Shown piece by piece: positions 1 to 56,262 of a DNA stretch of 56,262 nucleotides. Both the position numbers and the translations under genes were made by a program. The notes under the pieces are model-generated. The model had not been told where the DNA came from. It saw nothing but the letters and a program-made list of their open reading frames with translations, and did not search any database. The number at the start of each line of letters is the position of its first letter. The stretch's first letter is position 1. The stretch is from Clostridiaceae bacterium (GTDB lineage Bacteria; Bacillota; Clostridia; Acetivibrionales; DTU013): the NCBI GenBank assembly GCA_012730015.1, contig JAAYBT010000221.1:1-56262 (forward strand). Reading direction: 5' to 3'.

Positions 1-53
1 CGCAATGTATTGTGAAGCGGAACTCAAAACATGTAACATCGCAAAATGCCCAA

Positions 54-76
54 CACAGGGAAAACGTCACCCTGTG
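54..76 (-). repeat. REP-like hairpin CACAGGG-N9-CCCTGTG, 4 nt downstream of the rpoC stop codon; member of the TGACACAGGG repeat family and a possible terminator stem
   Basis: Plus strand has cacaggg (54-60), loop aaaacgtca, then ccctgtg (70-76). The minus strand reads GGCACAGGGTGACGTTTTCCCTGTGTTGGGCATTTTG. The same core occurs at 43589-43645 and 46214-46311. Confidence 0.6.
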
Positions 77-79
77 CCA

Positions 80-3000
80 TTACTCCGAAACCGTGCTTAT
101 TGTAATATCCTTATATCTGCTCATGCCCGTTCCAGCCGGAATCAGTTTACCAATTATCACGTTCTCCTTCAGTCCAACAAGTGGATCCACCTTGCCCTTG
201 ATAGCAGCTTCGGTCAATACTCTAGTGGTCTCCTGGAAGGAAGCCGCAGACAGGAATGATTCTGTAGCCAGTGAGGCTTTGGTAATGCCCAGCAAGGTGC
301 GTTTTCCCTTAGCTGGCCTCAAGCCCTCTGCTGTAACCCGTGCATTCTCTTCTTCGAAATCAAACATATCCACAAGTCCGCCGGGAAGCATGTTTGTATC
401 GCCTGCATCTTCAATCTTGACCTTCCTAAGCATTTGCCTGATGATTACTTCAATATGCTTATCATTAATATCAACGCCCTGCAATCTATACACTCTCTGA
501 ACTTCCTGGAGCAAGTAGGACTGAACTCCCTTAACGCCCTTGATCTTAAGAATGTCATGGGGATTGACTGAGCCTTCAGTAATTTCATCGCCCGCTTCTA
601 TTACATCATTGTCGGATACCTTCACTCTGGATCCGTAGGGGATCATATAGGTACGAGCCTCTCCGTCTTCAGTAGTTACAATGACTTCTCTCTTCTTCTT
701 TGTATCGCTGATTGTCACAGTACCTGCCACTTCTGAAATAACCGCAAGTCCCTTTGGCTTTCTGGCTTCAAAGAGCTCCTCAACACGCGGAAGACCCTGA
801 GTGATGTCCTCACCAGCAACACCGCCTGTGTGGAAGGTTCTCATAGTGAGCTGCGTACCCGGCTCACCAATGGACTGGGCAGCAATAATACCAACTGCTT
901 CTCCAACATTAACATCCTCATTTGTAGCAAGGTTTGCACCGTAGCACTTGGCGCATACACCATATTCAGAATGGCATGTAAGCATTGACCTGATTTTTAC
1001 CTTTTTAATGCCTGCCTTAACAACCCTTTCGGCCTCGTCATCAGTTATCTTCTTATCACCCTCTATGATGATTTCTCCGGTTTCAGGATTAACTATTGGC
1101 TCTACAGTATATCTGCCTACCAGTCTTTCCGCCAAACCTTCAATTATCTCGCTACCATCCTTGATGTCGCCTACTTCAATGCCCTTCCTGGTTCCGCAGT
1201 CCAGCTCTCTAACAATAACATCCTGACTAACATCAACCAGACGACGTGTAAGGTAACCCGAGTCAGCGGTTCTTAAGGCCGTATCTGCAAGACCTTTTCT
1301 TGCACCGTGAGTGGATATAAAGTATTCCAGAACGTTCAAGCCCTCACGGAAATTCGCTCTGATCGGAATCTCGAGCGTTCTTCCCGATGTATCAGCCATA
1401 AGTCCCCTCATACCTGACAGCTGCTTAATCTGACTGATGCTTCCTCTGGCCCCTGACTGGGACATCATAAATACAGGATTGAACTTATCCATTGAGTCCA
1501 ACAAAGCCTGGGTCAGGTTTTCACCGGTTTGCGTCCACGCCTGTATTACAGAGTTGTACCTTTCCTCCTCGGAAATAAGTCCTCTCTTGTACATCTTGGT
1601 GATGTTGTCAATTTTCTGTTCAGTCTCATCAATATAGGTCTTCTTTACACCAGGGATAATCATATCCGAAACGCTTACTGTGATGGCGCCCTTGGTCGAA
1701 TAGTTGAAGCCCAGGTCCTTGATTTTATCAAGTACAATAGCAGTGTGTGTTGTGCCATGCACCTTGATACATCTATCAATAATCTTTCCAAGCTCCTTCT
1801 TAGTAACCAAGCTGGATATCTCCAAATCAAATTGCTTCTCGGGATCTGTTCTATCGACAAAGCCCAAATCCTGAGGTATCGCATCGTTAAACAACAGTTT
1901 CCCAACAGTTGCATCAATAATCTTCGATTGAGGTTTGCCATCAATGGTCTTGGTAACTTTGATGTGTATCAGCGCGTGAAGCCCCACATAACCGTTCTCA
2001 TAAGCCATTACAGCCTCATTCAGAGACCCAAATATCTTGCCCTCACCAGGCTCACCCTCTCGGTCAATTGTGAGATAGTAGCAGCCCAGTACCATGTCCT
2101 GTGTCGGTACAGTAATAGGCTTCCCATCCTTCGGAGCAAGCAAATTGTTTGCAGAGAGCATCAAAAATCTGGCTTCCGCCTGTGCCTCTGCCGACAGCGG
2201 TACGTGAACAGCCATCTGGTCACCATCAAAGTCAGCATTATATGCGGTACACACCAGAGGATGAAGCTTCAATGCCTTACCCTCGACCAGTACAGGCTCA
2301 AAAGCCTGAATTCCTAGTCTGTGGAGCGTAGGTGCACGGTTTAATAGAACCGGGTGCTCCTTGATAACTTCCTCTAAAACATCCCAAACCTCAGGCTTGA
2401 CTCTTTCCACCATTCTCTTGGCACTCTTAATGTTATGCGCCAAGCCGTCATTTACAAGCTTCTTCATCACAAAGGGCTTGAACAGCTCCAGTGCCATTTC
2501 CTTAGGAAGACCACACTGGAATATTTTCAACTCCGGTCCCACAACAATTACAGATCGTCCGGAATAGTCAACACGTTTTCCCAGCAAATTTTGTCGGAAA
2601 CGTCCCTGCTTGCCTTTAAGCATATCTGAAAGCGACTTAAGAGGCCTGTTTCCAGGACCCGTTACAGGTCTTCCTCTCCTACCATTATCTATAAGAGCGT
2701 CTACAGCTTCCTGCAGCATTCTCTTCTCATTTCTTACGATAATATCAGGAGCACCCAAATCCAACAATCTCTTAAGACGGTTATTTCTGTTAATTACGCG
2801 CCTGTAGAGGTCATTAAGATCCGAGGTAGCAAATCTGCCACCATCCAGCTGCACCATAGGACGCAGCTCGGGCGGAATAACCGGTACCACGTCCAGAATC
2901 ATCCACTCAGGCATATTCCCTGAAAGTCTGAAGGCCTCTACCACCTCAAGCCTCTTTATAATCCTAATGCGCTTTTGCCCTGTAGCATCCTCGAGCTCGG

Positions 3001-3577
3001 CTCTCAGTTCCTTAGACTGCTTTTCCAGATCAATTTCCATCAGCAGCTCTCTTACAGCCTCTGCGCCCATACCGGCTTTAAAGCTATATCCGAACTTATC
3101 TACACTATCCCTGTACTCCTTCTCGGTCATGATCTGCTTCTTTGAAAGAGGCGTCTGTCCGGGATCAATAATGACATAGGAGGCAAAATACAGTATCTTC
3201 TCAAGTGCCCTCGGGGACATATCAAGTATAAGACCCATCCTACTGGGGATACCTTTGAAATACCATATGTGAGACACAGGGGCAGCCAGTTCAATATGGC
3301 CCATACGCTCTCGTCTTACCTTGGAGCGTGTTACTTCAACGCCGCATCTGTCACAAACGATACCTTTATATCTAATTCTTTTATACTTGCCGCAATGGCA
3401 TTCCCAGTCCTTTTGAGGTCCAAAGATCCTCTCGCAGAAAAGGCCGTCCCGTTCGGGCTTCAAGGTTCTGTAGTTAATTGTTTCAGGCTTCTTAACCTCT
3501 CCCCTTGACCATTCTCTGATTTTCTCCGGGGAAGCCAAACCAATTTTAATAGCATCAAAATTATTCATTTCAAACAT
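80..3577 (-). CDS. rpoC: DNA-directed RNA polymerase subunit beta'
   Basis: The ORF has the catalytic [15 protein letters not shown] motif and the N-terminal Zn finger [14 protein letters not shown]. The start is set to ATG 3577, 10 nt after the GGAGGGAG SD, because the GTG at 3583 abuts the SD. This gives [23 protein letters not shown]. Confidence 0.98.
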
Positions 3578-3592
3578 GGCCACATCTCCCTC

Positions 3593-6500
3593 CTAAAAAT
3601 CCTCATCGTCCAGGTTTTCACCGAAATCCTCATCCTCGGAGAATAAGTCGTCTCCGAGAGTGACATCAATACTATCATCAGAGGATATGATCTCGCCGAT
3701 ATCAAAATCGTCAATATCTCCATCATCTATCAAATCATCTGTCAGGTCTTCATAATCGATTGCAGGCGTTTCATCCTCGCGCCCCTCAATGTTTACATTG
3801 AGCTCTTCCATATCGTCCTCTGCAGATTCCTTAATGGTGATTTCTTCACGCTCCTCAGAATACACCTTAACATCAAGGGCCAGACTCTGAAGCTCCTTAA
3901 TCAGTACCTTGAACGATTCTGGGATGCCCGGTTCAGGAATGTTTTCTCCCTTGACAATGGATTCATAGGTCTTAACTCTACCGACAACATCGTCAGACTT
4001 GACCGTTAGAATCTCCTGCAAGGTATATGAAGCTCCATATGCTTCGAGAGCCCAAACCTCCATCTCTCCAAACCTCTGTCCGCCAAACTGTGCCTTACCG
4101 CCAAGAGGCTGCTGTGTAACAAGAGAATAAGGTCCTGTTGAACGGGCATGTATCTTATCATCGACAAGATGCGCCAGCTTAAGTATATACATATAACCAA
4201 CCGTTACACGATTTTCAAAGGCTTCCCCTGTTCTTCCATCATAAAGTACGGATTTGCCATCCTCAGCCAGTCCAGCCTCTTGAAGCGTATCAACGATATC
4301 CTGCTCCATTGCGCCGTCAAATACGGGTGTCGCAATTTGCCATCCCAGTGCTTTTGCAGCATAGCCAAGATGAACCTCCAGTACCTGTCCTAAATTCATA
4401 CGCGAAGGAACACCGAGGGGATTTAACACAATCTCAAGGGGTGTGCCATCGGGAAGGAAGGGCATATCCTCTTCAGGAAGCACCCTGGAAATAACGCCCT
4501 TGTTACCGTGCCTTCCTGCCATCTTGTCTCCAACGGACACCTTTCTCTTCTGCGCAATATAACACCTAACCAGCTGATTGACTCCAGGCGGCAGCTCGTC
4601 GCCATTTTCTCTGGTAAATACCTTGACATCAACGATAATACCGGATTCTCCATGGGGAACTCTCAGCGAGGTATCTCTTACTTCTCTAGCCTTCTCGCCG
4701 AAGATAGCTCTCAATAGCCTTTCCTCAGCCGTCAATTCTGTTTCACCCTTTGGTGTAACCTTTCCTACCAGAATATCGCCGGCTCTGACCTCTGCACCAA
4801 TCCTGATAATACCTCTGTCATCAAGATCCTTAAGGGATTCTTCACTTACATTAGGTATATCACGGGTAATTTCCTCGGGGCCCAGCTTAGTGTCTCTGGC
4901 CTCCGCTTCATATTCTTCAATATGAATAGAGGTGAAAACATCATCCTCAACAAGCTTCTCGCTAATCAGGATAGCATCCTCGTAATTGTAACCTTCCCAG
5001 GTCATGAAGCCGATAAGGACGTTCTTTCCAAGAGCGATCTCACCCTTATCAGTAGACGGACCGTCGGCAATAACATCGCCTGCCTTAAGAACATCGCCTC
5101 TCTTAACTAAAGGTCTTTGATTTATACAGGTGCCCTGGTTGGACCTGGTGTATTTTAAAAGCTTGTAGTGTTCCTTTTTCCCGCCCTTTGTGCGTACAAC
5201 TATCTCATCCGCCGAAACCTTATCAACTGTGCCCGCACTACGCGCAAGCACTACTGTTCCAGAATCCTTAGCGGCTTTGTATTCGATACCCGTCCCTATG
5301 ATTGGAGCTTGCGGCTTAATCAATGGCACCGCCTGACGCTGCATGTTTGAACCCATCAAAGCACGGTTTGCGTCATCATTCTCAAGGAAAGGAATCATAG
5401 CCGTCGCAACAGAAACCAGCTGCTTGGGCGATACATCCATGTAATCCACGCGATCGCTCTCGACCTCAAGGATATCATCCTTGTATCTGCACAAAACCTT
5501 CTTGTCTTTGAATCTGTTATCCCCGTCCAGCGCCTCGTTGGCCTGAGCTATGATGAATAAATCCTCCTCATCCGCTGTAAGATAATCAATCGTATCTGAA
5601 ACTACTCCCTTAGTCTTGTCAATTCTTCTGTAGGGTGCTTCAATAAAGCCATATTCATTGATTCGAGCATAAGTGCTCAAGGATCCTATCAATCCAATGT
5701 TTGGGCCTTCAGGTGTCTCAATTGGACACATGCGGCCATAATGGGAATAGTGGACGTCACGCACCTCAAAGCTAGCTCTCTCTCTGCTAAGGCCTCCGGG
5801 TCCCAATGCGCTCAGGCGCCTCTTGTGGGTCAGCTCTGCAAGTGGATTGGTCTGATCCATGAACTGAGACAGCTGGCTGCTTCCGAAAAATTCCTTAATC
5901 GAAGCCGCTACGGGTCTGATATTAATCAATGCCTGAGGCGTAACAATGTCAATATCCTGAATGGTCATTCTTTCCCTAACCACTCTTTCCATTCTTGATA
6001 GACCTATTCTAAACTGGTTTTGCAGAAGCTCACCAACGCAGCGTAGCCTTCTGTTTCCAAGATGATCTATATCGTCATCGGAGCCTATGTCATAGTTTAG
6101 ATGGATAAGGTAGTTAATGGAGGCAATAATATCTTCGACTGTAATGTGCTTCGGTACAAGCTTATCCACATTATCTAAAATTGCCTTCTTCAAATCCTTC
6201 TCCGACTCGTTCTCCTCCATGAGCTTTTTCAGAGGTCCCAAACAGACCTTCTCCGTAATACCCATATCAGATGTATCAAAGCCTACGAAGGCTCCAAGAT
6301 CCACCGTACCATTACCAATTACTCTGACCTTTTTACCTTCAATATTAAGATAGATAGAATTTATCCCTGCATTCTGAATCTCTTTGGCTTTCTCTCTATC
6401 TATTACTTCATCTTCTTCGATAATGATTTCACCGGTTTCGGGATTAATTATCTTTTCTGCAGACCTGTGCCCCATTATTCTCGAAGAAATAGAAAGCTTC

Positions 6501-7330
6501 TTATTAAACTTAAACCTTCCGAACTTTGCAAGATCATATCTCTTAGGATCAAAGAACAAATTGTTCAAAAGTGTCGTGGCACTCTCAACTGTCGGCGGTT
6601 CACCGGGTCTGAGTCTTTTATAAATCTCAATCAGGCCCTCATCAGTCGTCTTGGCATTGTCCTTTTGTATCGTTGCCAAAATTCTGTCATCTTCACCGAG
6701 CAATTCTGAAATAGCTAAATCCGTTCCGTACCCGAGCGCACGAAGTATGACGGTAATAGGCAGCTTTCTGGTCCTGTCTATCCTGACATACATAACATCA
6801 TTTGAATCGGTCTCGTATTCCAGCCATGCACCACGATTAGGAATTACTGTAGCAGAATAGAGATTCTTACCTGTTTTGTCCAGCTTCCTTGAGAAGTAAA
6901 TTCCGGGAGACCTGACCAACTGACTGACAACAACCCTCTCGGCACCATTAATAACAAAGGTACCATTCTCAGTCATCAGAGGAAAATCACCCATAAATAT
7001 TTCCTGTTCCTTCACCTCGCCGGTTTCCTTATTAATCAGACGAACCTTAACCTTCAGAGGCGCGGAGTATGTAGTATCTCTTTCCTTGCATTCCTCAACA
7101 CTGTACTTTGGGTTATCATCCTCGAGCTTATAATCCGGAAACTCCAGTATCAGGTTGCCAGTATAATCCTGGATCGGCGACACGTCCCTAAATACTTCTC
7201 TAAGACCTTCTTCCAGAAACCACCTGTAAGAGTTCTTCTGCACCTCAATTAGATTGGGCATCTCCAGGGCTTCATTTATTCTGGAGTAGCTCATCCTTGT
7301 ATTTCGGCCCAGTTGTACGGGATGTACCAT
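3593..7330 (-). CDS. rpoB: DNA-directed RNA polymerase subunit beta
   Basis: 1245-aa ORF with [32 protein letters not shown] and the rif-cluster region [17 protein letters not shown]. It has an acidic C-terminal tail of about 85 aa. The SD is GAGGTGA. Confidence 0.98.
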
Positions 7331-7716
7331 TAAAAATCACCTCATAAATTATGATTTGTTGTAAATCGAACATCACTTTCCAGGTTTTTGCCATGCTTTT
7401 TTTCAAAAATCAAGACTGCATATCAAAAACCTCACTTGAAAGGCTTGCATTCATGCAATCCAACCGGATCACCGGCCGTATCCGTACAAAACTCGTCCGA
7501 AACACCGGTGTATATTTTAAAGCTTTTAGTAGTATTATTAAAAGCTTTTGGGGCTAATCCACGCTGGCAATCTTACCATAAAATTGCCTAAACAACCATT
7601 AATTAATTATTAACAATTCTTGTCTAATTTATTCTCCTGTGCTATAATCGTTCTGTGAAGAAATCAGTCTGTAAAAATGCAAAAATTATCACATTTCAAT
7701 TATAACGCAGTTTATA

Positions 7717-7745
7717 ATTCTAACACATCGTTGTCAACTTGTCAA
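7717..7745 (-). promoter_or_regulatory. Candidate sigma-A promoter for rpoBC (TTGACA-17-TAGAAT), with a second overlapping TTGACA box
   Basis: The minus strand reads cgTTGACAagTTGACAacgatgtgtTAGAATtataaa. The -35 is at 7740-7745 and the -10 at 7717-7722. This implies an rpoB leader of about 380 nt. Confidence 0.5.
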
Positions 7746-7820
7746 CGTAATATTTGTGCTGTATTTTTCGTAATTTCCAAAGTTTTTTTGGGCAGTTTTT
7801 TAAGGGATTCCAATAATGGA

Positions 7821-7865
7821 CAAAAATAAATCCAGTGAACAACTTTTTGCGGTCATCCACTGGAT
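7821..7865 (-). terminator. Rho-independent terminator/attenuator after rplL
   Basis: The minus strand reads ATCCAGTG-N20-CACTGGAT followed by TTATTTTTG. The stems are at 7858-7865 and 7830-7837. Confidence 0.7.
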
Positions 7866-7911
7866 AAATTAGCTTTCCCATCTATTCTCAAGCTGAGGTG
7901 GGTAAGTTGAA

Positions 7912-8298
7912 TTACTTGATTTCTACTGTAGCGCCAACTTCCTTAAACTTCTCCTGAATCGAAGTAGCTTCTTCCTTGCTGACATTTTCCTTAACAGTCT
8001 TAGGAGCTCCGTCAACCAGATCCTTAGCTTCTTTCAGCCCAAGAGCTGTGATTTCTCTAACTACCTTAATAACCTTAATCTTCTCTGCGCCAACGTCCTT
8101 GAGAACTACATCAAATTCAGTCTTTTCTTCCTCTGCAGGTGCTGCTGCTCCGCCCGCTGCCGGTGCTGCTGCTACTGCTACAGGGGCTGCTGCTGATACG
8201 CCAAACTCTTCTTCGAGAGCCTTAACGAGATCTGCAAGCTCCAATACTGTCAATTCCTTTACTTCCTCGATTAACTTTACAACTTTATCACTAGCCAT
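7912..8298 (-). CDS. rplL: 50S ribosomal protein L7/L12
   Basis: 128 aa with an Ala/Pro hinge [23 protein letters not shown] and C-terminal [14 protein letters not shown]. The SD GGAGGT lies upstream. Confidence 0.97.
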
Positions 8299-8350
8299 TT
8301 TAAAATACCTCCATAATTTTTGTTTAATTTAAATTTTAACTACTAATATG

Positions 8351-8893
8351 CTAAGCATTCGCTGCTTTTGCTTTCTGTTCTGCTATTGCGTTAAGTGCAA
8401 CTACCAAGCCTCTAATGTTCCCATTGAGAACATTGACCAGCCCGGATATCGGCGCATTAAGACCACCAAGCACTCTGGCAAGAAGCACTTCCTTCGACGG
8501 CAGCTCGGCCAAAGCCTTCATACCGTTCACATCAATAATCCTACCTTCCACAACACCTACCTTGAGCTCAAGCTTGTTGTTTTTCTTGGCAAACTCACAC
8601 AATATCTTAGCAGGTGCTACAGGATCACTTTCACTTGAAGCCATCGCTGTCGGTCCATTGAAGAACTCGTCAAGACCATCGAGCCCATTCTCCCTAGCCG
8701 CGAATCTGGTAAGCGTGTTTTTTACAACCTTATACTCAACACCTGCATTCCTAAGCTCGCTTCGAAGCTGAGTGTCCTGCTCGACAGTCAATCCTCTGTA
8801 ATCAGCAAAAACAATGGCCTTCGCTGCTTTCATCTTGCTACTGATAGTATTAACAACTTCTTGTTTCTGTTTTATAGTGTTTTCCTTGGGCAA
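8351..8893 (-). CDS. rplJ: 50S ribosomal protein L10
   Basis: The gene sits directly upstream of rplL. The ORF-track start at 8920 is replaced by TTG 8893, 6 nt after the SD GGAGGTG (8900-8906), giving MPKENTIKQKQEVV. Confidence 0.93.
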   Translation of the reverse strand: MPKENTIKQKQEVVNTISSKMKAAKAIVFADYRGLTVEQDTQLRSELRNAGVEYKVVKNTLTRFAARENGLDGLDEFFNGPTAMASSESDPVAPAKILCEFAKKNNKLELKVGVVEGRIIDVNGMKALAELPSKEVLLARVLGGLNAPISGLVNVLNGNIRGLVVALNAIAEQKAKAANA

Positions 8894-9128
8894 ATCTCCC
8901 ACCTCCTCTTTATATATCATAATAATGAAAAACCCTTGTATCTACATGCAGCAGACATCAAGGGTTATGATCTTTATCTAAATCAATTCATCCTCGGCGG
9001 GCCGGCTTTCGCCTGTTATGCACTGGGCACCTGCTGTCTGCGGTATGTTACATATTCAGTTACGACTGTTCGAACAGCCAAAATCTATATTACAGCATTA
9101 TTCACTGCTTGTAAAGCAAAATCCCAAA
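8894..9128 (-). promoter_or_regulatory. Ribosomal protein L10 leader (cis-regulatory RNA) with a 3' attenuator hairpin
   Basis: A 235-nt ORF-free GC-rich leader lies between rplA and rplJ. The hairpin CCCTTG(8960-8965)...CAAGGG(8934-8939) is followed by TTTTTC just before the rplJ SD. The L10-leader family call rests on position only. Confidence 0.55.
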
Positions 9129-9824
9129 CTAATCGGTTACCTTGGCAGGATTTACCTTAATACCAGGGCCCATAGTAGTTGTAACAACTACGCTTTTGAG
9201 GTACTGACCCTTTGCAGCAGCCGGCTTAGCCTTGACAATTGCACTCATAAGAGTGCGGAAGTTGTCATTGAGCTTATCCAGATCAAAGGATACCTTTCCA
9301 ATCGGGCAGTGAATAATATTTGTCTTATCCAGCCTATACTCTATCTTACCGGCTTTTATGTCTGCGATTGCCTTTTCAACATCCATTGTAACTGTACCTG
9401 CCTTGGGGTTTGGCATAAGCCCCTTTGGTCCAAGCACCTTACCAAGTCTACCTACAACACCCATCATATCAGGCGTAGCTACAACCACATCAAAATCAAA
9501 CCAGTTCTCATTCTGAATCTTTGCAACAAGGTCTTCCGCTCCTACATAATCTGCTCCACCCTGTTCCGCTTCCTTTGCTTTGTCGCCCTTTGCAAACACA
9601 AGCACTCTAACAGTTTTACCGGTGCCATGTGGAAGAACAACTGCGCCTCTGACCTGCTGGTCAGCATGTCTTGAGTCAACGCCAAGTCTGATGTGTGCTT
9701 CAACGGTCTCGTCAAACTTAGCCTTGGCGGTCTTCTTAGCAAGATCCAGAGCCTGTGCCGGATCATATAATGCAGTCTTGTCAACGAGCTTAGCGCTCTC
9801 GAGATATTTCTTTCCTCTCTTCAC
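9129..9824 (-). CDS. rplA: 50S ribosomal protein L1
   Basis: L1-like sequence (KRGKKY..., [20 protein letters not shown]). The start is moved to GTG 9824, behind the SD AAGGAGAGG, because the GTG at 9842 lies inside the SD. Confidence 0.95.
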
Positions 9825-9923
9825 TATTATCCTCTCCTTCACGGCGATTTCGCATTGCGAAAACGCTTATGTGGTAATATTTTTCGGAAACTAAGTTCCT
9901 CCCACTTCTTGCTTACCTTCTGC

Positions 9924-10349
9924 TTACTCCTCCACCGTAATGCCCATGCTTCTGGCTGTACCGGCGATTATTCTGGCTGCTGAATCGATATTAGCTGCAT
10001 TAAGGTCAGGCATTTTAATCTCGGCTATTTTCTTAACCTCTGCCATCTTAATCTTTGCTACCTTCTCGCTGTTCGGCTTACCGGAACCGCTTTCGATTTT
10101 GCAGGCCTTCTTTAAAAGTACTGCCGCCGGAGGAGTTTTTGTTATAAAGGAAAAAGATCTGTCACCATAAACGGTGATAATGACAGGAATGATCAATCCC
10201 GCATCTTTAGCAGTTCTCTCATTAAACTCCTTGCAAAATCCCATGATGTTTACACCATGCTGTCCTAAAGCTGGTCCAACCGGTGGAGCCGGAGTTGCCT
10301 TCCCCGCAGGAATCTGAAGCTTAATATAACCCGTAATTTTTTTAGCCAT
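9924..10349 (-). CDS. rplK: 50S ribosomal protein L11
   Basis: Contains [23 protein letters not shown]. The start is moved to ATG 10349 ([13 protein letters not shown]), 9 nt after GGAGGTG. Confidence 0.96.
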
Positions 10350-10417
10350 GGCTTTCATCCACCTCCCAATTCTTTTCATGAACCGTAATAATTTACGCTT
10401 CTTACCTTACTGCCTTT

Positions 10418-10439
10418 ATAGAAAGAGGCCCCTGGGCCT
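10418..10439 (-). terminator. Short hairpin plus U-rich tract between nusG and rplK (weak terminator/attenuator)
   Basis: The minus strand reads AGGCC-CAGG-GGCCT followed by CTTTCTAT. Confidence 0.35.
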
Positions 10440-10452
10440 TCTACCTATCAAA

Positions 10453-10986
10453 CTATAACTTCTGTATCTGTGTCAGCTCCAGTTCAACCGGAGTTTCTCT
10501 TCCAAACATGGAAACTGCAACCCTTACCTTCTTCTTCTCCATATTGATATCCTCAACAATACCGATGAAGTTTTCAAGAGGGCCGCTAATAACTCTCACA
10601 TTGTCATTCACTTCATAATCAAGCATAGGTGCAAACTCTTCAACACCCATTGTTCTTACTTCTTCGTCTGTCAGCGGCACGGGCTTTGAACCCGGACCCA
10701 CAAAGCCGGTTACGCCTCTGGTATTCCTAACAACATACCAGGATTCATCCGTCATGACCATTTTAACCAGAACATAGCCGGGAAATACTTTCCTTAGAGT
10801 GGCTTTTTTCTTGCCATCCTTTATTTCGATCTGTTCTTCCATCGGTACAACAATATCCAGAATATGCTCATGCATGCTTCTGTTTTCAACTATCTTTTCC
10901 AGATTGGCCTTTACTTTGTTTTCATAGCCGGAATATGTATGCACTACATACCATTTGGCTATTTCTGGCATTTCATTTACAACCAT
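10453..10986 (-). CDS. nusG: Transcription termination/antitermination factor NusG
   Basis: Contains KWYVVHTYSGYENKV, PGYVLV and the KOW region FGRETPVELE. It occupies the conserved secE-nusG-rplK position. Confidence 0.96.
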   Translation of the reverse strand: MVVNEMPEIAKWYVVHTYSGYENKVKANLEKIVENRSMHEHILDIVVPMEEQIEIKDGKKKATLRKVFPGYVLVKMVMTDESWYVVRNTRGVTGFVGPGSKPVPLTDEEVRTMGVEEFAPMLDYEVNDNVRVISGPLENFIGIVEDINMEKKKVRVAVSMFGRETPVELELTQIQKL

Positions 10987-11007
10987 TGTGTATTATGTCC
11001 TCCTTCA

Positions 11008-11232
11008 TCATTTCCTCAGAGTCCATGCAACTAACTGCCCAAAAGCTAAGTCAGAGACCCAAACCACTGCACCGAGAAGAAGACAAATAAGCAGCACTGA
11101 TATTGTGCTATTAATTAGCTGTTTTCTTGAAGGCCAGATAACCTTCTTCAATTCCGTCCTGATATCCTTGAAAAACTTGACGAATTTATTCTTGAAATTG
11201 GTCAGTTTAGATGTTTTTGCATTTTCAGCCAT
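11008..11232 (-). CDS. secE: Preprotein translocase subunit SecE
   Basis: Small protein with a single C-terminal TM segment and KFFKDIRTELKKVIWPSRKQ. The start is moved to ATG 11232, 7 nt after GGAGGT. Confidence 0.9.
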   Translation of the reverse strand: MAENAKTSKLTNFKNKFVKFFKDIRTELKKVIWPSRKQLINSTISVLLICLLLGAVVWVSDLAFGQLVAWTLRK

Positions 11233-11251
11233 CACTCGTACCTCCACTAAC

Positions 11252-11401
11252 TTATTTTGTTTCCTTGTGTAACGTATGCTTGTGGCAGAACTTGCAGTAT
11301 TTCTTCATTTCAATCCTGTCAGGATCGTTCTTCTTGTTCTTCTTTGTGCTGTAGTTTCTCTGCTTGCAATCTGCACATGCCATTATAATTTTAACTCTCA
11401 T
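11252..11401 (-). CDS. rpmG: 50S ribosomal protein L33
   Basis: 49 aa, [17 protein letters not shown]...[14 protein letters not shown], with two CxxC pairs. The start is ATG 11401, 8 nt after GGAGGTG. Confidence 0.93.
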
Positions 11402-11579
11402 TTTGCAACACCTCCAGCCCCTTTTTCTTTTAGGGTGCACAGCCTATTGGTTCATATTCCTGTTTTTCAGCTACAATAGTTGATAGCAAAAAAAAAGACC
11501 TCCAAGACGGAGCAATAAATAATTTATCATATAATAAACTCATTGTCAAGAACTATCTAGAGGATGCTTTTTGCGAGTA

Positions 11580-11722
11580 GACCGCACTGCTATCTTTTGC
11601 AAGTAATGGGGTGCAATTTTAGTACAATACCCTTATTTCAGCTCATTTTATGGCTAACCGTCTATAAAATAAGGCTTTTTTAGGCATGTTTCTTCCCACT
11701 AGTTAAAGTTTTCAACAGTGCG
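11580..11722 (-). repeat. Structured ~145-nt intergenic repeat, copy 1 (family A)
   Basis: Shares GACCRCACTGC...TTTTGCAAGTAATGGGGTG...CCTTATTT..AAATAAGGC...CCCAYTAGTT...CAGYGCG with 26269-26414. It has a closing stem (11583-11589 / 11716-11722), an inner helix (11604-11610 / 11695-11701) and a central AT-rich hairpin (11631-11674). Confidence 0.75.
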
Positions 11723-11745
11723 TTATTCCTATGCCGGTAAGTCTA

Positions 11746-12918
11746 CTAATCCAGCTCTCCAAAATCCAGTCCTATGGGTAGGGGCTCAGGCCGCTGGCAT
11801 GTGGATTCCATATGATACACTCCGCCATTTCCCGCCGCGGTATCAAAGCTCAGCAATGCTTCTGTGACATGATATGCCAGCTCCTCATTTGCACGATGCC
11901 TGCGGCCGTTAACCAGAGCAAAAGCCATATCAAGCACGCCAAGCCCTCTGAAATAGTCCAAGGGCTGCTGGTAAAGCTGAGGCATCTCCTGTAAGCTGCC
12001 AAAGTCAGTAGAATAGGTCTTCGCATTCTCTTCATTGTAGTTTTTACTATTCAGCTGATCCAGCACCTTTTCCTTTCGGAATATCTTAATCTGTCCGGCG
12101 CACATATTAGGATCCGGCACAAACAAGCTTCCTTCTGTTCCGTATATCTCCAGCTTGGGCAAGTTGGACAGCCAGACATCGAAGGTCATATTAATGTTTG
12201 CGTGGACACCGCTGTCAAACTGCAAAATACCGGTGTATGATGTAGGCACCTCCACGTCCATTTCCTTACCCTTAAGCGGGTTGCTGTGTATGGTTCTTTT
12301 CTTGCTGCCGATACTGGCAAAGCATGCCGTTCTCCTAACAGGCCCCAGCAGTGACACCAGCGCCGTAAGATAGTAAGGTCCCATATCAAGCATCGGCCCC
12401 GAGCCCTTTTTGTAGAAAAACTCAGGTGAACTATGCCATGTCTCAGGACCGTGAGAAATCATGTTTGCGGTGGCTGATATCGGCTTGCCAATCCAACCCT
12501 CATCAATAATCCTTCTGCATGTTTGAAGGGCGGCCCCTAAAAAGGTTTCTGGTGCACAGCCAAGCATCAGATTCTTGCTTTTTGCCAGCTCAACCGTACT
12601 GCGCGCATCTTCAACAGATAAGGCAAGTGGCTTTTCACAATACACATGCTTACCTGACAATAATGCCTTCTGGTTAATCTGAGCGTGTGCAGCCGGAATA
12701 GTCAGATTGATAACGATTTCGATGCTTTCATCCTCCAAAAGCTCATCGACAGTGCATGCCCTGGCTATTGAATATTTTTCTGCTACGCCTCTTGCCTTAT
12801 CAGTATATATGTCGGCACAAGCAGCAATCTCAAGCCATGGGAAAAACGCCTTAATGTTAGATAAGTAGGTATGGCTGATTACTCCGCACCCGATGATCCC
12901 GATTTTAACCCTTCTCAT
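11746..12918 (-). CDS. Gfo/Idh/MocA family NAD(P)-dependent oxidoreductase
   Basis: N-terminal Rossmann motif KIGIIGCGVIS and the EKPLA motif. The 390-aa length is typical of the family. Confidence 0.85.
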   Translation of the reverse strand: MRRVKIGIIGCGVISHTYLSNIKAFFPWLEIAACADIYTDKARGVAEKYSIARACTVDELLEDESIEIVINLTIPAAHAQINQKALLSGKHVYCEKPLALSVEDARSTVELAKSKNLMLGCAPETFLGAALQTCRRIIDEGWIGKPISATANMISHGPETWHSSPEFFYKKGSGPMLDMGPYYLTALVSLLGPVRRTACFASIGSKKRTIHSNPLKGKEMDVEVPTSYTGILQFDSGVHANINMTFDVWLSNLPKLEIYGTEGSLFVPDPNMCAGQIKIFRKEKVLDQLNSKNYNEENAKTYSTDFGSLQEMPQLYQQPLDYFRGLGVLDMAFALVNGRRHRANEELAYHVTEALLSFDTAAGNGGVYHMESTCQRPEPLPIGLDFGELD

Positions 12919-13109
12919 ATGCTATACTCAGTCCTTTCAGCGGTTGACATAATCTAGTATTCCGACCTATATTCACACAAAACTACCAGGGTAGTGGCTT
13001 GCGTGTATGCTCCATATATAGCAAATCCTTTGGTATGTTGTCAATATCAAGAGCAATCGCTGTACCCCAATCCTCGGCCTGCACCTGTTACTACAATTGT
13101 TTTGCTCAT
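12919..13109 (-). pseudogene. Remnant of a short-chain dehydrogenase/reductase gene (N-terminal fragment only)
   Basis: An SD GGAG plus ATG (13109) lies right after the GH1 stop and encodes MSKTIVVTGAGRGLGYS, the SDR TGxxxGxG cofactor motif. A stop follows after 20 codons, and no reading frame continues through the remaining ~130 nt. Confidence 0.55.
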
Positions 13110-13120
13110 CTGATCATCTC

Positions 13121-14470
13121 CTAAAATCCATTATTTTTAATAACATCGGACAGCCAGTAGGCACTTTCTTTAGGAATTCTTTGCTGAGTAGCGTAATCTA
13201 CATATACTATACCAAAACGCCTGCTCAGTCCCCAAGCCCATTCGAAATTATCACAAAAACACCATACATAATAGCCTTTTACCGGAACACCTTCATTCAT
13301 TGCCTGATTGATTGCGGTTAAATACTGCCTGAGGTAATCTATTCTGTTCGGATCCTCCACCTTGCCGTCCTGGTTTACCCAATCGTTGGAGGCAGCCCCA
13401 TTCTCAGTAATAATAATTTTCTTAGGATGATAGCTTGCATCGATCCATTTTAGAAGCTCATACATTCCCTCGGGAACAACTTCCCAATCGGCATCCGTTT
13501 TATTTCTGCCCGAAGTTACCTGCTTCATTCCCAAAGGCCAGTTGTCCGGATCTGCTTTGGCGTAAATCGTGTAGTAGGAATTTACACCAAGAAAATCCAG
13601 TTCCTGATTTATCAGCTCCATATCACCCGGAAGAATAGTTGGCAAAACTACTCCCCTTCCCTCCAAATAATCGAAAAATCCCTGAGGATAAATTCCCTTA
13701 AGCACCGGATCAGCAAATAAATTGTTGTATTGCATATTAACCCTTTTCGCAGCTTCAAGATCCTCTGGATTATCAGGATTATGGGGGTAAGCGAGATTGA
13801 GGTTCAGCGTCACCCCAATCTCGCCTTTAAATCCAGTTTTACGGTAAGCCTTGACTGCAGCTCCATGTGACATCAAAATATTGTGCACGGTTGCCAGCGC
13901 CATAGAATAATCATGGTAACCCGGCGCATGATCTCCTACCCAATAACCTTTTATGCAGGAGCAAAAGGGCTCATTGAGAGTAATCCAGTAATCAACAAGG
14001 TCGCCCAGCTCAGCATACAACGTTTTCGCATATGTTTCAAACCAGCCGACAATTTCTCGATTTGCCCATCCACCGCGATCTTGCAGCTTCTGTGGCAAAT
14101 CCCAATGGTATAAAGTGACCGCCGCTTTTATTCCATTATCCTTCAAGCATTTCAGAACATTACGGTAGAACTCTATTCCCTGACGATTCACTTCTCCGGT
14201 ACCTTCCGGGTATATACGCGGCCAGCTGATGGACAAACGATATACCTGTAGCCCAAGCTTTTTCGCAATCGCTATATCTTCTTCGTAGCGATGGAAAAAA
14301 TCACAGGCAACATCTCCATTGGTTTCATCGAGAATATTACCGGGCGTATGGGAAAATCTATCCCAAATGCTCTCTCCTCTGCCTTGCTCCTTATATGCTC
14401 CTTCAATCTGATAGGACGCAGTAGCGGTACCCCATTCAAAGCCTTGGGGGAAAGTAATTTTTTTGCTCAT
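13121..14470 (-). CDS. GH1 beta-glucosidase
   Basis: Has the GH1 acid/base TLNEP and nucleophile ITENG motifs and the N-terminal FPQGFEWGTATASYQIEG. The start is moved to ATG 14470 (MSKKITFP), 9 nt after GGAG. Confidence 0.92.
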   Translation of the reverse strand: MSKKITFPQGFEWGTATASYQIEGAYKEQGRGESIWDRFSHTPGNILDETNGDVACDFFHRYEEDIAIAKKLGLQVYRLSISWPRIYPEGTGEVNRQGIEFYRNVLKCLKDNGIKAAVTLYHWDLPQKLQDRGGWANREIVGWFETYAKTLYAELGDLVDYWITLNEPFCSCIKGYWVGDHAPGYHDYSMALATVHNILMSHGAAVKAYRKTGFKGEIGVTLNLNLAYPHNPDNPEDLEAAKRVNMQYNNLFADPVLKGIYPQGFFDYLEGRGVVLPTILPGDMELINQELDFLGVNSYYTIYAKADPDNWPLGMKQVTSGRNKTDADWEVVPEGMYELLKWIDASYHPKKIIITENGAASNDWVNQDGKVEDPNRIDYLRQYLTAINQAMNEGVPVKGYYVWCFCDNFEWAWGLSRRFGIVYVDYATQQRIPKESAYWLSDVIKNNGF

Positions 14471-14513
14471 TTTCTGTAGCTCCTTTATCATAATTAATTA
14501 GTTAGCTTGTGTC

Positions 14514-16013
14514 TTATATCTTAGTAAGCCTAATCACATTCCATGAAAGCTTGGGAAGTGTCGCCTGCACCTTGCCGTCTTCAATAGCAGCATTACCATT
14601 TGAATGAGGCATTACCTTATTAGGATTGTCTTTAGTGTTTGTGTCCTTTGGGTCAGCCCCTTCAAGGATAATGTGCTCAGCTACATTATAGTTTTCAAAG
14701 CCTCGCATTTCTGTCTCCAGAATCATTGAGTCCTCCAGATTTCGGTTAATGGCAAAAACAGTAATGTTTTCATCCATATCCATAGTCGCAATTGCATCCA
14801 CATATGGAACATCAGTAAACTGCTGAGAATCATATTTCGGCGAGTCAACCTTAGGCTGCAAAGCGGTACCTCTGGCATACTTCGAGAAATGCAGGAATGT
14901 ATAATAGGGGGGTAAAGTCCAGCAGCTTCCTCCATTCTCAGTACGTATGTGCGAAATGCAGTTTACCAGCTCAGATAAGCAGGCGATTTTAATTCTATCA
15001 GTATATTTCAGGATTGTTATAAGTAACCCGCCTAAAACCACCGCATCTTCCAGGGCATAATTTTGCTCCAGCAGGGGAGGTGCAAAGGTCCACGGATTTT
15101 CAAATCTTTCCTTCGAGTGCTTATTCCATGTATTATATTCATCAAAGGAAATCATCATCGTCTTATCACTTCTGTGCTTTGCTTTTATATAATCACAGGT
15201 AGCAATGACGGATTTAAAAAACGCATCTGTCGTAAGTGATTTAGCTAAATAATTGCTTGTATCATTTTCAGGATTTGACAGGTAGCTATGAACCGATAAA
15301 TAATCAACAAACTCATATGCCTGGTCAAGTGATTCCGCATCAAAAACCGGGAAGGTATCCTGTGAGGGCGCTGAACTGCCTGCCAGAACTGTTTTTATGG
15401 AATTGTCCAGCAGCTTCATAGCCTTAGAGGTTTCTCTTGCCAGTCTGCCGTTCTCATAGCCGGTTTTTTGTCCTATCTGCCATATGCCATCAGTCTCATT
15501 TGAAAGGCACCAGTATTTAAAGCCATGGGGTTCTTTGTAACCATGAGAAATCCTCATGTCGCTGTAATGGGTGCCTCCCTTAAAATTGCAGTATTCCAGG
15601 AGGTCAAGCGCCTGCTCTATGCCGCGCGTACCCAGGTTTACCGTCATCAATATGTCAGAGCCGTTTAGCTTTGACCACTCCACCATCTCATTTAGGCCAA
15701 AGGTGTTCGGTTCGATTGACTGCCAGGCAAGCTCCGGACGCCTTGGACGCAGCTCCTTCGGTCCCACGCCATCCTCCCACCTGTAATCAGCAATAAAGTT
15801 GCCGCCCGGGAATCGGTTAGCAGTTACATTAAGCGCTTTTGTCAACTCAAGCACATCAAGCCTGAATCCTTTTTCGTCTGCTTTAGGATGGCCTGGTTCA
15901 TATATTCCTCCATAAATGCATCGTCCTAATGGTTCTACAAAAGAGCTAAATACCTTATCATCAATTTGTGAAATAGCAAATTCTTTGTCAATAGTAAGTC
16001 TCGCCTTTTTCAT
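14514..16013 (-). CDS. GH51 alpha-L-arabinofuranosidase
   Basis: 499 aa. From memory it is colinear with AbfA-type GH51 enzymes (IYGGIYEPGHP, RFPGGNF, WEDGVGP). The acid/base region is SNETDG and the nucleophile region FDEYNTW. Confidence 0.88.
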   Translation of the reverse strand: MKKARLTIDKEFAISQIDDKVFSSFVEPLGRCIYGGIYEPGHPKADEKGFRLDVLELTKALNVTANRFPGGNFIADYRWEDGVGPKELRPRRPELAWQSIEPNTFGLNEMVEWSKLNGSDILMTVNLGTRGIEQALDLLEYCNFKGGTHYSDMRISHGYKEPHGFKYWCLSNETDGIWQIGQKTGYENGRLARETSKAMKLLDNSIKTVLAGSSAPSQDTFPVFDAESLDQAYEFVDYLSVHSYLSNPENDTSNYLAKSLTTDAFFKSVIATCDYIKAKHRSDKTMMISFDEYNTWNKHSKERFENPWTFAPPLLEQNYALEDAVVLGGLLITILKYTDRIKIACLSELVNCISHIRTENGGSCWTLPPYYTFLHFSKYARGTALQPKVDSPKYDSQQFTDVPYVDAIATMDMDENITVFAINRNLEDSMILETEMRGFENYNVAEHIILEGADPKDTNTKDNPNKVMPHSNGNAAIEDGKVQATLPKLSWNVIRLTKI

Positions 16014-16077
16014 ATCGTTTGTTAGCCTCTTTCTTTATTACTTATTAAATATCTGCTAATCTATCTGTCATCCTGCC

Positions 16078-16917
16078 TTATCCCTTAACCGCGCCTTCAC
16101 TTAAGCCTTTAACAATATACTTTTGTGCGAATGAGAAAAACACCAAAGCAGGAATACTCATAAGCACAGAAGCCGCCATCAAGGGACCCCATTGTATTCC
16201 AAAGTCATCAATGTAAAATGCCAGTGCAACCGATAAGGGCCTCGTAGAAGAGTCTTTAGCAAGAGTAAGTGGGAAAAGGAATTCATTCCATGCAAGGATG
16301 AATGAAAACATTCCCACAGATGCCAGCGCCGGAGCTATCTGCGGCACTATAATCTTGAAAATTATTGCGAAGGGTCCGCAGCCATCAACAACAGCGGCTT
16401 CCTCAATTTCATAAGGGAGAGCATCTATATATCCCTTCATCAGCCATACTGCTATGGGCATGCCAATAATAAGATACACAAGAATCAAACCCTCATGAGT
16501 GTTTACCAGGTTAAGCCTTGATAGGGTTACATAAAAGGGCACCAGCAATGAAACACGGGGCAATAATCTTATGAAGAGTACCGAAAAGAGCAGCGGCGTC
16601 CTTCCTGGGAATTTGTAACGTGAAAATCCATATGCGGCAAATAGTGCAATGAACAAAGATATAAAAGTGGAAGACAAGGCCACTACTACGGTATTCTTGA
16701 AGTAATTAAGCATGAGCGGATTTTCAATAACCTGTCTGTAGTTATCAAGTGTCACCGGATTGGGAATAAGTGACGGTACCCTTGCATACACTGAAAACTC
16801 ATCCTTCAATGAAGTGATTATAGTCCACAAAAAGGGGGCAATCGCAAATGTGAAGATTACTACAGATAGTGTATAGACAAAAATACGAAACACAATTTTC
16901 CTAGCATTTAGATGCAT
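16078..16917 (-). CDS. Carbohydrate ABC transporter permease (CUT1, MalG-like)
   Basis: 6 TM segments and the EAA loop EEAAVVDGCGPFAIIFKIIVP. It is translationally coupled to the upstream permease. Confidence 0.9.
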   Translation of the reverse strand: MHLNARKIVFRIFVYTLSVVIFTFAIAPFLWTIITSLKDEFSVYARVPSLIPNPVTLDNYRQVIENPLMLNYFKNTVVVALSSTFISLFIALFAAYGFSRYKFPGRTPLLFSVLFIRLLPRVSLLVPFYVTLSRLNLVNTHEGLILVYLIIGMPIAVWLMKGYIDALPYEIEEAAVVDGCGPFAIIFKIIVPQIAPALASVGMFSFILAWNEFLFPLTLAKDSSTRPLSVALAFYIDDFGIQWGPLMAASVLMSIPALVFFSFAQKYIVKGLSEGAVKG

Positions 16918-17816
16918 TAGTAGGCTCCCCCTTTCATCCTTTTCTTGCTGCCCAAAAGGGCATAAATAGCTATGAGTATTACAGCAGCAATAATTAAAAT
17001 TAAACTCGCGGCTGAGGATCCAGCAAAATTAAGATTTGAAAATGCTGTTCTGTAAATGAATAATCCGAATATTTCCGATGCAATACCAGGCCCGCCGCCG
17101 GTCATGGTAAAGATAATATCAAAGCTGTTAAACCCGCTTATGACCTCCATAATGGTAAGTATTAATATAATGTTTTTCAAGGAAGGCAGGGTAATATGTC
17201 TAAATAGCCTTAAGGATCCTGCACCATCTATTCTTGCCGCCTCATAATAGTCCTTTGGAATGCCCTGCATTGCTGCTAACAGCATAAGCATGATAAAGGG
17301 GAACCCTGCCCAGGAATAGGCAATAATTACGGATGGTAATGCCAGTTGGGTGGATCCAAGCCAGTTCTGCCCAAGGCTTGGGTTGATATATCTTATAAGT
17401 GTATTCAAAAGTCCGTTATCAGCATTGAATATCCAGCGCCATGTGTTAGCCGCAACAATTGAAGGGACCATCCATGGCAGTAAGGTCAATGTACGAAATG
17501 AGTTCATCCAGCGAAGCCCCGTCTCAGCTACAAGAGCCCCAATAAATCCTACTATAAAACGCAGCAGCAGGGATACACCAGTCCAAATAAATGTATTAAT
17601 TATTATTTGAATAAAATCACTGTTAGAAAATATTTGCTTAAAATTTTGCAAACCAACAAAAGTTGCATCAAACTTAGGTAGTTTTAACCTGGAAAAGCTG
17701 AACTGCACTACCTGTAAAGTAGGGTAAACCATCATCAGCAGCAGTAGAATAACACATGGCAGTACAAACACAAATGCCGTTAATGTACGCCTTCTTCCTT
17801 TATTTAGAATTCGCAA
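16917..17816 (-). CDS. Carbohydrate ABC transporter permease (CUT1, MalF-like)
   Basis: 6 TM segments and the EAA loop YEAARIDGAGSLRLFRHITLP. The GTG at 17825 lies inside the SD GGAGGTG, so TTG 17816 (6 nt downstream) is preferred. Confidence 0.88.
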   Translation of the reverse strand: MRILNKGRRRTLTAFVFVLPCVILLLLMMVYPTLQVVQFSFSRLKLPKFDATFVGLQNFKQIFSNSDFIQIIINTFIWTGVSLLLRFIVGFIGALVAETGLRWMNSFRTLTLLPWMVPSIVAANTWRWIFNADNGLLNTLIRYINPSLGQNWLGSTQLALPSVIIAYSWAGFPFIMLMLLAAMQGIPKDYYEAARIDGAGSLRLFRHITLPSLKNIILILTIMEVISGFNSFDIIFTMTGGGPGIASEIFGLFIYRTAFSNLNFAGSSAASLILIIAAVILIAIYALLGSKKRMKGGAY

Positions 17817-17990
17817 ACGCTTCACCTCCGGGATATCTTCTTAGTATTTTACTCAGGCTTTTGCGATTAACCTTTAATGCTATTTAGTACAATATATAGT
17901 CACTTACTTTCTGACATACCCGCAAATTGAGCTTTGCAACTCAAAATATACTACATCGCAAAATGACCTTGCTAGTAAAATGAAACGAAG

Positions 17991-18012
17991 GGATGGCACC
18001 GAAGTACCATCC
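17991..18012 (-). other. Stable cUUCGg-type stem-loop between the SBP and permease genes (intra-operon attenuator or mRNA stabiliser)
   Basis: The minus strand reads GGATGGTAC-TTCG-GTGCCATCC followed by CTTCGTTTCATTTT, 25 nt after the SBP stop codon. Confidence 0.55.
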
Positions 18013-18036
18013 AATCGCTTAGATACAGCAATCTAA

Positions 18037-19371
18037 CTAGCCGCCGATTATTGCGTTAATCTTTTCATGCATTCTTTGTGCTGCTTCTTCAGGAGTTCCA
18101 TTTCCCTGGAGAGCCTCCTGCAGCTCCATAACAATTACGTTCTGTATCTCTGTCCACTTCGGATGGAAAGGAAGAACCTTTGTGTGGCTCTCAGCCTTGT
18201 AATAAATGTCGAAGGTAGGATTGGACCAGTATTCAGATTCTTTCTGTGCTTTAATTACACCAGGCATTACAACCTTCTGTTCACCTATAACTTCAGGTTT
18301 AACAAAGAAGTCCATAAATATCTCAGCACCTTCAACATTCTTTGCGGTTACAGGAATTGTGAATGACCATCCTCCACCTCTTGAATAAGTGCCCTGCTGA
18401 ACGCACATACCTACTTCATATCCGCCCTCTTTTGCATAATCCTGAGCCTTAAATACGTTACTGTCATTCATCTGCACCATTGCAATCTGCTGATTGAAGA
18501 ACATAGGTACCAGGTCCTTGGTTGTGGCATAGTTGACACAGCCTTCCGGAACAACCTTATGCTTTGTATAGAGCTCTACCCAGTACTTAACGCCTGCTAT
18601 TGATTCGGGAGTGTTGAAAGCTGACTGTGAAAGGTCCTTTGTGAGGAAATCTCCGCCGCTGCCCCATATTGCAGGGCAAAATGAACTCAAAACATTAGCC
18701 GGGTCACTCTTTGAACCAGCGATTCCGTATGCAAACTGTGAACCATCTGGCTTCGTCAGCTTTTTGCATATTTCAAGGAACTCATCCAAGGGCATATTAT
18801 CATAAGGATAATCTACACCTGCCGCATCAAACATAGTCTTGTTATACATCAATACACTTGGAGCTGTACGGAAAGGTATAGCGTAATTTACACCATTTGA
18901 TACGCCTGCATTATAAATCCCAGGAGCGAACATATCAGCTGTCATATTATATCGTTGCATCATGTCGTCAAGCGGTAACAGTAAATCTTTTCCTACAGGT
19001 GTCGGTATCATAATAGCATCCAGTGCAAGCGCATCCGGAGGGCTACCGCCAAGTATTGCAGTAACAGCATTTTCAACATAGTTGTTGATTGGTATTGGCT
19101 CGATTCTTACTTCATAGCCCGGATATGCCGCAGCAAATTTCTCCTGTATTACAGGAATCTCATCTGCCCACCAGCTTCCCAACCAGGCATTGACAATCTT
19201 GTTTTCACCGGAAGGTTCTGCCGGAGCTGTGGTTTGTGCAGGTGCAGTAGTTTGAGCTGTAGTTTCTGCTGGGGCCGGTGTTTCTTGCTTCCCACATGCG
19301 CTAAAAGCCATGGTGAACATTACCAGTAGTGCGATAATAGCTGCTACATTTTTGTATGCTTTTCTAGTCAT
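18037..19371 (-). CDS. ABC transporter extracellular sugar-binding lipoprotein (family 1 SBP)
   Basis: Signal peptide with lipobox MAFSAC|G and a Thr/Ala/Pro-rich linker. The 444-aa size and the position upstream of two CUT1 permeases fit this call. Confidence 0.88.
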   Translation of the reverse strand: MTRKAYKNVAAIIALLVMFTMAFSACGKQETPAPAETTAQTTAPAQTTAPAEPSGENKIVNAWLGSWWADEIPVIQEKFAAAYPGYEVRIEPIPINNYVENAVTAILGGSPPDALALDAIMIPTPVGKDLLLPLDDMMQRYNMTADMFAPGIYNAGVSNGVNYAIPFRTAPSVLMYNKTMFDAAGVDYPYDNMPLDEFLEICKKLTKPDGSQFAYGIAGSKSDPANVLSSFCPAIWGSGGDFLTKDLSQSAFNTPESIAGVKYWVELYTKHKVVPEGCVNYATTKDLVPMFFNQQIAMVQMNDSNVFKAQDYAKEGGYEVGMCVQQGTYSRGGGWSFTIPVTAKNVEGAEIFMDFFVKPEVIGEQKVVMPGVIKAQKESEYWSNPTFDIYYKAESHTKVLPFHPKWTEIQNVIVMELQEALQGNGTPEEAAQRMHEKINAIIGG

Positions 19372-19493
19372 AGTTTTGCCTCCATTTTAATTTGTTTTTG
19401 GTACATACAGTTCTGCCAAGTAGTACAATGGCTTCATCCTCCTTCATACCTCCCCCTACTATCTTCCTGCTTCACCCCTTTCCCAGTTTACTT

Positions 19494-19955
19494 TCACTTA
19501 TCTATTTCCTTGAACTCAAGGGTTACTCCAAGAAGAGCAGCTGTATCAAAATATGCATATCTCTCCTTGCCCTTCTCTTCCTTCAAAAATGCCGGCATTC
19601 CCTTCTCTTCCATAAAATCTAAATGTCTTTCAAATCCATCAATGTTAAATGCCATGAATTGAACACCGGAGCCATGCTTCCTCTTGAAATCCGCCCATGG
19701 GCTGTCGTCATCTATGGGCTCAACCAGCTCAATGTAAATGGGCTCAAGCTTTACCACTGCAGTCTTTATCCTGAAATTGCGATACTCTCCCTTATACCAT
19801 TTATAGGCTTTTTGATCCGGCACCTTATTTGGATCCGGAACACGAATAAAAGGCTTCTCGATACTAAACAGGTCTGCATAGTATTCTGCTGCTTTTTCAA
19901 TATTATCCACTACAATTCCAATTTTTATTATGTGATTTGTTGAAATCTTCTCCAT
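19494..19955 (-). CDS. VOC (glyoxalase/bleomycin-resistance/dioxygenase fold) family protein, paralogue 1
   Basis: 153 aa with IGIVVDNIEKAAEYY...IELVEP...GSGVQFMAF, a pattern like methylmalonyl-CoA-epimerase-type VOC proteins. Confidence 0.75.
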   Translation of the reverse strand: MEKISTNHIIKIGIVVDNIEKAAEYYADLFSIEKPFIRVPDPNKVPDQKAYKWYKGEYRNFRIKTAVVKLEPIYIELVEPIDDDSPWADFKRKHGSGVQFMAFNIDGFERHLDFMEEKGMPAFLKEEKGKERYAYFDTAALLGVTLEFKEIDK

Positions 19956-19993
19956 CGCCTTTTCCTCTTCTCAATAATGCTTTCCCCTGATAA

Positions 19994-20407
19994 TCATTTA
20001 AGCGACTTGAGCTGCGGTGAATCCGGGCTCATCTGCATAAGTTCTATCCTATTCCCATCAGGATCTCTGACCCAGCACTGCCAATTGAGATCAACGCCCT
20101 GCTTAGGCTCCTTATCTAGCTTGACGCCCTTACTCTTTATTTGGTCTGCGATCTTATTTATATCATCAACCTCGAGACATAAATGAGAATAACCTATCAG
20201 CTCTTCCTTCCAAGGATTCTCAATGCTTCCATCGTAGAACAACTCAATAAACTGGCTGTCGCCCACCTTCAGATACACTATCCAGGGCCTTCCGTCAGGC
20301 CGGTCTAAATCGAAAACCTTCTCAAAACCTAAAACATTGCAATAGAAATTTAAAGCCTCGTCCATGTTCTTTACAGTGTACGCTACATGTGAAATACCTT
20401 TAATCAT
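19994..20407 (-). CDS. VOC family protein, glyoxalase I-like
   Basis: 137 aa with ISHVAYTVKNMDEALNFY...FELFY...YSHLCLEVDD...DPDGNRIEL, the classic paired beta-alpha-beta-beta-beta metal-site pattern. Confidence 0.78.
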   Translation of the reverse strand: MIKGISHVAYTVKNMDEALNFYCNVLGFEKVFDLDRPDGRPWIVYLKVGDSQFIELFYDGSIENPWKEELIGYSHLCLEVDDINKIADQIKSKGVKLDKEPKQGVDLNWQCWVRDPDGNRIELMQMSPDSPQLKSLK

Positions 20408-20466
20408 TGCTACTCCTCCTTATATAAATATTATTAAATAGGAACCTGTTCACGAGCTTCTTGTCT

Positions 20467-20904
20467 CTACCAAAGAAGCTCAATAATTGTTTTAAGTTCT
20501 TCTGTCGCATCTACATAGGCATAGTTATTCGCTCTTTGAATCAAAGGCATATTGTTCTTCTCCAGGCGCGCTATGACCTCATCTGTGTTTTCAACAACAA
20601 ACGCTATATGATGGAACCCTTCTCCATTTTCCTCAAGTACATCTCTCCATACGCTTTTCTCAGCATCAGGTTCAATCAGCTCAATCGCCAGATTAGGTGT
20701 AAGATGGAAAAATGCAAGCTTTGCCCGTGTAGTAGAAGGCTTTCCTTTATATACCGTCTTGACCTGGTCATATTCCTTGGTTATTTTTATTTCCGGCTTG
20801 TCCATGCCAAGAAAATCTGCGTATGCCTGGCTTGTTTTCTCAATATCATTAACAACAAAAGCCACCTGTGTAACAATGTTTGTACCTAATATTTTTTTAT
20901 CCAT
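20467..20904 (-). CDS. VOC family protein, paralogue 2
   Basis: 145 aa. It shares VVNDIEKT..Y..F.G..KP.I...Y.GKP...K....IELIEPD.E.SVW...L..NGEG with the 20926 and 19494 products. Confidence 0.75.
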   Translation of the reverse strand: MDKKILGTNIVTQVAFVVNDIEKTSQAYADFLGMDKPEIKITKEYDQVKTVYKGKPSTTRAKLAFFHLTPNLAIELIEPDAEKSVWRDVLEENGEGFHHIAFVVENTDEVIARLEKNNMPLIQRANNYAYVDATEELKTIIELLW

Positions 20905-20925
20905 ACCTTATATCTCCCTCTGTCT

Positions 20926-21366
20926 TTATTGTTTTATGTTCAGCATTACACCAAGCAGGTGTGCTGCATCCACGCTATTCCAATTTCCGTTTGGAGTGCC
21001 TCCCCAATGAACTGGATTAACACCTTCCCCTTTAAGAAATTCAAGTGTTTGTGCGGAATTCTCTACAAACAGCCCCAGGTAGCACACCCCCTCGCCATTC
21101 TTGTCAAGAAACTCCTTCCACACACTTGGCTCATCATCAGGCTCAATCAACTCAATGCCGACTGCACCCATCTTGAATGAGCACATTTTAGCCTTTGTTC
21201 TGCATGGCTTGCCTCTGTACTGCGCATTCGATTCCTCAAAAGGCGGCATAATCTTAATTTTTGGTTTTTCAATTCCAAAGAGTCTCACATAATTTTCTAC
21301 CGTCTTTTCGATGTCCCTTACAACAATGTTGATTTGGATTATGTCAGTGCCACCGATTTTGTCCAT
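20926..21366 (-). CDS. VOC family protein, paralogue 3
   Basis: Paralogue of 20467..20904. The start is moved to ATG 21366 (MDKIGGTD), behind the SD GGAGAGG. Confidence 0.75.
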   Translation of the reverse strand: MDKIGGTDIIQINIVVRDIEKTVENYVRLFGIEKPKIKIMPPFEESNAQYRGKPCRTKAKMCSFKMGAVGIELIEPDDEPSVWKEFLDKNGEGVCYLGLFVENSAQTLEFLKGEGVNPVHWGGTPNGNWNSVDAAHLLGVMLNIKQ

Positions 21367-21424
21367 AACTTCCTCTCCTTTTCTATATAATTCTGTCAAA
21401 AGCTTTTGAGGCCTTCGAAGAAAA

Positions 21425-22141
21425 TTAACAGGGCATTTGCTCTCCCATATAGTCTATAAAGGGTATATCCAAGCTAATATCCTTTTTGTTTTCAATAATC
21501 TCCCATATGCCTTTGGAAGGAACTGCAGGAGATATTTGAGCATTTTCAACACCCATTATTGTATCCATCCTTCCAGGATGTATCATAAAAATTCGTATGT
21601 CTTTTTTATCATCTTGAGCTTTAAGGTAATTGCGTATTTTTTGAGTGTACATATTGAGTGCTATTTTTGAGCTGGAATAGGCTATATAATGACTTCCCTC
21701 CTTCTTCAGCTTTGCCCCCTCGGAGGTAATATTCACTATACATCCGTCCTTGCTTTTGTATATAAGCGGCATAAATTCTTTCAGTACCCTTACCGGACCA
21801 AAGGTGTTAATCTCAAAAGTCTCGTAAAACTTATCAAGATCCATTTCAACTATGGGATCACCCTTGTAATACTTGGTCTCCAGCAGTACTGCTGCATTGT
21901 TCACCACAACATCTATCGCATCAAACTCAGCGCTTATTCTTCCACAAGCAGCCTTCACTGAATCATAATCCGACACATCCATTACTTCCATATGCAGCTT
22001 GTCCCCATGGGTTTCTTTCAGCTTTAAAAGCTCGTCCCCCGGGCTGCGATAGGTGGCAATAATTCTATGCCCCCTCTGTAATCCGTCTTTTACTAGTTCA
22101 ATTCCCAACCCTCTGTTAGCGCCTGTAATAAGTGTTACCAT
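21425..22141 (-). CDS. Short-chain dehydrogenase/reductase (SDR)
   Basis: Cofactor motif TGANRGLG, NNAA, and the catalytic YSSSK (YxxxK). 238 aa. Confidence 0.88.
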   Translation of the reverse strand: MVTLITGANRGLGIELVKDGLQRGHRIIATYRSPGDELLKLKETHGDKLHMEVMDVSDYDSVKAACGRISAEFDAIDVVVNNAAVLLETKYYKGDPIVEMDLDKFYETFEINTFGPVRVLKEFMPLIYKSKDGCIVNITSEGAKLKKEGSHYIAYSSSKIALNMYTQKIRNYLKAQDDKKDIRIFMIHPGRMDTIMGVENAQISPAVPSKGIWEIIENKKDISLDIPFIDYMGEQMPC

Positions 22142-22160
22142 TGTTATCCCTCCCTTCTCG

Positions 22161-22180
22161 AAATAAACACGTGTTTATTT
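22161..22180. promoter_or_regulatory. Perfect 20-bp palindrome AAATAAACAC|GTGTTTATTT, operator candidate just upstream of the SDR RBS
   Basis: The palindrome is perfect and has no loop, so it is unlikely to be an RNA hairpin. A second near-identical site lies at 22330-22344. Confidence 0.55.
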
Positions 22181-22331
22181 TTTGCCGAAAAATAATCTAT
22201 GCCTTTTGCACGATTCTCGTTCAATTAGTAGGGTGTCATATTCAACTCTCACAGGAGGTATATTATCCCCTTTTTCAATAATTTCTATTAGCTTAGTTGT
22301 GACCACTTACAATGCGGACTTCCGGTTTCAT
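22175..22331 (-). pseudogene. Possible decayed HxlR/MarR-like regulator remnant
   Basis: One minus frame reads ..KLIEIIEKGDNIPPVRVEYDTL.., reminiscent of the HxlR-type wing motif PP(K/R)VEY.LT. It is broken by stops and frame changes and lies between the two ACACGTGT palindromes. Confidence 0.25.
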
Positions 22332-22344
22332 AAACACGTGTTAT
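22330..22344. promoter_or_regulatory. Second ATAAACACGTGTTAT operator-like palindrome
   Basis: It has the same core as 22161-22180 with a 1-nt deletion in one arm. It directly follows an extended -10-like TGTTATAAA on the minus strand. Confidence 0.45.
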
Positions 22345-22391
22345 TTTATAACACTGTCTAATCATAGGTATTAACAAAAATCAACACATTT

Positions 22392-22408
22392 TTGCTAAAT
22401 TTTAGCAA
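22392..22408. promoter_or_regulatory. Palindrome TTGCTAAA-T-TTTAGCAA (operator candidate)
   Basis: Perfect 8-1-8 inverted repeat in the ORF-free 347-bp region upstream of the SDR/VOC genes. Confidence 0.35.
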
Positions 22409-22420
22409 CATTACTACTTG

Positions 22421-22462
22421 ACAAAAAATAAAATCCACCCCGTTTTACCGATGGTGGATTTT
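22421..22462 (-). terminator. Rho-independent terminator after the garR-like gene
   Basis: The minus strand reads AAAATCCACC-N13-GGTGGATTTT followed by ATTTTTTGT. Confidence 0.8.
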
Positions 22463-22488
22463 ACCGTTCATATCAATTATCAACTTTC

Positions 22489-23379
22489 TTATTTTTTTAC
22501 TTCAATTCCTGCCAGCTTCTCGTAGAACTGAACTAAGCCGCCATGATCGTTTCCGGCTTTGCCGTCTACCTTCATCGCCTGCATCATTTCCAATACCTGA
22601 CTCGTCAATGGCACGGGTACATCAACACCGTGTGCCGTATCCATTGCATTCTTAAGATCCTTTATGTGCAGCTCTATACGGAAGCCCGGTTTGAAGTTTC
22701 TATCAAGCACCAGAGGCACCTTTGCATCCAGAACGGTACTCCCGGCAAGGCCTCCTCTAATTGCCTGGTACACCTTTTCCGGATTGACGCCGGCCTTTGT
22801 TGCCAGGACCATAGCCTCTGACATCGCGGCAATATTCAGCGCAACAATAATCTGATTGGCAAGCTTAGTGACATTACCGCTTCCTACATCTCCTATTAGA
22901 ACCGCGGAGCTGCCCATAATTTTCAGAACATCCTCTACTTGCTTAAAAGCATCTTCAGGACCTCCCACCATAATAGAAAGAGTGCCGTCGATTGCCTTAG
23001 GTTCGCCTCCGCTTACCGGTGCATCCAACATTACTGCTCCTGCTTCCCTCAGCTTTCCTGCAATTTCCTGTGACGCCAGTGGAGCTATCGAGCTCATATC
23101 GACAACAATGGTTCCGGACTTGACGCCCTCAATAATTCCGTTTTCACCCAGAACGACATCCTTCACCTGCGGCGAATTTGGCAGCATCGTAATGATGAGA
23201 TCTACTTTTTGAGCTATATCCTTGGGTGAGCTTCCCTGTTCCGCTCCAGCTGTTATCAGTTCATCCACTGCCTCTTTCACGATATCATACACGATTAGTG
23301 GGTATCCTGCTTTCAGTAAGTTTTTCGCCATGGGCTTACCCATGATTCCCAGGCCAATAAAGCCTATCTTTCTCAACAT
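22489..23379 (-). CDS. garR: 2-hydroxy-3-oxopropionate (tartronate semialdehyde) reductase-like beta-hydroxyacid dehydrogenase
   Basis: Contains IGFIGLGIMGKPMAKNL, SSIAPLASQEI, DAPVSGGEPKAIDGTLSIMVGG and GNVTKLANQIIVALNIAAMSEA. From memory it is colinear with E. coli GarR. The start is moved to ATG 23379, 8 nt after GGGAG. Confidence 0.8.
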   Translation of the reverse strand: MLRKIGFIGLGIMGKPMAKNLLKAGYPLIVYDIVKEAVDELITAGAEQGSSPKDIAQKVDLIITMLPNSPQVKDVVLGENGIIEGVKSGTIVVDMSSIAPLASQEIAGKLREAGAVMLDAPVSGGEPKAIDGTLSIMVGGPEDAFKQVEDVLKIMGSSAVLIGDVGSGNVTKLANQIIVALNIAAMSEAMVLATKAGVNPEKVYQAIRGGLAGSTVLDAKVPLVLDRNFKPGFRIELHIKDLKNAMDTAHGVDVPVPLTSQVLEMMQAMKVDGKAGNDHGGLVQFYEKLAGIEVKK

Positions 23380-23424
23380 CCCATTCACTCCCGTTCATAT
23401 TTTATTCAATATCCATCGTTTCTT

Positions 23425-23463
23425 TGCTTTTTCAATGAGCGCTTGCGCGAATTGTACGCCAAA
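23425..23463. repeat. ~37-nt intergenic repeat, copy 1 (family B)
   Basis: TGCTTTTTCAATGAGCGCTTGCGCGAATTGTACGCCAAA matches 40887-40923, with 3 substitutions and a 2-nt indel. Confidence 0.7.
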
Positions 23464-23555
23464 CCGCGGGCGCTTTAGTGACTTCTTTTTAGCCCGAAGG
23501 GCTAAAAATACGCTCTGAGGCGGAGGTCATAAGAGCACTTGATAAAGCTATATGC

Positions 23556-24524
23556 CTACCTGCCTAATATTTTCTTAACTTTTTTCACGATATCATTATC
23601 AGTGAGTCCGTAGTGCACCAGTAATTCGTCATGACTATAGGCCGATTGCCCAAATTCATCCTCTATTGCTACAACTTCTATGGGAACTGCTCCCCCGCGT
23701 AGAATGTAGGTGATGACACTGGCAAGTCCACCGATACAACTGTGCTCCTCAGCCGTTACTATGCCCCTCATACCGGCAGCTAAATCAATTATTGCCTTTT
23801 CATCTAATGGCTTAAGAGTACTTACGTTGACTACCCTCACTGAAATCCCTTCCTTTTCAAGGGTTTCAGCTGCCTTCAGTGCCATTGAAACCATGATGCC
23901 TATAGCGAATATGGTTATGTCCTTGCCATCCCTTATTATGTTGGGCTTCCCAATCTTAAACTCCTGATCCTTAGGAAAAACCTCAGGCATATCATTTCTA
24001 CAAATCCTAACATATACAGGCCCGTCATATTCTGCAATCGCCCTTGTAACCTTTTCAGTTTCAACACCGTCGCATGGAGCAATTACAGTCATTTCCGGGA
24101 TAGCCCTCATTATTGCTATATCCTCCACAGACTGGTGAGTAGCTCCGTCACCAAAGTCGGAAAGGCCTGCACTGGATCCTACAATCTTTACATTTAGCCT
24201 GGCTGTACATATGCTTTGACGTATCTGATCAAACGCGCGTCCTGAAGCAAAAACCGCGAAGGAGTTTGTATAGGGTATTTTCCCTGTCAGAGAAAGGCCT
24301 GCCGCAAATGAAATCATGTTTGCTTCGGCGATACCCATTTCAAAATATCGTTCGGGAAATTCCTGCTGGAATCCATATGTCATGGTCGACTTTCCCAAAT
24401 CGGCCTCCAGAACAACTATATCCTTGTTCTCTTTACCCAGTTCAATCAGTGTATCCCCATATACCTTTCTCTGGTTGCTGAGCTTCACATCTTGTCTGTT
24501 GTTTGTCTTATTATCCATAGCCAT
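23556..24524 (-). CDS. Transketolase, C-terminal (pyrimidine-binding) subunit
   Basis: 322 aa with YFEMGIAEANMISFAAGLS and GSSAGLSDFGDGATHQS. It is paired with an upstream N-terminal subunit gene. Confidence 0.9.
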   Translation of the reverse strand: MAMDNKTNNRQDVKLSNQRKVYGDTLIELGKENKDIVVLEADLGKSTMTYGFQQEFPERYFEMGIAEANMISFAAGLSLTGKIPYTNSFAVFASGRAFDQIRQSICTARLNVKIVGSSAGLSDFGDGATHQSVEDIAIMRAIPEMTVIAPCDGVETEKVTRAIAEYDGPVYVRICRNDMPEVFPKDQEFKIGKPNIIRDGKDITIFAIGIMVSMALKAAETLEKEGISVRVVNVSTLKPLDEKAIIDLAAGMRGIVTAEEHSCIGGLASVITYILRGGAVPIEVVAIEDEFGQSAYSHDELLVHYGLTDNDIVKKVKKILGR

Positions 24525-24537
24525 ATCCTCAGCTCCT

Positions 24538-25353
24538 TTACATTAAGCATTTACAAGCCTGCTCATATTGCTCCTGTGTCATAGAGCCATTATGAAATGC
24601 GGCATTGTTTTCTGCACATTTTATTCCTTTTCCCTTTATCGTATTTGCAATGATAACAGTAGGCTTGCCCTTAACCTTTTCAGCGCTATCGAGTGCGTTA
24701 ACTATTTGCTCCATATCATGTCCATCGATTTCAATAACATTCCAGTTGAATGCTTCCCACTTCTCCTTTAATGGATTTGTATCAAAGCGTTCAACTATTG
24801 CCCCAGTAGCCTGTAGCCTGTTACGGTCAAGAATTACCGCCAGATTGTCCAGCTTGTAATTAGATGCTGCCATGGCAGCTTCCCAGATTTGGCCTTCATT
24901 TATTTCCCCGTCGCCTACAATACAATAGACTCTGTAGGATTTCTCATCCAACCTTGCCCCTGCGGCTATTCCGCACGAAATGGATAAGCCCTGGCCCAAT
25001 GAACCGGTGTTAGCCTCAATGCCTATCGTCTTTCTCATATCGGGATGGCCCTGAAGCTTTGAACCCAGTGTTTTCAAACTGGCTAAATCTTCTTTTGGAA
25101 AATAGCCGCACATACCCAGTGCCGCATACTGAACAATCGCTGCATGGCCCTTGCTGAAAATAAGCCTGTCCCTATCCTCCCACTTAGGATTCTTAGGATC
25201 GTGCTTCATTTTACTAAAGTAAAGCGCAGCAACAACATCAGCAATAGAGCAGGAGCCTCCAAAATGACCTGCCTTGTCTGGCCCTACCATTTTTACGATG
25301 TTCAGTCGGAGTTCCCTTGCTTTGTCCTTTAGCTCTTCGATGGAACTTTTCAT
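24538..25353 (-). CDS. Transketolase, N-terminal (TPP-binding) subunit
   Basis: 271 aa with GHFGGSCSIADV, SKGHAA and the TPP motif GDGEINEGQIWEAAM. Confidence 0.9.
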   Translation of the reverse strand: MKSSIEELKDKARELRLNIVKMVGPDKAGHFGGSCSIADVVAALYFSKMKHDPKNPKWEDRDRLIFSKGHAAIVQYAALGMCGYFPKEDLASLKTLGSKLQGHPDMRKTIGIEANTGSLGQGLSISCGIAAGARLDEKSYRVYCIVGDGEINEGQIWEAAMAASNYKLDNLAVILDRNRLQATGAIVERFDTNPLKEKWEAFNWNVIEIDGHDMEQIVNALDSAEKVKGKPTVIIANTIKGKGIKCAENNAAFHNGSMTQEQYEQACKCLM

Positions 25354-25473
25354 AAAATCAACCCTTTCAATGAATAGTTTGTGTAAGCATTGTAAAATTA
25401 TCTTTACTCCTAATTATCCTTGCCCATAAAAGTTTTTGTACCTATTTAGCTTTTCCCCTAAACGTATTTTTAC

Positions 25474-26178
25474 CTACTTATCTTTACCCTTATCTCCCTT
25501 TTTAACCTTGTCCATAGTAGTGTTGATGTGCTCCTTCATGAGTAGAGCAGATAGTTCGCTATCCTTATTTTTAATAGCATCAAGAATTTTTTTGTGATAA
25601 TATATACCGCCTTCATAGCCTGTCAAACCAACGATTTCATCCATTGATTTCTTCAACATGTCAGATAATATTGCATTCACCTTTATAATAACGTTATTGT
25701 GAGTAGCAATGGCCATCGCATAGTGGAAATTCAAATCCTGGGCTGAAAAGAGCTCCCTATCGCCCTGACTGTTTTCCATCTTCTTAATTATGCCGGCCAT
25801 CCTGCCGATATCTTTTTCTTCAGCTCTTTTAGCAGCCAGTTTAGCACTCTCGACCTCTATTATGTTCCTGAATTCAAGCATCTCGATCAGGTTTGGCCTC
25901 TCAATCATCATCATGGGAAGCAGCGTGTCAAAGTAATCGCTAGGTAAAATTTCTGAAACAAAGGTACCCTCACCGCGCCTTATTGTCAAAACGCCCATCC
26001 CCACAAGGCGGTGTATTGCTTCCCTAACGGATACTCTGCTCACCCCGAACAGCTCCACAAGGTCAAGCTCACCGGGTATTCTCGCTCCGGGAGCCCATTC
26101 GCCAGATACGATATTATTCTTCATCTGTTCGAAGACTTCATCGCTCACTCTTTTTTTCTCAATCGCTGTAATCACCAT
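25474..26178 (-). CDS. GntR family (FadR-type, FCD domain) transcriptional regulator
   Basis: Winged HTH PGELDLVELFGVSRVSVREAIHRLV plus an all-helical C-terminal domain. The start is moved to ATG 26178 (MVITAIEKKRVSDEV), behind the SD GAGGT. Confidence 0.88.
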   Translation of the reverse strand: MVITAIEKKRVSDEVFEQMKNNIVSGEWAPGARIPGELDLVELFGVSRVSVREAIHRLVGMGVLTIRRGEGTFVSEILPSDYFDTLLPMMMIERPNLIEMLEFRNIIEVESAKLAAKRAEEKDIGRMAGIIKKMENSQGDRELFSAQDLNFHYAMAIATHNNVIIKVNAILSDMLKKSMDEIVGLTGYEGGIYYHKKILDAIKNKDSELSALLMKEHINTTMDKVKKGDKGKDK

Positions 26179-26225
26179 ATTTACCTCGCATAATCGATGT
26201 ATTACATCAGACATCTTATAGTATC

Positions 26226-26254
26226 ATAATATATTAGTTGTATGAGCTTGTCAA
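26226..26254 (-). promoter_or_regulatory. Candidate sigma-A promoter TTGACA-17-TATTAT for the GntR-transketolase-garR operon
   Basis: The -35 is at 26249-26254 and the -10 at 26226-26231, on the minus strand immediately downstream of repeat A copy 2. Confidence 0.55.
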
Positions 26255-26268
26255 GATAGAAAAAAGCA

Positions 26269-26414
26269 GACCACACTGCTTGTTTTTGCAAGTAATGGGG
26301 TGTCTTTGCATCAAAAAGGCCTTATTTTATAGTAAATCAGCTACAAAATAAGGCTTTCTAAGACTTCCCAAAGCATTTTTCATCCCATTAGTTGAAATTT
26401 CAGCCAGCGCGGTC
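26269..26414 (-). repeat. Structured ~145-nt intergenic repeat, copy 2 (family A), including the likely ilvB terminator hairpin
   Basis: Closing stem GACCGCGCUG/CAGUGUGGUC (26405-26414 / 26269-26278, read on the minus strand). Inner helix UAAUGGG/CCCAUUA (26384-26390 / 26293-26299). The central hairpin GCCTTATTTTGTAG-N8-CTATAAAATAAGGC (26319-26354) is followed by CTTTTTG on the minus strand. Confidence 0.75.
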
Positions 26415-26426
26415 TACTATCCATTC

Positions 26427-28094
26427 CTATTCATCAATAAGCTCATCGATGGGGGCACCGGGCGGAACGATAGGGAAAACCATGTCATCCATACCGATCT
26501 CAAAATTGATCAGCACAGGTCTGTCAGTGGAAGCCAGTGCCCTTTTGAGTGCATCGTCCACCTCTTCGGTGGATTTTACCGAAATTCCCACTGCGCCGAA
26601 GGCTTCTGCCAGTGCCACGAAATCAGTACCTCTGTCAATGGTTGTACTTGAATACCTTTTATTGTAGAAGAGCGTCTGCCATTGCCTTACCATTCCCAGC
26701 ACATGGTTGTTCAGTATGGCTACGATAATGGGCAGCTTATACTCAACAGCAGTTGCAAGCTCGGTACAATTCATTCTGAAGCTTCCGTCTCCTGCAATGT
26801 TAATCACTTTCTTCTCCGGCCTGCCAATCTGAGCTCCTATGCAGGCTCCAAGGCCGTAACCCATTGTTCCCAAGCCGCCCGAGGATATAAACTGCCTGGG
26901 CTTTGTATACTTATAGAACTGTGCGGCCCAAAGCTGGTTCTGTCCGACCTCAGTGGTAATCAACGCTTCTCCACCGGTAAGCTCATAAAGCCTCTCAACA
27001 ATGTAGTGTGGCTTGAGCGAGCCGCCGTTATCATATTTCAAAGGGTATTGTTCCTTCCATTCAGCAATCTTTTCATTCCACGCAGACCTCCCACGATTCT
27101 CGATTCTGTCTGTAAGCGAACCGAGTATCTGCTTCATATTCCCAATCAAGGGGTAATGCACCGTAATGTTCTTGCCAATCTCGGCAGGGTCTATGTCAAT
27201 ATGCATAATCTTTGCATCTGGAGCAAACTTCTTAACATTGCTGACGACCCTGTCGCTAAACCTTGCCCCTATAGCAATAAACAGGTCTGCCTCAGAAGCG
27301 GCCAAATTCGATGTCCTTGAGCCATGCATTCCTACCAAACCGGTATAGAGCTCATGAGTCCCGGGAAATGAACCCAAGCCCATCAATGTGGTTGTAACAG
27401 GTATCTTAGCCTTCTGAGCTAAAGCAAGCATTTGTGCATCCGCCCCTGCAATTGTCACACCACCGCCAGCCATTATTATAGGTCTCTTTGCACGACTAAT
27501 AACTGCTGCCGCCTCTTCCAGCTCAGCTTCTGTTACGCCAATAGGAGTGACTTCAATTGGCTCAGGTTTTTTAGCTTCGTACTCAGTAACCGCTGCAGTC
27601 ACATCCTTGCAGATGTCGACAAGTACCGGCCCCGGTCGCCCGCTTGCCGCTATCCTAAAAGCGCTACGGACAATATCCGCTAATTTCTCTACATCCTTTA
27701 CGATATAATTATGTTTTGTCACAGGCATCGTGATTCCCGTGATGTCAACCTCCTGAAAGGAATCCTTGCCTAAAAGAGCAGTAGGTACCTGTCCTGTAAT
27801 AGCGACCATAGGCACTGAATCCATATAAGCCGTTGCAATACCCGTCACAAGGTTAGTCGCACCGGGGCCGGAGGTTGCTATACATACACCAGTTTTTCCG
27901 GTTGCGCGTGCATATCCATCTGCCGCATGAGATGCGCCCTGTTCATGAGATGTAAGTATATGCCTGATATCATTTTGAGCCTCATATAGGGCATCATATA
28001 TATTGAGGACAGCGCCTCCGGGAAATCCGAAGACAGTGTCAACCCCTTGTTCCTTTAAGCACTCTATTAGTATCTGTGCGCCTGTCAATTTCAT
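26427..28094 (-). CDS. ilvB: Acetolactate synthase, large subunit (biosynthetic type)
   Basis: TPP-enzyme motifs GGLGTMGYGLGACIGAQIG and IAGDGSFRMN. The start is moved to ATG 28094 (MKLTGAQILIECLKEQGV), behind a GGGGG SD. Confidence 0.92.
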   Translation of the reverse strand: MKLTGAQILIECLKEQGVDTVFGFPGGAVLNIYDALYEAQNDIRHILTSHEQGASHAADGYARATGKTGVCIATSGPGATNLVTGIATAYMDSVPMVAITGQVPTALLGKDSFQEVDITGITMPVTKHNYIVKDVEKLADIVRSAFRIAASGRPGPVLVDICKDVTAAVTEYEAKKPEPIEVTPIGVTEAELEEAAAVISRAKRPIIMAGGGVTIAGADAQMLALAQKAKIPVTTTLMGLGSFPGTHELYTGLVGMHGSRTSNLAASEADLFIAIGARFSDRVVSNVKKFAPDAKIMHIDIDPAEIGKNITVHYPLIGNMKQILGSLTDRIENRGRSAWNEKIAEWKEQYPLKYDNGGSLKPHYIVERLYELTGGEALITTEVGQNQLWAAQFYKYTKPRQFISSGGLGTMGYGLGACIGAQIGRPEKKVINIAGDGSFRMNCTELATAVEYKLPIIVAILNNHVLGMVRQWQTLFYNKRYSSTTIDRGTDFVALAEAFGAVGISVKSTEEVDDALKRALASTDRPVLINFEIGMDDMVFPIVPPGAPIDELIDE

Positions 28095-28157
28095 TTTAAC
28101 CCCCCATTCATATAGCCGGTTTTGATTGACCAAAATCGGTAAAAGGACGCAGCTTTT

Positions 28158-29816
28158 CTACTTCAGCACCGCTCCGGTACTGGCTGAGGTTACAAGCCTG
28201 GAATATCTACCCAGATAACCGGTCGTATTCCTAGGCTTGGGAGCCTTCCAGGAGCTCATCCTGTTTTTAAGCTCCTCCTCGGGCACATCTACATTAAGCC
28301 TTCCCTCGGGTATATTAATCTCGATAATGTCACCTTCCTGAACCGCTGCGATCATGCCACCTTCCATAGCCTCAGGCGATACGTGTCCTATGCTTGCTCC
28401 CCTGGAGGCACCAGAAAATCTTCCATCGGTTATCAGCGCAACATCCTTGTCCAACCCCATACCCGCTATCGCCGATGTCGGCCCAAGCATTTCCCTCATC
28501 CCGGGGCCGCCCTTTGGTCCTTCATAGCGGATTATGATCACATCACCTTTTCTAATCCTGCCATTATAAATTGCTTCTATTGCAGCCTCTTCAGAATCGA
28601 ACACCCTGGCAGGCCCCTTGTGCACAAGCATTTCCTCTGCAACAGCAGAGCGTTTAACGACTGCTCCGTCAGGTGCGATATTTCCCCTGAGGATTGCTAT
28701 GCCACCAGTGGGGCTGTAGGGCTTCTCGATGCTCCTGATAATACTTGCGTCTGTCACTTCAGCATTACTAATATTCTCTGCCACGGTTTTACCTGTGACA
28801 GTCATAAGCCCCAGATGCAGAAAGTCTTTTTTTGAAAGCTCCTTCATTACAGCCTGAACTCCGCCTGCGGCATAGAGATCTTGCACATGATGGTCTCCTG
28901 CCGGAGCCAGCTTGCAAAGGTTTGGTACTCTGGCACTAATCTGATTGATAATATCCAGATTAATGACAATCCCCAGCTCATGGGCAATTGCGGGAAGATG
29001 CAGAACCGAATTAGTCGAGCAGCCCAGCGCCATATCCACACAAAGCGCATTCTCAAAGGCTTCTTGCGTGAGTATGTCCGAAGGCCGAATGTTCTTTTCC
29101 ACAAGCTCCATGACCTTCATTCCTGCTTGCTTGGCCAATCGCACTCTTTGCGCATATACTGCGGGGATAGTACCATTGCCGGGAAGTCCCATACCCAGAA
29201 CCTCTGTGAGACAGTTCATAGAATTTGCCGTAAACATACCCGAACACGACCCACACCCGGGGCATGCATGGTCCTCATATTCCGCAACGTCCTCTTGTGT
29301 CATCATCCCTGCCTTACAAGCTCCTACAGCTTCAAAAACGCTATTTAAATCCAATTGCTTTCCGTTTCGTTTCAATGAGAGCATAGGCCCGCCACTGATA
29401 ACTATTGATGGCACATTAATTCTTGCTGCCGCCATTAGCATTCCGGGAACAATCTTATCACAGTTCGGTATGAAAACCATGCCATCGAAGCTGTGTGCAA
29501 GCCCCATAGCTTCGCAGGAGTCTGCTATTAGTTCTCTGGAAGCAAGGGAATATTTCATGCCCTCATGTCCCATGGCAATACCGTCACATATGCCTATGGC
29601 TCCGAATTCAACAGGCGTCCCGCCTGCCATCCGTATCCCGGCCTTGACTGCCTCCGCTATCTTATCCAGGTGTATATGTCCCGGCACAATTTCATTTTTA
29701 GAATTTACCACTCCTATAAGTGGCCTGCTTATCTCCTCATCCGTATATCCCATGGCTTTGAAGAGCGCCCTGTGCGGAGCCCTCTCAACGCCCTTCTTAA
29801 TTTTGTCACTTGTCAT
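28158..29816 (-). CDS. ilvD: Dihydroxy-acid dehydratase
   Basis: 552 aa with IlvD/Edd motifs [21 protein letters not shown] and [11 protein letters not shown]. Confidence 0.96.
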
Positions 29817-29880
29817 CTCACTCGCCCGCCCTTCTTCATAATGGCTAATTATAACTTTATTTTACCCTGATGACTGTCGC

Positions 29881-29915
29881 CTATTAAAACAGCCGGGTTT
29901 TGTTATCCCCGGCTG
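29881..29915 (-). terminator. Rho-independent terminator in the cvpA-ilvD spacer
   Basis: The minus strand reads CAGCCGGG-N10-CCCGGCTG followed by TTTTAATAG. A TTATAAT -10-like box (29848-29854) lies downstream of it and before the ilvD RBS. Confidence 0.65.
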
Positions 29916-30133
29916 ACTTTGCTCCCTCATAGAAGCCTTGTTAAAAGTATTCTACTACTTTTCCCAGTATAATGTCCATAAATAAATACAAAAAGGTCAG
30001 AAGCATTACTTTTCAAGCTCTGGCAGTGCAAAATACATGAACCTTTCTGATTGCCATCTATTGATGTCTACTGACGCCCATTGTCACATCCTGTCATCCG
30101 ATTGATAGCAGTTATTACCGCACCGCCTAGTCC

Positions 30134-30847
30134 TTATACAACACCGCTGCTTGGAAAGAGCATACCCATAATGAAATTATTCTCATAGAAGCCTCTGGCG
30201 AAAAGAGATGTCCTGATATTTTCGAAAATCGGAGTAAATCCCGGGTTCGAATTGAACATCACCAATATGGCGCATATTATGTAAATGGCAAGAAAGCCCT
30301 GGAGAGCTCCCAGAATAAACCCGCCAAGCTTATTTATCTGCCTAAATACCGGCAGCTTTGATACCCCTTTAAGTAGGAGCCCAATAAAGCCTGTAACAAT
30401 CCTCAAAACGATATATAAGACAATCAGGCTTAACACGGATATGATCATCTTTGTCAGCTCTTCACCTATTGCATTATAAATCACATCCAGATTAATCAAT
30501 TCCGTTGGTGAGGGCATATTGCCGAGCAAGGACTCCTTTATGAATAAGGGTAGGGCCAGTTGTCCGAGCATTGCCTGCACACCCTCTGTGCCTGCCGGAG
30601 CAGCAGACGATGCGGCGAAGGCTTCTTGACTTATAGTCGGAAGATTCTTTACTATTACGTTCTTTATTATGTCGAAGACTGCTGATTTCTCAAGCAAGGC
30701 TGCAAATACCGGTGCAAGCTTAATTGAAAGAAAAATACACACTACAAAAGCCAGCAATTTGTAAACCGACATGATAAACCCCTTGGACAAACCAATAATA
30801 GCGAATAGGGCAATCAAGCCTAAAACAACAATATCACTCCAGTTCAT
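30134..30847 (-). CDS. cvpA: CvpA family membrane protein
   Basis: Multi-TM protein beginning MNWSDIVVLGLIALFAIIGLSKGFI, a typical CvpA N-terminus. The start is moved to ATG 30847, behind GGAGGG. Confidence 0.75.
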   Translation of the reverse strand: MNWSDIVVLGLIALFAIIGLSKGFIMSVYKLLAFVVCIFLSIKLAPVFAALLEKSAVFDIIKNVIVKNLPTISQEAFAASSAAPAGTEGVQAMLGQLALPLFIKESLLGNMPSPTELINLDVIYNAIGEELTKMIISVLSLIVLYIVLRIVTGFIGLLLKGVSKLPVFRQINKLGGFILGALQGFLAIYIICAILVMFNSNPGFTPIFENIRTSLFARGFYENNFIMGMLFPSSGVV

Positions 30848-30893
30848 ATTCCCTCCAAACTGCCGGTTAACAACCGACTTCATCAATTTATAA

Positions 30894-32093
30894 TTAATAT
30901 ACGTTAATTACCGCAACTTGTCGGTCGGTAATCACGGCGGCCTGTCGTTTGTCTAAAAGGCATACCTGCTTTATTGGTGAGCCTGCTTCATATCTGCTGA
31001 TGCTTTTGCATTTATCATTAAAAAAATAAGCTATGTCTGAAGTGTTTACGCAAATAGTTCCTCTCTTGGCATTCATTCCTTCCGGCTTGCTCTCTAGTAC
31101 ACCAAAGGCCAATTCCTCCCCCTCCGACGAGTAAATCTTCAGCATTGTTCCATCTGCGCTCTCTTCAACCAGTGCCAGCCTTCCATCCCCGACAGGCTCG
31201 GCGCCTATCACCCTTCTGAAATGCTTCTCCCAGATTAGCTCGCCCGTAGGGCCAATCGAAGCTGCAGCTCTATCTCCCACAGCAAAGATACTATCGTCAT
31301 TATTGTACCAGAAAATAGGCAGCAGCTCAGCAGACTCTTCAAAAGACAGATTTGTCAAATCATTACCCTTCATATCATAGGACTTGTAAATGGAAAACAC
31401 CCCGACGGCACCTGTGTTGATTCCCGATAGGGTGAGCATATTGCCAGACGGCGAAACATTGGCGGAAACCGCAAAATCATTAGCTATGACCTTTTGAAAC
31501 AGCTCCACACCATGCGGTTCAAATACTCTTATCACGTTGTTGTCCCTTTTTGCACCGGTTATAACCGTCACGTACCCATCCTCATTAATGTCGGCATTTA
31601 GAACCGACGTATCAAGCTTCTCTTTCCAGCGAACAGTTTTTTCATCAAGGACGGATATCTCTCCGGTGATTCGATCAGCGACCAAGAGCTGGGATCCTAT
31701 GGTTTTTACGATTGGATTGCTGTATATGAGACCTTCTGACCGGATAATCTCGCCGGTCTTGTCTAAAAACCATATGCCACTGCTGCCGCATTTTACAAGG
31801 TTGCTCTTATATGCCAAGAATATGGGCTTTTCGCCTGCATCATACTCATAGGTATATAAAAGCTGTGCTTCCTTGGCCACATCAGCTGTTGGAATTCGCA
31901 CCTTCTGCATAAGCTCCTTCATATCTGCATCGGGATTAATGCTTCTCTGATATGAAAAAAACGCAACTGTAATAATGCATAAAAACAGCAGAAATGCTGT
32001 AATCATGCCGGCCTTAGACCCTCCAGACCTCGCCTCTTCACGCTCCGGCTGTGTCATCAAAAGGTTCACCCCTGTTTCTTCCTTGGTGTACAT
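30894..32093 (-). CDS. Hypothetical membrane-anchored protein (one N-terminal TM plus a beta-rich ectodomain; possibly DUF5711-type)
   Basis: 399 aa with a TM helix at about residues 30-48. The rest is rich in beta-strand/propeller-like G-x-hydrophobic repeats, and I recognise no catalytic motif. The DUF assignment is from memory only. Confidence 0.45.
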   Translation of the reverse strand: MYTKEETGVNLLMTQPEREEARSGGSKAGMITAFLLFLCIITVAFFSYQRSINPDADMKELMQKVRIPTADVAKEAQLLYTYEYDAGEKPIFLAYKSNLVKCGSSGIWFLDKTGEIIRSEGLIYSNPIVKTIGSQLLVADRITGEISVLDEKTVRWKEKLDTSVLNADINEDGYVTVITGAKRDNNVIRVFEPHGVELFQKVIANDFAVSANVSPSGNMLTLSGINTGAVGVFSIYKSYDMKGNDLTNLSFEESAELLPIFWYNNDDSIFAVGDRAAASIGPTGELIWEKHFRRVIGAEPVGDGRLALVEESADGTMLKIYSSEGEELAFGVLESKPEGMNAKRGTICVNTSDIAYFFNDKCKSISRYEAGSPIKQVCLLDKRQAAVITDRQVAVINVY

Positions 32094-32219
32094 CGCAAGC
32101 TCTTTTGTAAATGCTCCATGTGGTAATTATTTTATCATAGAAATCTATTTCCTGCTATATAGGCTGGCGTGCTTTTGCTGGCGGTCTTTGTTTCGGTTAC
32201 TGTTTAGTGTGCCGGAATG

Positions 32220-33287
32220 TCATGTATCACTCCTTCGCCAATGTTGCAGCTGAGCAATTTTCTGCACCAGCAGCACAATAATCATGAACAGTCCGAGATA
32301 GCCGAATATTGGGTAGATTAAAGATATCAGCCTTGAGAAGCCCAATGTTGATAAGGGCACCGCCGCAAGGCAAGTAAGCATTACAGCAACCCTTCTGTCG
32401 AGTTTAACAGATGCACTGATTCGGTCGGCAAAGCAGAAGCCCGTGGTTACTGCTGAGACCAACATCGCAAGCCACAATACGATGCTATACAGGCTCCCTG
32501 CCGAGCTGCTGAAGCTGCTTAAAATCGCCAGCATGGGGAGCTCCTTATCCATCGCCACAGGGTAAAGCGAACATATAACGGTATGAATGATTAGGGCAGT
32601 AAGGCATAAAATCATTCCTCCGGCAAGCCCACCTACCGTCGCTGTCCTGCGTGTCTTCAAATATGGTAGCAGGCCGCACATCATCACAATCGCCGGTATG
32701 CTGTTGTAGCTAACATAGAGAAGTGACGATACAATCCAGTTCCTCGAAACAAATCTAAGTTGCTCTGAAGCAAGAAAAACCTGTGTGTTACTGAAGAAAA
32801 AAACTGCAACACCGGCAATAATAATTCCACCGACTAGAAGGGGCGTTATAAAAGTGCTTAGGGTCACAATTCCCCTTATGTTTGTCATGATAAGCCCCAG
32901 ACAGATTAAACCCATAATAAGCGCTGCATATACATACGGAAGTCCCAACCAGTCGGAAAGGACGTTCCCTGAACCAGCCAGCATAACACAGAACATGCAC
33001 AGCATGAATACAGTCACAGAAACATTAATAACCCATCCTACACGCCAGCCGAATGTGGGATAGAGAAACTCCTCGTAATTTCTAATCCTCTCAGTGTGAA
33101 TCTTCCTTAGCACAATGCTACCCAGAACAGCAAACATAAAACCGGCAAGCATTATACCGTAAAAGCCCCCATTGCTGTAGTTGGAAAAGAACTGCATTAT
33201 CTCCTGCCCGGAGGCAAAGCCCGCTCCGATAATACTTGTGGCGTATATGCAGGCAACCTTAACAATATTCTTAAGCTCCTCGGTCAT
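32220..33287 (-). CDS. YkvI-like polytopic membrane protein (putative transporter)
   Basis: 355 aa with about 10-11 TM segments and an N-terminal IIGAGFASGQEIMQFF signature, as in YkvI-family proteins. Confidence 0.65.
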   Translation of the reverse strand: MTEELKNIVKVACIYATSIIGAGFASGQEIMQFFSNYSNGGFYGIMLAGFMFAVLGSIVLRKIHTERIRNYEEFLYPTFGWRVGWVINVSVTVFMLCMFCVMLAGSGNVLSDWLGLPYVYAALIMGLICLGLIMTNIRGIVTLSTFITPLLVGGIIIAGVAVFFFSNTQVFLASEQLRFVSRNWIVSSLLYVSYNSIPAIVMMCGLLPYLKTRRTATVGGLAGGMILCLTALIIHTVICSLYPVAMDKELPMLAILSSFSSSAGSLYSIVLWLAMLVSAVTTGFCFADRISASVKLDRRVAVMLTCLAAVPLSTLGFSRLISLIYPIFGYLGLFMIIVLLVQKIAQLQHWRRSDT

Positions 33288-33337
33288 TAAAACAGCTCCC
33301 AGCCATAGAATTAAGCTATATCATTCTATGTGGGAGC
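33288..33337 (-). terminator. Long hairpin plus U-tract ending 7 nt before the ykvI-like ATG; it acts as a terminator and sequesters the RBS
   Basis: The minus strand reads GCTCCCA-CATAGAAT-N11-ATTCTATG-GC-TGGGAGC-TGTTTTA-ATG. The only SD-like GGGAG lies in the 3' arm. Confidence 0.6.
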
Positions 33338-33382
33338 CGTTCTTTAAATTACTCAGCTATGATATTTTGAAGGCTATTGAGC

Positions 33383-34783
33383 TCAGCTACCGGCAAGGAA
33401 GTCTATCATTTCATCATAGGCTTCCTTCATGCCGCGCACACCGAACTCTCCTTTGTTCTTTCTAACCAAAATGCCCGCATATTCGCCGTTTCTGACCACA
33501 TAATAATAGTTGTCGTCCTTTGAAACATATTCAACCTTCATCGTTCCATCCTTTAGGGTGTATTCAATCGTAATCTCGGCCTCTCCTGTTGGCTCGCCAT
33601 CCACATCAATCTCATCCAGGCTTATGCCAATGAGAGCCTGGTAGAACTTTCTGAAGGGCTGGTCATCCTCTTCATTCTTACCAGACGCATCTATCCCGTT
33701 TACGGTAAACTTGTCCTTATCGTTATCGGTTTTCCCCTCTGCATCCTTATAAACATCAAGGGTCATATTGGTGGTTTTGCCGCCCATGGTCAAATCAATC
33801 TTCTCTACCTGATCAATGTTGACAATATAAGCAAATACACCAACAATTTCCTTCAGCGGCTTATCCAGGAAGCCAAAGTTAGATATATCCATTGTAAACA
33901 CTTCATCGCTGCCGCCCAGCTGTGCATATATTTCAGAGCCCTTCACCTTCTCGGTACCCATGCTCAGCCTAAATGATCCGTGAGATGCCGTTGTAAACTC
34001 AAATACATAAGAAGGGCTAGCAAGGCCATACTGGGCAAGGTCTGTGGGGCTATCCTCCACGAAGCTTGAAAAGGTTGAATTAACAAGCGCATCCAGCATC
34101 GGTGTCAGAGCAGTTGAATTGGTGGTACCCTTAATCGGTGCGACCATTGACCATTCCTTGCCTGCGCTGTCCGTCTGAGCTGCAAACACATTTTCGCCCT
34201 TTCTGTCCAATGACAGTGACCTAATGTCTTCATAGGTAAAGTCAAACATTTGCTTAGATCTCATGCCATTTCTGCTGGTAACAAGACTATTCCCTGTATA
34301 AGAGCTAATCGTATAAACATCGCTCTTGCCGCTGAGCTTCACATAATACCCGCTCCCGGTTGGAGTTTCATCTCCGATCTCAAGCACTGTATCCTTATTG
34401 TCCTTAGCATTAATCGTGACAGTTATGACATTATCAAGCCCATACTTGCCCAAATCCTGAGCATTCTCCTCTATCAGCTTGTCAGCAACAATGGAGGCTG
34501 CATTTATTACTATGCTGCTCAAAATCGATGAGTCATACTTGAGGTCCGTGGGCGCAGATAATACCCATTCCGTGTCCTCTTTCACAATAACAAAGGTGCC
34601 ATCAGGATTCTCCAGCTTCACTGATTCAATCTGATCAGTGGTATACTCAGTAAGCCTGATTATGTCGTCGGAAGTGTTACCCGGCAAATCGCCCTTCGGC
34701 TTCAACCGGTCAATTGCGAAATATACTCCAACAAGAAGCGCAACTATTACGATAAGAATAATTGCATTCCTGTACAATTTCAT
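33383..34783 (-). CDS. DUF4340-like membrane-anchored protein, accessory to the GldG-like ABC system
   Basis: 466 aa with an N-terminal TM anchor (AIILIVIVALLVGVYFAI). There is a 4-nt ATGA overlap with the upstream GldG-like gene. The family call rests on gene order and architecture. Confidence 0.55.
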   Translation of the reverse strand: MKLYRNAIILIVIVALLVGVYFAIDRLKPKGDLPGNTSDDIIRLTEYTTDQIESVKLENPDGTFVIVKEDTEWVLSAPTDLKYDSSILSSIVINAASIVADKLIEENAQDLGKYGLDNVITVTINAKDNKDTVLEIGDETPTGSGYYVKLSGKSDVYTISSYTGNSLVTSRNGMRSKQMFDFTYEDIRSLSLDRKGENVFAAQTDSAGKEWSMVAPIKGTTNSTALTPMLDALVNSTFSSFVEDSPTDLAQYGLASPSYVFEFTTASHGSFRLSMGTEKVKGSEIYAQLGGSDEVFTMDISNFGFLDKPLKEIVGVFAYIVNIDQVEKIDLTMGGKTTNMTLDVYKDAEGKTDNDKDKFTVNGIDASGKNEEDDQPFRKFYQALIGISLDEIDVDGEPTGEAEITIEYTLKDGTMKVEYVSKDDNYYYVVRNGEYAGILVRKNKGEFGVRGMKEAYDEMIDFLAGS

Positions 34784-36237
34784 AAATGACGCCTCCTTAA
34801 AAATACTACCAGACCTGTACTGAGTATCAGAAGCGGGAACAGGATAAGAAGCGCTCCGCCTACAATGCTGGTCTGCTGCTGCGTTATCGTAATCCTGTTA
34901 TTTTCATAATCCTTAGCGGGCACGATTATCTCCTCCTGCTTGTCAATCATCCAGTTCATGGAATGCAGGAAGAAAACCATACTGTTATTATAGTAGTTAC
35001 CAAAGTTTTGATAAGCACTGTCGCTAATGAATGAGGCATTTCCCATTACAATAATCTTGCTCGGAACCATCCCGCCTTTGTATTCTACAGCTACAGCTAT
35101 ATCGAGTGGCCCGTTCAGGTCGTCGCCCCTGGACTTGTCAACCATCTCTCCTATGGCATTTTCGCTGGTTCTCATCAGCGAAGTGGCTGTGATATATTCC
35201 TTCGCATTCTTTAGTATACTAACGCTTCTGGAGTTGTTCAACACCGTGTTAAATCTTTGGGGAATGATGCTGTTACTGTTTACACTCAGAAGTATAGTGT
35301 TGGGATCATTTGGTATATGATTGTTTTCGTTAGTTTCCTTGACCCTGTCATAGTTTACAGCAAGGTTAAACTTACTGAACAAGCTGTTAAACTGGTCATA
35401 GGATGGATCGTTTGGCTGGTAGTCAAACATGAATATAGCATTTCCACCATTATTGAGATATTCGTCAAGTACATCCTTTTCATTTAATGTAATATCCTTG
35501 CCAGGGGAAGCTACAATAACCATTTCAGCATCCTCGGGGACCTTATCCACTGAAATGAGATTAAGCTTCTTTACAAGAAAATTATTCTTTTCCAGGTAGT
35601 CCTTAACATTCTTATACTCATAGTCCATGTCGATTTCGTCATGGCCCTCTGTAAAATATACAACAGGTGTCACTTCAGCCGTCACATATTTGATTGCTCC
35701 TGTAAATCCCTGCTCTGCAGTGGAGCCGGTTGTATAGGTCTGGAAAGAGCTCTGATCGAACTGTACTGCAAACAAATCATAGTATTGCAGCTTCTTTCTC
35801 TTCTCATTGCCATTTACGACGCTGCGTACTACAAAGTTAGTACTCTTAAGCTCCATAGTGCCATCCGGATCAAGCTCATTGATAATGGTCGGATCTTTAT
35901 CGGGATCTATATACTTCACCTTTATATGTGGATTCTTCTGATAAAGAGCTAATAAATCGGTAACCTGCTTGAACTCACTATCAGCCGAAATCTTGCCATC
36001 ATCGAAAAGTCCAATTATCTCTACATCCTGCTCCAGCTTGTCCAGCTCGGTTTTTGTCACATCCGAAAGAGAAAACAACTTGTTAGGAGTTAAGTCCAGC
36101 TTCAAATCAAGCGTGCCTACCAGCAAGTTCACCAATACAGCAATTGCTATAACGGCTACGATTAGGATGGCAGAATTCGAACCGTATTTAAGACTCCTTC
36201 TATTAAAAATCTTCTTCAAAACGTTCTTCTTTTCCAT
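34780..36237 (-). CDS. GldG-like ABC-transporter auxiliary protein (ABC-type uncharacterized transport system component)
   Basis: 485 aa with N- and C-terminal TM anchors flanking a large extracytoplasmic domain. It follows the ABC-2 permease and ATPase genes. Confidence 0.6.
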   Translation of the reverse strand: MEKKNVLKKIFNRRSLKYGSNSAILIVAVIAIAVLVNLLVGTLDLKLDLTPNKLFSLSDVTKTELDKLEQDVEIIGLFDDGKISADSEFKQVTDLLALYQKNPHIKVKYIDPDKDPTIINELDPDGTMELKSTNFVVRSVVNGNEKRKKLQYYDLFAVQFDQSSFQTYTTGSTAEQGFTGAIKYVTAEVTPVVYFTEGHDEIDMDYEYKNVKDYLEKNNFLVKKLNLISVDKVPEDAEMVIVASPGKDITLNEKDVLDEYLNNGGNAIFMFDYQPNDPSYDQFNSLFSKFNLAVNYDRVKETNENNHIPNDPNTILLSVNSNSIIPQRFNTVLNNSRSVSILKNAKEYITATSLMRTSENAIGEMVDKSRGDDLNGPLDIAVAVEYKGGMVPSKIIVMGNASFISDSAYQNFGNYYNNSMVFFLHSMNWMIDKQEEIIVPAKDYENNRITITQQQTSIVGGALLILFPLLILSTGLVVFLRRRHL

Positions 36238-36242
36238 CTATA

Positions 36243-36947
36243 TCACCCCTGACTCCAGCGTCTTTTTTCTATTACCCTTATTGTGATGAATAAAAATACT
36301 GTAATGAAACTCAGATAGTATACTACAGGGCTCAAGCCCAGTATTCCTCTTGTGAAATCCTCATACCTGGTAAGCAGAGAAAACCAGCCAAGCACTTTAG
36401 CTGCAAAGCCGCCAAGCATGCCGCCCAGACTGCCAGCCAGCCACATGATTAGAAGCATAACATAGCTTACGATTACTGCTACTACCTGACTTTCAGTCAG
36501 AGAGGAGCAAAATACTCCAACCGAAATGAATGTCATTCCCAGAAGAATAAAGCCGATATATCCACCTACCAGCCCGGCGGTAAATGTTGCTCCAAAGGCA
36601 AGTAATACAATCGGATATATCAAAGACAAAAGCGTCAGAACAAGAAACACAAAGCACACTGCCAGATATTTCCCGACTACCATAGATGTGATGCTGGCCG
36701 GGGATGTAATCAGAAGAACCTCCGTGCCGTTCTTTCTGTCTTCTGCCAGTATTCTCATGGTAAGAACCGGCACTATAAACAAGAGGATAAAGCCCATGTT
36801 TGATAGTACGTTGTTAAAAGATCCAACCTGGTACATAAGGTTTGGAATGAAAAATATGGATGTCAAAAGCATAAACAATCCAATGAGTATATAGGCCATG
36901 GGAGAATAAAAATAGGATTTGACCTCTTTCCAGAATATTGCTGACAT
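36243..36947 (-). CDS. ABC-2 type transporter permease (GldF-like)
   Basis: 234 aa with 6 predicted TM segments, immediately downstream of the ATPase gene. Confidence 0.75.
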   Translation of the reverse strand: MSAIFWKEVKSYFYSPMAYILIGLFMLLTSIFFIPNLMYQVGSFNNVLSNMGFILLFIVPVLTMRILAEDRKNGTEVLLITSPASITSMVVGKYLAVCFVFLVLTLLSLIYPIVLLAFGATFTAGLVGGYIGFILLGMTFISVGVFCSSLTESQVVAVIVSYVMLLIMWLAGSLGGMLGGFAAKVLGWFSLLTRYEDFTRGILGLSPVVYYLSFITVFLFITIRVIEKRRWSQG

Positions 36948-36950
36948 GCG

Positions 36951-37898
36951 TCAATCAACCTCCTTTTCCCGGGTAACAATTTGCAGGAATATGTCCTCAA
37001 GACTTAAGTTAAGACCCTTCAATTCAAGGATGGGATAGCCAAGCTTGGCCATTGCATAAAACAGAGGCTTCCTGACATCGATCTCTTTATCGGACTCTAC
37101 GATATAGCTAAAGCAGTCTCTCTCCTTCTCCGCCCCGGCCTCTACGTATTTAATTCCGTATATTTCCCTAATTGCGTTTTCTACAGAGTTTTGCGGTCCG
37201 GCAACAGTCACCTGGAACTTGGTGGCGACGCTGAATCCCTTGGAAAGGTTTTCAGGAGTGTCGATTGCCGCTATTTCACCCTTGTTGATAATAACTACCC
37301 TCTCACAAACAGCACTAACCTCAGGAAGGATATGAGAGCTGAGAATAATAGTATGATCCTTGCCAAGTGCTTTGATGAGCTTACGGATTTCTATGATTTG
37401 CTTTGGATCAAGACCTACTGTAGGCTCGTCCAATACAAGCACCTGTGGGTTGCCAACAAGGGCTTGCGCAAGGCCTACTCTCTGCTTATATCCCTTTGAG
37501 AGATTCTTAATCAGCCTGTCCTTATGATCCCCTATTTTTACAAGCTCCATGATGTCACTTATCTGATTTTTCTTTAGTTTCTTATCGGCCAGCTTCAGAT
37601 CGGCAACAAAGTTTAGATAATCCTTAACCGTCATGTCCGTATATAACGGGGGTTGCTCGGGAAGATAGCCTGTAAGCTTTTTTACTTCCTTTGGTGATTC
37701 CATGATGTCATAGCCGCCAACCTTTACAGTACCCTCACTGGACGGGATATAGCCGGTTATGATATTCATTGTAGTAGACTTGCCCGCTCCATTCGGCCCG
37801 AGAAATCCTAGAACTTCACCTTTTTCAACAGTAAAATTCAGATTGTTTACAGCTTTTATCTGACCATATCGTTTGGTCAAATTCTGTATCTCTATCAT
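36951..37898 (-). CDS. ABC transporter ATP-binding protein (GldA-like)
   Basis: Walker A GPNGAGKST, signature LSKGYKQRV, Walker B VLVLDEPT and an H-loop SSH. Confidence 0.92.
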   Translation of the reverse strand: MIEIQNLTKRYGQIKAVNNLNFTVEKGEVLGFLGPNGAGKSTTMNIITGYIPSSEGTVKVGGYDIMESPKEVKKLTGYLPEQPPLYTDMTVKDYLNFVADLKLADKKLKKNQISDIMELVKIGDHKDRLIKNLSKGYKQRVGLAQALVGNPQVLVLDEPTVGLDPKQIIEIRKLIKALGKDHTIILSSHILPEVSAVCERVVIINKGEIAAIDTPENLSKGFSVATKFQVTVAGPQNSVENAIREIYGIKYVEAGAEKERDCFSYIVESDKEIDVRKPLFYAMAKLGYPILELKGLNLSLEDIFLQIVTREKEVD

Positions 37899-37918
37899 TT
37901 TTTTCCCTCCTGCTATTC

Positions 37919-37933
37919 ATGTCAGTCTGACAT
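37919..37933. promoter_or_regulatory. Palindrome ATGTCAG-T-CTGACAT just upstream of the ABC ATPase RBS
   Basis: Perfect 7-1-7 inverted repeat in the 5' UTR or operator region. Confidence 0.35.
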
Positions 37934-37969
37934 ATAACGCTACAACAATTATGAAATATACTTTTTAAT

Positions 37970-37985
37970 AAATTGTGAACAATTT
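37970..37985. promoter_or_regulatory. Palindrome AAATTGT-GA-ACAATTT (operator candidate)
   Basis: Perfect 7-2-7 inverted repeat in the promoter region of the ABC operon. Confidence 0.35.
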
Positions 37986-38017
37986 GTAAAAAGATACTTT
38001 AATAATTCATTGTAACC

Positions 38018-38050
38018 AAAAAAGCCCCAAATCGAGACTTTTCGGGCTTC
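38018..38050 (-). terminator. Rho-independent terminator after the P-type ATPase gene
   Basis: The minus strand reads GAAGCCCGA-N-TCGATTTGGGGCTTTTTTGG. Confidence 0.75.
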
Positions 38051-38139
38051 ACTTATTATATAGTTTTTTGCTGTCCATTTCAAGCACTAATTGAAAGCCT
38101 TCAATCTTACTCTCCTTGATGCTCGCACCGGTAGAGTTC

Positions 38140-40821
38140 TTATTCCCCACTTCCCTTAAAGCTGGCAAGGACGGGGGCAAGGAATGATAAGCCTGCCGTA
38201 ATGAGCCATTCTTTTGTGCCAAGGGGAACGGTTTTGAAAATATTCTGAAGCGGCGGGATATATACTACGCAAAGAGTCATAAGGAGCGAACAGAGCACAG
38301 CCAGTACAAGATAGATATTATTTAGAAGAGGAATTCTGAAAATGCTTCTTCTCTCGGATTTACATTCAAACACATGAATCAGCTGTGTTAGCACAAGCGT
38401 TACAAAGGCACTCGTTCTGGCTAAACCAATATCAGCGGTGAAGTAAAGAACGCTCATGTATACAGTCAGCGTCGTCAGACCGATAAGAATGCCACGGAAT
38501 AAAATGGTTCCTGCAAGACCTTGAGAAAAAATGCTTTCGTCAGGTTTCCTCGGCGCCCTCTTCATTACGTCCTTCTCCGGAGGATCAAAGCCAAGCGCCA
38601 CGGCGGGCAAGCCATCTGTAACAAGGTTGATCCAAAGAATTTGTATGGGAAGCAGCGGCACCGGAAGCCCAGCCAGCATGCCGAGGAACATTGTCATTAC
38701 CTCCCCCAGATTGCAGGCAAGCATGTAGCGGATAAACTTTCGAATGTTATTGTATATGACTCTGCCTTCTTCAATTGCGGCGATAATGGTGGCGAAATTG
38801 TCATCGAGCAGCACCATTGATGAGGCTTCTCTCGTCACATCAGTGCCCGCCAGCCCCATTGCAATGCCTATATCGGCTTCCTTAACGGCCGGAGCATCAT
38901 TAACACCATCCCCTGTCATGGCCACAATGTTTCCTGCTCTTTTGAGAGCTCTTACAATCATAAGCTTGTGCTTTGGCGAGACTCTGGCATAAACACTCAC
39001 TTCAGGTACTGCCTCTTCAAGGCTTTTTTCATCCATCTGATCCAACTGAGCACCTGTCAGCACTTTGTCGCCCTGCGTGTATATATCCAGCTCTTTAGCA
39101 ATGGCAACTGCCGTCAGCTTGTGATCTCCTGTGATCATTACGGGTTTAATTCCCGCAAGACGGCATCTTAGAACAGCTTCAGCAGTCTCCGGCCTCGGTG
39201 GATCAAGCATCCCCATAAGGCCAACAAATATCAGCCCGGACTCCAATCCATCTTTGTTATAAGCAAGTGAATCGAGCTCCTTATATGCAAGGGCAATTAC
39301 CCGCAAAGCATCCTCGGCCATTGCATCATTGGCTTTTGTTATTTTTGCCTTCAATTCCGATGATAAAGCCGTGATGCCTTTTGATTGATACGCACAAGTG
39401 CATTTTTTTAGAAGCATATCCGGTGCACCTTTTGTAAATACAAAGGTCGCATTCCTTTTGTTGCTGCATACAACAGACATGCATTTCCTATCCGAGTCAA
39501 AGGGTATTTCATCTATTCTATAATACAGGGAGGCAAGCACATCCGGAGTAAGGCTCGCTCTCACCGATGCACTCATCAATGCGCCTTCCGTTGGATCGCC
39601 GATAAAGTTCCATTTCTGCTCACCCTGCTTCCGCTTCTCACTGACGAGTCCGGCATTGTTGCATACTGCCGCAATTTCAAGCGCAAGCCTCAATGCGCTG
39701 TCCTTCAGCGGTTCGATGGGTCTGCCGCCTGAAAAGAAGAAACGGCCAGACCTTTGGGTATCTTTAAGCTCCACCAGGCGGTTGCCGGCAAATATCCTTC
39801 TAACTGTCATTTTATTCTGAGTCAGTGTTCCTGTTTTGTCGGAGCAAACTACACCGGCACAGCCCAGCGTTTCAACAGCAGGGAGTTTTCTTATAAGCAC
39901 ATTTCTTTTGAGCATTCGCTGAACACCAAGCGCCAGCGAAATAGTGACAAGAGCGGGCAATCCTTCCGGCACCGCAGCAACGGCGAGGCTTATTCCCGAA
40001 AGCAGCATTGAGAATGCCTCCTCGCCCCTCAGAACGCCTACGGCTGCTACAATTGCACATATAATAAGGCATCCGGCCGCTATTACTTTCCCAAGCTTTG
40101 ATAACCTTTTTTGGAGCGGAGTCTCCTCTTCCTCGATGTTTTGAATCATGCCGGCGATGCCACCCATTTCTGTGTTCATCCCCGTAGCTGTTACGAGCAC
40201 CCTGGCCCTGCCGCTCGTTACACAGGTGCCCATAAAGACCCTGTTTCTTTTATCTTCGCAGCCCTGCTCAACCCCCTGGTATACTGCGAACTTGTCAACA
40301 GGCAACGACTCCCCTGTGAGTAGAGACTCATCCACCTGAACGCTCGCACTTTCGAGCACGACCCCATCAGCAGCTATGCGGTCTCCCGATTCCAACACAA
40401 TTACATCACCGGGAACAATCTGCTGGGCTGGAATGCTAACCTGTCTCCCGCTGCGCATAACCTTCGCGGCAGGAGCCGTCAGCCTTTTGAGCGCTTCCAT
40501 AGTTTTTTCCGTCCGGAATTCCTGAACAAATCCTAATATAGAGTTCAGCACTATAATCGTAATGATTGTAACCGCCTCTGTTATTTCGCCCATAAAGGCA
40601 GAGATCGCCGTTGAAACCATCAGTATTATCACCATTATATCTGTAAACTGGCTCAACAGCAGCCTTAGCGGAGAATTCTTCTTCTTTTCGGCCAAAAGAT
40701 TAGGGCCATACTCAAGTAGCTTCTTCTTTGCTTCCTTTTCACTTAAGCCGTCATGAATACCACTATCCACGACGTCATGCACCTTTTTCACGAAAGTATT
40801 TTGTCTTCTCAAACAGGACAC
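38140..40821 (-). CDS. Calcium-translocating P-type ATPase (P2 type)
   Basis: Contains CSDKTGTLT (phosphorylation site), TGES, PEGLP, TGDGVNDAPA and 10 TM segments. The exact start is uncertain: GTG 40821 is adjacent to the SD-like GGGG, and TTG 40812 is possible. Confidence 0.9.
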   Translation of the reverse strand: MSCLRRQNTFVKKVHDVVDSGIHDGLSEKEAKKKLLEYGPNLLAEKKKNSPLRLLLSQFTDIMVIILMVSTAISAFMGEITEAVTIITIIVLNSILGFVQEFRTEKTMEALKRLTAPAAKVMRSGRQVSIPAQQIVPGDVIVLESGDRIAADGVVLESASVQVDESLLTGESLPVDKFAVYQGVEQGCEDKRNRVFMGTCVTSGRARVLVTATGMNTEMGGIAGMIQNIEEEETPLQKRLSKLGKVIAAGCLIICAIVAAVGVLRGEEAFSMLLSGISLAVAAVPEGLPALVTISLALGVQRMLKRNVLIRKLPAVETLGCAGVVCSDKTGTLTQNKMTVRRIFAGNRLVELKDTQRSGRFFFSGGRPIEPLKDSALRLALEIAAVCNNAGLVSEKRKQGEQKWNFIGDPTEGALMSASVRASLTPDVLASLYYRIDEIPFDSDRKCMSVVCSNKRNATFVFTKGAPDMLLKKCTCAYQSKGITALSSELKAKITKANDAMAEDALRVIALAYKELDSLAYNKDGLESGLIFVGLMGMLDPPRPETAEAVLRCRLAGIKPVMITGDHKLTAVAIAKELDIYTQGDKVLTGAQLDQMDEKSLEEAVPEVSVYARVSPKHKLMIVRALKRAGNIVAMTGDGVNDAPAVKEADIGIAMGLAGTDVTREASSMVLLDDNFATIIAAIEEGRVIYNNIRKFIRYMLACNLGEVMTMFLGMLAGLPVPLLPIQILWINLVTDGLPAVALGFDPPEKDVMKRAPRKPDESIFSQGLAGTILFRGILIGLTTLTVYMSVLYFTADIGLARTSAFVTLVLTQLIHVFECKSERRSIFRIPLLNNIYLVLAVLCSLLMTLCVVYIPPLQNIFKTVPLGTKEWLITAGLSFLAPVLASFKGSGE

Positions 40822-40852
40822 CCCTTTGTCGTAGGTCTATGTCCTATTTTTA

Positions 40853-40883
40853 TTCAAAAGCAGCATGGTTTAGACCATGCTGC
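40853..40883 (-). terminator. Rho-independent terminator after mgtC
   Basis: The minus strand reads GCAGCATGGT-CTAA-ACCATGCTGC followed by TTTTGAAT. Confidence 0.8.
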
Positions 40884-40886
40884 CCC

Positions 40887-40923
40887 TGCTTTCAATGAGT
40901 GCTTGCGCGAATTGTATGTCAAA
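40887..40923. repeat. ~37-nt intergenic repeat, copy 2 (family B)
   Basis: TGCTTTCAATGAGTGCTTGCGCGAATTGTATGTCAAA lies between the mgtC stop codon and its terminator. Confidence 0.7.
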
Positions 40924-40933
40924 GTGCCATCCT

Positions 40934-41596
40934 CTACTCCTCGGACACCTTCTGGACTCCATCAAGGGCTTGAATATCACTGAGGATCTTCATATCGACA
41001 GTGCTGCCCGGCATTTTAACCATGAGTTTAATCCTCTGCTCGCCTTCCTTACTCTTGTACAGCTCTACACTTCTCAAATCGATTTTGTATTGCTCCATCA
41101 GACTGCATACAGCACTAACCTGGCCGGAGTTACTGTCTGTTTCCACTATAAACGTTCTATACCTGTTTCTCTTCGTTATACGTTTTTCTGCGCTCTTGAG
41201 GCTAATGAGTATGAGATAAATAAAAATAGTGGCTATGACTGCACCAATGTAGAAGCCGGACCCCACCGCAATGCCAACACAGGAAACAGCCCATAAGCTC
41301 GCAGCTGTTGTTAGGCCTCGCACATTAAAGCCATCACGGATAATCGTACCGGCACCGAGAAATCCTATGCCGCTGACAACCTGAGCACCCAATCGTGTAG
41401 GATCAATATTTGTCAATCCGGTATACCTATTGAAAATGAACTCGGAAGTAATCATAACAAGAGCAGACCCGACACACACAAGGATATGGGTTCTAAATCC
41501 GGCCGGTCTGTTTGTATTCTCCCTTTCATAACCGATTAGCCCTCCAAGTCCCACAGAGAGCAATAGCCTTAGTGCAACTTCAACTGTAAAAGGCAT
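40934..41596 (-). CDS. mgtC: MgtC/SapB family membrane protein
   Basis: 220 aa with an N-terminal 4-5 TM MgtC domain (GGLIGYERE, GIGFLGAGTI) and a soluble ACT-like C-terminal domain. Confidence 0.88.
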   Translation of the reverse strand: MPFTVEVALRLLLSVGLGGLIGYERENTNRPAGFRTHILVCVGSALVMITSEFIFNRYTGLTNIDPTRLGAQVVSGIGFLGAGTIIRDGFNVRGLTTAASLWAVSCVGIAVGSGFYIGAVIATIFIYLILISLKSAEKRITKRNRYRTFIVETDSNSGQVSAVCSLMEQYKIDLRSVELYKSKEGEQRIKLMVKMPGSTVDMKILSDIQALDGVQKVSEE

Positions 41597-41636
41597 AATA
41601 TTACCTCAATCAAAAAATTTTCAGATACTCCAAGCT

Positions 41637-42167
41637 TCATTCCGCACTGGAATTGTCTGCTAAAAAAACCTTCCTGGGTATATAAGTCTTAAAACTCTTA
41701 AGCATTCTTTCACTAGGTTCAAATATAACGACTGTCTTCTCACCATTGTAATTCAGCGTTATAAAATAAGCATCCGGCGAATCGATGGATCCTGATGCAT
41801 CAATCCTGTTTTTTATTTCCTGCACGGACTGACTAAAGCTGTTGCTCTTCACCGGGGACACTATATCAAATTCCTTGCAGCTTGCGCTGAAAATCCTCTT
41901 TCTCTTGCTTCTGGAAATAATTTTATCAATATCCAGATCTCCGTTAGTAACAATATATTCATATTCCAGATTTCTAGAAGAAATTAATCTGTAACCAATA
42001 TAAATAATAAGTGCTGCTAATAGTAAGCCAATACCCAGCTGCTGTAATACCTGAATGGACATAACGAGCAGCACCAGTACTATAACGCCCAGCACGATCC
42101 CCACTGTAATCAGAGTATCAACTGTAGTTCTTTTCTTCGTCACCAGCTTTTCCATATAGTTATCCAT
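41637..42167 (-). CDS. Hypothetical 2-TM membrane protein
   Basis: 176 aa with two adjacent TM helices (residues ~18-60) followed by a soluble domain. I recognise no motif. Confidence 0.5.
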   Translation of the reverse strand: MDNYMEKLVTKKRTTVDTLITVGIVLGVIVLVLLVMSIQVLQQLGIGLLLAALIIYIGYRLISSRNLEYEYIVTNGDLDIDKIISRSKRKRIFSASCKEFDIVSPVKSNSFSQSVQEIKNRIDASGSIDSPDAYFITLNYNGEKTVVIFEPSERMLKSFKTYIPRKVFLADNSSAE

Positions 42168-42273
42168 AAAAAAATCCTCCCAATAAATAAAAACAAAAAA
42201 TACATAAATCCTGTGGTATAGATTTTACCATACTTGTATGCGATAAACAATAATGCGGAAAGTACAATATTCA

Positions 42274-43119
42274 CTAGGTGCCGCCAACAACATCTATTAC
42301 TGCAAGCTCCGGTGGGTTGAAAACCCGTGGTATGAAAAGAGGATTCGAAGTACCCCGGCTTACTATGTGCGTTAATGCACCGTGCTTGTAGCGTCCCCCC
42401 GCATATCGTGGAAACCAGCCCTGATCAGGGGCATAAAAGCCGTTCACAAATAAGGGAATTCTTATTTGGCCTCCATGGGAATGTCCTGAAACCACCAGAT
42501 CAAAATCAAATTTCTTATATTCATCAATCAACTCAGGGCGATGGGCCAAAAGAACCTTAAATCCGCTTTCGCTGCGTAGGGGCAAAAATGCGTCCTCCAT
42601 TTCACCTGCCCAATCATAGGAAAATTCTTTAAATAGCCTGATATCAGGGTCCTCCACACCTGCAAAAACAATGTTAATATCGTCGACCTTCAAGTGATCG
42701 TACTCATTTTCCAGAACCCTTACACCATACTCCCGAAATTCATCTTTTGTCTGCTCAATGCTATATAGCCAAAACTCATGATTGCCGGTGACGTAGTATA
42801 CGGGTGAAATCTCTCTTATCCCTTCCAGCAGCAATCGCACACCTGTTAAGGGTTTCTTGTCATCGGCGATATCACCGACAAGTAAAATCGCATCAGGCTC
42901 CTGTTTCCTTATCAGCGAAACAAGCTCACTTTGATCGTCTCCATAAATATGGCTGTGCAAATCAGCGATTAAAACAAGCCGAAAAGATTCGCCCGAATTC
43001 AACTTGTCCGTTTTTACAGTGTATCTTCTTACTACAAGACCATTAAAGAAAGCGGCAAAGGTAATCAAAATCAGAAGACCTGCACAGACCAGCACAATGA
43101 CTTTTTTTCTTTTTTTCAC
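42274..43119 (-). CDS. Membrane-anchored metallophosphoesterase (YkuE-like)
   Basis: Calcineurin-like motifs DLH, GDIAD, GNHE and GHSHGGQ. The start is moved to GTG 43119, 6 nt after GGGGA, which removes the overlap with the upstream gene. Confidence 0.85.
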   Translation of the reverse strand: MKKRKKVIVLVCAGLLILITFAAFFNGLVVRRYTVKTDKLNSGESFRLVLIADLHSHIYGDDQSELVSLIRKQEPDAILLVGDIADDKKPLTGVRLLLEGIREISPVYYVTGNHEFWLYSIEQTKDEFREYGVRVLENEYDHLKVDDINIVFAGVEDPDIRLFKEFSYDWAGEMEDAFLPLRSESGFKVLLAHRPELIDEYKKFDFDLVVSGHSHGGQIRIPLFVNGFYAPDQGWFPRYAGGRYKHGALTHIVSRGTSNPLFIPRVFNPPELAVIDVVGGT

Positions 43120-43142
43120 TATAATCCCCTTAGTTAATTCAA

Positions 43143-43568
43143 TCACTTGTTTATAAGGACTAACCCAAAAATACATAATGCGGCGCCCAGTATTTTATTC
43201 AGCCCAAAGCCCTCTTTGAAAAACAATACACCAATTGGTATGAGTATAACAGCAAGAATAATGTTCGCGACCAAAGAGCCTACGCTTATGTTCCAGCCTG
43301 CTCTATATGCCATCAGATAACCAAGCTCCAACCCCACTATTGAAACGCCCAGTGCTATACTAGTCCAATTCAAGTCCTTAATTGATTCAAGAAATCCCTT
43401 GTCTGATTTATAGAAAAATGATGCAATCAAAGTCAAGATTGCCGCGGTCAAATACGTAATCAGCAGCGTGTAGAAAGGGTTCACCTTCTGTGGTGTAGAT
43501 TTTTGCGATAGATTATACAAAATGTTAGATCCCACAATAAGTATTATGGAGAATACATACATAAACAT
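43143..43568 (-). CDS. Small EamA/DMT-like membrane protein
   Basis: 141 aa, single EamA-like repeat with 4-5 TM segments. Confidence 0.6.
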   Translation of the reverse strand: MFMYVFSIILIVGSNILYNLSQKSTPQKVNPFYTLLITYLTAAILTLIASFFYKSDKGFLESIKDLNWTSIALGVSIVGLELGYLMAYRAGWNISVGSLVANIILAVILIPIGVLFFKEGFGLNKILGAALCIFGLVLINK

Positions 43569-43588
43569 AGATGGCCTTCCTTTTCACA

Positions 43589-43645
43589 GTGACACAGGGA
43601 TGGCACAACAAAAACGCCTCCTGTGTCATCACCCCCTGTGTCATG
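43589..43645 (-). repeat. REP-like palindromic repeat (TGACACAGGG family), intergenic copy
   Basis: GTGACACAGGGA-N16-CCTCCTGTGTCA-TCAC-CCCCTGTGTCATG: a hairpin plus an extra half-site, 21 nt upstream of the DMT start codon. Confidence 0.7.
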
Positions 43646-43661
43646 TTTCTCCATGTGCTTA

Positions 43662-43694
43662 AACGGCATAGCCGCTTATTGCAACTATGCCGTT
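43662..43694 (-). terminator. 10-bp hairpin after groEL (terminator or 3' stabiliser; weak U-tract)
   Basis: The minus strand reads AACGGCATAG-N13-CTATGCCGTT followed by TAAGC. Confidence 0.4.
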
Positions 43695-43740
43695 CTAATG
43701 CGAATTTCTTTATAGCTAAAACTATTGTACTTCTTACTTC

Positions 43741-45387
<1,647 letters not shown>

Positions 45388-45438
45388 TTATTTGCATTCA
45401 TATTAAATCTCAATCAAAATCACAAAGCCACAGCGAAC

Positions 45439-45784
<346 letters not shown>

Positions 45785-45795
45785 TCACATTAATA

Positions 45796-45824
45796 ATATA
45801 ATATATTATCCAATTTGTAATCAA
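45796..45824 (-). promoter_or_regulatory. Candidate sigma-A promoter of groESL (TTGATT-17-TTATAT)
   Basis: It lies directly upstream of CIRCE on the minus strand. Confidence 0.5.
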
Positions 45825-45914
45825 ATATGCGTTTTAGGCAAATTGTGCTGTTTTAGGCAGATTATCACCGTTTATCTGGCTGTTTTATGAAATTCCATTG
45901 ATTTTCGGCAAGCC

Positions 45915-46676
45915 TTACTTCCTCTTGCCTAATTCTGCAAAAATATCATCGAGGGTTAGGCTCCTTTCAGCTAAGAGCACCATGATATGATATAGCAAAT
46001 CAGCTATTTCCGAGCTTATCTCTTCTCTGTCACCATTTTTCGAAGCAATCACAACCTCGCAAGCCTCTTCACCAATTTTCTTGAGGATCTTATCTAATCC
46101 CTTTGTGAAAAGATAATTGGTGTAGGAGCCTTCCTTCGGGTGTACCCTCCTGTCAGAGATAATATCAAATACCTCTCCAAGTACTTCAGCACCGACAACC
46201 TGCTCAGGCTCCATGACACAGGGAGACGTTTCAATGACACAGGGGAGCGTTTCCCTTGTATCACTATCCTCAGTGTCTTGTGACACAAGGGAAGCGTCCC
46301 CCTGTGTCATATCCTCCTGCGCCACCGTATTGGCGCCAGTCCTCAGCTCGTCAGCTTCCAGCCTGGTAAAAAAGCAGGACCTGTGGCCGGTGTGGCAAGC
46401 GGCACCAGTCTGCTCTACCTTGAGAAGCAGCGTATCACTGTCGCAGTCAATACTGATAGATCTTACCTTTTGAATGTGTCCCGAGGTCTCTCCCTTTAGC
46501 CATAGCTTCTGACGACTCCTGCTGAAATAATGGGCCTTCCCGGTTTCGATGGTCTTTTTTAGAGATTCCTCATTCATATATGCCAGCATCAGTACTTCAT
46601 CAGTTCTGATATCCTGGGTGACGGCCGGTATCAAGCCATCTGCATTGTACTTTACTATTTCAAGTATGTTTGGCAT
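45915..46676 (-). CDS. hisI: Bifunctional phosphoribosyl-AMP cyclohydrolase / phosphoribosyl-ATP pyrophosphatase, with an expanded inter-domain linker
   Basis: The HisI domain (..[34 protein letters not shown]) and the HisE domain (SYTNYLF..GEEACEV..ADLLYH) are separated by a linker of about 55 aa that contains a palindromic repeat (46214-46311). Confidence 0.93.
46214..46311 (-). repeat. REP-like palindromic repeat (TGACACAGGG family) inserted in-frame within hisIE
   Basis: The 30-nt arms 46236-46265 and 46281-46310 are complementary at 26 of 30 positions around a 15-nt loop. An extra partial unit lies at 46214-46234. The element translates as [35 protein letters not shown]. Confidence 0.8.
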
Positions 46677-46677
46677 T

Positions 46678-47442
46678 TTATATCCTCACTTCAATTCCAT
46701 TATCTTTCAAATACGTCTTCAATTCGCTTATCTCAATTTGTCGGAAGTGGAAGAGGGACGCCGCAAGAACCGCATCAGCCTTCCCGACGGTCAGTGCATC
46801 ATAAAAATGCTCCATGGCACCTGCTCCCCCCGAAGCTACAACAGGTATCTTCACGCTTTCAGATACAGCCCTTGTCAATTCAAGGTCATAGCCATTTTTT
46901 GTACCATCACAGTCCATGCTTGTAAGGAGTATTTCCCCTGCACCCAGCTTTTCTGTCTCCACTGCCCATTCTATAGCGTCTATTCCCGTGTTGGTATTCC
47001 CACCATTAATATAAACATCCCAACCGCTTCCATCAGCTCGCTTTTTCGCGTCTATGGCAGCCACTACACAGCCGCTCCCAAATCGCTGTGCCGCCTCTGA
47101 TATCAGCTCGGGTCTTTTTATAGCTGCAGAGTTAACTGAAACCTTATCCGCCCCTGCCTCCAATATTTTACCGAAATCATCGACGGTTCTTACTCCTCCT
47201 CCGACGGTAAAGGGTATTGAAACCTGGCTGGCTACACTCTTCAGCACATCAACCATAATATTACGCTCATCGGTGGTCGCCGTAATATCAAGAAAGACCA
47301 ATTCATCCGCACCCGCTTTATCATAAAAAGCCGCTATCTCGGCCGGGTCACCGGCATCCTTAAAATTAACGAAGTTCACACCCTTGACTACTCTCCCTCC
47401 CCGAATATCCAGACAGGGAATAATTCTTTTTAGCTTCTTCAT
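46678..47442 (-). CDS. hisF: Imidazole glycerol phosphate synthase, cyclase subunit
   Basis: 254 aa, (beta/alpha)8 HisF pattern: [19 protein letters not shown] and SGGAG. Confidence 0.96.
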
Positions 47443-47510
47443 GCACTCACCTCTTCACGCAAATCAGCATTTCAATAGCAGTACTACGGTGAATACTGCT
47501 CCAAAGCATT

Positions 47511-48224
47511 CTATTTAGCTGCCGCTATCGCTTCACGAAGGTCAATATCGCCTGTATAAAGCGCCCTGCCAACGATAGCTCCACCAACGCCTATGTTTTT
47601 CAAATTCTTTATGTCCTCAAGGCTTGTTACGCCGCCGGAAGCTATTACCTCTATGTCAACAGCCTTCACCATTTCCTCCATGGCCTTGAGATTTGGGCCT
47701 TTGAGCATTCCATCCCGGGAAATATCAGTGTAGATTATCACCTTGGCACCGATATCCTCCATCTTTTTCGCAAAGCCCAGCGCGGTAAAGGAGCTTGTTT
47801 TTGCCCATCCTTCGATGGCCACCATTCCGTCCCGGGCGTCTATGGCAATGGCAAGATTCATGCCAAAGCTTTGAACGGCCTTCTTAACCAGCTCCTGGCT
47901 GTTCACAGCAGAGGTTCCAAGAATAATCCTCTCAATCCCTTTACAAAGGACAATCTCCATAGTTTCAATTGTACGGATACCACCACCCAATTGGATGGGT
48001 ATTCCCACTGTTACAGCCATTTCACTTATAACCGCTATGTTCTGCGGCTCTCCGAGTCTGGCACCATCCAGATCGATTACATGCAAGTATTCCGCTCCCA
48101 GCTGATCAAACTTCTTTGCCATCTCCACAGGATAATCGGAATAGACGGTCTCATCATTAAACTTTCCCTGGCTTAGCCTGACACACCTGCCGTCCTTCAC
48201 ATCAATTGCGGGATAAATAATCAT
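47511..48224 (-). CDS. hisA: ProFAR isomerase (1-(5-phosphoribosyl)-5-[(5-phosphoribosylamino)methylideneamino]imidazole-4-carboxamide isomerase)
   Basis: Contains IIYPAIDVKDGRCVRL and GGGIRT. The start is moved to ATG 48224, behind the SD AAAGGAGTG. Confidence 0.94.
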   Translation of the reverse strand: MIIYPAIDVKDGRCVRLSQGKFNDETVYSDYPVEMAKKFDQLGAEYLHVIDLDGARLGEPQNIAVISEMAVTVGIPIQLGGGIRTIETMEIVLCKGIERIILGTSAVNSQELVKKAVQSFGMNLAIAIDARDGMVAIEGWAKTSSFTALGFAKKMEDIGAKVIIYTDISRDGMLKGPNLKAMEEMVKAVDIEVIASGGVTSLEDIKNLKNIGVGGAIVGRALYTGDIDLREAIAAAK

Positions 48225-48272
48225 TTCCTTCACTCCTTTATTCCAACCGATTCCCGGTTATCTTTCGTTTGC

Positions 48273-48860
48273 CTAAAGCATACCCTTGGTTGACAAAACT
48301 CCCTTGATTCTTTCATCGCTGCGGGTTGCCTCATCAAGCGCCCTGCCGAATGCTTTGAACACTGCTTCGGCAATGTGGTGATTATTGCTTCCGTACATCA
48401 CATTAATATGTACATTCATACCAGCATTTACTGATACAGCCCTGAAAAACTCCTCCACAAGCTCCGTATCCATATCCCCTACCCGCTCATTAGTGTATTG
48501 GACGTTGAAAACCAAATAGGGGCGCCCTCCAAGATCCACACAAACCATAGCAAGAGCCTCATCCATCGGTACATAAGCTGTTCCGTATCTTCTTATGGAT
48601 TTTTTGTCACCCAGAGCCTGCTTTATAGCCTGCCCAAGCACTATGCCTATATCCTCTACCGTGTGATGAGCATCCACCTGGAGGTCTCCCCTAGCCTTTA
48701 TCTCCAAATCGAGTAATCCATGCTTTGAAAACAGCGTTAGCATGTGATCCAGGAAGCCAACACCCGAGTCGATAAGGGAGTTACCTTCGCCATCGATATT
48801 CAGCTTCATCGTAATGTCGGTTTCAGCCGTTTTCCTGCTCAATTCAGCACTTCTGGACAT
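48273..48860 (-). CDS. hisB: Imidazoleglycerol-phosphate dehydratase
   Basis: 195 aa, monofunctional IGPD with [11 protein letters not shown] and [17 protein letters not shown]. Confidence 0.96.
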
Positions 48861-48925
48861 ATTGCACCTCCGTGTATTATTGATCCTGGTAATTGCTTTT
48901 TATTTAGTACTAATTACCACCCGTA

Positions 48926-48934
48926 ATTATAGCA
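48926..48934 (-). promoter_or_regulatory. Extended -10 element TGCTATAAT: candidate internal promoter for hisBAF-IE
   Basis: The minus strand reads cacatTTGCTATAATtacgg, within the 214-bp ORF-free hisC-hisB spacer. There is no good -35. Confidence 0.4.
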
Positions 48935-49074
48935 AATGTGTGTACTACAAATCCACACTATATTGAAATTTTTGCTATTCAGTTCCCCTTCTATCGGTAA
49001 GCGACAGGGCCACTTGCCAGGTGTCACTTGCTAGATGGGGTAACTAAATAGCCTCAAATTACCTGCAATGCTTG

Positions 49075-50136
49075 TTATTCACTCAAAATGCTGTCTAGTG
49101 CGGCTAATACTGCTGCCATTTCTTCATCTGTTCCAATGCTTATTCGCAGGTTGTTCTCTATCAGGGGCATCTTGAAATGCCGCACTAATATGCCGCGTTC
49201 CCGAAGCTGAGTGAATATCCTTTCCCCAGGCACGCTTTTATGCGCGGCAAATAGGAAATTGGCCGCCGAATCAGTTACGGTAAAATTCCTCCTGCGAAGC
49301 TCTCCGGCGAATACTTCACGGGTCTTAATGACCTTTTCTGTGGTCCGTCTGTAATATTCCTTGTCCCTTAGTGCCGCCGTTCCGGCTATAATGGCCAGCC
49401 TGTCTAGTGTATAGGAATTGAAGGAATTCTTCACGCTTTCCAGTGCGCAAATCAACTCTTTGTCGCCAAACGCAAGGCCAATTCTCATTCCGGCCAATGC
49501 ACGGGACTTGGAAAAGGTCTGTATCACCAGCAGATTTGGATATTCGTCAATCAGGCCCAGTGCTGACTCTCCACCATAATCGATATATGCCTCGTCAACA
49601 ATCACTACAGTATCCGGATTGCCTGCAAGCACATCACGAATAGCCGAAAGGGGCAAGGCCTTACCTGTCGGCGCGTTGGGATTTGCCAAAATAATACCCC
49701 CGCTGCTGTTCATGAGCTGATCGGAGGGTATATTGAATGTACTATCCAGCGGAGTGGTAACATAGTCAAGCCTGAAAAGCGATGCATACACCGGGTAGAA
49801 GGAATATGTAATATTGGGAAAGACAATCGTCTTTCCGGGATTGAAGAAGGCCATAAAAGAAAACGCCAGGACCTCATCGGAGCCGTTGCCGGCAAATATC
49901 TGATCCTTGCTCACCCCATAGCTCTCTGCAGCAGCGCTGATAAGCATGTCACAGGTTGGATCGGGATAAAGCCTGAGGCTGTCATCCACTGCAGCCCTAG
50001 TTGCTTCCAGTACCCTCGGCGACGGGCCGTAGGGGTTTTCATTAGTATTTAGCTTAATATATTTTTTATCCCTGGGCTGTTCACCCGGAACATATGGCTC
50101 CAGGCTCTGTGCCAGGCCACTCCAGTATTTGTTCAT
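49075..50136 (-). CDS. hisC: Histidinol-phosphate aminotransferase
   Basis: 353 aa, class-II aminotransferase with PLP-lysine region TFSKSRALAGMRIG and LNTNENPYGPSP. Confidence 0.94.
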   Translation of the reverse strand: MNKYWSGLAQSLEPYVPGEQPRDKKYIKLNTNENPYGPSPRVLEATRAAVDDSLRLYPDPTCDMLISAAAESYGVSKDQIFAGNGSDEVLAFSFMAFFNPGKTIVFPNITYSFYPVYASLFRLDYVTTPLDSTFNIPSDQLMNSSGGIILANPNAPTGKALPLSAIRDVLAGNPDTVVIVDEAYIDYGGESALGLIDEYPNLLVIQTFSKSRALAGMRIGLAFGDKELICALESVKNSFNSYTLDRLAIIAGTAALRDKEYYRRTTEKVIKTREVFAGELRRRNFTVTDSAANFLFAAHKSVPGERIFTQLRERGILVRHFKMPLIENNLRISIGTDEEMAAVLAALDSILSE

Positions 50137-50251
50137 GAAAACTATCTCCTAAATCGTCCTTATTTTTCTTCGCTTCGCACTCTTTTTTATATCATGTGCT
50201 TCGAGCTCCTTGCATTCCGCTTTCGCTTATCGCGACTATTCAGTCAGCCTT

Positions 50252-51544
50252 TTACCCAAAGCGAACCTTTATGGCATTTGCATGTCCGTCCAGGCTCTCA
50301 TACTCCGCAAATCGAACAACGTCCTCGCTGACCTTCTCCAGCGCCTTTCTTGTGTATGAAATGACACTGGATTTCTTCATATAGTCAGCCACAGTCAAGG
50401 GAGAGAAGAAGCGAGCGGTACCACCGGTGGGCAAAACATGGTTTGGACCTGCAAAATAATCACCCAGCGGCTCCGGCGACCAGTGTCCCAGAAAAATGGC
50501 GCCGGCATTTCTTACATATGCAAGGCGGCTGAATGGTTCCTCAATGCACAGCTCCAAATGCTCGGGAGCAATGCGGTTTACTATATCCATAGCCTCATCA
50601 AGATCGTTAACTATAACAGCCGCGCCATAATCGGCAAGGGACTTCTCCAGAATGCTTTTCCTGGGTAGCCTTGCAGCCTGTTTTTCAATTTCACCGACAA
50701 CCTCCTCCGCCAGTTTTTGTGAAGGGGTGACCAGTATAGAAGCCGAAAGGATATCATGCTCTGCCTGGGAAAGCAAATCCGCGGCTACATATGCCGGATT
50801 AGCAGAATCATCGGCCACAACCGTTATTTCACTTGGCCCTGCGAACATATCAATGTCGCAATACCCATACACAAGCCTTTTAGCAGTTGATACATAGATA
50901 TTTCCCGGGCCGAAAATCTTATCAACCCTCGGTACTGTCTGCGTTCCAAAAACCATTGCCGCAACAGCCTGCGCACCACCCATTTTATATATCTCGGTTA
51001 CACCTGCCTCCTGCGCCGCCACAAGCACGCCGGGATCTATACTTCCGTCCTTCCCGGGAGGAGTAGCCATGATAATTCTTTCCACTCCGGCCACCTTCGC
51101 AGGCAGCCCATTCATCAGAACCGTGGATGTCAGAACTGCCGTTCCACCGGGTACATAAATCCCTACTATCTCAAGAGGCCTGTATAGCTGCCCCAGCAAA
51201 ACACCATCGTCCTGTGTCGAAAACCATGAATTCTCCTTTTGCTTCTCGTGGAAGGACTCAATATTTGCCTTGGATCTCCTAATCACCTCAAGCATCTCCG
51301 GGTCCAAAAGGTCGTAGGCCTCCTTCATTTCCTGCTCTGAAACCCTCATGGATGCAGCATCCAGCTCAACCCTGTCGAAGCGTCTGGTATACTCCAGCAG
51401 TGCCTCGTCGCCACGGGCTCTGACACTTGAAAGGATTTCATCCACAACCCTGACTACATCCTCCTTGCCGACCCTGTCCCTGCTGATCAGCCTGTCAAAC
51501 AAGCTGTTATCCTTATCCCTGCGCATATCAATCATCTTTATCAT
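50252..51544 (-). CDS. hisD: Histidinol dehydrogenase
   Basis: 430 aa with LLSQAEHD and GDYFAGPNHVLPT. Confidence 0.96.
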   Translation of the reverse strand: MIKMIDMRRDKDNSLFDRLISRDRVGKEDVVRVVDEILSSVRARGDEALLEYTRRFDRVELDAASMRVSEQEMKEAYDLLDPEMLEVIRRSKANIESFHEKQKENSWFSTQDDGVLLGQLYRPLEIVGIYVPGGTAVLTSTVLMNGLPAKVAGVERIIMATPPGKDGSIDPGVLVAAQEAGVTEIYKMGGAQAVAAMVFGTQTVPRVDKIFGPGNIYVSTAKRLVYGYCDIDMFAGPSEITVVADDSANPAYVAADLLSQAEHDILSASILVTPSQKLAEEVVGEIEKQAARLPRKSILEKSLADYGAAVIVNDLDEAMDIVNRIAPEHLELCIEEPFSRLAYVRNAGAIFLGHWSPEPLGDYFAGPNHVLPTGGTARFFSPLTVADYMKKSSVISYTRKALEKVSEDVVRFAEYESLDGHANAIKVRFG

Positions 51545-51611
51545 AAAATCCTACCTTCCTTTTTTAGCTTGATTCCACAATTCATGGTTTCCTACATAGA
51601 CAAATTCTTCC

Positions 51612-52253
51612 TTACAGCTGCTTCCTGAGTCCATCTATGATTCTATTCACCCGTTCACTTTCCATTTTCATGCTGACTCTGTTCACCACAAGTCTGGCGC
51701 TAATATCGGCGATGGTATCGAGCACCACAAGCCCATTATCCCTTAGTGTCCTCCCGCTTTCCACCAAATCCACAATCACCTCTGAAAGCCCCACCAGAGG
51801 AGCAAGCTCCACCGATCCGCTTAACTTTATTACCTCTATGGACTCACGACGATTGTGCTCAAAATATTCTCTTGCAATGCGGGGATACTTTGTTCCAACC
51901 CTCTTGTTGTTAAGGCTGTCAAGCTTGCCGGCCAATTCGGCAGGCCCTGCAACTACCATCCTGCAGGCCGCAAACCCCAGATTGAGAACCTCATGCAAAT
52001 TCCTTCCCTCTTCAAGAAGAGTATCCTTCCCTACAACTCCCATATCAGCCGCACCATACTCCACATATGTGGGTACATCGGCGGGCTTTACAAGGAAGAA
52101 TCTGATCCTGCTTTTCTCATCCGTAAAAATCAGTTTACGGGACTCATCGCGGTATTCCGAACAGTCTATCCCGATCTTCTCCAACATCTCTATAGACAAT
52201 TCGGCCAGCCTTCCTTTGGATAACGCTATTGTCAGATATCTCAATCCACTCAC
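51612..52253 (-). CDS. hisG: ATP phosphoribosyltransferase, short form
   Basis: 213 aa (HisG-S type) with [10 protein letters not shown] and [10 protein letters not shown]. There is a 4-nt overlap with hisZ. Confidence 0.94.
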
Positions 52254-53506
52254 CTCTTCAATAGTTCACTAATTTTTACACTGGCAACCTCGCCTGACTG
52301 TATATAATGTATTTCTACCGTATCCTCATCAATGATGCTAATTACGCCTCCGATATTTCTGTCAAGAGCATAGCTTTTAGCCTCATCTATGCTGCTGTTT
52401 GCTATGTCCATCTCCACAACAATGCCCTGCTTTCGCAGCTCCTCACACAGCTCAAAAGCCGTCCTTCTGCCTGCATCCCCATAGCATATGAAACTGTCGA
52501 CCTCCGGGCTCTCTGCCTCAATTTTCTGTCTTTGAAGTGCCTTCATAATCATATTGACACCCAGCGAGAAGCCTGTTGCGGGACAATCCATGCCGAACTC
52601 TCCCAAAAGCCTGTCATACCTTCCGCCTGTAAGTATAGGGAACCCAACCCCATAGGTAAAGCCCCTGAAAATTATGCCGGTATCATAGGACAATTCCCTC
52701 AGCATTCCAAGATCGACCGATACATACTTTCCAAAGCCATAGTCCTCAAGTATTTTCAATACCTGGCGAATGTTTTCAAGTGCTTGCCTGGATCTTCTGC
52801 TAAGTGGCTTCGACTCAACCCTTTCGATTACATCGGCAGACCCAAAGTATCCGGGCAAATCGGATATCAATTCCTTTAAATCCTCACCTATTTCGCACCT
52901 TTTCAAGAACTCCTCAAGGCCTACATAATCCTTGCGATCAATCAGCTTGCGCACCTCGGTGACATCTTCCTCGGCCAGACCGGTTTCTTCCATCAATCCA
53001 TTAAAAAACTCCACCTGCCCTATATCCACCTGGAAGCTTTCCAAGCCGGCAGCTTTAAGCGCCTTTATCGCAACGGCTATTACCTCCGCATCCGATTCGG
53101 GCGTATTGATGCCCAGTACCTCGATCCCCGCCTGGGTAAACTCATTTTGCTTACCTCCGCCGTAATCATCATACCTGAACACATTTCCCACATACGAAAC
53201 TCGCAGGGGGTATCTCGCCTCCCTGTACTTGGTTGCTGATATCCTGGCAATGGGAATAGTGATGTCAGGCCTAAGAACCAGTATCCTGCCCTGCTGGTCA
53301 AAGAACTTGAACATGTTTTCCTGAGGCATGGCAGCTTCATCAGATGCAAAAACATCAAAAAACTCAATAGTCGGAGACTCTACCTCACGAAAGCCGCAGC
53401 TTCTAAACAACGACCTAAACTTTTGCTCCAAACCTCTTTTTAGATAACAGTCCTCAAACAGGATATCCTGAACTCCATCTGCCGTATAGATTTTCCATTT
53501 GGACAT
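52250..53506 (-). CDS. hisZ: ATP phosphoribosyltransferase regulatory subunit (HisRS paralogue)
   Basis: 418 aa, class-II aaRS-like core ([10 protein letters not shown].., [10 protein letters not shown]) without tRNA-synthetase context. It sits upstream of a short-form hisG. Confidence 0.9.
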
Positions 53507-53578
53507 TCTTTACACCTCGCTGATTTCACTTTTCTACTCTGCCGCTTTACCACGCTAAACTTATAAATTGATGAAACA

Positions 53579-53607
53579 ATTATAGAATAAGACCACTGAT
53601 TTGTCAA
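53579..53607 (-). promoter_or_regulatory. Consensus sigma-A promoter of the his operon (TTGACA-17-TATAAT)
   Basis: The -35 TTGACA is at 53602-53607 and the -10 TATAAT at 53579-53584, with an exact 17-nt spacer. It lies about 70 nt upstream of the hisZ ATG. Confidence 0.75.
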
Positions 53608-53639
53608 TGGCCTTTTCAAAAACACGTATAATAACCCTC

Positions 53640-55607
53640 CTACTGCTTCAATACCTCTTCCACTTCAGATGCGGGCATTGGCTTGTAATAATAGAAGCCC
53701 TGTACCTCGTCGCATAGCTCACTGAACAAAAAATCATTCTGATTCTTTTTTTCGACTCCCTCAGCCACTACATTGATTCCCATGCTTCTGGCTAAAACAA
53801 TTACAGCTCTGATGATAGCTTCATCATGGTTTCCAGTGTCTATCCCCTGTATAAAAGACATATCCATTTTTATTCTGTCGGCTGGAAGGTGCTTAAGATA
53901 ATTCAGAGAAGAATACTCCGTCCCGAAATCGTCAATTGCGATGTGGATGCCCATATTCTTAATATTTGTCAACGTCTCCACTATGCTTTCCTTTTCCTTC
54001 ATTGCAATGGTTTCTGTAATCTCAAGCTCAAGGTACTCAGGAGCAAGACCGGTTTCCCTGATAATTTCCTCCAGCGTATCGATGATGCGCCGATTCTGTA
54101 GTTGTACTACGGAAATGTTAACAGTAACTCGAACCTTCGGATAGCCTGCATCCTGCCAGGCCTTGTTTTGAATACAGGCAGTTCGCAAAACCCACTTCCC
54201 TATTGGAACAATCAAACCATTTTGCTCTGCTATTGGTATGAACTTTTTAGGATATATCATGCCAAATTCAGGATGATTCCACCTAATCAATGCTTCCATG
54301 CCTACAATCCGTTCCTGATTGCAGCTGACAAGAGGCTGGTAGTAAAGCTCCAGCTCATTGCGCTCCAATGCCTGATATAATCCGGCGGATAGCTTTAGTG
54401 TCTCATCTGCTATGGCTTTCATTTCATAATCGCAAATGACATACTGGTTTTTGCCATTTCTCTTAGCCTCATACATGGCAATATCTGCATTCTTAATCAG
54501 TATATCTGCGTTATTACCATCGGCTGGGTATATAACTACGCCAATACTGGCTGTCACAAAACAGTCCCGGCCATTAAGTACAAAGGGGTTATCGAAGGTT
54601 CGGAGGATTCTCTCAGCCACCATCTCAGCCTCACAGATGCTCTCCAGGTTTTCAATCATGATATTGAATTCGTCTCCTCCGATCCTGGAGGCAATATCGC
54701 CTTTCTTCAGGGTTAAGGTCAGTCTTTGTGATAAACTTGCTAGCAATTGGTCGCCCATTGCATGCCCCATATTATCATTAATCGACTTAAAATCATCCAG
54801 GTCAAGATACATGAGTGCAAAAGGTTTTCCGCTCTTATCTGAATCTGATATAGCCCGGTTGATATGATCAGTAAAAAGCATGCGATTAGGAAGCCCTGTA
54901 AGGTTATCATGATAAGCAAGATGCTCGATTTCACGCTGACTGGCTGTTATTTCCTCATTCAAGGCCATTATTTCATCTCTCTCACTCAATGCAATCATAT
55001 AGTGCTTTTGTGCACTTAAGTACCTATCATTGCTAATTTTATGAACTACAACGGCAACGACACATATAGCCGGCATCAGAATCGCCTGCTGAGTAATATG
55101 GTATACCTGACTCATCTGCACATCAGGCACTTGGGGAAATTTAAAAACTATATAAGCACCGGAAATCAGCATAGCTGCCGCTATCGTATATAGCATGGTT
55201 CTGGAGACTCGTATCATTGAAAGCAGGATCAGAATGAAGGCGACATACCATATGGCCATCCCAATATCATCATAAAACCTAAAGGTTGTAAAAATCAGCG
55301 TGAAGCCGGAAAGTATTGAAACTAATAACGTGGCTGTATAGGTCTTCAGCTTTATTCTTGTAACTAAACCAAAAGCAACAGACAGAAAAAGATATGTGAG
55401 GCCATTAATTAAGGACGCTCTTAATGTGTTCATCCGCATGAAATAGTCAAGCGCAAAGGTAGCTATTGTTGCAAGCAACAGCAATCTTGAAGCAAACATA
55501 CTCACCATTATGTTTTCATAATAACTAACTTCTTCAATATCCTTTGCATCCCTAATAGCATTAAGCACATCCGGGATGGTACGTCTTACATTGTGCCGGT
55601 CCTTCAT
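53640..55607 (-). CDS. Membrane-bound GGDEF/EAL protein (diguanylate cyclase/phosphodiesterase)
   Basis: 655 aa with about 6 N-terminal TM segments, an intact RIGGDEFNIM motif, and an EAL domain with MEALIRW and DDFGTEYSS. Confidence 0.92.
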   Translation of the reverse strand: MKDRHNVRRTIPDVLNAIRDAKDIEEVSYYENIMVSMFASRLLLLATIATFALDYFMRMNTLRASLINGLTYLFLSVAFGLVTRIKLKTYTATLLVSILSGFTLIFTTFRFYDDIGMAIWYVAFILILLSMIRVSRTMLYTIAAAMLISGAYIVFKFPQVPDVQMSQVYHITQQAILMPAICVVAVVVHKISNDRYLSAQKHYMIALSERDEIMALNEEITASQREIEHLAYHDNLTGLPNRMLFTDHINRAISDSDKSGKPFALMYLDLDDFKSINDNMGHAMGDQLLASLSQRLTLTLKKGDIASRIGGDEFNIMIENLESICEAEMVAERILRTFDNPFVLNGRDCFVTASIGVVIYPADGNNADILIKNADIAMYEAKRNGKNQYVICDYEMKAIADETLKLSAGLYQALERNELELYYQPLVSCNQERIVGMEALIRWNHPEFGMIYPKKFIPIAEQNGLIVPIGKWVLRTACIQNKAWQDAGYPKVRVTVNISVVQLQNRRIIDTLEEIIRETGLAPEYLELEITETIAMKEKESIVETLTNIKNMGIHIAIDDFGTEYSSLNYLKHLPADRIKMDMSFIQGIDTGNHDEAIIRAVIVLARSMGINVVAEGVEKKNQNDFLFSELCDEVQGFYYYKPMPASEVEEVLKQ

Positions 55608-55694
55608 ACAAAATCCCTCTGATCATTTCTTTATTGGGCATTTCTAAGCTTGTGTTTGCTACATAATGCTTTTCCATCTGTGTGGATTGACATA

Positions 55695-55723
55695 ATTATA
55701 ACAATATCTATATTATCACACAA
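55695..55723 (-). promoter_or_regulatory. Candidate promoter TTGTGT-17-TATAAT for the GGDEF/EAL gene
   Basis: Hexamer match on the minus strand in an AT-rich spacer. Confidence 0.35.
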
Positions 55724-55777
55724 TAACTATGAAGCAACAGGATGTTTTAAAATATGCATCATTACAGATGAGTACCT

Positions 55778-56262
55778 CTACAGGCATCTACCCTTCAAAA
55801 TAGTCCTCTCGACATTGAAATCCCAGTCAAGAATATTCATGTCTGCATCATAGCCTTCTGCAATTCTCCCCAGATAATTTTCGACGCCAAGAACCTTTGC
55901 AGGATTTAACGTTGCCATTTTCAACACCTTTACCGGGTCAATGCCCACTTCGTTTATCATATTTCTGACAGCTTCGGCCATCATTATTATGCTTCCCGCC
56001 AGGGCGCCGTTCTTCAGCCTCGCACCATTGTCAGTCACAATTACATGCTGATCTCCCAGCCTGTACATCCCCTTCTTGAGGCATGTCGCGCACAGCGAAT
56101 CAGTAACGATTATGCATTTGTCCTCACCCTTCGCAAGAACAATCAGCTTGAGTATATCCTTATTAAGATGCAATAGATCGGGTATGAACTCAACGTAAAC
56201 CCCTTCGTTAGTTAATCCGCCGCCCACGACTCCGGGGTCCCTATGATGGAGTGTATCCATGC
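55778..56262 (-). CDS. nagA: N-acetylglucosamine-6-phosphate deacetylase, C-terminal part (gene continues beyond the window)
   Basis: The open frame runs to the window edge. The amidohydrolase C-terminal pattern ..IVTDS.., LAGS.., ATLNPAKVLG, G.I..GYDAD is typical of NagA. Confidence 0.75.
   Translation of the reverse strand, partial: MDTLHHRDPGVVGGGLTNEGVYVEFIPDLLHLNKDILKLIVLAKGEDKCIIVTDSLCATCLKKGMYRLGDQHVIVTDNGARLKNGALAGSIIMMAEAVRNMINEVGIDPVKVLKMATLNPAKVLGVENYLGRIAEGYDADMNILDWDFNVERTILKGRCL

Follow-up and report, generated by a model that had tools for sequence, protein, structure and literature searches.

The hisIE gene of a Clostridiaceae bacterium carries, between the parts that code for its two domains, a palindromic DNA element belonging to a dispersed repeat family. 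At least five species-level lineages of uncultured Clostridia probably descend from an ancestor whose hisIE received a REP doublet (REPIN-like) in its interdomain linker; a full-length HisIE would have continued to be made, and the palindrome has been maintained since. The window referred to below is the whole stretch of DNA that was analysed (56,262 nucleotides, contig JAAYBT010000221.1).

In the window, hisIE is located on the minus strand (45915..46676) and codes for 253 aa according to the list of open reading frames, with Pfam and NCBIfam matches above the curated cut-offs. The HisI (PRA-CH) domain takes up aa 30-103 (46368..46589, minus; Pfam PF01502, 131.5 bits, E = 9.6e-39) and the HisE (PRA-PH) domain aa 169-252 (45921..46172, minus; Pfam PF01503, 81.4 bits, E = 6.3e-23). 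The HisIE model NF002747 of NCBIfam (208 positions) gives 273.6 bits against a cut-off of 187, in two separate matching stretches. By these profile matches, the product is predicted to be a bifunctional HisIE that combines PRA-CH and PRA-PH in a single polypeptide, both domains being intact.

hisIE is the final gene of the his operon and is followed by groES and groEL. This synteny (his operon, hisIE, groES, groEL) is kept in the loci of the relatives, including L001, L002 and L004. The operon order in the window (46678-53506) and in L001, L002 and L006 is hisZ/S-like, hisG, hisD, hisC, hisB, hisA, hisF, hisIE; no hisH was seen within the his cluster of these regions. The purC gene (SAICAR synthase) is placed between hisB and hisA in three relatives, and not in the window or in L004. 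A perfect CIRCE operator (TTAGCACTC-N9-GAGTGCTAA) is located upstream of groES at 45758-45784 of the window. The groES reading frame as listed has 109 aa (45439..45768); its true start is probably a later ATG, giving 95 aa and matching the relatives.

The aligned blocks of the two domains are separated by 65 residues in the window HisIE versus 11 in the Shigella HisIE 6J2L (202 aa). In the AlphaFold model, based on 33 homologues, pLDDT is mostly >87 in the HisI domain and >90 in the HisE domain, and it is <50 across aa 125-157, the element-coded residues being 123-155. The element-coded segment is modelled as disordered.

The element consists of two inverted units with a spacer between them and a half unit. 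Unit A (TGACACAGGGGGACGCTTCCCTTGTGTCA; 46281..46309, minus), which is the 5' unit on the mRNA, was found by the repeat search and the unit HMM (32.5 bits, E = 8.6e-9); it reads (M)TQGDASLVS and has 2 mismatches relative to the family consensus. The spacer of 17 nt (46264..46280, minus) forms the loop of the long hairpin and reads QDTEDS; its sequence is specific to this locus and changes at close to the neutral rate. Unit B (46235..46263, plus; repeat search, unit HMM 28.2 bits) is inverted relative to unit A. Read from the minus strand in another frame of the unit, it gives DTRETLPCV, with 4 mismatches relative to the consensus. The half unit (46214..46232, plus; unit HMM 17.8 bits, E = 3.9e-4) comprises the left arm and the loop, is oriented like unit B and reads ETSPCV. 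It is present in the window only and not in the orthologues.

The repeat search gives inverted arms at 46234-46264 and 46280-46310 (31 nt, 87% complementary, 15 nt between them) and a partial third copy at 46214, which agrees within 1-2 nt with the arms, loop and third partial unit of the preliminary description. Each unit also holds a small inner hairpin, a single unit being 29 nt long with a stem of 10 bp and a loop of 9 nt. The mRNA-sense sequence of 46195-46330 folds at -74.3 kcal/mol (z = -7.9), none of 200 dinucleotide shuffles being as stable, and the hairpin proposed earlier for the last gene of the his operon is supported as a strong one. The terminator scan gave none at this hairpin, which has no U-tract after it. 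Of the three sense frames through the element, only that of the gene is free of stop codons, and its translation is the peptide described before. A protein search with the element peptide and its short flanks gave 18 word candidates, none of them at E <= 10; hence the peptide is uncommon among called proteins. An assembly artefact, considered in the preliminary description, is ruled out by finding the structure in five independent assemblies (NCBI, ENA, Logan).

The unit belongs to a family with the consensus TGACACAGGGGGACGTTTTCCTTGTGTCA, which was built from 20 matches (3 in the window, 6 in hisIE of the relatives and 11 in other contigs of the relatives). The matches carry 0-6 mismatches and score up to 37 bits with the unit HMM. 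The core TGACACAGGG (<=1 mismatch) occurs 10 times in the window versus 2.4 expected, and 0 of 100 shuffles reach 10. These core matches cluster at 53-79, 43590-43643 and 46214-46309, and the unit HMM finds only those three window sites, so that the two intergenic repeats previously reported to share the core were both recovered. The first of them (53..79, minus; unit HMM 26.5 bits) lies directly after the stop codon of an open reading frame of 1167 aa (80..3583, minus) and is orthologous to L017:1474-1502 of a related genome. The second is a composite copy made up of a degenerate unit and extra arms (43590..43643, minus), located between the groEL terminator and the next gene. It is missing from the orthologous groEL-downstream spacer in L001 (10840-10870) and L002 (12950-13050), and this difference is a signature of gain or loss. 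The filled and empty sites also differ in extra non-repeat bases, and no clean target-site duplication is readable there.

An exact-pattern scan (TGACACARGG-N5-12-CCYTGTGTCA) of one genome per species in 185,579 species gave 51 loci, our own estimate of the number expected by chance being a few tens. The genomes with the hisIE orthologues P0003 and P0005 each had three further contigs among the hits. Multi-copy loci were found in Syntrophomonas, Pelotomaculum, Thermacetogenium, Halanaerobiales and other Bacillota, with the loop conserved too. The layout seen in hisIE (a unit, a spacer of 12-18 nt and an inverted unit) recurs at L027:5506-5600, L050:6124-6199 and L023:2795-2870; in L027 the doublet is followed by a half unit, as in hisIE. 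Outside hisIE, most copies follow a stop codon or lie in spacers between housekeeping genes (window 53-79, L017, L019, L028, L033, L050). The window copy abuts the stop codon at 79-82, the L019 copy abuts carB (3118-3120), and the L033 copies flank fabF on both sides. At L050:6124-6126, the first TGA of the unit is itself the stop codon of an rsmE-like gene. Judging from translations inspected by eye, the reading frames next to the copies in L019, L023, L033 and L050 resemble housekeeping genes (carB, pheT, pgi, fabF, rsmE-like). The copy number in the sample is low: three sites in the 56 kb window and, by the unit HMM, no site other than hisIE in the roughly 62 kb of syntenic DNA sampled from relatives. 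Neither RAYT nor another transposase was seen in the DNA sampled.

A second in-frame case was found on a contig of a Bacteroidaceae MAG, where a unit at L029:2328-2356 (26/29 identical to the consensus) reads MTQGDGSPVS within an RluA-type pseudouridine synthase of 464 aa. RluA-type homologues that are 79-85% identical (Prevotella-type) are free of the unit and have VVEG-G-FLAAYSG. Another RluA-type homologue, P0161, has a different insert at the spot of the L029 unit, and P0167 has a GDGSFLFDSKETDYGQ insert elsewhere. A 29-nt unit that is near-identical, loop included, is present in L012, L019, L028, L031, L033, L040 and L053; for a single REP consensus, this distribution is unusually broad. 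The 29-nt unit may possibly represent a REP superfamily over several classes, perhaps two phyla, which time and again adds about 10 residues (MTQGD..VS / DT...PCV) to proteins. A search of Rfam gave only sub-threshold matches to miRNA precursors, i.e., generic long hairpins. A full-text search for the motif retrieved unrelated primer sequences only, and no description of the TGACACAGGGGGACGTTTTCCTTGTGTCA family was found in the literature on REPs in Clostridia or in the REP surveys consulted, which name no family from Firmicutes.

The hisIE copy is shared by other species. P0002, P0003 and P0004, from the group of orthologues 75-81% identical to the window HisIE, carry unit A, the spacer and unit B at the same position of hisIE, and P0005 keeps a single unit, the TQGD unit being absent. 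The spacers of the doublets are homologous to each other and locus-specific. The TQGD..LVS and DT...PCV segments are confined, among the 120 best homologues (55-81% identical), to the four closest ones (P0002-P0005, 75-81%). Since four other species-level lineages share the element, its insertion is ancient. The only closer relative from the metagenome scan, L058 (67% identity), has an unrelated linker; the scan gave no further element-bearing orthologue, so that the set for co-variation stays at four sequences.

The preliminary description had treated 253 aa as an unusual length. This is valid with respect to the E. coli-type enzyme (6J2L) and to most of the metagenome matches, which are short (about 198 aa), but not with respect to its own clade, in which all the 120 best homologues have 226-309 aa with a hypervariable linker. 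The extra length alone is therefore no evidence of insertion, linkers of the wider clade being equally long or longer. The excess had also been equated with the element, which in fact provides about 33 of roughly 54 extra residues in the window HisIE; in P0003 and P0004, it occupies most of the variable part of the linker. The comparison of linker lengths among orthologues, suggested earlier as a check, gives a mixed result: linkers of the same length do occur without the repeat, but they are not homologous to the window linker. No allele was found in which the site is empty and the linker otherwise homologous, and the nearest element-free relatives have unrelated linkers of equal or greater length; for this reason we infer the insertion event from family membership rather than from direct observation.

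The long linkers are a trait of the clade, with another origin elsewhere, as judged from three that were checked at the DNA level (L138:1300-1560, L139:1300-1700, L140:1423-1557). All three contain tandem direct duplications, that of L140:1423-1557 being a repeat of 3 x 45 nt. An origin of other long linkers from decayed palindromes was considered and rejected, because L138-L140 hold direct repeats and one weak 13-nt inverted pair (L139). Such linkers bear on the idea that the hisIE element arose in place by local inverted and tandem duplication during the expansion of the clade linkers, its likeness to the intergenic repeats being secondary. Clade linkers do grow by local duplication, as L140 demonstrates, and the half unit of the window resembles a local duplication. 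However, the L138-L140 linkers lie outside the five-species subclade and have direct repeats only, apart from the weak pair in L139, and units A and B are 2 and 4 mismatches away from the consensus of many unrelated loci and of copies in distant taxa, with which they also share the loop and the doublet layout. An origin in place appears to be largely refuted by this family census and is considered very improbable.

Comparison of the species carrying the doublet indicates what has been conserved after its arrival. The arms are 69-82% identical between species, and in 6/6 pairs this exceeds the identity at fourfold-degenerate sites of the HisIE domains (51-68%; Fisher p 0.0003 to 0.3); the identity of the doublet spacer is about 50%. 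Variable arm columns at codon positions 1, 2 and 3 number 6/21, 10/21 and 11/20, so that there is no coding periodicity in the arms. In the flanking domains, codon positions 1+2 are 94-98% identical versus 59-72% at position 3. In the long A:B helix, 90% of cells are paired and 5 pairs have changed on both sides; the covariation score of this helix, computed on four sequences, was matched by 5 of 500 shuffles. No pair of the local unit hairpins has changed on both sides. Thus, the palindrome is preserved and not the peptide, as the arms surpass the fourfold sites, lack codon periodicity and contain five double-sided pair changes.

These data also weigh on the proposal that the peptide itself is selected, the Cys-containing ET(L/S)PCV and the TQGD..LVS acting as a functional linker, e.g., in metal binding or interaction. 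C and V of PCV are indeed invariant in the five orthologues, with P varying (PSCV in P0004). The PCV conservation follows from the conservation of the stem CCCTGTGTCA. Furthermore, arm substitutions show no codon periodicity, in contrast to the flanking domains, the segment is modelled as disordered, and P0005 does without the TQGD unit. Selection of the peptide is the least probable of the explanations considered.

The four doublets retain 27, 27, 27 and 20 Watson-Crick pairs out of 31, and a simple neutral-decay estimate predicts 17-21. The z values of the fold in the four doublet-bearing genes are -8.6, -8.8, -6.1 and -3.1. In the P0005 gene, which has z = -1.4, the significant fold is lost and the gene is intact; at least one lineage can therefore do without the hairpin. 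Mismatches on the sense strand comprise 11 G-U versus 5 A-C, a difference that is partly inherited and too weak to show an RNA-level constraint. Compensatory changes run away from the family consensus, which argues against overwriting by other copies. The upkeep of the palindrome may be due either to selection on an RNA/DNA hairpin or to conversion between the arms, which four sequences cannot separate.

If selection is responsible, the doublet could have ceased to be a passenger and become a domesticated structured element tuning translation or processing of the his mRNA between HisI and HisE. A hairpin of 30-45 bp would then be kept for a role in cis inside the mRNA of the his operon. It could slow ribosomes between the domains, be a processing site for RNase III or another enzyme, or act on DNA. 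This regulatory role is rather unlikely as the leading explanation, even though the arms are conserved above the neutral level, the double-sided changes are confined to the long helix and the spacer varies freely. The hairpin was retained in four of the five lineages despite roughly 40-50% change at fourfold sites, and REPs have been reported to affect mRNA stability and translation (cited in PMC5581495). The role is opposed by P0005, whose gene is intact with one unit and the significant fold gone, and by the many relatives with unrelated linkers that have no such hairpin. There is no clear strand-specific G-U signal, neither a U-tract nor a terminator was found at the hairpin, and the comparison comprises four sequences only. 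Such tuning by a domesticated doublet is considered improbable.

The insertion of a REP doublet, which is the preferred explanation, would have proceeded from a family that is normally intergenic in anaerobic Bacillota. HisI and HisE are separate catalytic domains that are also known as separate proteins. A mobilising enzyme would presumably have delivered a doublet of two inverted 29-nt palindromic units with a short spacer, plus the half unit. The gene could survive this for two reasons: the element sits in the sole sense frame without a stop, and the linker segment would need no fixed structure, the clade tolerating linkers that differ by about 80 residues. The outcome would be a full-length HisIE with about 33 additional disordered residues. 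After insertion, the nucleic-acid palindrome would have been kept, and not the peptide, through hairpin selection or arm conversion. The element had initially been regarded as a tolerated insertion. This agrees with the intact gene and the disordered segment, but tolerance is not the whole of it, as the insertion is ancient and its palindrome has been maintained.

Most known in-frame insertions of REPs and RPEs come, to our knowledge, from Proteobacteria and Rickettsia. The hisIE case takes them into Clostridia by way of a family for which no description was found. It is unusually clean, being an insertion exactly into the disordered linker of a well-understood two-domain enzyme. As several species share the hisIE copy, its fate over time can be read directly, and a palindrome that outlasts neutral decay and has compensatory changes provides a small natural test of hairpin selection versus arm-to-arm conversion. 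Such units also account for odd Cys/Pro-rich inserts and for spurious short open reading frames when the genomes of anaerobes are annotated.

REPs and REPINs of E. coli and Pseudomonas are thought to be mobilised by RAYT (IS200/IS605-type tyrosine) transposases. REPs are defined as short (about 14-40 nt) stem-loop palindromes with a shared consensus and many dispersed, mostly extragenic copies (PMC12306157), and a REPIN is a REP doublet folding as a hairpin (PMC5581495). The TGACACAGGGGGACGTTTTCCTTGTGTCA family is similar to REPs in being a short imperfect palindrome with a common consensus, dispersed and mostly extragenic near the 3' ends of genes, and to REPINs in forming inverted doublets with a short spacer and one long hairpin. 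It differs from both in its host (Clostridia/Bacillota), its apparently low copy density, the lack of a RAYT in the DNA sampled and the intragenic position of the hisIE copy. In the GTAG/CGTC REP superfamilies, one end of the palindrome carries an unpaired tetranucleotide, GTAG or CGTC (PMC3733652). The TGACACAGGGGGACGTTTTCCTTGTGTCA unit has no such terminal tag; it ends with TGACAC...GTGTCA and contains CGTC only in the loop of the reverse orientation (AAAACGTCCCCC).

Bacterial MITEs such as Correia and ERIC resemble the hisIE element in being small and non-autonomous, with inverted hairpin-forming ends and some copies in frame in genes. Unlike MITEs, it has no definable target-site duplication, and a parent insertion sequence with matching ends is not known. 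With no target-site duplication, transposase or autonomous parent found, a REP doublet (REPIN-like) is a better label than MITE. The original assignment to a REP/MITE type therefore persists in its REP half, as the consensus and layout recur at L027, L050 and L023 and the 43590-43643 copy is missing in two relatives, and is not borne out in its MITE half.

RPE-1 of Rickettsia is longer (about 100-150 bp) than the 29-nt unit, and RPEs live in an intracellular, reduced genome. RPEs are the classic intragenic case (PMC3733652). The hisIE element is like them a palindromic repeat placed in frame in housekeeping genes, where it adds a peptide and leaves the protein intact, and its family is intergenic as well. 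Host and repeat-family names differ, and the likeness is purely a functional one.

A close precedent is that of intragenic GTAG/CGTC REPs (Di Nocera et al. 2013, PMC3733652). Singletons and dimers of these REPs are found wholly within open reading frames that code for known proteins, with 20-30 aa added by dimers and 43-82 aa by clusters, and a neighbouring gene can take its stop codon from a REP end. Stop-codon donation was also found in the TGACACAGGGGGACGTTTTCCTTGTGTCA family, at L050. The survey of Di Nocera et al. (2013) lists no Firmicutes families and has no report of long-term retention with compensatory changes (PMC3733652). Compared with those intragenic REPs, the target in hisIE is the interdomain linker of HisIE, and the added value of the case is that it is dated, covers several species and has the hairpin retained in four of the five genes.
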